From Chrysemys picta bellii (taxonomy: Eukaryota): a stretch of DNA of 63,845 nt. The stretch spans positions 23,188,001-23,251,845 of the forward strand of contig NC_088807.1 of NCBI RefSeq assembly GCF_011386835.1, read 5' to 3'. The position numbers were made by a program, and so were the translations under genes. Below the pieces are notes generated by a model that was not told the DNA's origin, searched no databases, and saw only the letters and a list, made by a program, of their open reading frames with translations. Shown here piece by piece: positions 1 to 63,845 of the stretch (position 1 is the stretch's first letter; each line of letters opens with the position of its first letter).

Positions 1-299
1 GCTTCACCCTCCTTCCCCCCAGTGCTCCCCCACCAAGGGAAGGAACCCAAAGCTCTCCAGTGCAGATGTTCCATGGGGAAAGCCCAGCTCAGATGCCTTC
101 CCCTGACATTCATCCCCCTTCTCCATCTCCTGTGACCAGCTCCTCAACCTGGGGCCATCCGTTCATGGCCAAAATGACAGCGATGGGACGGGCACGGACA
201 ATCAGGGAGCTATGGCTGTCTCTGCCTGGGATAATCCTCTGCAGTCCAGCTTGGGAATTATTTAGCGTTTGGTTCATGGCAATCGGCATGGGGAAGGAT

Positions 300-798
300 G
301 GAGTCAAGGGGAGAAGGGTAGATGGGGGATGGGAGGATGGATGGATGGATGGATGGGGAGAAGGGTAGATGCGGGGATGGATGGATGGATGGGGAGNNNN
401 NNNNNNNNNNNNNNNNNNNNNNNNNNNNNNNNNNNNNNNNNNNNNNNNNNNNNNNNNNNNNNNNNNNNNNNNNNNNNNNNNNNNNNNNNNNNNNNNNNNN
501 NNNNNNNNNNNNNNNNNNNNNNNNNNNNNNNNNNNNNNNNNNNNNNNNNNNNNNNNNNNNNNNNNNNNNNNNNNNNNNNNNNNNNNNNNNNNNNNNNNNN
601 NNNNNNNNNNNNNNNNNNNNNNNNNNNNNNNNNNNNNNNNNNNNNNNNNNNNNNNNNNNNNNNNNNNNNNNNNNNNNNNGATGGACAGATGGACAGCTGG
701 GTAGAAGTGTAGATAGGGGATGGGTGGATGGATGAATGGGGTGAAGGGAAGATAGGGGGATGGATGGATGGATGGACGGGGAGAAGGATAGATGGGGG
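300..798. repeat. GGAT/GGGT-rich low-complexity tract with assembly gap (N 397-679)
   Basis: Direct reading; same motifs as the tracts at 10942-11090 and 21140-21190, so probably one tract split by the TE nest. Confidence 0.9.
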
Positions 799-875
799 TG
801 TGACAAAGTGGGAATGTTCTTAATGTTTTCTCTGAATACTGTGTGGATGACTCAGTTTCCCCTAAGCATTTCTAC
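799..875 (+). mobile_element. LTR 5' terminal fragment
   Basis: Begins TGTGACAAAGTGGGAATGTTC; near-identical to the reverse complement of the LTR end at 12940-13007. Confidence 0.6.
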
Positions 876-2480
876 GTGGCTGGGGAAAGAGAGGGAGGCC
901 CAGACCCGAGGTCTGGCCTCCTTGGTCCCAAGATGGACCTTAGGGGTCTGGTCAGGGCCGTCCTTAGGATTTATGGTGCCCTAGGCGGGATTATTAAACT
1001 GGTGCCCCTATGCCTGACTTGCTCTCAGCAACACAAACCTAAGCTGACAGTATTGGAAAACTTGCCACATGCACTTTATTAAAAACAGTTTAACTTAATT
1101 AAGCCCACTGGGATGCTGGTGGACTAGCACGAAAGAAGTAGCGCTATAGAAAAACTTCTGATTTATTGACAGAATGAAGCAAATAATATAATATAGCCGT
1201 GCGTCTGTGACCTTGAGCTAATGTGAAGACACCTCCCAAGGCGCTCCGCCCTGACGGAGACACGGTAGAGTTGGAAACCCAGGTCATTTTTACAAAGCCA
1301 CTTTTTAGTTTTAAATGTATCATGGGCATCAGTTACAACTCTCTATCAACCTTCTACTGTAAATAGATCAATGGCATTATCCGGTTTAATAAACTGGGTT
1401 TTCAAGCAGTGGGAAAATAGAGCCTAGTTTTACTCCTAGGTAAAGCACAAAGTGACCGGAATGAAGTCAGCACCGAATCATCTCCTCTAGATGAAGGTAG
1501 CACAGATATGTTACCGAAGTCCTATTGTGCCTTATTTCTCTTTGGAAAGACGCGAGCCGTAGCAGCACATTTTCGGCACTGCCAGAAAGACAGGATAAAT
1601 CACTGCCCCTAAAGTGCCATCAGAAACTGACATTTTCACAGCTCTCGCGTGATCTGCTACACAGACTCTTCCCAAGGAAGTGTCCCTGGCCTTTTTAACT
1701 CGTATTAACCATGTATTGACTTTATGAAAGTTGGACAAAACATTGTGAAAACGTAAGACATTGGCTGCCCAACCTGTGGGCTGGCAAAAGCTATCCTGAC
1801 TCACTGGGGAAAAAAAGCAAGAGAATCTTAGTACAACAGATGGTCACTCTAGACACTAGTAAGGGGATGAGATATTACAGTTGTCGGAGGGCTCTATTCA
1901 GCAGTAACAGGGCTATAGGAAAGCCAGTCAACATTTTTTGTTTCTCTGATGAAAACTGGCCCACTCCCTGCTTCAAACCAAACCTGTCGCAAACCACTTA
2001 ATTTTCTGTTTTGGGCTCAGATATTGATTTAAAAAAAATACATTGAAATTGGATTCAGGGATTGTTAGCCAGCATTTTTGGCAAACAAAAGTTGTTCAAT
2101 GACAATCAGTCCCGCTTGCATGCTTGGCTCACCCCCAGCCTGCTGGGCCCACAGCTGCAGTCGAGGAGGAGATCGGTGGAAAACCGCAGGACCCCAAAAT
2201 CCACCTCTTGGGGTACAGCAGCAGCAGGCCCTCAGGTCCAATCACACGCCAATGGGCACCGCCGGCAGCCCCACGGACCATGGTGAAGTTAGCCCAGCAT
2301 CTGATCTCAGGGACGGGGCATCCGTGGAGCCACCACAGCTCATCCTGCCCTGCGCAGCTCCCCCCCGGATGAGAGGGATCGCTGCCAGCCTGGGGGAGAG
2401 ACGCGCTCCCCAGCTAGGGTGACCAGATGTCCTGATTTTATAGGGTCAGTCACGAAATTTGGGGCTTTGTCTTATAGAGG

Positions 2481-3051
2481 TGTTGGTGTCACTAGGCATA
2501 GCTACCAGGTAACTCAGGGGAGTGGAAGGCCAAAAGTGCCGATGAAACTCTTCTGCTCTGGGCCTACCTGAACCACAGTGACTCCATCTTGTGAACTCTC
2601 AACTACTTCTGTGCTAACGGCTGACATGCTGAAGCAGAAATGGAAGGGTGAGCTTTTCTAGCAGACAGCTGTAGTTTTGTTCACACTAGCAAAACTTGTA
2701 GAGATAAGACGGGGGAAGACTGCTGCAAACAGGCCTTGCAAGGCCAAGAGATAAGCAGGCGAAGGGGAAGTTTCTAACATTCACACGGTGTACCTGCTGT
2801 AACTGTTGTCTGGAAGGGAGGGGTAAGAGGGAGGAACAGAACAAAGGCTCACACAGAAACTGCTTGGAATATAAAAGGGAACATTTGTTTGTATGTGTTG
2901 CACTGGATTTGAGACACGCTGGTCTCCTAGTGCCATTTCAGAGCTCTGAAATAAACTTGGCTTGCTTTCTCCCCTCGGTGTCTTTATTGGTGCCAAGCAC
3001 ACCGGGCGACGGACCATTGTTGTCCCCTCGAGCCCTTTAGGGCGGGCAACA
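2481..3051 (+). mobile_element. Solo LTR (Gypsy-type)
   Basis: TGTTG..CAACA termini, 4-bp TSD GAGG, internal TATAAAA and AATAAA. Confidence 0.8.
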
Positions 3052-3072
3052 GAGGCACCAATTAACCCCACC

Positions 3073-3198
3073 TAGGGTGACCAGACAGCAAGTGTGAAAA
3101 ATCAGGACAGGGGGTGGAGGGTTAAGAGCCTGTATAAGAAAAAAAAAAACACCAAAATTGGGACTGTCCCTATAAAAGTGGGACATCTGGTCACCCTG
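3073..3198 (-). mobile_element. hAT MITE (TAGGGTGACC family) inserted in opposite orientation into the same family
   Basis: TIRs TAGGGTGACCAGA / TCTGGTCACCCTG; imperfect TSD ACCCCACC / CCCCAACC. Confidence 0.8.
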
Positions 3199-3853
3199 CC
3201 CCAACCCCCTGTCCTGATTTTTCACACATCTGGTCACCCTTTCCCCAGCCCTGGCCAGCTGTGTGTGACATTCCAACCCTGGCCAGCTACAAGGAAGTGA
3301 GTTACTTTCACTTTCATTCCTCAGCACGCAACGCCCCCCCCCCCACTTCCCCTAGCACCTCACCCAACCCAGCCCTGCCGGAGGGGAGGAGGGAGAGAGG
3401 GGTGCTCCGTGGGGGGGGAGTGGGAAAGGGGTGGTGCTCCGTGGGGGGGAGAAGAATGGATGTTATGTGGGGGGCAACAAAGGACACTGCCAGAACCACC
3501 CAGTCTGCCTCACCTCACGCCGGGGGGGGGGGGAGAGTCACAATCACAGGTGAGGTCCTTCCCCCACCCCTTCCCAGAGACCCCAGCAGCCAATCCCCTC
3601 TCTAGCACCCAGCTGCTCTTACACGCTCCATTGCTTCCCGTCTGTCCGGCGGCGTGTGTGGTGCCCCAGAAGAGCGGTGCCCTACGCGGCTGCCTGCGGC
3701 TAAGCACGGCCCTGGGTCCGGTTTCTGGACCCACACGCTCTGTTTCAGTCCGTGGTCCTGTCGGCTAATAACCCTTCTGATTTGCTGGAAGTAGCTCAGC
3801 GTCTCCTGGGAGTGGCGACGTGCCTGGTGAGGAAAGTTTGGCTGGGCCTAGGC

Positions 3854-4070
3854 CAGCGGCTCTCAAACTTTTTTACGGGCGCCCCTTTCACACAGCACGC
3901 CTCTGAGTGCGACCCCCCCACCCCCGCCCCGAGAAATACATATAAAAAAAGGTGTTTTGAATTGAACACTGTTATAAATGCTGGCGGCAAAGTGGGGTTC
4001 GGCTGGAAGCTGACAGCTCGCCACCCCCCAGGGAACAACCTCCCGCCCCCCCACTTGGAGACCCCCCCTG
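3854..4070. mobile_element. hAT-Charlie-like MITE
   Basis: CAGCGGCTCTCAAAC start; perfect 8-bp TSD GCCTAGGC (3846-3853, 4071-4078). Confidence 0.8.
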
Positions 4071-4355
4071 GCCTAGGCAGGCCTGTTAGCAGCTGGCTTT
4101 CCAGGAGCGTGGACGAGGCGTGGCCCTAGACCGGACCAGCGTGGAGACGTGCGACAGGGGAGGGAACGTGCCCGTGTCCGTCGGGGGGACTGACGTGCCC
4201 ATGGCGGGAGCTACCCAAAGCTTGGTCTGCGCCGACGTACTTAGACCTACTCACCGCGGCGTCCTCACAGCAGCGACTCAACGGCGGTCGCTCCCCTGTC
4301 GGCTCCGCCGGCGTGCTGGGAGCACGCTCGGGGGTCGATTCGCCGCGTCTAGACC

Positions 4356-6104
4356 TTGTGCTTTCGTTACAAGGTCGCATTTTTCCTCTTATATTGAGGG
4401 CCTGCTGGGTTGGTGTGAGAGATCATTTACGCAGTGCCAGGCAACAGATTTCGGCTTGCAGGCAGCCATGGTAAGCCACGGTCTTTTGGCTTTTTTAACC
4501 TTCTTAACATGTAGGAATGGTTTCAAACAGCAGCGCCCTCATTTCCCCTACCAAGCACCCGTTGGGTTGGCCATTTAAAATGGGTTTGCAATGTAAAAGG
4601 AGGGGCTGCGGTTCCTGGGTTAACATGCAGCACAAACCCAACTAACCCCCCTCCTCCCCCCAACACCCAATTCTCTGGGATGATCACTTCACCCCTCCCC
4701 CCCACCGCGTGGCTAACAGTGGGGAACATTTCTGTTCAGCCAAGCAGGAATGTCCCCTTAATAAAATCACCCCATTTCAACCAGGTGACCGTGAATGATA
4801 TCACTCTCCTGAGGATAACAAAGAGAGATAAGGAATGGATGTTGTCTGCATGCCAGCAAACACCGGGACCATACACTGCCATGCTTTGTTATGCAATGAT
4901 TCCAGACTACGTGCTACTGGCCTGGCACGGTAAAGTGTCCTACCATGGCGGACGGGATAAGGCAGCCCTCCCCAGAAACCTTTTGCAAAGGCTTTAGGGG
5001 TACATGAAGGAGAGCTTTCTGGAGATGTCCCTGGAAGATTTCCGCTCCATCCCCATACACGTTAAGAGACTTTTCCAGTAGCTGTACTGGCCGCGATTGC
5101 CAGGGCAAATCAATCATTAATCATTAAACACGCTTGCTTTTAAACCATGTGTAATATTTACAAAGGTACACTGACCAGAAGTCCCTTGTGTGCCCTCAGG
5201 GTCTGGGAGCATGCCTTGGGTGAGTTCGGGGGTTACCGGTTCCAGGGTGATAAACATATCCTGGCTGTTGGGGAAACCGGTTTCTCCGCTTCCTTGCTGT
5301 GATCTATCTTCATTGTCTTCATCATCATCTTCCTCGTACCCTGAACCCGCTTCCCGGTTGTGTGCTTCTCCACTGATGGAGTCAAAGCACATGGTTGGGG
5401 TAGTGGTGGCTGCACCCCCTAGCATCACATGCAGCTCCGCGTAGAAGCGGCAAGTTTGCGGCTCTGCCCCGGACCTTCCGTTTGCTTCTCTGGCTTTGTG
5501 GTAGGCTTGCCGTAGCTCCTTAATTTTCACGCGGCACTGCTGTGCGTCCCTGTTATGGTCTCTGTCCTTCGTGGCCTTTGAGACCTTTTCTAATATTTTG
5601 CCATTTCTTTTACTGCTACGGAGTTCAGCTAGCACTGATTCGTCTCCCCATATGGCGAGCAGATCCCGTACCTCCCGTTCGGTCCATGCTGGAACTCTTT
5701 TGCGATCCTGGGACTCCATCACGGTTACCTGTGCTGATGAGCTCTGCGTGGTCACCTGTGCTCTCCACGCTGGGCAAACAGGAAATGAAATTCAAACCTT
5801 CGCGGGTCTTTTCCTGTCTACCTGGTCAGTGCATCTGAGTTGAGAGTGCTGTCCAGAGCAGTCACCATGAAGCACTGTGGGATAGCTCCCGGAGGCCAAT
5901 AACGTCGAATTCCATCCACACTACCCCAAATCCGACCCGCAAAGGCCGATTTTAGCGCTAATCCCCTCGACGGAGGTGGAGTAAAGAAACCGGTTTAAAG
6001 GGCCCTTTAAGTCGAAAAAAAGGGCTTCGTCGTGTGGACGTGTCCAGGCTTAATTCGATTTAACGCTGCTAAATTCGACCTAAACTCGTAGTGTAGACCA
6101 GGCC
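4356..6104 (-). mobile_element. Harbinger/PIF transposon, truncated (one terminus plus Myb/SANT gene)
   Basis: Terminus GGCCTGGTCTACACTAC on minus strand at 6104; contains the Myb/SANT ORF; left end approximate. Confidence 0.75.
5117..5755 (-). CDS. Harbinger Myb/SANT-like DNA-binding protein ORF (first exon, TE-derived)
   Basis: 212-aa ORF: WTEREVRDLLAIW..QCRVKIKELRQAY..CRFYAELH trihelix/MADF pattern followed by an acidic tract. Confidence 0.8.
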   Translation of the reverse strand: MTTQSSSAQVTVMESQDRKRVPAWTEREVRDLLAIWGDESVLAELRSSKRNGKILEKVSKATKDRDHNRDAQQCRVKIKELRQAYHKAREANGRSGAEPQTCRFYAELHVMLGGAATTTPTMCFDSISGEAHNREAGSGYEEDDDEDNEDRSQQGSGETGFPNSQDMFITLEPVTPELTQGMLPDPEGTQGTSGQCTFVNITHGLKASVFND

Positions 6105-6294
6105 TCAGTCTCCAAGCAGTTGTCTGTGAACAGCCCCGTGTGCTGGGACAAGGGAAAGGAGATTCCCAAGCTGTGTGTCTGGTGAAGGAGAATGTGTCTC
6201 CGGCTCTTAGTCTGTGGAGCAGACAGACGGTGCCTTTCAGCCGGCGATGGTTGAAAATAGTGCAGTTGTCTCAGAGTCGGCTCTGGATTCAATT

Positions 6295-6417
6295 TAGGGT
6301 GACCCAGACAGCAAGTGTGAAAAATCGGGACAGGGTGGGGGGTAATAGGAGCCTATATAAGAGAGAGACCCAAAGATCGGGACTGTCCCTAGAAAATCAG
6401 GACATCTGGTCACCCTA
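6295..6417 (-). mobile_element. hAT MITE (TAGGGTGACC family)
   Basis: TIRs; 8-bp TSD ATTCAATT / ATTCAACT. Confidence 0.85.
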
Positions 6418-7191
6418 ATTCAACTAAAGCCCAGGAAGGGAATGGTCCTAAGTTTGTGTCTACTGGGGAGAATGGCCCTGTGACTCGGTTGCGTCCAGTT
6501 AGTGTCTTAGCAAAATCCCACAGAGCAGACGATTCTGGTGCTCGTATTTTGCCTGTTGCTCATGTGCGGCTGGAAAGGGATGTAGCAACGCTGCGTGATC
6601 AGGACGATATCTTAGCCAGGGCACAAGGAGAGCATGAAGGTGATTTGATTGTATTATCGACTGACAGTTTGAAAACTTGTAGCAAGAAGGAAAAGATTCC
6701 TGAGCTGGTGTGTGGCGAAAGGAAGGAGAACGCTTCTGACGTTTCATCTAGTGAGACTATGAGTTTGCCTGAAAGGGGGTTGGGTAGAAATCCGCCCGAT
6801 GGGCCAGAGGTGATCCTGGATGTGAGTGAGACCCAGAAAGAGTCTGTTGTGGCTCTGGGAAGACATACTTTGGAGCAAGCCCTAGGTGAAGAGGGTCAGG
6901 GCAGAATTTCGGTGAGGGGTGAATTGTTGCTGAGAAGCTCCTAGGGAAAGGAACCCCCAGGGTAATCTGGGCAAGCAGTTTGCTGTAACTGAAGGGTGTG
7001 GAAGTGATTTAATCAAGAAAGTTTCAGTTCCTACCAGCCAGAAATGTTCTGGTGTGAAGGGATCCACTGACTTTCCTTTCGAAAGATCCACTGTGGATAG
7101 TTTTGAGAAGGTCTCAGAGGGAGTAAAAGCGGTTACGGGATTTAAACAGCCCTACGACCAAGTGGCTGGGTTTCGCCAGCTTGTTGGGGAG

Positions 7192-8029
7192 TGTGACGAA
7201 GTGGGGGGTTGTCTTGTTGTCTGTGGAGTTTCAATGGTTTGCATGCGGAGGGGGTGGGACTCAGTTTCCCTGTGTGTTACTGGTTTAACGCGGTGAGGGG
7301 AGAGGGAGTGTGTTTTGCAGAGGACCGGAGAGAGGACGTGGGGACCCAGCCGATGGCCGGGAGGATGGATACCCCAGCGACCGGTGACCTGGCGACCTGG
7401 TGACCCGGAGGCCCAGCTGAGGAGACGCAGCCGGTTCTGGCCAGTGGGAGGACAATGGGCTGCAGAGTGAGGACCTGGTGACCTAACCAGCCGGTTCCAG
7501 CCAGAGGAGAGAAGCAGGAGGGGAGGCCCCGGTTTACAACCCTGTTTCCCTGGAGAGAAGACAATGGACAGAGGTGGGGCTGGGGCCGGGGATCTCAGAT
7601 GCCCAGCTGCGAGCAGGGGGGCTCGGGGCTGGAGAGGGGAAGCAGGCAGAGCCCACCTGAATGCAGGGAGACTGGGATATGCTGGGCTGTGGGAGGCCAG
7701 GCCTGAGGCCCTGAGAGTTTCCTGTGCTGTGTTCAACTCTCAATAAACCCTCCTGTTTCTTGCTGGCTGAGAGTCACTCCGGTCTAGAGAACAGGGTTGC
7801 ATCAACCCCTTCGGGGGTGGAGGCCCCGGGGGTCCAGAGCGAGTGGACTCCCTGAGGGGGCCCACGGCAGAGACAGACGTGCGAAGGCTCAGAGAGGTGC
7901 GGCTCCAGGAGGTGGAGGGGCTGGACCCCGAGACAGAGTGGACCCCCGAGAAGGGCTGTCGCACTGAAAGGGGCACCCCCCACGGACCGCACAGGGCCAA
8001 GAGGGGGCACGATCTGTGAGTCCGTGACA
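7192..8029 (+). mobile_element. Solo LTR
   Basis: TGTGACG..CGTGACA termini, 5-bp TSD GGGAG, internal AATAAA; same family as 34643-35414. Confidence 0.85.
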
Positions 8030-8175
8030 GGGAGACAATGGTGTTGGGACAGGAATGTCTCCATGTTGATTCTGTGAGTGAGCCGTCTGTGCTTCGGGTC
8101 CTGAGGACAGATTTGGTTACTGGTGTTTCAGAGCAGAACAGTTTTATGGCTGAACACTTAAGGATGCAGGGGAGA

Positions 8176-8403
8176 CAGGGCCGGCGCGTCCACTAGGCAA
8201 CCCTAGGCGGTCGCCTAGGGCGGCAGGATTTGGGGGGCGGCATTTTGCCCTCTTCGGCGGAAATTCGGCGGCGGATCCTTCACTCGCTCCGGGACCCGCC
8301 GCCGAAGTGCCCCGAAGACACGGAGCGGAAGGACCCCCGCCGCCGAATGCTCAGAGGAGGAGCGCTGCCTCCGAGGGCCGCAAAAACCCTGGTGACGCTC
8401 CTG
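8176..8403. mobile_element. hAT MITE (CAGGGCCGGC family)
   Basis: Perfect 8-bp TSD AGGGGAGA (8168-8175, 8404-8411). Confidence 0.8.
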
Positions 8404-9442
8404 AGGGGAGAGCGAGCAAACTCTCACCTTCAGACTCTTTGAATTTGTGTGATATCTCTTTAAGACAAAGTCCAGCCTTGGAATTGGTAGCAGGGAAGAA
8501 TTTGAAAGTTAATGTTTGTGTTGATGCAAATTACCTAACTGAATGGGGAAGGAAAGACTTGCTAATAGCTGTTGGCACAGAGGGCACATCCAATCAGCCA
8601 GTGAATTCTGTTAAGCAAGAAAAATCAGGGTTTAATCCTTCAGAACAAGAAAAAAAAAAGAGAACTTCCTTTTGCAAAGGGAAGCCACAGGTTAACCCTA
8701 AAATGCCCAAACCCCAATGGTAGTGGGCCAAAGGTGTGGCATGACAAACACGATTATAGATGGACACTTGCGATGGATTTGTTGTTGTTGCTAGTGGTGA
8801 TTTTTGTAACTGATGTGTTGCTATTACCCACAACTGTACAAAGGTACAACGGGCCTAATGTTTTGGAAAATCCCTTGAGCATGTTAAGAGGAATACAGGA
8901 GAACACACTTTATATTAAAAGGCCTTGTTAGCCTGATGTTTCACTGTTAATGCCCGTAAACAATCTTGGAGCTTTTCACAGGGGAAAAGACATTCCAGAT
9001 CTAATGTGCTGTATGAAGGGGGAAACTGAGGCACGCGACCAGATTGCTTTCAGCTAAATGCCAAGATTCCTGTACTATGGACAACATTAATATCTACATT
9101 GTCTTGAGGTTTATTGGGTTCCAAACATTTGCAAGAGGTTGTACGGATAAAGTAGCTATGTTCTTTAGCTCTTGGCAAGATCCCATGAGACACACAGGAA
9201 CCATGCAGCAAGAGCAGACCCAATCCACTATTGTGCTAACCAACTTTCACCTTGAGTTTGTAAAGAGATTCAATCACGTTATTGAACATGACTTTGATAA
9301 ACCATTTCTGTTATACACGGATACGGCTTCGAACCCAGTACAGGCTGTAGTGAGACAGAACCCAGGCTGGGGAGCTCTTGGGATGCAGGCAGTGATGTTT
9401 GTGTCATCCCTTCCTGCATCCATTTTGCGTTGGGGGTGTCAC

Positions 9443-10941
9443 GTTACGAGCGTAATATAACATCTCATTGAAAGGGGACAGGACCCGAAAGAGTTAATTA
9501 ACTCACAGACTGACCTGACCTATGGCGGAACTGTAGAGACTGGTTAGGAAGATATGTAAATGAACAGAGCTTTGAAATGCAAACCTGCATTGTTAGAAGT
9601 AGAAGGGTGGGTTTTTGCTCAGGGCTTGTGATGTAAGCAAACAAGTCTTGTCTATTGCTGTAACTTTAATGCAAAGATCAAAAAGGAATATTAACATTTA
9701 TCATGATCCTTGAGTGAAATTGTATTATCGTCTCTCTGTGTCTTTGAAGGTTGTGGTAACCTGGATCTGAACTGTTTAATGGATAAATGACCCTGTGCTA
9801 ATTGCCAGGATGTTTGGGAGAGGGAAAGTGAAGCCTCTTGTTTTCTCGGGCCAAAAGGCTGCAGGAAATGTATAAACCCCTGGGACACAACCCTGCTTCA
9901 TCTCAGATCCGCTTTGGGTTTCAAGAGGGGGAAGCCTTAAGCCATAAGGATTGAGATCCCCAGTCACTGACCGGAGTCACCCTGAATATGGACATTGGAC
10001 TGTAACAGGGACTGGCAACCTTATGGTTTGCTGGTGATGGTTCTGCTGTCTGGGTGCATGTATCACTTTTGTATTTCAAGTTAGAAGTATTGGCTCTACA
10101 CTGTCTGGATTTCAAACTTGGGCTCTGCTTCTGGGTGACAGCCCAGACAATTTGGCGTCCGCACTGCCTAGCCTGCCTGATGGCCCAGCAAGGCAGGCAG
10201 GGACATGCCTATGGACAGAAGGCTGAGGGTTTTCCACGCCATGTGATGGACAGCTTGTCCTTGGGACAAAGAAAGCAGAGACCACATGACAAGAGACTAT
10301 AAAAGGCTTCTGCAACTTCATACCTGGTCTTCAATCCTGCTTCATACCTCTGGAGGGACTTTGCTACAAAAGGGAGCGCTGACCAAAGGACTGAATGACC
10401 CGTCCCAGCTGGGGATGTTCCAGAGACTTGATTTAAACCTGCAGTTTATTCCATCACGGCTACAAGCCTGAACCAAGAACGTTGCCATTACTGTATGTCA
10501 TTGATTTCATTTAAGCAATTCTCGCTCTCATCTCTATTTCTTTCTTTTACGAATAAACCTTTAGATTTTAGATTCTAAAGGATTGGCAACGGCGTGATTT
10601 GTGGGTAAGATCGGATTTATATATTGACCTGGGTCTGGGGCTTGGGCCTTTGGGATCGGGAGAACCTTGTTTCCTTTACTGGGGTGTTGGTTTTCATAAC
10701 CATTCGTCCCCATAACGAGTGGTACTGGTGGTGATACTGGGAAACGGGACTGTCTAAGGGAATTGCTTGTGTGACTTGTGGTTAGCCAGTGGGGTGAAAC
10801 CGAAGTCCTCTCTGGCTGGCTGGTTTGGTTTGCCTCGGTGTGCAAAGGACCCCCTGCTTTGGCCTGTAACTGCCCTGCTCTGAGCAATTTGTCCTGAATT
10901 GTCACTCTCAGTTGGGTCCCACCAGAACCAGCATCGTTCCA
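9443..10941 (+). mobile_element. Composite Gypsy LTR (two related LTR types joined)
   Basis: Two TATA-like boxes, AATAAA near 10552, ends CATCGTTCCA; boundaries approximate. Confidence 0.6.
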
Positions 10942-11164
10942 GATGGGGAGAAGGGTAGATGGTGGCATGGGGAGAAGGACTGCTGGGAGATGGGTGGATG
11001 GACGGATGGGGTGGAAGGGTGGATGGGGGGATGGACGGATCGGGAGAAGCGCACGAAGAGGAAGTTCAGTGTTGGGCTGGACGGACAGACGGCTGGAGGG
11101 GTCGGTATCTTTGTTCTGAGAGAGGCCAGGACATTTCTAGGCAGGGAATCTCCCCCCTTCTTAC

Positions 11165-11310
11165 CTTGCTGAGGTGGGTTTCGGGTCCGGGCGCCAGGGG
11201 CGGCCGCTCCCGTCTGCTCCTCTTCGGTTTCCCCGAACGGCTCCGTCTCCGACTGACGCTGCCTCACCCATTTGTTTCCTCTTGGACTTTTATCAGCGCT
11301 TAAACATTCA
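11165..11310 (-). promoter_or_regulatory. FUT-type promoter / non-coding first exon, third copy with no intact CDS in the window
   Basis: Near-identical to 21363-21500; donor CAAG|GTAAG at 11165; TGATAA at 11290-11295. Confidence 0.45.
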
Positions 11311-11655
11311 TCCAGCCAGCTGCTCTCGGGCATGACTCACCCTTTTCCCGCTCCGCCCACCTCCCCGGCACATGCCCCAGGGACACACCATGGGGGCTTG
11401 CCACGCCAGGCCAGGAGGGTGGGGAATGGGGGGTGGGAGCGGGGCCCAGCATGAAATAAGGGAACCAGGACCCCTGGGCTGGCTCTGTGGCTCGGGCAGG
11501 GGAGTGGGGTCTAGTGGTTAGAGCGGGGTGGGGGGGATGGGCTAGGAGGCAGGATTCCTGGGTTCTGTCCCCGGCTTGGATGTTGAGGCCAGCGCTGACC
11601 GACCCACGGCAGACGATGGTCCCACACACAGCGCCGTCGACGGGCCGATTCAGAT

Positions 11656-11790
11656 GATTCCTGTTATTTACTGGGGCATCGTTCCAGGACGGGCGATTTC
11701 TCGCGGGGTCCGTGGCGGCTTCGTGGCCGATGGCATGAGAATAAACTGCTGGTGTGGGCCAAACCTGCCCTGAGTGTCCTGGTCTCTGTG
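11656..11790 (+). other. Duplicated FGF21 3'UTR end with poly(A) signal (copy 1)
   Basis: Aligns by eye to the reverse complement of 37620-37757; AATAAA at 11740-11745. Confidence 0.8.
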
Positions 11791-12001
11791 TGGGGAGGGG
11801 TGCGATTTCTGGGTTGACGCAAAGTCCGGGGTGGAAAAGAGAGTTTGGGGCAGGAAGAACCGGTGGAAATGCGGCCGGGGGCAGGATTAAAAGTGAGTCC
11901 AGGGACCCATCATGTGCAATGCAGCCCAGCGCCCCCGAGCGCCGCCCTGGGGCATTGGGGCCAGCCCAGACTGCCTGGGGAGACGGCCCCCTGCCGAGCC
12001 C

Positions 12002-13007
12002 TGTCACGGAGTCACGGGGCGATGCTCTGGGACTGCTCCCTACGAAGCCAGGCAGGACTCGGGGGGGAGCCTCGTCTCTCGGCGCAGACTGTCCCCGGGC
12101 AAGAAGCTGCCACAGCTTCCACCGTCCTGGGTCTGACCCCGTTGCATTCAGCATCCCCGTCCCCCCGTGCGCGTCCCGCAGCGAGTCCATCCGGGGGGGG
12201 GGTGTCCTGGGGCAGCCAGAGGGTCTTGCCCCCCAACTCCGCAGTCAGACGTGACTCTCAGCCGGCCGGGAACACAGAAGGTTTATTAGCCGACAGGAAC
12301 AGCCCAAAAAGAGCTTGTGGGTACAGAGACCAGGACCCCTCAGTCTGGTCCATGTTGGGGCAGGGAGGCCAGAGTCCCATCTGGCCCCCCTCCATTTCCC
12401 CAGCCAGCTCCAAACTGACCCCCCCGCCCCAGCCCCTCCTCTGGCCTTTGTCTCTTTCCCAGGCCAGGAACCACCTGATCTCTTTGTTCTCCAACACCTT
12501 CAGTTGTCACTTGCAGGGGAGGGGCCCAGGCCACCGGTTACCAGGAGACAGGGCGTCAACCCTTCTCTGTGCAGACACCATCACATCACACCCCCTTATC
12601 CCACCACCTAGACACTTGAGAAATTGTGACGGAGCAGGGAGTGGGGCGGATTGGCCTGGGAATGTCTCTAGTTTTGCTGGGAGTGTCTGCATGGGGGATG
12701 GGAGAGCAGGAGGTGACTTCCCTTGAGCCAGGATCCCTGAGCCTGTAACCTGAGCTGGGAGGGGGGTTGGGCCACGTGACACCTTGCGCCCGGGAAATTG
12801 GACAAAGGTGTCACCTGGCCCCACCCGCCCTCCCGGCTCGGGTTACAGGCTCAGGTATCGTCGCCATGCAGACAGTCCCAGCAAAACTAGAGACATTCCC
12901 AGGTCAGTCCGCCCCGCTCCCTGCTCCGTCACAGAAATGCACAGGGGAAACTGAGGCACCAACACAGTATTCAGAGAAAAATGTAAGAACATGCCCACTT
13001 CGTCGCA
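12002..13007 (-). mobile_element. Solo LTR specific to FUT unit 1
   Basis: TG..CA termini; 5-bp TSD AGCCC (11997-12001, 13008-13012); empty site in the paralogous segment near 37410. Confidence 0.85.
12625..12933. mobile_element. 309-bp fold-back element with long TIRs
   Basis: TGTGACGGAGCAGGGAG..CTCCCTGCTCCGTCACA; arms complementary over most of their length; 5-bp TSD GAAAT (12620-12624, 12934-12938). Confidence 0.75.
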
Positions 13008-13329
13008 AGCCCCCTGCCCTGCTCCCCGCAGCCCAGCGCCCCCCGGTGCTACAATCTGGCATCGGGGCCAACTCTGACCCCTAGGGGAGAGCGCCTCCTG
13101 CTGGGATCCCCCTCTCCCTACACCCCAGCGCGCTGACACCCAGTGGCCACTTGGGACAGCGCGTGACACGTCCATACGTGCTGCCGCCTCCGTATTGTCC
13201 CAGCCGCCCCAGGCCCTCGGCCGCGCGGGGAGGAAAGCGACAGGCGAGGGCCTGGGAGAGCCCAGAGAGCTGAGAGCTGCCTGTGAGCAGATCCTCGGCT
13301 TTGTAACGGCCAGAGCCTGGAGAGCGAGG

Positions 13330-13860
13330 GATGGGGGTGTATGGGGCTAGCTAGGGGGGGCTATGGGGATAATGGGGGGGCTGTGGGGCTATGTAACGGC
13401 CAGAGCCTGGAGAGCGAGGGATGGGGGTGTATGGGGCTAGCTAGGGGCTATGGAGGTAGCTGGGGGCTATTGGGGTAGAGGGGCTATGGGGCTAGCTGGG
13501 GGGGCTATGGGGATAATGGGGGGGCTGTGGGGCTATGTAACGGCCAGAGCCTGGAGAGCGAGGGATGGGGGTGTATGGGGCTAGCCGGGGGCTATGGGAG
13601 TAGCTAGTGGGGGCTTTGAGGATAATGGGGGCTATGGGGGTAGCTAAACTGGGCTATGGGGCTATTGGGGTAGAGGGGCTATGGGGCTAGCTAGCGGACC
13701 CAAGGGGGGTAGATGGGAGTTATGGGGCTAGCTAGAAGGGGCTATGGGGAAAGATGGGGGCTATGGTGGTAGCTAGAGGGGGATATGGGGATCATGGGGG
13801 ACTATGGGGGTAGCTAACTGGGGGCTATCGGGGAATGTGGGGGGGTTATGGGGGTAACTA
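13330..13860. repeat. GGGGCTATGGGG degenerate minisatellite
   Basis: Direct reading; shorter paralog at 22425-22540. Confidence 0.8.
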
Positions 13861-13907
13861 GACGACACATGACTGCAGGGGATGGAGCTGGGTAGAGCTT
13901 GATCACT

Positions 13908-14604
13908 CCGTACAGCCCCGGGGAGACCCCGCTTCGGTGTGACAGCCCCCCCACAAGGATCACCCTCCTTCTCCGGGGTTAGGCTCTCTGGCCCCGCCAC
14001 CTCCTGGGGCCGCACCTCGGAGCCTCCAGCCCGCCTGGCTCCTTCCGTGAGCCCACTTGGGGGGTCCCCTCACCCTGCCCCCCCCCAGGGCCACCACCCC
14101 CAGAGGAAGTGATCCCCCCGATCTCCAGCCTGCAGGGACTCTCAGCCGGCGTAAAACAGGAGGTTTGTTGTACGGCTGAACCCAGCCCAGGCAGTTCTCA
14201 GGGGCCTGGGGCCTGGCCAGTCTCAGCCCCGTCCAGCTGGGTCTGTCCAGTTGGGGTCCAGACCCCTCTTCATCTCCAGTCCAGAGCGAGCTCCTTGCAG
14301 CCGACCCCCCATATCACCTCCCCACAGCCCCTCCTCCGTCCTGTGTCTTTGGTCCCATGCAAACCCATCACCGGGCTCCTCTCTCGGCCGTCCTTTGTGC
14401 TCCCAGTGGCCTGAACCCGGCAGGCTCCCGGGTCATCGGTCGCTACGTTACCCAGTGTCCAGGCTGCAGGGTGAGGTCACATCTGGGCCTCTGCGAATAC
14501 AGCACCCCTCCCCCACCGCCTGGTTAAACATGCAGCACAGGGGGGAAACTGAGGCACGAACAGCACTTAGACAAAGCATCCAACCCCCCCACCACTTCAT
14601 CACA
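13908..14604 (-). mobile_element. Solo LTR shared by both FUT units (left end deleted in unit 1)
   Basis: Near-identical to 22752-23483; ends CACTTCATCACA. Confidence 0.75.
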
Positions 14605-15158
14605 GGGAGTGAGGGGCACCGGCAGGGCAGGGGGGGGCAGGGCTGGGCTAGCAGGGGGCTGCGGTTGGGAGTGAGCGGCACCGGCGGGGCTGGGGGGAGC
14701 CCAGGTCAGGGGTACCAGGGGCTGCGGGTGGGAGTGAGAGGCACCGGCGGGGCTGGGCTAGCAGGGGGCTGCGGGTGGGAGTGAGGGGCACCGGCGGGGC
14801 TGGGCTAGCAGGGGGCTGCGGGTGGGAGTGAGGGGCACCGGCGGGGCTGGGGGGGAGCCCAGGTCGGGGGTACCAGGGGCTGCGGGTGGGAGTGAGGGCA
14901 GAGCCCCTATGGCCACATGAGGCCCAGCTGCAGCCCCCGCCAGCCTGGGTGATGCCTCCCCCTCCCCCGCCAGCCTCAGGTGATGAGATCCTTCCTTCGC
15001 CCCCAGCGCCGCCCTGAGGCCAGCCCTGCCTGCCAGGACCCCTGACCTGTGGTCTGTGTGTGTCCCGGCACTGGGAGCCCATGTTTGGAGGAGAGCTCGG
15101 GGCGAGGACATGGCTCACCTGCGCGGTTCCACGTCTGGTCAGCTCAACACTGAGAGAT

Positions 15159-15164
15159 TTTATT
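15159..15164 (-). terminator. Candidate poly(A) signal of FUT copy A
   Basis: AATAAA on minus strand ~420 nt after the stop; conserved at 24089-24094 in copy B. Confidence 0.6.
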
Positions 15165-15584
15165 TGTCTCTTGTAACAAAACCGCATTCGCAAAACAGCT
15201 CAGAGTCATAGTCCTGGCGCACCTCCACCGCCCCGGGCCAGCATCCCTGGTCCCCTGAACTCACCATGGGAACTGGGGAGCGAACCCCGGAGTCCTGGCT
15301 CCCAGCCCCCCCTACTCTAACCACTAGACCCCACATCCCTCCCAGAGCCAGGGAGAGAACCCAGGAGTCCTGGCTCCCAGCCCCCCTGCTCTAACCACTA
15401 GACCCCACTCCCCTCCCAGAGCCAGGGAGAGAACCCAGGAGTCCTGGCCCACATACACCATCACTCTGAACATTCCTATCAGATCACTAGCACTGATGTA
15501 GGTCACTGGCTTGGGAATCCCAGGTGACCAGTGCTGGGCAGACCGGCCATGCAACGGTGGGTGGATCTTGTTGGCTGAGCTCCT

Positions 15585-16619
15585 TTAGCCAGAATTCCCG
15601 CTCCGCAGTGGGGAGAGATCGGCGTTGATCCCGATCCACTCGGGCAGGAAGGCGGCCTCAGGTTTGAAGAGCTGGAGGAAGGGAGAATCGGGGAGGGTGT
15701 AGTTGGCCAAGTAGATGGTTTCCCCACCGACCAGGTAACCGGCCCAGATGCCGAAGGTCCCGATGGTCATGATCGTGTGGTTGCAATGGGCCAAGAGAGC
15801 AAAGTCCCTCCCCGGCGACGACTCCTTCCCGTCCCCCGAGAAATACACGTCCCCCCGCGAGGCGTCGATGTTCTCCCGGCACCACTCCATCCCGTTGCTG
15901 GTCACCACGAAGACCGGCTCCTGGTACTTGGCCCGGAAGTAGCCCATGGCCTTCTCCAGGTAGGCCTTGTCCGCCACCACCCCCTTCCATTTCTCAGTCA
16001 TTACCCGGACGTAGTCCCCCCTCCGGACGTGGACACCCACATAGGTCACGTTCTGGCGCTGCCCACGCAGCCCGGCAAGGTACCGGTTGGCCTCCTCCTT
16101 GACGTGGTCGTGGAAGGAGAATTCCTGGAGGATCTCCTGCCGGAGGTGGTGGTAGAAGGTCCAGGAGCAGGGGTAGCCTGTAAGCCAGACGTATTTCCCC
16201 TCGATGTGCCTGTACTCCTCCGACATCCAGTCATGGAGCTCATAGTCCTTCCATTGGATCCTCAAAGCCCTGAATCTGGAGAGCACGGGCAGGGTGATGC
16301 GGAAGAGCGGCGCCAGCTGCCGGTGCATCTCAGGGAGGATGTAGGCCTGGTGTCCGTTCATCTTGGCCAGGGCGTAGAGGGTGGCGTATTCCCCCATCTG
16401 GTTCCCAAGACGCCCGGCGGAGTTCACGGTCCACATGCCCCGCTCCTTGGAGGAGGCAGATAGACTCTGCCCTGGGTTATTGAGCGAGGGGTTCCTCCAC
16501 CCCAGGATGGGGAACTGGCTGTCCAGGCATAATAAGGCAGAGGCCATCAGGATAACCAGCAGGCAAAGGGTGATGAAGAGGGATGGCCGGCAAGAGACCC
16601 AGATGTCCATTAGCTTCAT
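15585..16619 (-). CDS. FUT2: Galactoside alpha-1,2-fucosyltransferase, FUT2-like, copy A (344 aa, GT11)
   Basis: N-terminal TM anchor, [39 protein letters not shown] motifs; single coding exon with acceptor 35 nt upstream of ATG (16654). Symbol marks closest similarity; strict orthology to FUT1/FUT2/SEC1 not established. Confidence 0.95.
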
Positions 16620-16759
16620 GTCTCCAAGCAGCAGAGGGCAGGTGGAGTCCTGCCCTGTGGGGAGAGGGAGAAGGAACTTTAGACCCTCATTGATTGGTCT
16701 AAGTATTCAAAAGCTTAGTGACCATCTCCTGCTGGGATAAGAGGATCGGAGGATGGTTG

Positions 16760-18060
16760 GAGCGATGGGAAGGTGTGCTAGATAGCTGGGGGATGGGAAC
16801 ATAGGGAGGAGGAATGGCTGGGTGGGATGGTATGGCAGGTAGGTGGGTGGATGGAAGAGTGAGAAGACAGGGAGAAAAGGTGGTGGATGGATGGATGGGA
16901 AGATGGGAGGGTGGATGGATGGGAAGGTAGGGNNNNNNNNNNNNNNNNNNNNNNNNNNNNNNNNNNNNNNNNNNNNNNNNNNNNNNNNNNNNNNNNNNNN
17001 NNNNNNNNNNNNNNNNNNNNNNNNNNNNNNNNNNNNNNNNNNNNNNNNNNNNNNNNNNNNNNNNNNNNNNNNNNNNNNNNGGTGTGTGGACAGATGGGTG
17101 AGAAGGGAAGTTGGGTAGATTGATAGATGAATGGGTGGTTGGGTGGATGACTGGCAAGGTAGGGAGGGTGGATGTATGGATTGATTGGAAGATAGGGAGG
17201 GTGGATGGATGAATGGATGGATGGGAGATGTGTGGGTGTGTGGATGGATTGGTAAGAAGATAGAGAGGGAAGGTAGAGAGGGTGGATGGGTGGGTGGGTG
17301 GATGCATGGGAAGGTAGGGAGGGTGGATGGATGGGTCGGTGGGTGGATAAAAAGGAGGGAGGGTTGGTGGATGGATGGATGGGAAGGTAGGGATGGTGGA
17401 TGGTTGGGTAGGTGAGTGGATGGATGGATGGATCAATGGATGGATGGATGGATGGATGGATGGGAGATGTGTGGGTGTGTGGATGGATTGGTAAGAAGAT
17501 AGGGAGGGAAGGTAGAGAGGGTGGATGGATGGGTGGGTGGGTGGATGCATGGGAAGGTAGGGAGGGTGGATGGATGGAAGGTAGGGAGGGTGGATGGATG
17601 GGTTGGTGGGTGGATGAGAAGGAGGGAGGGTGGGTAGGTGAGTGGATGGATGGATGGGAGGTGTGTGGGTGTGTGGATGGATTGGAAAGAAGATAGGGCG
17701 GGAAGGTAGAGAGCGTGGGTGGGTGGGTGGATGCATGGGAAGGTAGGGAGGGTAGATGGGTGGGTGGGTGAGTATACGANNNNNNNNNNNNNNNNNNNNN
17801 NNNNNNNNNNNNNNNNNNNNNNNNNNNNNNNNNNNNNNNNNNNNNNNNNNNNNNNNNNNNNNNNNNNNNNNNNNNNNNNNNNNNNNNNNNNNNNNNNNNN
17901 NNNNNNNNNNNNNNNNNNNNNNNNNNNNNNNNNNNNNNNNNNNNNNNNNNNNNNNNNNNNNNNNNNNNNNNNNNNNNNNNNNNNNNNNNNNNNNNNNNNN
18001 NNNNNNNNNNNGGTGGATGGGTGGGAGGAAAGGTAGGTAGATGGATGGATGGATACCCCT
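16760..18060. repeat. GGAT/GGGT tract in FUT-A intron with two gaps (N 16933-17080, 17780-18011)
   Basis: Direct reading. Confidence 0.9.
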
Positions 18061-18166
18061 CATGAAATTCATCCATCCGCCCCCATATACATCCCCCTGC
18101 TAATCTCTCCTTCCACCGCCACCTAGTAACTGCACATGAACGATGTTAACACAGAGTTCCCATTAC

Positions 18167-18259
18167 CTGGCAACATCTCGGCCCTTCCAGAATGTGGAGA
18201 GAGGCTAAATACCAACCTTTGGAAAACCAAGCAAGGAAGAATTTATCGAGCGCAGACAT
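18167..18259 (-). other. Candidate 93-nt 5'UTR exon of FUT-A
   Basis: Acceptor CCTTGCTTTCAG and donor CAG|GTAATG; conserved in unit B at 27094-27186. Confidence 0.45.
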
Positions 18260-18652
18260 CTGAAAGCAAGGACATACTGAAATAAGGCAAGGGCCAGCCA
18301 AGCAAAGCTACCTTCACTCTGACCCTCTGCGGCTGGTAGCAGCCACTTGGAACTGCTCCGGGAAGCGTGGGTAGATTGATGGTTGGGTGTGGGGATAGCT
18401 GGATGGGTGGCCAGATAGCGGTTTGGGTGTGGGGATAGTTGTGTGGATAGATGGGTCATTAGCTAGATAAAGGGTTGGGTGTGGGTGGATGACGGATGGG
18501 TAGACAAATATAGGGTTGGGTATGGGGAAGAATGGAGGATGGATGGAAGGGTAGATAGAGGGATGGGTATGGGGAAAGATAGATGGACAGATGGATCAGT
18601 GGAGAGTTGGGTATGGGGAAGGATGGATGGGTGGAAGGGTAGATAGGGGGAT

Positions 18653-19816
18653 CATGATGTTGCACTCCATATGTTTATGGAAATATGCGTATGAGTTTAA
18701 ACATGATGTAACTGGAATATGCTTTATGCAAAAGGTCTCTTGTAAGGTATCATTACAAAGCTTATGATCTACTCAGGGTGTTCATCCCATTTGTATGAAC
18801 GTATCTTTCTTGTATCTAAAACTAGAAATATGAAGTATTACTCTGAGGTCCTATTGTAACTATGCAAAGCATGGTCCATTAATGGAATCTTGATGGCTCC
18901 CATTGACTAGGAAAATTGGTTGTGAATGGCTCTTTTTACTCACAAAACTTCCTGGTACGTGCCTGCCAACCCTGAAAGAATGGAGAATGAAGTCTTACAC
19001 TGACATGTGATCATGTCACCTGGTACTGGAATCCATCGTAAACCTGGTGCTTTTCCGTTTAGAAGGAGGGGTGGGGACCCAAAGAGACAAAGGATTCCCA
19101 CCTTGTGCCAAAGCTACAAAAGGGGATGGAACAGAACAAAGGGGGCTGCCAGTCATGAGAAATCCCCTAGTTACCACCTGAGCTGGAACTAACAAGGACT
19201 GTACCCGGGGAAGGGATGGGCCCAGACTAGGAAGGAGTCTAGTCTGTGAAAGAAGCTATTGGAACATCTCTGAGGGGGAGATTTTATCTGTATTCAGTTT
19301 CTTAATGTATTAGGCTCAGACTTGCGTGTTTTTGTTTTATTTTGCTTGGTAACTTACTTTGTTCTGTCTGTTATTACTTGAAACCACTTAAATCCTACTT
19401 TTTATACTCAATAAAATCACTTTTGTTTATTAATTGACCCAGAGTATGTATTAATACCTAGGGGAGCAAACAGCTGTGCATATCTCTCTATCAGTGTTAT
19501 AGAGGGCGGACAATTTATGAGTTTACCCTGAATAAGCTTTATACAGAGTAAAACAAATTTATTTGGGGTTTGGATCCCATTGGGAACTGGGTGTCTGGGT
19601 GCTGGAGATAGGTGACCTGTTAAGCAGTTTTCAGTTAAAGTCTGCAGCTTTAGGGGTGTGGACCAGACCTGGGTCTGTGTTGCAGCAGGCTGGTGTGTCT
19701 GGCTTAACAAGGCAGGGTTCTGGAGTCCCATGCTAGCAGTGGAAAACGGGCTCAGAGGTCATTCCAGCACGTCAGATGACAGTCCCAAGGGGGTCTCTGT
19801 GATGAAACCCGTCACA
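18653..19816 (+). mobile_element. Solo LTR in FUT-A intron
   Basis: Ends CCCGTCACA; internal AATAAA; same site occupied in unit B at 27588. Confidence 0.8.
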
Positions 19817-19819
19817 GAG

Positions 19820-21260
19820 GATGTGTAGGGGGATAGGCGGGTGGGTGGACAGATAGAGGGTTGGTTTCAGGGAAAGATGGATGGACAGATGGATCAGTAG
19901 AGAGATAGAGATTTGAATATGGGGAAGGATGGATGGATAGATAAAGAGGTGTGTACAGGGATGGGTGGGTGGATGGTAGAGTGGGTAGATAGATAGAGGG
20001 TTGGGTATGGGGAGGATGGTTGGGGAGATCAGTAAAGGGTAGGGTATGGGGAAGGATTGATGGATGGGCGGATGGATGGATGGGGATGAGTGTGTGAGGA
20101 GATGGGTGGGTAGATAGATAAAGGGTTTATATGGGGAAGGATGGATAGATGAGTAGATTGTTAAAGGGTTGGGTGTGGGTGGGTGGGTGGATGGATGGGT
20201 AGATAGAGGGGTGTGCAGGGGGTTGGGTGGGTAGAGAGATAGAGGGTTGGGTATGGGGAAGGATGGATGGACAGATGGATGGGCAGATAGATAAAGAGGT
20301 GTGTATGGGGATGGGGGGTGGATTGAGGTGTGGTAGATATATAGAAAGTTGATTATGGGGAAGAGTGGGTAGATGGGTGGCTGGAAGGGTAGGAGAGTGT
20401 GTGAGGAGATGGGTGGGTAGATAGAGGGCTCCTATCAGGATGGATGGGTGGGTGGATAGACTGACGGATGGGTGGGTGTGGGTGGGTGGATGGGTGGATG
20501 AGTAGACAGATAGAGGGTTGGGTATGGGGAAGAATGGATGGACAGGTAGCTAGAGGGGCGTGCAGAGGGAGGGGTGGGTAAATAGATAGCGGGTTCGTAT
20601 GGGGACTGATGTGTGGGTACATAGACAGAGGGTTGTTTATGGGAAAGATGGTTGGGTAGGAGGGTGGGTAGACTGATAATAGGTAGGGTATGGGGAAGGA
20701 TTGGGTGGGTGTGGGATGGATGGATGGATGGGTGGGTGGATGGATGGAAGGGTAGAGGAGTGTGGGAGGAGATGGGTGTGTAGACAGATAGAAGGTTCAT
20801 ACAGGGAAGGATGGGTGGGTGGGTAGACCGAAAAAGGGCTCGGTGGCGGTGGGTGGAGGGATGGACGGGGGACGAGATAGAGGATGGGGTATGGGGAAGG
20901 ATGGGTGAATGGATGGGTGCAGAGATAGATATGGAGGTGTGTATGGGAATGGGGGGTGGATGGATGGGTGGGTACATAGATGGAAGTTTGGTTATGGGGA
21001 AGAACGGGCAGATGGGTGGCTCGAAAGGTAGGAGACTATGTGAGGAGATGGGAGGTAGATAGAGGGATCAGATGGGGAAGGATGGGTGGATGGGTAGACC
21101 GATAGATAAAGAGGTGTGTATGGGGATGGGTGGGTGGGTGGATGGGGAGAAGGGTAGATGGGGGATGGGAGGATGGATGGATCGGGAGAAGCACACAAAG
21201 AGGAATGGGGATTGATAAGTGGGTGGGTGGGTGGGTGGGTGGGGTTATTTATGGCTAAAG
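19820..21260. repeat. GGAT/GGGTATGGGGAAGG composite tract
   Basis: Direct reading. Confidence 0.85.
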
Positions 21261-21362
21261 AGTTCAGTGTTGGGCTGGACGGACAGACGGCAGGAGGGGT
21301 CGGTATCTTTGTTCTGAGAGAGGCCAGGACATTTCTAGGCAGGGAATCTCCCCCCTTCTTAC

Positions 21363-21500
21363 CTTGCTGAGGTGGGTTTCGGGTCCGGGCACCAGGCGCG
21401 GCCGCACCTCTCTGCTTCTATTCGGTTTCCCTGGAAGGCTCCGTCTCCAACTGACGCGGCCTCACCCATTTGTTTCCTCTTGGACTTTTATCAGCGCTTA
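21363..21500 (-). promoter_or_regulatory. Candidate promoter / non-coding exon 1 of FUT-A
   Basis: Donor CAAG|GTAAG at 21363; clustered TGGACTTT (HNF4-like), TGATAA (21488-21493) and TGTTTA (FOX-like). Confidence 0.5.
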
Positions 21501-21855
21501 AACATTCATCCAGCCACCTGCTCCCGGGCATGACTCACCCTTTCGCGCTCCGCCCACCTCCCCGGCACACGCCCCAGGGACACACCATGGGGGCTTGCCA
21601 CGCCAGGCCAGGAGGGTGGGGAATGGGGGGTGGGAGTAGGGCCCAGCATGAAACAAGGGAACCAGGACCCCTGGGCTGGCTCTGTGGCTCGGGCAGGGGA
21701 GTGGGGTCTAGTGGTTAGAGCGGGGTGGGGGGGATGGGCTAGGAGGCAGGACTCCTGGGTTCTCTCCTCGGCTCCGGGACTGATTTTCACTGGATGTTCG
21801 GATGTTGAGGCCAGCGCTGACCGACCCACAGCGCCGTCGAAGGGCCGATTCAGAT

Positions 21856-21990
21856 GATTCCTGTTATTTACTGGGGCATCGTTCCAGGACGGGCGATTTC
21901 TCGCGGGGTCCGTGGCGGCTTCGTGGCCGATGGCTTCAGAATAAACTGCTGGTGTGGGCCAAACCTGCCCTGAGTGTCCTGGTCTCTGTG
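21856..21990 (+). other. Duplicated FGF21 3'UTR end with poly(A) signal (copy 2)
   Basis: Aligns to the reverse complement of 37620-37757; AATAAA at 21940-21945. Confidence 0.8.
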
Positions 21991-22751
21991 GGGGGACGGG
22001 TGCGATTTCTGGGTTGACGCAAAGTCCGGGGTGGAAAAGGGAGTTTGGGGCAGGACGAACTGGTGGAAATGTGGCCGGGGGCGGGATCAATATTGTGTCC
22101 AGGGACCCATCTCGTGCAATGCAACCCAGCGCCCCCAGGCGCCGCCCTTGGGACATTGAGGCCAGCTCTGACCCCTAGGGGAGAGCGCCTCCTGCTGGGA
22201 TCCCCCTCTCCCTACACCCCAGCGCGCTGACACCCAGTGGCCACTTGGGACAGCGCGTGACACGTCCACACGTGCTGCCACCTCCGTATTGTCCCAGCCG
22301 CCCCAGGCCCTCGGCCGCGCGGGGAGGAAAGCGACAGGCCGAGGGCCTGGGAGAGCCCAGAGAGCTGAGAGCTGCCTGTGAGCAGATCCATGGCTTTGTA
22401 ACGGCCAGAGCCTGGACAGGGAGGGATGGGGGTGTATGGGGCTAGCTAGGAGGGGCTATGGGGCTATCTGGGGGCTATGGGGCTATGGGGCTAGCTGGGG
22501 GGGCTATGGGGATAATTGGGGCCTATGGGGGTAGCTAGATCACAGATGACTGCAGGGAGTGGAGCTGGGTAGAGCTTGGAGACTTTGGCCACTAGGGGTC
22601 AGTGTCCCCCCCCCATGGGATCCCCAGCCGAAGTTACCAGCTGGAGTGTCCTGAACTCAGCTCCCCCGGGGTCAATCTGGGCTCACTCCCACCCCGGGAG
22701 GGGAATGGGGTCAGGGCTGGGCTGGGCTAGCAGGGGGCTGCGGGTCGAGCG

Positions 22752-23483
22752 TGTGATGGATTCCCAGGACCTGGGCTCCCTCGGCTCCGTACGGCCCCTG
22801 GGAGACCCCCCCCCTTCGGTGTGACAGCCCCCCCACAAGGATCACCCTCCATCTCCGGGGTTAGGCTCTCTGGCCCCGCCACCTCCTGGGGCCGCACCTC
22901 GGAGCCTCCAGCCCGCCTGGCTCCCTCCGTGAGCCCCCTTGGGGGGTCCCCTCACTCTGACCCCCCAGGGCCACCACCCCCAGAGAGAGCGACGCCCCTG
23001 ATCTCCAGCCTGCAGGGACTCTCAGCCGGCGTAAAACAGGAGGTTTGTTGTACGGCTGAACCCAGCCCAGGCAGTGCTCAGGGGCCTGGGGCCTGGCCAG
23101 TCTCAGCCCCGTACAGCTGGGTCTGTCCAGTTGGGGTCCAGACCCGTCTTCATCTCCAGTCCAGTGCGAGCTCCTTGCAGCCGACCCCCATATCACCTCC
23201 CCACAGCCCCTCCTTCGTCCTGTGTCTTTGGTCCCACGCAAACCCATCACCGGGCTCCTCTCTCGGCCGTCCTTTGTGCTCCCAGTGGCCTGAACCTGGC
23301 GGGCTCCCGGGTCATCGGTCGCTACGTTACCCAGTGTCCAGGCTGCAGGGTGAGGTCACATCCGGGCCTCTGCGAATACAGCACCCCTCCCCCACCGCCT
23401 GGTTAAACATGCAGCACACGGGGGAAACTGAGGCACAAACAGCACTTAGACAAAGCAGCCAACCTCCCCCCCACTTCATCACA
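22752..23483 (-). mobile_element. Solo LTR shared by both FUT units (complete copy)
   Basis: TGTGATGG..CATCACA termini; imperfect 5-bp TSD GAGCG / GAGAG. Confidence 0.8.
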
Positions 23484-23831
23484 GAGAGTGAGGGGCACCG
23501 GCGGGGCTGGGGGGAGCCCAGGTCAGGGGTACCAGGGGGCTGCAGGTGGGAGTGAGGGGCACCGGCGGGGCTGGGGGGAGCCCAGGTCGGGGGTACCAGG
23601 GGCTGCGGGTGGGAGTGAGGGCAGAGCCCCTATGGTCACATGAGGCCCAGCTGCAGCCCCCGCCAGCCTGGGTGATGCCTCCCCCTCCCCCGCCAGCCTC
23701 AGGTGATGAGATCCTTCCTTCGCCCCCAGCGCTGCCCTGAGGCCAGCACTGCCTGCCAGGACCCCTGACCTGTGGTCTGTGTGTGTCCCGGCACTGGGAG
23801 CCCATGTTTGCAGGGGAGCAGGGGGCAAGGA

Positions 23832-24023
23832 GAGCTCAGTGGTTTGAGCATTGGCCTGCTAATCCCAGGGCTGTGAGTTCAGTCCTTGAGGGGGCCACTC
23901 GGAGATCTGGGGCAAAATCAGTACTTGGTCCTGCTAGTGAAGGCAGGGGGCTGGGCTCAATGACCTTTCAAGGTCCCTTCCAGTTCTAGGAGATGGGATA
24001 TCTCCATCAATTATTATAATTAT
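23832..24023 (+). mobile_element. Tortoise-type tRNA-derived Pol III SINE, unit B specific
   Basis: AGCTCAGTGG A-box and GAGTTCAGTCC B-box head, CR1-like 3' part, AT tail; 15-bp TSD AGCAGGGGGC(A/G)AGGA; absent at the paralogous site near 15095. Confidence 0.9.
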
Positions 24024-24587
24024 AGCAGGGGGCGAGGACATGGCTCACCTGAGCGGTTCCGCGCCTGGCCAGGTCAACACAGAGCGATTTTATTTGTCTC
24101 TTATAACAAACCGCATTCGCAAAACAGCTCAGAGTCATAGTCCTGGCGCACCTCCACCACCCCGGGCCAGCATCCCTGGTCCCCTGAACTCACCACGGGA
24201 ACTGGGGAGCGAACCCCGAAGTCCTGGCTCCCAGCCCCCCCTGCTCTAACCACTAGACCCCACTCCCCTCCCAGAGCCAGGGAGAGAACACAGGAGTCCT
24301 GGCTCCCAGCCCCCCTGCTCTAACCACTAGACCCCACATCCCTCCCAGAGCCAGGGAGAGAGCCCAAGAGTCCTGGCTCCCAGCCCCCCTGCTCTAACCA
24401 CTAGACACCACTCCCCTCCCAGAGCCAGGGAGAGAACCCAGGAGTCCTGGCCCACATACACCATCACTCTGAACATTCCTATCAGATCACTAGCACTGAT
24501 GTAGGTCACTGGTTTGGGGATCCCAGGTGACGAGTGCTGGGCAGACCGGCCATGCAACGGTGGGTGGATCTTGTTGGCTGAGCTCCT

Positions 24588-25622
24588 TTAGCCAGAATTC
24601 CCACTCCGCAGTGGGGAGAGATCGGCATTGATCCCGATCCACTCGGGGAGGAAGGCGGCCGCAGGCTTGAAGATCTCAAGGAAGGGGGAATCGGGCAGGG
24701 TGTAGTTGGCCAAGTAGATGGTCTCCCCACCGACCAGGTAACCGGCCCAGATGCCGAAGGTCCCGATGGTCATGATCGTATGGTTGCAATGGGCCAAGAG
24801 AGCAAAGTCCTTCCCCGGCGACGACTCCTTCCCGTCCCCCGAGAAATACACGTCCCCACGCGAGGCTTCGATGTTCTCCCGGCACCACTCCATCCCGTTG
24901 CTGGTCACCACGAAGACCGGCTCCTGGTACTTGGCCCGGAAGTAGCCCATGGCCTTCTCCAAGTAGGCCTTGTCCGCCACCACCCCCTTCCAGTGCTCGG
25001 CCATCACCTGGACGTAATCCCCCCTCCGGACGTGGACGCCCACGTAGGTCACATTCTGGCGCTGCCCACGCAGCCCGGCCAGGTACCGGTTGGCCTCCTC
25101 CTTGACGTGGTCGTGGAAGGAGAATTCCTGGAGGATCTCCTGCCGGAGGTGGTGGTAGAAGGTCCAGGAGCAGGGGTAGCCCGTAAGCCAGACGTATTTC
25201 CCCTCGATGTGCCTGTACTCCTCCGACATCCAGTCATGGAGTTCGTAGTCCTTCCATGGGATCCTCGAAGCCCTGAATCTGGAGAGCACGGGCAGGGTGA
25301 TGCGGAAGAGCGGCGCCAGCTGCCGGTGCATCTCCGGGAGGATGTAGGCCTGGTGTCCGTTCATCTTGGCCAGGGCGTAGAGGGTGGCGTATTCCCCCAT
25401 CTGGTTCCCGAGACGCCCGGCAGAGTTAACGGTCCACATGCCCCGCTCCTTGGAGGAGGCAGATAGACTCTGCCCTGGGTTATTGAGCGAGGGGTTCCTC
25501 CACCCCAGGATGGGGAACTGGCTGTCCAGGCATAATAAGGCAGAGGCCATCAGGATAACCAGCAGGCAAAGGGTGATGAAGAGGGATGGCCGGCAAGAGA
25601 CCCAGATGTCCATTAGCTTCAT
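24588..25622 (-). CDS. FUT2: Galactoside alpha-1,2-fucosyltransferase, FUT2-like, copy B (344 aa, GT11)
   Basis: Same motifs as copy A; 10 aa differences; acceptor at 25657. Confidence 0.95.
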
Positions 25623-25769
25623 GTCACCAAGCAGCAGAGGGCAGGTGGAGTCCTGCCCTGTGGGGAGAGGGAGAAGGAACTTTAGACCCTCATTGATTGG
25701 TCTAAGTATTCAAAAGCTTAGTGACCATCTTCTGCTGGGATAAGAGGATTGGAGGATGGTTGGAGCGAT

Positions 25770-27000
25770 GGGAAGGTGTGCTAGATTGCTGGGGGATGGG
25801 GACATAGGGAGGAGGAATGGCTGCGTGGGATGGTATGGCAGGTACATGGGTGGATGGAAGAGTGAGAAGACAGGGAGAAAAGGTGGTGGATGGATGGATG
25901 GGAAGATAGGGAGGGTGTATGGATGGATGGGAAGGTAGGGAGGGTGTATGGATGGANNNNNNNNNNNNNNNNNNNNNNNNNNNNNNNNNNNNNNNNNNNN
26001 NNNNNNNNNNNNNNNNNNNNNNNNNNNNNNNNNNNNNNNNNNNNNNNNNNNNNNNNNNNNNNNNNNNNNNNNNNNNNNNNNNNNGGTGTGTGGACAGATG
26101 GGTGAGAAGGGAAGTTGGGTAGATTGATAGATGAATGGGTGGTTGGGTGGATGACTGGTAAGGTAGGGAGGGTGGATGTATGGATTGATTGGAAGGTAGG
26201 GAGGGTGGATGGATGAATGGATGGATGGGAGGTGTGTGGGTGTGTGGATGGATTAGTAAGAAGATGGTGGGGGAAGGTAGAGAGGGTGGGTGGGTGGATG
26301 CATGGGAAGATAGGGAGGGTGGATGGATGGGAAGGAGGGAGGGTGGATGGATGAATAGGTGGGTGGATGGGAAGGAGGGAGGGTGGATGGATTGGTGAGA
26401 AGATAGGGAGGGAAGGTAGAGAGGGTGGATGGGTGGGGTGGGAGGATGGATGGGAAGATAGGGAGGGTGGATGGATGGGTCGGTGTGTGGATGAGAAGGA
26501 GGGAGGGTGGACGGATGGGTCGGTGGGTGGATGAGAAGGAGGGAGGGTGGGTGGATGGATGGATGGATGGGAAGGTAGGGATGGTGGATGGTTGGGTAGG
26601 TGAGTGGATAGATGGGAGGTGTGTGGATGTGTGGATGGATGGGTAAGAAGATAGGGAGGGAAGGTAGGGTTGTTGGGTGGGTGGATGAATGGGAAGGTAG
26701 GGAGGGTAGATGGGTGGGTGGGTGGGTATACAAATGGGAAGGAGGGAGGATGGATGGATGTGTGGGTGGATGCATGGNNNNNNNNNNNNNNNNNNNNNNN
26801 NNNNNNNNNNNNNNNNNNNNNNNNNNNNNNNNNNNNNNNNNNNNNNNNNNNNNNNNNNNNNNNNNNNNNNNNNNNNNNNNNNNNNNNNNNNNNNNNNNNN
26901 NNNNNNNNNNNNNNNNNNNNNNNNNNNNNNNNNNNNNNNNNNNNNNNNNNNNNNNNNNNNNNNNNNNNNNATGGGTGGATACCCTTCATGAAATTCATCC
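25770..27000. repeat. GGAT/GGGT tract in FUT-B intron with two gaps (N 25957-26084, 26778-26970)
   Basis: Direct reading. Confidence 0.9.
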
Positions 27001-27093
27001 ATCCGCCCCCATATACATCCCCCCTGCTAATCTCTCCTTCCACCGCCACCTAGTAACTGCACATGAACGATGTTAACACAGAGTTCCCATTAC

Positions 27094-27186
27094 CTGGCAA
27101 CACCTCGGCCCTTCCAGAATTTGGAGAGAGGCTAAATATCAACCTTTGGAAAACCAAGCAAGGAAGAATTTATCGAGCGCAGACAT
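27094..27186 (-). other. Candidate 93-nt 5'UTR exon of FUT-B
   Basis: Paralog of 18167-18259 with the same splice signals. Confidence 0.45.
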
Positions 27187-27587
27187 CTGAAAGCAAGGAC
27201 ATACCGAAATAAGGCAAAGGCCAGCCAAGCAAAGCTACCTTCACTCTGACCCTCTGCGGCTGGTAGCAGCCACTTGGAACTGCTCCGGGAAGCGTGGGTA
27301 GATTGATGGTTGGGTGTGGGGACAGCAGGATGGGTGGCCAGATAGCGGTTTGGGTGTGGGGATAGTTGTGTGGATAGATGGGTCATTAACTAGATAAAGG
27401 GTTGGGTGTGGGTGGATGACGGATGGGTAGACAAATATAGGGTTGGGTATGGGGAAGCATGGATGGATGGGTGGAAGGGTAGATAGAGGGATGGGTACGG
27501 GGAAAGATGGATGGACAGATGGATCAGTGGAGAGTTAGAGAGTTGGGTAGGGGGAAGGATGGATGGGTGGAAGGGTAGATAGGGGGA

Positions 27588-30500
27588 TCGTGACGTTGCA
27601 CTCCATATGTTTATGGAAATATGCTTATGAGGGTAAATATAGTGGTAACTGGAATATGCTTTATGCAAAAGGTCTCTTGTAAAGTATCATTACAGATCTT
27701 ATAATCTGCTGAGGGTGTTCATCCCGTTTGTATGAATGTATCATTCTTGTATCTGAAGCTAGAAATACAAAGTATTACTCTGAAGTCCTATTGTAATTAT
27801 GCAAAGTGTGGGCTATTAATGGTGGCTTGGAATCTTGATGGCTCCCATTAACTAGGACAATTGGTTATGAATGGCTCTGTTTACTCGCAAACCTTAGAAA
27901 ATAAGAACAGAAGAATGTCCAGACTGGGTCAGACCAAAGGTCCATCTAGTCCAGTGTCCTGTCCTCTGACAGTGGCCAATGCCAGGAGCCCCAGAGGGGA
28001 TGAACAGAACAGGGAATCATCACGTGATCCATCCCCTGTTGCCCATTCCCAGCCTCTGTCAAACAGAGGCTAGGGACACCATCCTTGCGCATCCTGGCTA
28101 ATAGCCATTGAAGGACCTGTCCTCCATGAACTTATCTAGTTCCTTTTTGAACCCTGTTATAGTCTTCGCCTTCACAACATCCTCTGGTAAGGAGTTCCAG
28201 AGGTTGACAGTGCGTTGCGTGAAAAAATACTTTCTTGTGTTTGTTTTAAACCTGCTACCTATTAATTTCATTTGGTGGCCCCTTGTTCTTGCATTACGAG
28301 AAGAAGTAAATAACACTACCTGATTTACTTTCTCCACACCAGTTATGATTTTATAGACCTCCATCATATCCCCCCTTAGTCGTCTCTTTTCCAGGCTGAA
28401 AAGTCCCAGTCTTATTAATCTCTTCTCATACGGAAGCTGTTCCAGACCCTTAATCATTTTTGTTGCCCTTTTCTGAACCTTTTCTAATGCCACTATATCT
28501 TTTTTGAGATGGGGCGACCACATCTGCAGGCAGTATTCAAGGTGTGCACATACCATGGATTTATATAGAGGCAATATGATATTTTCTGTCTTATTATCTA
28601 TCCCTTTCTTGATGATTCCCAACATTCTGTTCGCGTTTTGGCTGCCGCTGCACGTTGAGTGGATGTTTTCAGAGAACTATCCACACTGACTCCAAGATCT
28701 CTTTCTTGAGTGGGAACAGCTAATTTAGACCCCATCATTGTATATGTATAGTTGGGATGATGTTTTCCAATGTGCATTACTTTGCATTTATCAACATTGA
28801 ATTTCACCTGCCATTTTGTTGCCCAGTCACCCAGTTTGGTGAGATCCCTTTGTAGCTCTTCACAGTCTGCCTGGGACTTAACTATCTTGAACAGTTTTGT
28901 ATCATCTGTAAATTTTGCCACCTCCCTGTTTACCCCTTTTTCCAGATCATTTATGAATATGTTAAATAGGACTGGACCCAGTACAGACCCCCTGGGGGAC
29001 ACCACTATTTACCTCTCTCCATTCTGAAAACCGACCATTTATTCCTACCCTTTCTTTCCTATCTTTTAACCAGTTACCGACCCATGATAGATCCTTCCCT
29101 CTTATCCCATGACTGCTTACTTTGCTTAAGAGCCTTTGGAGAGGGACCTTGTCAAAGGCTTTTTGGAAATCTAAATACACTCTATCCACTGGATCCCCCT
29201 TGTCCACATGCTTGTTGACCCCCTCAAAGAATTCTAGTAGAACCATGTTGACGATTTCCCAACAAATTATGTTCATCTGTGTGTCTGACACTTTTGTTCT
29301 TTACAATAGTTTCAACTAATTTGCCTGGTACTGAAGTGAGGCGTACCGGGTGCCTGTAATTGCCAGGATCACCTCTGGAGCCCTTTTTGAAAACTGGCAT
29401 CACATTAGCTATCCTCCAGTCATTTGGTACAGAAGCTGATTTAAATGATAGGTTCCAGATGACAGTTAGTAGTCCTGCAATTTCACATTTGAGTTCCCTC
29501 CGAACTCCTGGGTGAATACCATCAGGTCCTGGAGACTTATTACTGTTTAGTTTATCAATTTGTTCCAAAGTCTCTTCTAATGACACCTCCATTTGGGACA
29601 GTTCCTCAGATCTGTCACCCAAAAAGCATGGCTCAGGTTTGGGAATCTCCCTCACATCCTCAACAGTGAAGACCGATGCAAAGAATTCATTTAGTTTCTC
29701 CGCAATGGTCTTATCGTCCTTGAGTGCTCCTTCAGCATCTCGATCGTCCAGTGGCCCCACTGGTTGTTTAGCAGGCTTCCTGCTACTGATGTATTTAAAA
29801 AAAACTTTTGCTATTACTTTTGGAGTCTTTGGCTAGCTGTGCTTCAAATTCTTTTTTGGTCTTTCTAATTATATGTTTACACTTCATTTGCCAGAGTTTA
29901 TGCTCTTTTCTATTTTCCCCACTAGGATTTACCTTCCACTTTTTAAAGGATGCCTTTTTGCCTCTCACTCCTTCTTTTACTTTGTTGTTTAACCACGGTG
30001 GCCCTCTTTCTGGTTCTCTTACTATGTTTTTTAAATTGGGGTGTACAGTTAAGTTGAGCCTCTATTATGGTGTCTTTAAAAAGTTTCCATGGAGCTTGCA
30101 GGGTACGTGCAACCTTCCTGGGTACATGCATGCCAACCCTGAAAGAATGGAGAATGACGTCTTACGGTGACATGTGATCATGTCATCTGATACTGGAATC
30201 CATTGTAAACCTGGTGCTTTTCCATTTAGAAGGAGGGGTGGGGACTCAGAGGGAGAAAAGATTCCCCCCTTGTGCCAAAGCTATAAAAGGGGGTGGAACA
30301 GAACAAAGGGGGCCAGTCACGTGGAATCCCCTAGTTACCATCTGAGCTGAAGCTAACAAGGACTGTACCAGGGGAAGGGATGGGCCCAGACTAAGAAGGA
30401 GTCTAGTCTGTGAAAGAAGCTATTGGAACATCTCTGAGGGGGAGATTTTATCTGTATTCAGTTTCTTAATGTATTAGGCTTAGACTTGCGTGTTTTGTTT

Positions 30501-30738
30501 TATTTTGCTGGGTAACTTACTTTGTTCTGTCTGTTATTACTTGAAACCACTTAAATCCTACTTTTTATACTTAATAAAATCACTTTTGTTTATTAATTGA
30601 CCCTGAGTAAGTGATTAATATCCGGGGGAGCAAACAGCCATGCATATCTCTCTGTCAGTGTTACAGAGGGCGGACAATTTATGAGTTTACCCTGTATAAG
30701 CTTTATACAGAGTAAAACTGATTTATTTGGGGTTTGGA
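27588..30738 (+). mobile_element. Solo LTR (paralog of 18653-19816) split by CR1 and 3'-interrupted
   Basis: 27588-27895 and 30109-30738 join up to match the unit A LTR. Confidence 0.8.
27896..30103 (-). mobile_element. 5'-truncated CR1 LINE with broken ORF2 (RT)
   Basis: ORF fragments with YLDFQKAFDKVP, GSVLGPVLFNIFINDL, FTDDTKL; CR1-type 3' end; TSD approximately GCAA(A)CCTT. Confidence 0.92.
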
Positions 30739-31240
30739 TTGTGGTGGGTTGGATCACAGAAACCCCCTTGGGAACTGCCAACTGATGTGCCAAGACTACT
30801 TCTGACCCTGCTTTCCTACCCTGGCAGCTTAGGACTCCAGCACCCTGTCTTGTTGAGCCAGACACTCCCATCTACTCCAACACAGTCCCAGGGTCTGAAC
30901 CACCCACCCCAAAGCTGCACTTAACTGAAAGCAGCTCACAGAATTGTTCCTGTCTTTAACGCTCAGATGCCCAACTCCCAGTGGGGTCCAAACCCCAAAT
31001 AAATCCGTTTTACGCTGTATAAAGGGTAAACTCATAAATTGTTCACCCTCTATAACACTGATCGAGAGATATGCACAGTTGTTTGCTCCCCCCCCCCCGC
31101 ATTAAAACATACTCCGAGTTAATTAAGAAGTAAAAAGTGATTTTATTAAATACAGAAAGTAGGATTGACGTGGTTCCAAGTAATGGCAGACAGAACAAAG
31201 TGAATTACCAAGTGAGCTAAAATAAAACACGCAAATCTGA
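30739..31240 (-). mobile_element. Truncated LTR of a related family in inverted orientation
   Basis: 30990-31240 is reverse-complementary to 30470-30738. Confidence 0.65.
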
Positions 31241-31596
31241 AGGTTGGGATGGCTAGACGGGTGGACAAAAGGGTAGATAACGTGTTCGGAATGGATGGAT
31301 GCATGGAGGGCTGGATAGAGGGATGGGGATGGATAGATAGACAATAGATGGGGTTGGGTCTGGGGATGGATGGGTGGAAGGTTGGGAATGGATGGATGGA
31401 TGGAGGGGTAGACAGAGGGTTGGGTCTGGGGATGGACAGATGGATGGTTGGACGAGTAGCTAGCGGGTTGGGGAGGGGGAAGGGTAGGTGGGTGGATACA
31501 GGGCTGGGGGTGGAACCAGACAGCCACGAGGGTCGGTATCTTTGGTCAGAGACAGGCCAGGCCAGTTTCTAGGCAGGGAATCGCTCCCCTTCTTAC

Positions 31597-31730
31597 CGTG
31601 GTGAGGTGGGCACCAGGGGCGGCCGCTCCCACCTGCTCTCAGCTGGGCTCCCCAGCACAGCTCTGGCTCCGGCACCACCTCCCTCTGGCTCTGCGTCAGC
31701 CGATTGTTTCCTGGTTTCCGTTTATCAGCC
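31597..31730 (-). promoter_or_regulatory. Candidate promoter / non-coding exon 1 of FUT-B
   Basis: Donor CACG|GTAAG at 31597; TGATAA at 31722-31727; homologous to but diverged from 21363-21500. Confidence 0.45.
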
Positions 31731-32571
31731 ACTGCCCCTGGGCCTGCCTAGCCCTGCCTGCCCCTCCCCGGCACTCTGGGGCTTGCCGGGCCAGGCAGGG
31801 AGGGTAGGGAATTAGGTGTGGGAGTAGGTCTCTGCATGAAATAGGTGAACCAGGACTCCTGGGTTCTCTCCCTGGCTCTGGGAAGGGAGTGGAGGGGGAG
31901 CTGGTAGCCAGGACTCCTGGGTTCTCTCCCTGGCTCTGGGAGGGGAGTGGGGTCTAGTGGTTAGAGCAGGCGGGGGGGGGGGGAGAGAGGAGCCCAAAGA
32001 TTGAACCCCTCCCCCCCTCCAGGGCTCAGAAGTGATGGATGTGTCATGCAGTGAAGGACTTGACAAGCCTGGACTGCCACATTTCCACCATCAAGATCCC
32101 CTAAGGGCCGGGCACCAACCCAAAAGGAAACAAATCAGGTACATTGAACTTTGCTCTTCAATCCTGACCTCAAGCCCCCTCCTCCCCTCCGCAGCTCTGC
32201 CGGTGCCCCTCACTCCCAGCCCGCAGCCCTCTGCTAGCCCAGCCCTGGGCTCCCCCCAGCCCTGCCAGCCCAGCCTGCCCCCCCACAGTGCCCCTGAATT
32301 CAGATTGTCAGCACAGAAAAGTGGAGGGAGGGCTGGGGGGAGCCCAGGGCTGGGCTAGCAGGGGGCTGCGGGTCGGGAGTGAGGGGCACCGGCAGGGCCG
32401 GGGAGGGGCAGAACTGGGCTAGCAGAGGCTGCGGGTCGGGAGTGAGGGGCACCGGCACAGCAGGATGGTGGGTCCCTAAGGGAACAGGTCAGAGGATCCT
32501 TCCTTAGCCGTTCTCTCTCTGTGTCCATTTTTGAGGGGTGGGGTAGATACTGACACAGTGTCCCACAGCCA

Positions 32572-33140
32572 GGGAGAGAACCCAGGAGTCTGGGCTCCCA
32601 GCTCCCTCCTCCCCCCCGCTCTAACCACTAGACCCCACTCCCCTCTCAGAGCCGAAGAGAGAACCCAGGAGTCCTGGCTCCCAGCCCCCCCCCACTCTAA
32701 CCACTAGACCCCACTCCCCTCTCAGAGCCCGGGAGAGAACCCAGGAGTCCTGGCTCCCAGCCCCCCCCCCCGCTCTAACCACTAGTCCCCACTCCCTTCT
32801 CTGAGCCCGGGAGAGAATCCAGGAGTCTTGGCTCCCAGGCCCCCCCTGCTCTAACCACTAGTTCCCACTCCCCTCCCAGAGCCAGGGAGAGAACCCAGGA
32901 GTCCTGTCTCCCAGCCCCTCATGCTCTAACCACTAGATCCCACTCCCCTCTCAGAGCCCAAGAGTCCTGGCTCCCAGCCCCCCCCCTCCACTGGAACCAC
33001 TACACCCCACTCCCCTCTCAGAGCCAAGGAGAGAACCCAGGAGTCCTGGCTCCCAGTCCCCCCCCCACTCTAACCACTAGACCCCACTCCCCTCTCAGAG
33101 CTGAGGAGAGAACCCAGGAGTCCTGGCTCCCAGCCCCCCT
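32572..33140 (+). repeat. ~70-75-bp CTAACCACTAGACCCCACTCCCC..GAGAACCCAGGAGTCCTGGCTCCCAG minisatellite
   Basis: About 8 tandem units; same unit also at 15290-15450, 24230-24450, 38447-38780, 39050-39500, 45280-45790 (reverse), 54625-55050, 56210-56330 (reverse), 62720-62890 (reverse). Confidence 0.9.
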
Positions 33141-33149
33141 GATTTAACC

Positions 33150-33370
33150 ACCCTGTTTTACACTGGCTGAGAGTCCCTGCAGGCTGGAGACCGGGGGGCA
33201 TTGCTCCCTCTGGGGGTGGCGGTCCCGGTGGGGCAGAGCAAGGGGACCCCCCGAGGGGGCTCACGGAGGGAGCCAGGCGGGCTGGAGGCTCAGAGGTTCA
33301 GCCATAGGAGGCAGAGGGGCCAGAGGGCCTAACCCCGGAGAGCGAGGGTCACACCAAAGGGGTTCTCCCA
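33150..33370 (+). mobile_element. LTR fragment, same family as 22752-23483, opposite orientation
   Basis: Reverse-complement match to 13925-14170. Confidence 0.6.
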
Positions 33371-33749
33371 GGGTGTCCAGTGGCTTGGGGCTGGGCACGG
33401 CCGGGATGCTCGGGGGCTGGCAAGTGCCCAGCGCTGCCTGGACAGAATGAAGCACGTGGAGGCTTGAAGGCCGGGGCTGGGGGTTGCAGGGAGCTCATGC
33501 ACAGAAGGCACCGACGAGACTCCCACACGCTATGGGCAGGTGGCGTCGAGGTTCTGCCCTGCCCTGGGGTACCCCCGGGGAGCATCACAGCCGGAGCCGC
33601 CCCAGGGAACCCAGACAGGAGCAGGCGGGAGCAGCCAGTCCTGGTGCTTGGCCCCAAATCCCACCTCCTCAAGACGAAAGGGAGGGACATTCCCCGCCTA
33701 GAAACTGTCCTGGCCCCTCTTTGACCAAAGATACCGACCCCTCCGGCCG

Positions 33750-34640
33750 CCATCCATCTGTCCCCACCCCCATCCATCCATCTATCCATCCATCCACCCA
33801 TCTGTCCCCATCCCCAGCCCTCTATCCATCCATCCATTCGTCCATCCGTCTGTCTGTCCCCACTCCCAGCCATCTATCCATCCATCCACCCATCTGTCCC
33901 CACCCCCAGCCCTCTATCCATCCATCTGTCCATCCATCCTCACTCCCAGCCCTCTATCCTATCCATCGACCCATCCATCCAGCCGTCCCCACACCCAGCT
34001 GTCTATCTACCCCTCCACCCATCCCTCCACCCAATGTGCTCATCCATCCATCCCTCTGCCCAGCACACCTTCCATTCCATCNNNNNNNNNNNNNNNNNNN
34101 NNNNNNNNNNNNNNNNNNNNNNNNNNNNNNNNNNNNNNNNNNNNNNNNNNNNNNNNNNNNNNNNNNNNNNNNNNNNNNNNNNNNNNNNNNNNNNNNNNNN
34201 NNNNNNNNNNNNNNNNNNNNNNNNNNNNNNNNNNNNNNNNNNNNNNNNNNNNNNNNNNNNNNNNNNNNNNNNNNNNNNNNNNNNNNNNNNNNNNNNNNNN
34301 NNNNNNNNNNNNNNNNNNNNNNNNNNNNNNNNNNNNNNNNNNNNNNNNNNNNNNNNNNNNNNNNNNNNNNNNNNNNNNNNNNNNNNNNNNNNNNNNNNNN
34401 NNNNNNNNNNNNNNNNNNNNNNNNNNNNNNNNNNNNNNNNNNNNNNNNNCCATCCCTCCCTCCCTCCACTCAACGTCCTCATCTATCCATCCATCCCTCC
34501 CTCCACCCAACATCCTCCCATCCATCCCTCCACCCAACGTCCTCATCCAGCCATCCACCCAACATCCTCATCCAACCAGCCAGCCATCCTTCCACCCAGC
34601 ACACATTCAATTCCATCCATCCTTGCACCCAATGTTCTAA
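33750..34640. repeat. CCAT-rich tract (inverted counterpart of the FUT intron) with gap N 34082-34449
   Basis: Direct reading; preceded by the inverted GAAACTGTCCTGGCC..AAAGATACCGACCC motif that follows FUT exon 1. Confidence 0.85.
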
Positions 34641-34642
34641 TC

Positions 34643-35414
34643 CAGTTTCCCTGGGTGTTACTGGTTTAACGAGGTGAGGGGAGAGGGAGTTTGTTTTGCA
34701 GAGGACCGGAGGGAGGACTTGGGGACCCAGCCGATGGCCGGGAGGATGGATACCCTAGCGACCGGAGACGTGGCGACCTGGTGACCCAGAGGCCCAGCTG
34801 AGGAGACGCAGCCGGTTCTGGCCAGTGGGAGGACAATGGGCTGCAGAGTGAGGACCCAGTGACCTAACCAGCCGGTTCCAGCCAGAGGACAGAAGCGAGG
34901 AGCGGAGGCCCCGGTTTACGACCCTATTTACCTGGAGAGAAGACAATGGACAGAGGCGGAGCCTGGGCCCGGTGATATCAGATGCCCAGCTGGGAAGCAG
35001 GGGGGCTCTGGGCTGGAGAGGGGGGGCAGGCAGAGCCCACCTGGATGCAGAGAGACTGGGATGTGCTGGGCTGAGGGAGGCCAGGCCTGAGGCCCTGAGA
35101 GTTTCCTGTGCTGTGTTCAACTCTCAATAAATCCTCTTGTTTTACGCTGGTTGAGAGTCACTCCGGTCTAGAGAACAGGGTTGCATCAACCCCTTCAGGG
35201 GTGAAGGCCCGGGGGGTCCAGAGCGAGGGGACTCCCTGAGGGGGCCCACGGCAGAGACAGACGTGCTAAGGCTCAGAGAGGTGCGGCTCCAGGAGGTGGA
35301 GGGGCCTGACCCCGAGCGAGAGTGGACGCCCGAGAAGGGCTGTCTCACTAACAGGGGGCACCCCCCACGGACCGCACGGGGCCAAGAGTGGGCACGATCT
35401 GTGAGTCCGTGACA
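34643..35414 (+). mobile_element. 5'-truncated LTR, same family as 7192-8029
   Basis: Co-linear similarity; ends GTCCGTGACA. Confidence 0.85.
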
Positions 35415-35620
35415 CTAGCACACCTTCCCATCCTTCCCTCCACCCAATGTTCGCATCCATCCCTCCTGTCACCCAATGTTCTCATCCAAAAATCCACCCA
35501 TCCCTTCCTCCCTCCATCCAGCCCACCTTCCCACCCATCCATCCCTCCCTCCATCCAGAACACTTCCCTGCCATCCATCCCTTCTCCCAATGTTCCCATC
35601 CACCCACCACAGCCACCAAC

Positions 35621-36125
35621 ATGGAAGAAGGCATGTGGACTGTCAACTTCATCAGGCACCGGGGGAACATGCTGCCCTCTACGCCCTGCTCCCGGTGAAT
35701 GAGCCCCAGGCCTACATCCTCCCGGAGATGCACTGGGAGCTGGTGTCGCTCTGCCGCATCACCCTGCCCGTGCTCTCCAGCGACGTGGTCCAGAGGGTCC
35801 CAGGGGAAGACGACAGGCTCCACAACTGGATGTCAGAGAAGGACAGGTGCCTCCACAGCAGATAGGTCTGGCTCATGGGCTACCCCTGCTCCAGGACTTT
35901 CTACCTCCATCTCTGATAGGACAGCCTCCAGGAATTCTCCTTCCACAACCCCATCCAGGAAGAGGCCAACTGCTACCTGTCTGGGTTGCCAGCACGATCC
36001 ACCCACTCTAACTGGGCCAGTCAGCCTGGGATTGGATGCCTGGGATCCCCTGGCCAGGGTGGGTGGCATATGGAGAAGCCAATGACCTCAACTGGTCTTC
36101 TCATAGGAACTTCCAGAGCGATGGG
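35621..36125 (+). pseudogene. FUT2-like pseudogene
   Basis: [49 protein letters not shown]; deletion/frameshift in GNQMGEY, in-frame TAG and TGA-TAG, 5' and 3' ends lost; clear homology to ~35990, weak beyond. Confidence 0.9.
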
Positions 36126-36923
36126 ACCATCCCCTTCCCAAGGTTGAATGGTTAGAGGGGGGCAGGACTCCTGGGTCCTATCCCTGGCTCTGGGATCTCG
36201 TGTGTTAGAGGCGAGAATTGGGCGGGCTTGAATAGGTGCAGCCAGAAAGGAAAAGGCCCCGTGTCCCATTCCCTGCCTGCCTCCACCCCAGTCTGGGTCC
36301 ACTCTGGCATCTGGTTATGGGCCGGCAGCGAGACAGATGGGCCCCAGACGCCTGGCGCTGTATTATCAGGGGGAGGGGTGACACTGGGGCTAGCTGCGGG
36401 CTGGGGGATCTCCATGAGAGATGGACAGGGACACGCCCAGGCCCATAGCAGTGCTGGGGGGGGGCTGGGCTGCAGGAGGGGGTGGCTGGCTCATAGAGGG
36501 CGGTTCCCTATGGCAGGCAGGGCTGGCCCCAATGAGGAATTGGTAAGGAGCTTTGAATGAGCAAACTCCACCCCCATCCTAGCACTGACGCCCCCCCGCC
36601 CCCTCCAGCCCTGCCAGTGCCCCTCACTCCTGACCCGCAGCCACCTGCTAGCCCAGTCCTGACTCCCCCACCCCAGCTCTGACGGTACCCCTCACTCCCC
36701 ACCCGCAGCCCCTTGCTAGCCCGGCTCTGACCCCATTTTCCACCCGGGATGGAGGTGACTCCAGGGGAGCTGAGTTCAAGACACGCTGTGGGGAGCCCAG
36801 CACAAGGGGCGGGGGGGGGGCATCGGGTCCTTGCCTGGCAGCTGCTTTTCAGCCCCCCGCACTCCCACCCCCACAGCTCAGAACCCGGATGGCCCCGGGC
36901 AGCTGGTGCCATGGGGGGGACGA

Positions 36924-36941
36924 CACTGCCCCCTAGTGGCC
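36924..36941 (-). promoter_or_regulatory. Single CTCF-consensus site
   Basis: GGCCACTAGGGGGCAGTG on minus strand. Confidence 0.5.
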
Positions 36942-37667
36942 AAAGTGACCCAGCTCCACCCCCTGCAGACATCTGTCATCTAGCTACCCCCATAGCCCCC
37001 CCAAATACCCCATAGCCCCCCAGCGAGCCCCATACACCCCCTTCTCTCGCTTTCCAGGCTCTGGCCGTTACAAAGGCGAGGATCTGCTCACAGGCAGCTC
37101 TCAGCTCTCTGGGCTCTCCCCTGTCGCTTTCCTCCCCGCGCGGCCGAGGGCCTGGGGCGGCTGGGACAATACGGAGGCGGCAGCACGTGTGGACGTGTCA
37201 CGCGCTGTCCCAAGTGGCCACTGGGTGTCAGCGCGCTGGGGTGTAGGGAGAGGGGGATCCCAGCAGGGGGCGCTCACCCCTAGGGTCAGGGCTGGCCCCC
37301 GTGCCCCGGTGTGGCACTAGGGGGCGTTGGGCTGCAGGGAGCGGGGGGAGTTCAGCAGGGGGCGCTGGGCTGTGGGGGCGGGGTGGGGGCTCTGCAGGGG
37401 GTGGGGCAGGGGGCTTGGCTGGGGGCCGTCTCCCCAGGCAGTCTGGGCTGGCCCCAATGCCCCAGGGCGGCGCTCGGGGGCGCTGGGCTGCATTGCACAT
37501 GATGGGTCCCTGGACTCACTTTTAATCCTGCCCCCGGCCGCATTTCCACCCGTTCGTCCTGCCCCAAAATCCCCCTTTTCCACCCCGGACTTTGCGTCAA
37601 GCCAGAAATCGCACCCCTCCCCCACAGAGACCAGGACACGCAGGGCAAGTTTGGCCCACACCAGCAG

Positions 37668-37673
37668 TTTATT
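37668..37673 (-). terminator. FGF21: FGF21 poly(A) signal; AU-rich elements upstream in the 3'UTR (37710-37840)
   Basis: AATAAA ~410 nt after the stop; several TATTTATT motifs on the minus strand. Confidence 0.7.
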
Positions 37674-38085
37674 CTGAAGCCATCGGCCACGAAACCACCA
37701 CGGACCCCGCAATAAATAGCCAGTCCTTGAACGATGCCCCAATAAATAACACGAATCCCCCCCCCCCCCCCGCCGCCCTGGATTCCACGAACCCACTCAA
37801 TAAATAAACCCGTCTGGATAATAAATAAGTTATTAAATACGTAGAAAAACAGGAACCAAATACAGCTGGTGGGAATCGGGCCCTAGGACCGATGGCGCTG
37901 CGTCTCGGGGACCACGGTCTCCCTCAAGCGGCTCAGCGCTGGCGTCCATACGTCCCAGTCCAGAGGAAATCGGTCCCAGAGTCAGGGAGAAAACCCAGGG
38001 GTCCTGCCTCCCAGCTCCCCCCGTCCTAATCGCTACACCCCACTCCCCTCCCAGAGCCGGGCAGGGGACCCAGGAGTCCAGGGTC

Positions 38086-38388
38086 TCAGAAGATGTAACT
38101 GGGGCTCAGAACCCGGGAGAGGCGACCCATCATGCTGAGGGGGTCGGAGGACTCCACGTCCAGCGGCGGGTCGCCGTAGAAGTCGTATTCCAGCAGGACG
38201 GGCTCCACCGGCACCCGGCTGACCATGGGCAGGAAGTGGAAGAGACGGGGGGCCGGGCGCCCCCGGCCGGGGTGCCCCTCCGCCGGCCGCAGGCTGACGG
38301 GGACGTTGTGGGTCTCGGAGAAGTAAAGGTTGTAACCATCACGCTGCACCTTCTCGCGGAAATTACAGGCCTCCTCCGAGTATGAGCT
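38086..38388 (-). CDS. FGF21: FGF21 exon 3
   Basis: EEACNFRE..DGYNLY..DPLSMMG..SPSY; acceptor CCCGCAG; phase 0. Confidence 0.95.
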   Translation of the reverse strand, partial: SSYSEEACNFREKVQRDGYNLYFSETHNVPVSLRPAEGHPGRGRPAPRLFHFLPMVSRVPVEPVLLEYDFYGDPPLDVESSDPLSMMGRLSRVLSPSYIF

Positions 38389-38905
38389 CTGCGGGGGAAG
38401 GAGATTACGGGGGCGCAGGTGAGCAGCTGTGTTTGAGGCCCCCATGCTCTAACCACTAGACCCCACTCCCTTCCCATAGCCCAGGAGAGAACCCAGGAGT
38501 CCTGGCTCCCAGCCTCCCCCGCTCTAACCACTAGACCCCACTCCCCTCCCAGAGCCCAGGAGAGAACCCAGGAGTCCTGGCTCCCAGCCATGCTCTAACC
38601 ACTAGACCCCACTCCCCTCCAAGAGCCCAGGAGAGAACCCAGGAGTCCTGGCTCCCAGCCCCCCTTGCTCTAACCACTGGACCCCACTCTCCTCCCAGAG
38701 CCTGGCAGAGAACCCAGGAGTCCTGGATCCCAGCCCACCCCCCCGCTCTAACCACAGGACCCCACTCTCCTCCCAGAGCCAGGATGGCAGGGAGGGGGAG
38801 CGATGCAGGGCTGGATGGGCCCTTTAGTTGGTTGTGTCCCCCTGTCCCGTCTAGCTAACCCCCCAGACACCCTCCCTGCCCCCCTGCTGCTGGGTTTCCA
38901 CTCAC

Positions 38906-39009
38906 CGCCCCATGCAGATGCCCACTGGGATCCATGCACAGGAACAGGAGCGTTTTCATTGCCTGAATCCGGATCACGCCAGGCTTCACCGCCTTAATCT
39001 CCATCAGAC
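38906..39009 (-). CDS. FGF21: FGF21 exon 2 (104 nt)
   Basis: LMEIKAVKPGVIRIQAMKTLLFLCMDPSGHLHGA; AG/GT flanks; phase 1 to 0. Confidence 0.95.
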
Positions 39010-39542
39010 CTGCAGCACCGGAGGCAGAGCGAAGTCAGCAAGGGAACCCAGGCGTCCGGGCTCCCAGACCCGCTCCTCTGCTCTAACCACTAGACCCCGC
39101 TCCCCTCCCAGAGCCGGGGAGAGAACCCAGGCGTCCTGGCTCCCAGACCCGCGCATCTGCTCTAACCACTAGACCCCACTCCCCTCCCAGAGCCGGGGAG
39201 AGAACTCAGGAGTCCTGTCTCCCGGCCCCCCCTGTTCTAACTACTAGACCCCGCTCCCCTCCCAGAGCCGGGGAGAGAACCCAGGAGTCCTAGCTCCCAG
39301 CTCCCCCTCCACTCCCCTTCCAGAGCCGGGGAGACAACCCAGGAGTCCTGGCTCCCAGCCCCCCCTGCTCTAACCACTGGACCCCACTCCGCTCCCAGAG
39401 CCGGGGAAAGAACCCAGGAGTCCTGGCTCCCAGCCCCCCCTGCTCTAACCACTAGACCCCACTCCCCTCCCAGAGCCAGGGAGAGAACCCAGGAGTCCTG
39501 GCTCGCCACCAGCCCCATCACCATCACCCCGCCGGTACTTAC

Positions 39543-39783
39543 TGTAGGGAGTCTGGTCGGGGGCCCCGCGCACCTCGCCCTGCGGGGTGATCTCCAGGTA
39601 CAGCTGCGTGTGGGCGTTGGCCGTGTACAGGTGTCGGAGCCGAACCTGCCCGTCAAACTGGTACAGGGGGCTGGAGTTCTGCAGGGGGGCGGCCTGGGAG
39701 GGCGCGGGGGGCCGGGTCCCCCACATCAGGGCAGCCAGCAGCAGCCAGGACTCTGCCGGGACAGGGGTCGAGCCACCCCACAT
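39543..39783 (-). CDS. FGF21: FGF21 exon 1
   Basis: Signal peptide then SSPLYQFDGQVRLRHLYT; donor A|GTAAGT; spliced product 215 aa. Confidence 0.92.
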
Positions 39784-40014
39784 GCTGAGGGCTGGCAGGC
39801 AGTGCTGGGTCCGAGCCCCAACCACTCCTGCTCTAACCACTAGCCCTCGCTCCTCTCCCAGAGCCGGGGAGGGAACCCAGGAGTCCGACCGTAGCAATGC
39901 TCCAGCAGACAGTCCGGGGGCGGGCAGGTCAGTGCGGGGGGACGTGCGAGGGGTCCTGGCCCGTCTTTGTCAGATCCTCGGTCCCGTTATTCTGAGCCTG
40001 GCAGGTCCCCTGGG

Positions 40015-40140
40015 CGCCTATTTATCCCCCTGGGCGGGTGTCCCCCCCGCCCCGGCCTGAGTCATGGGACCGGCTCCGGTCACTGACTCGCGGAGTCCGG
40101 CCAGCCGCGGCCACATGAAAAGAACCTGATGCAACGTGGG
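40015..40140 (-). promoter_or_regulatory. FGF21: FGF21 proximal promoter
   Basis: GATAAATA TATA-like box at ~40020, GC boxes, TGAGTCA at 40058-40064, TGATGCAAC at 40127-40135. Confidence 0.6.
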
Positions 40141-40164
40141 GAAAGGAGGGAGAGAAGGGGGGGC

Positions 40165-40720
40165 CGGATCCCCAAGCCCCCATCCCCCCGGGGTCCCCAC
40201 GCCCCCATCTGCCCATCCAGGGTCCCCGTCCCCCCATCTGGGGTCCCCAACCCCCCATCTGGGGTCCCCAGCCCCTGGAGTCCCCAGCCCCCCGTCCCTC
40301 CCCCCCGGGGTCCCCAACCACCATCTGGGGTCCTCAGCCTCTAGAGTCCCCAGCCCCCCATCACTCCCCGGGGTCCCCAAACCCGCCATCTGGGGTCCCC
40401 AGCCTCTAGAGTCCCCAGCCCCCCATCCCTCCCCCCGGGGTCCCCAACCCCACATCTGGGGTCCCCAGCCTCTAGAGTCCCCAGCCCCCCGTCCCTCCCC
40501 CCGGGGTCCCCAACCCCCCATCTGGGGTCCCCAGCCTCTGGAGTCCCCAAGTCCCCTGTCCCTCCCCCCTGGGGTCCCCATTCCTCCAGGGTCCCTTGCA
40601 CTCCCGTTCTGCCGTCCTCCCAGGGTCACCAGCTCCCGCATCCCTCTGGGCTCCCCCCAAAGCCCCTCTCCAGGGTCTCCAGCCCCCCATGGTCTGCATC
40701 CCCTATTCCCTCCCTCCCTC
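40165..40720. repeat. GGGGTCCCCAGCC minisatellite
   Basis: Direct reading. Confidence 0.85.
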
Positions 40721-41184
40721 TGGGGTCCCCCAACACCCTAACACCCCCACCACGATCCCTCCCGGGTCTCCCGACACGCAGATGCCATCCACCACCATCC
40801 CTCCCCCATCCCCAGAAACCCCTGCTGCCAGCTCTCCATCCACACCGCCCCCCGCTGTTTTTTGGGGTTCACCCCCCGTCCCTGTTGGACCAGAGCTCTT
40901 TGGGGGAAGGGGAACATGGGGGTCCAATGGTCAGAGAATGGACGCGTGTGTCGGGGACCCAGGACGCCTGGGTTCTCCCCCTGGCTCGGGAGGGGGAAGA
41001 GGATCTAGTGGTTAGAGTTGGGGGAGGGGAGCAGCCAGAACCCCTGGGTTTGCGCATCACCCTCCCCTTTGCCCCAGTCGCTTACTCAGGCCCACGGCTG
41101 TGCCCAGCCTCGGGGCACGTGGGCACGATGATTTCATCCCCGGGGAATTGGGACTTTGGGCCCGAAAGTGCTCACCCAGAACAG

Positions 41185-42590
41185 GCCGGGCACCGCACTG
41201 AGTGTGTCCCTGGCGCCCCCTGCTGGAGGGGCCGGGCCCTGCGCTCTGTGTGTCCCTGGCGCCCCCTGCTGGAGGGGCCGGGCCCTGCGCTGTGTGTGTG
41301 TCCCTAGCGCCCCCTGCTGGAGGGGCCGGGCCCTGCGTTCTGTGTGTGTGTGTCCCCCTGGCGCCCCCTGCTGGAGGGGCCGGGCCCTGCGCTGTGTGTG
41401 TCCCTGGCGCCCCCTGCTGGAGGGGCCGGGCACCGCACTGAGTGTGTCCCTGGCGCCCCCTGCTGGAGGGGCCGAGCCCTGCGCTGTGTGTGTGTGTGTC
41501 CCTGGCGCCCCCTGCTGGAGGGGCCGGGCCCTGCGCTGTGTGTGTCCCTGGCGCCCCCTGCTGGAGGGGCCGGGCCCTGCGCTCTGGGTGTGTCCCTGGC
41601 GCCCCCTGCTGGAGGGGCCGGGCCCTGCGCTCTGGGTGTCCCTGGCGCCCCCTGCTGGAGGGGCTGGGCCCTGCGCTCTGGGTGTGTCCCTGGCGCCCCC
41701 TGCTGGAGGGGCCGGGCCCTGCGCTCTGGGTGTGTCCCTGGCGCCCCCTGCTGGAGGGGCCGGGCCCTGCGCTGGGTGTGTCCCCGGCGCCCCCTGCTGG
41801 AGGGGCCGGGCCCTGCGCTGTGTGTGTCCCTGGCGCCCCCTGCTGGAGGGGCCGGGCACCGCACTGAGTGTGTCCCTGGCGCCCCCTGCTGGAGGGACCG
41901 GGCCCTGCGCTGTGTGTGTGTCCCTGCGCCCCCTGCTGGAGGGGCCGGGCCCCGCGCTCTGTGTGTCCCTGGCGCCCCCTGCTGGAGGGGCCGGGCCCTG
42001 CGCTGTGTGTGTGTCCCTGGCCCCCCCTGCTGGAGGGGCCGGGCCCCGCGCTGTGTGTGTGTGTGTCCCTGGCGCCCCCTGCTGGAGGGGCCGGGCCCTG
42101 TGCTCTGTGTGTCCCTGGCGCCCCCTGCTGGAGGGGCCGGGCCCTGCGCTCTGTGTGTCCCTGGCGCCCCCTGCTGGAGGGGCCGGGCCGGCGCTGTGTG
42201 TGTGTCCCCCTGGCGCCCCCTGCTGGAGGGGCCGGGCCCCGCGCTGTGTGTGTCCCTGCGCCCCCTGCTGGAGGGGCCGGGCCCTGCGCTCTGTGTGTGT
42301 CCCTGGCGCCCCCTGCTGGAGGGGCCGGGCCCCGCGCTGTGTGTGTCCCTGCGCCCCCTGCTGGAGGGGCCGGGCCCTGCGCTGTGTGTGTGTCCCTGGC
42401 GCCCCCTGCTGGAGGGGCCGGGCCCTGCGCTCTGTGTGTGTGTGTGTCCCTGGCGCCCCCTGCTGGAGGGGCCGGGCCCCGCGCTGTGTGTGTGTCCCTG
42501 GCCCCCCCTGCTGGAGGGGCCGGGCCCTGCGCTCTGTGTGTGTCCCTGCGCCCCCTGCTGGAGGGGGCGGACCCTGCGCTGTGTGTGGGT
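41185..42590. repeat. ~48-bp tandem array (29 units) carrying GCGCCCCCTGCTGG
   Basis: Units counted by eye; 27 intact, 2 read GCCCCCCCTGCTGG; variable (TG)n spacer. Confidence 0.95.
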
Positions 42591-43059
42591 GTCAAAAGTA
42601 GCTACTCAGAACATCTGCAAACACCTCACAACATCCGGCCCCTGTGTACAGCTAACAGGATTAGTTTATTGTGGGGCGAGGGGGGTCTGGTGGTTGCGGG
42701 GGTGGGGGGGAGCTGGGAGCCAAGACTCCTGGGTCCTAGCCCTGGCTCTGGGAGGGGAGTGGGCTCTAGTGGGTTAGAGCCGGGGGGCTGGGAGCCCGGA
42801 CGCTTGGGTTCTCCTTGCCCACAAGCCCGGTCCGTGAGGTTCAGCTCCCTGGCTCTCAAAGTGTAAACAGAGCCGATGAAAATATAAATATTTGGCTTTG
42901 CCACATGACCAGGCAGCGAGCCGCCCAGTGGGGCAAAGGTCGGGCTACAGGGATGCGCCCGATTGTGCCCAGGTCCCAGGCCTGGCACGGGCAGTTCCCA
43001 TCCCCACCCGGCGCAAGTAGCACGGCTGGTGCGGCCTCCGTGGGCCCGATCCACCTTCC

Positions 43060-44200
43060 CCTTTGGGCATGTACCCAGGGCCCACCCCTGGCACTACGCG
43101 CCTCACGCCGGGTCCCGATGCCCCAGCCGTGCCACGCCCATTCCTGGCACTATGGGCCTCACACCGGGTCCCATTGCCCCAGCCATGCCATGCCTACCCC
43201 CGGCACTACAGGCCCCACACCAGGTCCCATTCCCCCAGCAGTCACCACCCCTGGCACTACACACCCCACGCCTGGTCCCATTGCCCCAGACATGCAGACC
43301 CCCGGCACTACATGCCCCATCCGTGCCATGCCCACCCCTGGCACTACGCACACCACACCGGGTGCCAACCCCCCAGCCGTGCCATACCCACCCCTGCTAC
43401 TACAGACCCCACATCGGGCCCCAACACCTCAGCTGTGCCCATCCCTGGCACTAGGAGCCCACGCCGGGTCCCATTGTCCCAGGCGTGCCCACCCCTGGCA
43501 CTATGGGTCCCACACTGGGTCCCAATGCCCCAGCTGTGCCGTGCCCACCTCTGGCACTATGTGCCCCACGCCGGGTCCCGACGCCCCAGCCATGCGATGC
43601 CCACCCCTGGCACTACAGACCTCACACCAGGTCCCATTGCCCCAGCCATGCCCACCCCCGGCACTACGGGCCCCACATTGGGTCCCATTGCCCCAGCCAT
43701 GCGCACCCCTGGCACTATGGGTCCCACACCGGGTCCCGACGCCCCATCCATGCCATGCCCACCCCTGGTACTACAGACCCCACAGTGGGTCCATTGCCCC
43801 AGCCGTGCCCACCCCTGGCACTATGCGCCCCACAGTGGGTCCCATTGCCCCAGCCATGCCCACCCCTGGCACTATGAGCCCTGCACGGGGTCCCATTGCC
43901 CCAACCGTGCCATGCCCACCCCTGGCACTATGGGCCCCATACCGGGTCCAGCCGCACCAGCTGTGATGTGCCCATCCCCGGCACTATGCGCCCTATGCCT
44001 GGTCCCATTGCCCCAGCCATGCCCACCCCTGGCACTATGCGCCCTATGCCGGGTCCCATTGCCCCAACCATGCCATGCCCACCCCTGGCACTATGGGCCC
44101 CATGCCGGGTCCAGCCGCACCAGCTGTGATGTGCCCACTCCTGGCACTACAGACCCCACACTGGGTCCGACACCCCAGCCGTGCCCACCCCTGGCACTAG
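43060..44200. repeat. ~40-55-bp CCCACCCCTGGCACTA..GGGTCCCATTGCCCCAGCC minisatellite
   Basis: Direct reading. Confidence 0.9.
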
Positions 44201-44459
44201 GCCTGCAGGTGCGCGGGGCCACACCGGTTTCTGCTGACTCATCTGTACCCATGAGCTCATTGCCCGGGCCGGCCCGCGGCTCGCCCAGACCGGTTGGCGT
44301 TTGTTTCTGTGTCATCGGCGGGTCCAGCTTCACCGGGACTTTGCCTGATACGCGCGGGCTCGGTGCCAGGGCAAACATGACCCCAGCTCCCCCCCCCGCC
44401 GCCCGAGCCAGGCCGGCGCCTGATGCAACTTCCCACATGCCTGCAGCTGAGCATGCAGC

Positions 44460-45020
44460 CCCCCAGGACCCCCAGGGCCTCCCCGAGCCAGGGACCCCAG
44501 GGCCTCCCCAGCCCATGTCCCCAGGCCCCCCCCAGCCAGTGTCCCTAGGGCCTCCCCTAGCCAGGGACCCCAGGCCCCCCCAGCCAGCGTCCCAGGGCCT
44601 CCTCGAGTCAGGGACCCCAGGCCCCCCCAGCCAGCGTCCCAGGGCCTCCCTGAGCCAGGGACCCCAGGGCCCCGCAGCCCATGTCCCCAGGCACCCGCCC
44701 AGCCTGCGTCCCCAGGCCCTCCCCAGCCAGTGTCCCTAGGGCCCCCCTGAGCCAGGGACCCCAGGCCCCCCAGCCCATGTCCCCAAGCCCCCCCAGCCAG
44801 CGTCCCTAGGGCCCCCCCCGAGCCCGTGTCCCTAGGGCCCCCCCCAGCCCATGTCCCCAGGCACCCGTCCAGCCTGCATCCCCAGCGCCCCCCCCAGCCC
44901 GCGTCCCCACAGCCACCCTCCTGAGCCAGGGACCCCAGGCCCCCCCCAGCCAGTGTCCCTCGGGCTCCCCCGAGCCAGGACCCCAGGGCCACCCTCCTGA
45001 GCCAGGGCCCCCAGGGCTCC
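44460..45020. repeat. GAGCCAGGGACCCCAGGG minisatellite
   Basis: Direct reading. Confidence 0.85.
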
Positions 45021-46164
45021 TCCAGCCTGTGGCCCCAGCCCCCTTCCCCCTCCCCCGCTTAGTACCCAGCTTCCCCCCTTCCCCGCCTAGTCCCCAGCTT
45101 CCCCCCCTCCCCCTCCCCCCCCCCCCCCCGCCCAGCTCTGGGAATGATGACTTGCAATTTCTATCTCATCCAAAAGGAATGTGCTGTCATGTGCCCTGCA
45201 GCTGGGGGGGGGGAGTGCGGGAGCTGTTTATAGGGGGGACCCCTTCACCCAGCGCTGAGAAACAGGGGCCTGGAGCCAGGATGCCTGGGTTCTCTCCTGG
45301 CTCGGGGAGGGGGGTCTAGTGGTTAGAGTGGGGGTGCTGGGGGCCAGGACGCCTAGGTTCTCTCCCTGACTGGGAGGGGAGTGGGCTCCAGTGGTTAGAG
45401 CAGGGGGGGCTGGGGGCCAGGACTCCTGGGTTCTCTCCTGGCTCTGGAAGGGGAGTGGGGTCCAGTGGTTAGAGCAGGGGCGGGCTGGGAGCCAGGACTC
45501 CTGGGTTCTCTCCTGGCGCTGGGACGGGAGTGGGGTCTAGTGGTTGGGGGGGTGGGGGCTGGAGGCCAGGACTCCAGGGTTCTCTCCCTGGCTTGGGAGG
45601 GGAGTGGGGTCTAGTGGTTGGGGGGGGGCTGGAGGCCAGGACTCCTGGGTTCTCTCCCTGGCTTGGGAGGGGAGTGGGGTCTAGTGGTTGGGGGGGGGGC
45701 TGGAGGCCAGGACTCCTGGGTTCTCTCCTAGCACTGGGACGGGAGTGGGGTCTAGTGGGTGGAGCAGGGGGCTGGGAGCCAGGACTCCTGGGTTCTCTTC
45801 CGGCTGCCACCGCGCCCAGCTCACGAGGAAACCAGTCACCCCCCATGATGACACCCTCCATCCATCCCAGATATCCGCCCCCCACACACACACAGCACGT
45901 TCCAGGATGCGCTTCCGATCCCCCGCATCCGAGCCTGCGTCAGGCCAGGGCTGGGTACAGCTGGCGGGGGCGAGGGGCTGATGGATGGCTTGGCCCGGCC
46001 TCCCCCCGCGCCAGGTGGCTCCGATCTAAATATTTACAGCCTTCCTGCCCCCAATTGGGGCTGATGTTGCGGTGGGGGGACAGGCAGCTGACCCTGGCCA
46101 CAGACCAGCAGGGCCAAGGGGGTGATGTAATAGGGGCAGTGGGCGCTGGGGGGCAGAGGGAACA

Positions 46165-46800
46165 AAGATAGAAATGGAAAATACCCATCAGTAAAAAGCG
46201 AGATGGAAAAAGTGAAAAAATCAAAAGAACGAGAGAACGAACGAAAAACTAGAAAAAAACAAATGAAAACCTGGGAAGAATGAATGAAAAAGTGGAAAGA
46301 ACAAATAGACAGCGAGGAAGAATTTATGAAACACTGGAAAGAACCAGAGACCGAATAAAAACGAGAAAAAACGAATGAAAAACCGGAAAGAGCAAATAAA
46401 AAGCGAGGAAGAATTTGTGAAATGCTACAAAGAACCAGAGACCGAATAAAAAATGAGGAAGAATGAATGAAAAACTGGGAAGACCAAGGGACTGAATGAG
46501 AAACGAGGAAGAAGAAAGAATAAACTACAGCGAACGAATAAAAAGGGGGAAGAATCCGTGAACCACTAGAAAGAGCCAGAGACCGAATGAAAACCTAGAC
46601 CGGACCCGAGAACACACGAAAAACTAGGAAAAATGAAACCTAGGAAGAAGGAATGGAGACAAAGAAAGACAGAAAGAGAAAACCGTGAAAGAAAGAGACA
46701 TTTGAAAGCTGAATGACAAAAGCGACAGGCAGGGGAGGGTCCCGGCCCGGTCCCGGCCCGAAGAAACAGAAGAATAAGACAAGACAAAAGAAAAGCTGGC
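46165..46800. repeat. A/G-rich low-complexity island with decayed ~85-90-bp repeats
   Basis: GAAAGAACCAGAGACCGAATAAAAA-like motif three times. Confidence 0.7.
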
Positions 46801-47374
46801 GGAGGGAGGCCAGGAGCGGTGGAGGGAAGGCGGCCGGCCCCAGCGAGCGGGGGTGTCCGATAGGGAAGTGGGGGGCTCCATCAGAAGAGAGGACCCCACA
46901 GCTCAGCCACCGGGGGAGAGGGGAAAGGCCCCACGCCCCATTCCCCACCCCCCTGAGCCAGCCAGTCCCTGCCCTGGGGCCGGATGGGAGCCGGCGCCCC
47001 CTAGAGGGGACAGGCCCCGCGCCCCATTCCCCACCCCCGGAGCCAGCCAGTCCCTGCCCTGGGCCCGGATGGGAGCCGGCGCCCCCTAGAGGGGAAAAGC
47101 CCCGTGTCCGTCCATCCCCCCCAGGGCCTGTTGGGAGGCATGGAGCTCTGGCTGGGCCCTGGGCAACAGGGGCTGAGTGATGCCGGGGGTGGGAGAGAAA
47201 TGGGGCAATGCCCCCCCCCCCACTGAGCTATGGGCCATCCCCTAACTCCCCCCTCAATCCTTTCCTCCAGCCCAGTTCCTCTCTAACCCCTCCTGCCTTA
47301 TGGTCATGGTTCCCATGCAGCACCCGGCACCATGGGGCCCTGATCTTGGTCCGGGAGGGGGGGGGGGGGGGATT

Positions 47375-47670
47375 CTGTGCAGCGCCCGGTGCGACGGGGT
47401 CCTGATCTCAGTCGGGGGTGGGGGGGTTGTGCAGCACTGGCGCGACGGGGCCCTGATCTCAGTCGGGGGGGGGGGGGGGTTGTACAGCACCCGGCGTGAC
47501 GGGGCCCTGATCTCAGTCGGGGGGGGGGGGGGTTGTACAGCACCTGGCGCGACGGGGCCCTGATCTCAGTCGGGGGGGGGGTTGTACAGCACCCAGCGCG
47601 ACGGGGCCCTTATCTCAGTCGGGGGGGGGGTTGTACAGCACCCGGCGCGATGGGGCCCTGATCTCAGTGG
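47375..47670. repeat. ~55-bp GCGACGGGGCCCTGATCTCAGTCGGGG minisatellite
   Basis: About 5 units. Confidence 0.85.
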
Positions 47671-47754
47671 GAGGGGGGGACACGACTCCTGTAGCACCCG
47701 CTGTCCCCCATCCCCTGACACAGACTCTGGACCCAGCCGGTTGGTTTCGTTGAG

Positions 47755-47760
47755 TTTAAT
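47755..47760 (-). terminator. BCAT2: Candidate BCAT2 poly(A) signal (ATTAAA)
   Basis: Variant hexamer ~780 nt after the stop; not independently supported. Confidence 0.35.
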
Positions 47761-59174: not shown

Positions 59175-59630
59175 AGGAACGGGGAGCTGGGGGGCAGGGA
59201 GCTGCTGTTCCCTAGGTTGGGGGCTAGGCGGGATCTGGGGGGCAAGGGGGAGATGGGGGCAGGGAGCTGCTGTTCCCCAGGTTTGGGGGCTAGGCGGGAT
59301 CTGGGGGGCAGGGGGGAGATGGGGGCAGGGAGCTGCTGTTCCCCAGGTTTGGGGGCTAGGCGGGATCGAGGGGGGAGATGGGGGGCAGGGAGCTGCTGTT
59401 CCCCAGGTTTGGGGGCTAGGCGGGATCTGGGGGGAGGGGGAAGATGGGGGGCAGGGGACTGCTGTTCCCCAGGTTTGGGGGCTAGGCGGGATCTGGGGGG
59501 AGGGGGGAGATGGGGGGCAGGGAGCTGCTGTTCCCCAGGTTTGGGGGCTAGGCGGGATCTGGGGGGAGATGGGGGGCAGGGAGCTGCTGTTCCCCAGGTT
59601 TGGGGGCTAGGCGGGATCTGGGGGGCAGGG
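59175..59630. repeat. ~60-bp GGGAGCTGCTGTTCCCCAGGTTTGGGGGCTAGGCGGGATC minisatellite
   Basis: About 7 units. Confidence 0.9.
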
Positions 59631-60964
59631 GAAGGGCGATCTCATTGCTGGCTCATGGGACTCCCTGAGATTTCCCTTTCCCAGGCTGGGCCGCCCTCCC
59701 CCCCAGCTGCGCCACGGCCCCCCACTCCTCCAAGGGGAGACCCCTGTCAGTGACATGTAGCCCCCCACCCCCCAGGGCAGATCAGCTGCCCCCAGCTGAG
59801 AAGCACCTGCCGTGCTTAGCGGCCGGGGACATAATTAGCCACCCACTGCCCTGGGGGACTGTGTTAATTAACCCCCAGCCTCCTCCCCTAACGAGCGAGG
59901 GGACGCAGGCTCCCCAAGATCAGAACCTGTAATACATTTACTGAGCGATTATCTTCCCCAGCCGGCCCTCAGGGGCTGGAGCTGCAGCCACCTCTGGGGT
60001 GGGGCACAGGGGCTGGGTATCCGGGGACCCCTCACAACGGCCAATTTGGATTTCAAAGTGGCCAGCGCCCGAGAAGCCCCCGGGGCCCTTGGGCAGCCGG
60101 TCCGAGGGTTCATTCCCCTCCACGTGCGCCCCCTTTTCACCCTAGGGTTCGTCTCACTCCACCGTCCAGCCGTGGGGCCGGGTTCGACCTGCCTCTGCCC
60201 GCCTGGGGCACCTGTGATGAAATATTCGATCCTAGAGCCGGGGGTCGAGTCCCCCCCGAACCGTCTCAGCGACAGCTGGAGTCCCTGGTGTCTCTCACCC
60301 TCCGACAGGTTTTCAAACCCTTCACTCGCCCCCTGGCTCTTCTCCGGCCCCTCTGCCGTTTCGCCACATCCCCCCGGCCTTGCAGGCCCCAGAGCTGGGC
60401 GCAGGATCCGCCCCCGGGGCCAGATCCAGAGGCCGAACCACCTCTCTGCTCCCACGCGGGGATCCCCGCTGGAAGCGTCCCAGGGTCCAGGTTAGTCTGA
60501 GAGGCTCCATTGTCCAGAAACGCAAGTTGCGTGGCATTAATTATGTTTCCCCTCCGAGTCTTGGATCAGCTGCTCCACTGTCGTGCCCAGGATCGAGGTC
60601 AGGCCGACCCGGGTCCCCCTTTTTAAATATTGCCCCCACATTCGCTTTCTCCCCCGGGCTCCGAAACGGATCGAAAAGCAACGGTCACGGGCCCACCGGC
60701 TCTTTTCAAACTCTTGGCTAGAGCCCTGAGCGGAGAGGCGATTTCGATCCGCGGCGCTACAGGGCTCCGGCGCCGAGCGAGACCAGCGCGGCCCGGGGCC
60801 AGGAACCGCAGCGGCGAAAGCGGCAGCAGGTCGGGCCGCCGCTCGCAGGAGCCAGCGCCCAGCGCGGGCAGCGTCCTCCGGCGCGGCCGTGCGAAGCTGA
60901 CGGTGAGGAGACACGTACCCCCCGCATAAAAAACAATGGAAACAATATTTGTTTGCAAATCATC

Positions 60965-60970
60965 TTTATT
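60965..60970 (-). terminator. HSD17B14: Candidate HSD17B14 poly(A) signal
   Basis: AATAAA on minus strand ~400 nt after the stop. Confidence 0.6.
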
Positions 60971-61365
60971 AACCCTGTGAGCTTGGGGTCCCCTATTGGC
61001 GCCCAGACCCCACCCCACACACAGAGATTGGGGTCCCCCATCACTACCCAGACCCCCACAATGGAGATTGGGGTGCCCCCTCGGTGCCCAGACCCTCTCC
61101 AGAGGCAAACCACTGCCACAGAGACCCTCAGCCTCTGGAGGGGAGTGGGGGCTAGTGGTTAGAGTGGGGGGGGGGGGCAGGACTCCTCGGTTCTCTCCCT
61201 GAGTTTGGGAGGGGGAGTGGGGCCTAGTGGGCGCAGAGGGAGGGAAATGACTCATCACCGTGAAGCATTTTGAATGCAAATAACTCGGAGGTACGGACCC
61301 TCCTGGCAAACTCCGAGCCAGCGCCAGGGAGAGAACCCAGGAGTCCTGGCTCCCCCCGCTGCCCC

Positions 61366-61516
61366 CTAGCTGGGGCCCAGCCAGCTCTTGGGGCCATAGG
61401 CCAGCTCGGCCCCCCCACTCAGCAGCAGGTCGATCCCGGTGCAGAAGGTGCCGTCGGCAACCAGGTACATCACAGCCAGGGCGCACATCCTCCGGCGTGC
61501 CCATCCGGCCCAGCAG
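61366..61516 (-). CDS. HSD17B14: HSD17B14 last exon, with an apparent +1 frameshift
   Basis: LLGRMGTPED then, one base over, CALAVMYLVADGTFCTGIDLLLSGGAELAYG..*. Confidence 0.85.
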
Positions 61517-61559
61517 CTGGGGGGGTGGGGGGAGGGAGAGAGATCAGCCACTGACCCTG

Positions 61560-61925
61560 CCCCCCCCTGCTTCCCACTCACCCTGCCCCCCCACTGAGAT
61601 CCCCCCTGCCCCTCCAGTGCCCCATCGACCCGGCCCCCCTCCTCCGCCCTCCCAATGAGATCCCCCCTCCAGCCCCCTGCTCCCCACTGAGATCCCCCCT
61701 GCCCCTCCAGTGCCCCATCGACCCGGCCCCCCTCCTCTGCCTCCCACTGAGATCCCCCTGCTCCCCACTGAGATACCACCTGCCCCTCCAGTGCCCCATC
61801 GACCCGGCCCCCCTCCTCCACCCTCCCAATGAGATCCCCCTCCAGCCCCCTGCCCCCCACTGAGATACCACCTGCCCCTCCAGTGCCCCATCGACCCGGC
61901 CCCCCTCCTCTGCCCTCCCACTTAT
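61560..61925. repeat. CCAGTGCCCCATCGACCCGGCCCCCCTCCTC minisatellite
   Basis: About 5 units. Confidence 0.85.
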
Positions 61926-62100
61926 GCCCCCACCTATGCCAGCCCCTCTCGGAGATCCCCCCACCACCTCACTTTTCCCCTCCTACTCCCCAGTTTCCTC
62001 CTCCCCCCTGAGATGCCCCCTTTCCACCAGCCCCAGCCCTTCCCCCCACCTGGGTTATGGCAAACCCCTCCCCGCCACACTTTTCCCATAATGCACTTGC

Positions 62101-62198
62101 CTGGGCATCCTTCCCAGCCTGGATCGTGGCCTCCGGATTGGCCGTCTGCCCCGGCTGTCTCCGCCCACATGGGGGTCCAGATGTTCCCAGGAGAGATA
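62101..62198 (-). CDS. HSD17B14: HSD17B14 penultimate exon (98 nt, apparent +1 frameshift, GC donor)
   Basis: ISPGNIWTPMWAETAG then, one base over, QTANPEATIQAGKDAQ; donor CAG|GCAAGT. Confidence 0.8.
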
Positions 62199-62518
62199 CT
62201 GGAGTGGTGGTGGTGGGGGGGGAGGAACCACAATCATTTGGTATCGACCCCGCCCTTAAATTCTTACCCCTTCCTGACCAAGAGACCAGGGCTGTGAGCT
62301 TCCCCACAGCAGTGCCCCCCCAGCCTGTGACACCCCCAGGGGTGCTGAGAGCTTCCCCATGACAGTGCCCCCAGCTGGTGACTGTCCCAGATGCTGCGAG
62401 CTTCCCCGCAGCAGTGCCCCCAGCCGGTGACTGTCCCAGACATTGCAAGCTTCCGCACAGCAGTTCCCCCCAGCCCTGAAGTTGTGTGTGCATGGGGGGG
62501 TTGGGGTTCATAAGATAC

Positions 62519-62586
62519 CTGTTAACTCGCACCCCGTATCTGCTCTCATCCACCGCCATGGCCTTCGTCATCGCCGTCACTGCGCC
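62519..62586 (-). CDS. HSD17B14: HSD17B14 exon (68 nt)
   Basis: GAVTAMTKAMAVDESRYGVRVN. Confidence 0.92.
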
Positions 62587-62908
62587 CTGGGGACAGACTC
62601 CAGCTCAAGGGGCTCCTGAGATACACCCCCCCCCAAACTCCAGGCCCCCGGGGGGGAGGGGAGGTCACTCGCAATAGACCCAGCCCCCAAATGTCTGATC
62701 AGCATTGGCTAGAGGCACAGGACTCCTGGGTTCTCTCCCCTGCTCTGGGAAGGGAGTGGAGGCTATTGGTGGGAGGAAGGGGGCTGGGAGCCAGGACTCC
62801 TGGGTTCTCTCCCCCGGCTCTGAGAGGGGAGTGGGGGCTAGTGGTTAGAGCGGGGGGGTGGGGCTGGGAGCCAGGACTCCTGGGTTCTCTCTCTGATTCT
62901 GCCGGTAC

Positions 62909-63013
62909 CTTGGTGGCGACGTAGGGAACAGCCTGCCTCTGTCCGATGATGCCAACGAGACTGGAGATGTTGATAATGTTGCCCCGGGTCTCCCGTAGAT
63001 AGGGCAGGGCGAA
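62909..63013 (-). CDS. HSD17B14: HSD17B14 exon with catalytic S and YxxxK (105 nt)
   Basis: [29 protein letters not shown]. Confidence 0.95.
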
Positions 63014-63526
63014 CTGCACCGGAGAGATGAGAGGGAGGAGGGGGAGATGCAGCCACTTCTGGGGGGGTGCAGGGGCTGGGTATACGGGGACCCTCCCCGG
63101 TGCTGGGCTGCGGCTGACTCTGGGGTGGAGCACGGGGGCTGGTTCTACAGGGACCCTCCCTGGCACTGGGCTGCGGCTGGCTCTGGGTGGAGCGTGGGCA
63201 GTGGTTATACGGGGAACCTCCTTGGCGCTGGGCTGCGGCTGGCTCTGGGGTGGGGCACGGGGGGCTGGTTCTACGAGGACCCTCCCCAGCGCTGGGCTGC
63301 GGCTGGCTCTGGGGTGGAGCGCGGGGGCTGGTTCTAGAGGGACCCTCCCCGGCGCTGGGCTGCGGCTAGCTCTGGGGTGGAGCGTGGGCAGTGGTTATAC
63401 GGGGAACCTCCCTGGCGCTGGGCTGCGGCTGGCTCTGGGGTGGGGCACGGGGGCTGGTTCTACGAGGACCCTCCCCAGCGCTGGGCTGCGGCTGGCTCTG
63501 GGGTGGGGCGCAGGAGCGTCTCTCAC

Positions 63527-63618
63527 CTTTGCTGTCAGGAAGTAGCCGACCAAGTTGACCTCGAGAAGTTCCCGGAAATGCTGGGAGGTGACGTCGTCGA
63601 TTTGCTCTTCGGGGGGAT
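63527..63618 (-). CDS. HSD17B14: HSD17B14 exon (92 nt); upstream exons lie beyond the window
   Basis: PPEEQIDDVTSQHFRELLEVNLVGYFLTAK; AG/GT flanks. Confidence 0.9.
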
Positions 63619-63845
63619 CTGGGGAGGGGGTGTGAAAAGCAGGACGCAGGCCCCTGAAAACGCCCCCCTCCTCCCCCGAAGCTCAGACCTGGGGATCTCC
63701 ATTTCCCCTTCCAACAGGACAGCGGGGCCCATATGCCCCCTAATTGCCCCCCAGCTCAGGGGTTCCACCCCCCATTCCAGGATGGGCCCAGGGACACCCC
63801 TCCCCGCCCCCAACGATTGGGGCAACTCACGACGTCCGGCGTTGT

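What the first reader, a model, noticed from the sequence alone, without database searches (positions are those of the whole stretch)
41185..42590. Tandem array of ~29 co-oriented CTCF-consensus motifs just upstream of FGF21
Seen: each ~48-bp unit contains GCGCCCCCTGCTGG, i.e. CCAGCAGGGGGCGC on the minus strand; 27 of 29 units are intact, and the array starts ~1.1 kb beyond the FGF21 promoter, between it and the 3' end of BCAT2. Known: this matches the CTCF core CCASYAGRKGGCRS, CTCF binding is CpG-methylation sensitive, and CTCF repeat arrays (DXZ4, Firre, H19 ICR) act as strong boundaries. Inference: the array could be a copy-number-variable, methylation-switchable insulator or loop anchor gating access of BCAT2-side enhancers to a fasting/stress hormone gene.
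Basis: partly seen in the sequence, partly recalled or inferred. Interest (0 to 1): 0.75.

Follow-up and report, generated by a model that had tools for sequence, protein, structure and literature searches.

The report
CTCF-motif minisatellite upstream of turtle FGF21
A real 1.4-kb tandem repeat between the turtle BCAT2 and FGF21 genes carries 29 same-direction, near-perfect docking motifs for the genome-folding protein CTCF, but it is one of many such repeats in this genome and nothing yet shows that it is a purpose-built or methylation-switched insulator for FGF21.

Summary
Window 41185-42590 is a minisatellite of 29 head-to-tail units of 45-54 bp. All 29 score 14-21.5 of 26 bits on a CTCF matrix, all on the minus strand.

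The array lies 1.4 kb upstream of the start codon of a minus-strand endocrine FGF gene in the FGF21 position. It is about 6 kb downstream of the last recognised BCAT2 exon.

- Co-orientation follows automatically from tandem duplication.
- The motif's methylation-sensitive position 2 is CpA, not CpG, so an H19-type direct methylation switch is not built in.
- The upstream (zinc-finger 9-11) motif typical of insulator-grade sites is only a 6/10 match.
- The cohesin-blocking side of bound CTCF would face FGF21, not BCAT2.
- The array is not unique. Three of the 30 tandem arrays in this window have CTCF-grade consensus units (0.26 expected).

This scan has already noted similar CTCF-motif minisatellites elsewhere in this genome, on other DNA. 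Short-read contigs from four coded organisms cross one or both array edges, so close relatives share the array.

Most likely it is an ordinary GC-rich minisatellite that can bind several CTCF (or CTCFL) molecules when accessible. Occupancy and insulation are untested.

The parts
41185..42590 (-). Minisatellite of 29 units (45-54 bp). Read on the minus strand, each unit is a CTCF core (CCTCCAGCAGGGGGCGCCA), then GGG, a variable (CA)n run, a short variable segment and an almost invariant GC-rich tail.
   Evidence: TRF; unit table; PWM scores 14.3-21.5 bits, all minus strand; unit alignment
41185..41210 (-). Partial first unit carrying the variant GCACCGCACTGAGTG segment. The variant recurs in the units starting at 41405 and 41831, and may be the founder sequence copied again within the array.
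   Evidence: inference
40920..41050 (+). Copy of the abundant ~75-nt SINE-like element just left of the array
   Evidence: blastn self-hits; very high contig depth in bin 40884-40997
42675..42815 (+). Copy or copies of the same SINE-like element just right of the array, in the same orientation as the left one
   Evidence: blastn self-hits; very high contig depth in bin 42708-42821
39541..39783 (-). FGF21-position gene, coding exon 1 (ATG at 39783; GT donor after ...PDQTPYS)
   Evidence: reading of the translation. No Pfam hit for this exon alone.
38906..39009 (-). FGF21-position gene, coding exon 2 (approximate splice borders)
   Evidence: Pfam FGF E=5e-7
38086..38400 (-). FGF21-position gene, coding exon 3 with stop codon at 38086-38088 (acceptor not fixed)
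   Evidence: Pfam FGF; PDB hits to FGF19 and FGF21
37215..37367 (+). Cluster of four plus-strand CTCF-like motifs (12.5-17.5 bits), 150-450 bp beyond the FGF21 poly(A) signals and convergent with the array. It lies in a segment also present at about 13.0-13.4 kb and 22.1-22.6 kb.
48801..54733 (-). BCAT2 coding exons recognised in the window (N-terminal exon near 54.4-54.6 kb, penultimate exon 48801-48947); the 3' end faces the array

Best explanation
The feature is a GC-rich minisatellite. It grew by ordinary tandem duplication (unequal exchange or replication slippage, partly in two-unit blocks) of a ~46-bp founder that held a near-consensus CTCF core next to a (GT)n microsatellite. Each unit keeps a 19-21 bit CTCF core (two units 14.3 bits), so the 1.4-kb array is a very dense, one-directional platform of 29 potential docking sites. 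CTCF could use it in somatic cells, and CTCF with its paralogue CTCFL/BORIS could use it in testis. When accessible it would most likely be multiply occupied. It would then act as a local cohesin barrier or boundary between the BCAT2 and FGF21 transcription units, with the cohesin-stalling N-terminal (ZF3) side facing FGF21 and the FUT genes. It is one member of a class of CTCF-motif minisatellites in this turtle genome, not a device specific to FGF21. Direct CpG-methylation gating of the H19 type is unlikely, because motif position 2 is CpA. Shown here: the array, its motif strength, its orientation, its position, its presence in close relatives, and the excess of such arrays in this window. 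Inferred: CTCF binding, barrier activity and the direction of action.
For: Array anatomy and motif scores. Motif significance against iid and dinucleotide-shuffle nulls. In the window, 3 of 30 tandem arrays have CTCF-grade consensus units against 0.26 expected from shuffles, and all are on the minus strand. The first 14 motif columns are invariant in all 29 units, and the core 14-mer has only 2 variant cells. Substitutions and indels sit in the (CA)n run and the next ~10 nt. Two-unit (93-94 bp) blocks and clustered variants indicate growth by block duplication. Contigs from four coded organisms cross the left array edge, and three of them the right edge, with 0-4% differences in the left-edge contigs and up to about 6.5% in the right flank. 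Literature: tandem CTCF sites insulate (PMC7087399), closely spaced motifs are co-occupied by CTCF/BORIS multimers (PMC4562119), and the position-2 versus position-12 methylation rule holds in vitro.
Against: No occupancy, accessibility, methylation or contact data for any turtle tissue could be consulted. The upstream ZF9-11 motif that PMC12885311 links to insulator activity is only a 6/10 match. Sites spaced 46 bp apart may not all be occupied at once, and the array could equally be wrapped in about 7-8 nucleosomes (own reasoning). Blindly chosen best-conserved 19-mers in 15 non-CTCF arrays show core-versus-rest contrasts (-0.24 to 0.45) as large as those of the CTCF arrays (0.12-0.20). No motif-specific constraint is therefore demonstrated.
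Confidence: 0.5

Rival explanations
1. Neutral, unoccupied minisatellite. The CTCF-like core is a by-product of the sequence that happened to be amplified in a very GC-rich, repeat-dense region. The array is methylated and/or nucleosomal in vivo and has no architectural role.
For: The window holds about 30 tandem arrays in 64 kb at 61% GC overall and about 72% around the array. Units of this composition reach >=14 bits in about 3% of dinucleotide shuffles. CpG observed/expected of 0.44 equals the surroundings, which is compatible with germline methylation. There is no motif-specific constraint beyond what control arrays show. Co-orientation is automatic.
Against: A 21-bit match has a shuffle probability of about 0.1-0.2%. 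Three CTCF-grade arrays against 0.26 expected in this window, plus many further notes in this genome (unchecked leads), argue that the motif is not incidental. In mammals, strong consensus sites are usually occupied (own knowledge).
Confidence: 0.33
2. One reading: a copy-number-variable, CpG-methylation-switchable insulator that gates BCAT2-side enhancers away from the FGF21 promoter according to physiological state.
For: The position between BCAT2 and FGF21 is right. There are about 3 CpGs per unit, 92 in the array. Tandem CTCF sites insulate more strongly than single ones (PMC7087399; PMC12885311 cites dose effects).
Against: Motif position 2 is CpA, and the only core CpG is at position 12-13, where methylation does not inhibit binding in vitro. 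The ZF3/N-terminal side faces FGF21, the less effective orientation for blocking BCAT2-side enhancers according to PMC12885311. The upstream motif is poor. Similar arrays lie in BCAT2 introns and elsewhere, so there is no FGF21 specificity. Copy-number variation was not measurable.
Confidence: 0.08
3. The repeated core is used by another zinc-finger protein rather than by somatic CTCF. One candidate is ZIC-family factors, whose CCTGCTGGG-type motif (own memory, not tested) overlaps the core. Another is that the array is mainly a germline CTCFL/BORIS platform or a recombination-prone site.
For: The plus-strand core contains CCCCTGCTGGAGG, which resembles the ZIC consensus as remembered. Clustered CTCF motifs are the preferred BORIS targets and associate with promoters, enhancers and histone retention in sperm rather than with boundaries (PMC4562119).
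Against: The match extends over the full 19-bp CTCF matrix, including the GGCGC half that ZIC motifs lack. No ZIC or PRDM9 matrix was tested here.
Confidence: 0.09

Closest known systems
Tandem or clustered CTCF sites at mammalian boundaries (Pcdh, Igh, HoxD, beta-globin insertions; PMC7087399)
   Same: Several same-direction CTCF core motifs lie between genes. They are expected to add up in stalling cohesin and insulating.
   Different: The known clusters have a few to tens of sites spaced hundreds of bp to kb apart, in unique sequence. Here 29 sites are packed at 46-54 bp in a homogeneous minisatellite, and occupancy is unknown.
CTCF-binding macrosatellites and repeat loci DXZ4 and Firre (PMC3491370 and bioRxiv 10.1101/165340, listed, titles and abstracts only)
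   Same: A tandem repeat in which every unit brings a CTCF site. Orientation of the whole array matters for contacts at Dxz4.
   Different: DXZ4 units are about 3 kb, X-linked, and bound on the inactive X only. The turtle unit is about 46 bp, in a gene-dense region that is presumably autosomal, with no epigenetic data.
H19/Igf2 imprinting control region
   Same: Several CTCF sites between a gene and enhancers.
   Different: H19 ICR sites have a methylatable cytosine at motif position 2 (PMC8084297). The turtle motif has CpA there, so the defining switch is missing.
Clustered CTCF target sites (2xCTSes) bound by CTCF and BORIS (PMC4562119)
   Same: [quoted passage not shown] They allow homo- or heterodimeric occupancy.
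   Different: 2xCTSes are pairs in unique promoter or enhancer DNA. This is a 29-fold array, and BORIS binding in turtles is untested.
Other CTCF-motif minisatellites noted by this scan in the same genome (for example s1-322502, 82 x 48 bp; s1-318396, 45 x 47 bp; s1-322505, 20 x 48 bp)
   Same: Same organism, similar unit length (46-48 bp), near-perfect co-oriented CTCF cores, GC-rich gene-dense regions.
   Different: Within this window, the unit of this array shares only the core with the two BCAT2-intron arrays.

Membership tests
Vertebrate CTCF binding site (sequence definition) | Match to the 14-19 bp core bound by ZF3-7 (CCASYAGRKGGCRS; JASPAR MA0139.1) | tested here: met
   14/14 IUPAC positions in 27 units. 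PWM 19.1-21.5 bits of 26 in 27 units and 14.3 in 2. P=3e-8 to 2.5e-7 per 19-mer.
Vertebrate CTCF binding site (sequence definition) | Upstream 10-bp motif for ZF9-11 (CTGCAGTTCC-like), 2-7 bp from the core. It is present in about 13-15% of sites and in most insulator or barrier sites (PMC12885311). | tested here: inconclusive
   The best candidate, GCGCAGGGCC, lies 5-8 bp upstream of the core and matches 6/10, lacking the TT. This is not a near-ideal match. The feature is optional for binding.
Vertebrate CTCF binding site (functional definition) | CTCF occupancy in vivo (ChIP, CUT&RUN or footprint) | not testable with these tools
   No turtle CTCF data were reachable. The run search listed no holder on record as RNA, and the laid runs are contigs only.
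Methylation-switched CTCF insulator (H19 ICR type) | CpG at motif positions 2-3, so that methylation blocks ZF7 contact | tested here: not met
   The core reads C-C-A-G...; position 2-3 is CpA in all 29 units. The only core CpG is at 12-13, where methylation is neutral or slightly favourable.
Repeat-built CTCF boundary (DXZ4/Firre type) | Every repeat unit carries a CTCF motif, all in one orientation | tested here: met
   29 of 29 units, all on the minus strand.
Repeat-built CTCF boundary (DXZ4/Firre type) | Boundary or long-range contact anchor in Hi-C | not testable with these tools
   No contact maps were available.
Minisatellite / VNTR | Head-to-tail units of 10-100 bp with internal variants and block duplications | tested here: met
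   TRF period 46 x 29.1 and period 94. Variant units are clustered, with alternating two-unit blocks over roughly 42.2-42.4 kb.
Minisatellite / VNTR | Copy-number polymorphism between individuals | tested here: inconclusive
   Contigs from four coded organisms show small (GT)n and other indels inside the array (for example at 42091 and 42291) and ambiguous 'goes back 615' joints. Short-read contigs cannot size the array.
Clustered CTCF target sites (2xCTS; CTCF and BORIS) | Two or more CTCF motifs too close to resolve by ChIP | tested here: met
   Centre-to-centre spacing is 45-54 bp. BORIS or CTCF co-occupancy itself is not testable.
Endocrine FGF (FGF19/21/23 subfamily), FGF21 orthologue | FGF beta-trefoil domain, a C-terminal tail of the FGF19/21 type, and synteny with BCAT2, FUT genes and HSD17B14 | tested here: met
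   Pfam FGF on exons 2 and 3. PDB best hits are FGF19 (E=4e-16, including the tail) and FGF21 (E=2e-7; those chains lack the tail). BCAT2 and two GT11 FUT genes are confirmed in the window. HSD17B14 rests only on an unchecked scan note. The choice of FGF21 over FGF19 rests on synteny and on the remembered DPLSM...SPSY tail, so it is inferred. Exons were searched separately and never joined.

The most novel reading that the evidence does not exclude
Turtles (at least emydids) may have evolved a class of ultra-dense CTCF-site minisatellites that serve as strong one-directional chromatin barriers in GC-rich, gene-dense, microchromosome-like regions. On this reading the present array, convergent with the plus-strand CTCF cluster just 3' of FGF21, would enclose the stress-hormone gene in its own mini-domain. 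It would also shield the gene from read-through or enhancers of the neighbouring housekeeping gene BCAT2.
Probability: 0.12. Interest if true: 0.7.

Novelty: new member of a known kind. Interest (0 to 1): 0.35.

Why it matters
If the array is occupied, it would be among the densest natural CTCF platforms described: 29 sites in 1.4 kb, next to a tightly regulated metabolic hormone gene. It would also give a simple natural test of how the number and spacing of CTCF sites scale with insulation.

The wider value lies less in this locus than in the class. An excess of minisatellites built on CTCF cores in one reptile genome raises a question of cause. CTCF binding might promote tandem expansion, for example through breaks or fork stalling at bound sites. 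Alternatively, selection might retain such arrays as boundaries.

As it stands, the locus is a well-documented candidate. It is not a demonstrated regulator of FGF21.

Tried and rejected
1. Homology between arrays. I looked for similarity between this unit and the other CTCF-motif arrays or lone sites in the window. Similarity does not extend convincingly beyond the core, whereas the two BCAT2-intron arrays do resemble each other. A single transposon-derived origin for all of them is therefore not supported.

2. Motif-specific constraint inside the arrays. A first comparison looked striking: motif identity 0.93 and 0.82 against 0.60 and 0.52 for the rest of the unit. A blind control on 15 non-CTCF arrays gave equally large contrasts, so I dropped this as evidence of selection.

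3. CpG-island reading. Rejected, because CpG observed/expected is 0.44, the same as the surroundings.

4. Coding reading. The 514-codon open frame across the array on the minus strand is a by-product of a stop-free repeat, and I did not pursue it.

5. Structured RNA. Rfam found nothing in the whole window.

6. 'Skips about 1764' joints in the laid contigs (40976 to 42741 and similar). I read these as other genomic copies of the flanking SINE-like element (sides of only 19-27 letters), not as array-deletion alleles.

7. Contig depth over the array as a copy-number estimate. The tool states that depth is not a copy number, so I did not use it.

8. Searches that gave nothing useful. The search of earlier findings by sequence was blank. 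The protein atlas could not separate FGF21 from other FGFs. The Hashimoto 2017 paper is not held, so I cited reviews that report its result. Literature searches found no paper on CTCF-motif minisatellites in turtles or on CTCF control of FGF21.

9. Steps not taken. I left the N runs untouched. I took no contig for human DNA.

Full report
**The observation**

Window 41185-42590 is a tandem array. Tandem Repeats Finder gives period 46, 29.1 copies, 89% matches and score 2098. It also reports a 94-bp period, which reflects two-unit blocks.

Cutting the sequence at the motif yields 29 units, with spacings of 45-54 bp and a mode of 46. Almost all length variation lies in a (GT)n run. The two exceptions (units 18 and 28) share a G>C change at the motif's CpG.

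On the minus strand each unit starts CCTCCAGCAGGGGGCGCCA. This satisfies all 14 positions of CCASYAGRKGGCRS.

Of a possible 26 bits:
- 21 units score 21.2 bits
- one scores 21.5 and one 20.6
- four score 19.1
- two score 14.3

There is no plus-strand hit inside the array.

Such a score has P = 3e-8 per 19-mer under a uniform background and 2.5e-7 under 72% GC. Dinucleotide shuffles of the unit reach >=19 bits in 0.2% of 5000 trials and >=14 bits in 2.9%. The chance rate is still not negligible for a genome holding thousands of GC-rich repeats.

**Gene context**

An endocrine FGF gene lies on the minus strand.
- Exon 1 has its ATG at 39783 and a GT donor near 39541.
- Exon 2 lies at about 38.9-39.0 kb.
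- Exon 3 ends with a stop codon at 38086-38088.
- Poly(A) signals lie at 37673 and 37526.

Exons 2 and 3 hit Pfam FGF. Exon 3 aligns to human FGF19 (E = 4e-16, tail included) and to FGF21 (E = 2e-7, truncated chains).

I call it FGF21 because of the neighbours and because of the tail motifs DPLSM...SPSY as I remember them. That assignment is inferred. The neighbours are BCAT2, two GT11 fucosyltransferase genes and HSD17B14 (scan note only, unchecked). The exons were searched one by one by reference and were never joined.

BCAT2 also runs on the minus strand, from about 54.7 kb down to a penultimate exon at 48801-48947. The order on the minus strand is therefore BCAT2, then about 6 kb of repeats, then the array, then 1.4 kb, then FGF21. 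The transcription start site is unmapped, so '1.1 kb from the promoter' is approximate.

**How the array is built**

The alignment of units shows:
- The first 14 motif columns are invariant.
- There are only two variant cells in the core 14-mer.
- The GC-rich tail is nearly invariant.
- Most variation lies in the (CA)n run and the following ~10 nt.

Variant units are clustered (the units starting at 41549-41739), and two-unit blocks alternate over roughly 42.2-42.4 kb. A variant identical to the partial first unit recurs at 41405 and 41831. This is the signature of a minisatellite growing by block duplication.

Co-orientation of the motifs is an automatic result of that process and carries no evidential weight. 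CpG observed/expected is 0.44, against 0.36-0.42 in the flanks and 0.41 window-wide, so the array is not a CpG island. Both flanks carry a copy of an abundant ~75-nt SINE-like element.

**Presence in other genomes**

Contigs from four coded organisms were laid on 40200-43600.
- Left edge: all four cross from the left flank into the array (40887-41213, 40959-41213 and 41002-41253 with 0-1 differences; 40954-41201 with 10).
- Right edge: three of the four cross it (42551-42772, 42548-42734, 42551-42696).
- The fourth organism is about 4% different in its left-edge contig and up to about 6.5% in the right flank.

The array therefore sits at this site in several close relatives. Its size there, and any copy-number polymorphism, cannot be read from contigs. 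No RNA evidence was obtained.

**The array is not unique**

I ran TRF over the window and kept 30 non-overlapping arrays. Three have consensus units at >=14 bits: this one, 50.5 kb (61 bp, 18.5 bits) and 52.5 kb (54-61 bp, 23.2 bits). Shuffles predict 0.26. All three are on the minus strand.

Weaker two- to four-copy cases lie at 46992/47077 and 62363/62412. This array's unit shares only the core with the BCAT2-intron arrays.

This scan's notebook lists 33 CTCF-related notes for the same genome. Several describe 47-48-bp arrays of 20-82 units. These are unchecked leads, but they agree with what I see inside this window.

I tested whether the motif is more constrained than the rest of the unit. 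The blindly chosen best-conserved 19-mer overlaps the CTCF core in all three arrays. However, the size of the core-versus-rest contrast is matched by non-CTCF control arrays. Selection on the motif is therefore not shown.

**The proposed mechanism**

*What fits.* A 19-21 bit core is the kind of site that is usually bound (own knowledge). CTCF's DNA-binding fingers are highly conserved among vertebrates (own knowledge). Tandem sites insulate (PMC7087399). Closely spaced motifs are co-occupied by CTCF or BORIS multimers (PMC4562119).

- Methylation. It inhibits CTCF at motif position 2 but not at position 12 (PMC8084297, PMC11514455). Here position 2-3 is CpA and the only core CpG is at 12-13. 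PMC6600276 uses this reasoning to predict methylation-insensitive binding at a subtelomeric site. Indirect occlusion by methylated, nucleosomal chromatin remains possible.
- Upstream motif. Insulator-grade sites typically carry an upstream CTGCAGTTCC-like motif, and the unit offers only a 6/10 match.
- Orientation. The motif's 3' (ZF3/N-terminal) side points to lower coordinates, towards FGF21 and the FUT genes. PMC12885311 reports stronger blocking when that side faces the enhancer. The array would then better contain activity on the FGF21/FUT side than keep BCAT2-side enhancers out. PMC7087399 finds insulation orientation-independent, so this point is soft.

One suggestive detail is a cluster of four plus-strand motifs (12.5-17.5 bits) at 37215-37367. 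It lies 150-450 bp beyond the FGF21 poly(A) signals and is convergent with the array. That segment is a duplicated 3' flank of FUT genes, and a 23.9-bit minus-strand site lies right next to it at 36924.

**Verdict**

The thing is a minisatellite whose unit is a near-consensus CTCF site. It is shared with close relatives and is one of a class in this genome.

My best reading (about 0.5) is a dense CTCF/CTCFL docking platform with some boundary activity between BCAT2 and FGF21. A neutral, unoccupied repeat is the main rival (about 0.33). The methylation-switch insulator specific to FGF21 is unlikely (about 0.08).

It is a new member of a known kind (tandem CTCF-site arrays), already seen repeatedly by this scan in this genome. 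Interest is moderate.

Noticed in passing
window 50467-50838 and 52252-52765 (minus strand): Two minisatellites in BCAT2 introns (61-bp and 54-61-bp units). Their units also carry CTCF cores of 14-24 bits, all minus strand. The two resemble each other beyond the core but not the FGF21-upstream array.
   Followed up: partly
window 37000-37500 (+), 13000-13400 (-), 22100-22620 (-): A segment of about 400-500 bp present three times (79-89% identity), about 2.2 kb downstream of each FUT coding region. It carries two to four CTCF-like motifs. The copy at 37.2-37.35 kb is convergent with the array across FGF21.
   Followed up: partly
window 36924 (minus), 52252 (minus), 22586 (plus): Strongest single CTCF matrix hits in the window (23.9, 23.7 and 20.5 bits). 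Window-wide, hits at >=12 bits are 58 on the minus strand against 8 on the plus strand, mostly because of the arrays.
   Followed up: no
window 15585-16619 (-), 24588-25622 (-), 35644-36021 (+): Two intact, 97% identical GT11 (alpha-1,2-fucosyltransferase) genes about 9 kb apart. A third, diverged FUT-like stretch (52% identity) lies on the opposite strand, tail-to-tail with FGF21.
   Followed up: partly
window 38439-38784, 39044-39504, 45275-45805, 54645-55022, 32567-33139, 24205-24451, 15276-15448, 62718-62891: A ~75-nt SINE-like unit (containing ...CTAGTGGTTAGAG...) occurs as short tandem arrays of 2-7 copies at many places, including both FGF21 introns and both flanks of the CTCF array. 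Contig depth shows it is extremely abundant genome-wide.
   Followed up: no
window 5117-5755 (-): A 212-codon open frame with a Myb/SANT-like (Myb_DNA-bind_4 / MADF) domain, E = 1e-16. It may be a domesticated or transposon-derived gene.
   Followed up: no
window 38089-38448 (-): The last exon of the FGF21-position gene aligns better to human FGF19 than to human FGF21 over the shared core (50 against 35 bits). This suggests the turtle gene is closer to the ancestral FGF19/21 form.
   Followed up: partly
window 46000-46900: An A/G-rich low-complexity stretch (GC about 0.45 amid 0.7 surroundings, AT skew +0.33) with 91-141-bp tandem periods, between the repeat field and the BCAT2 3' end.
   Followed up: no
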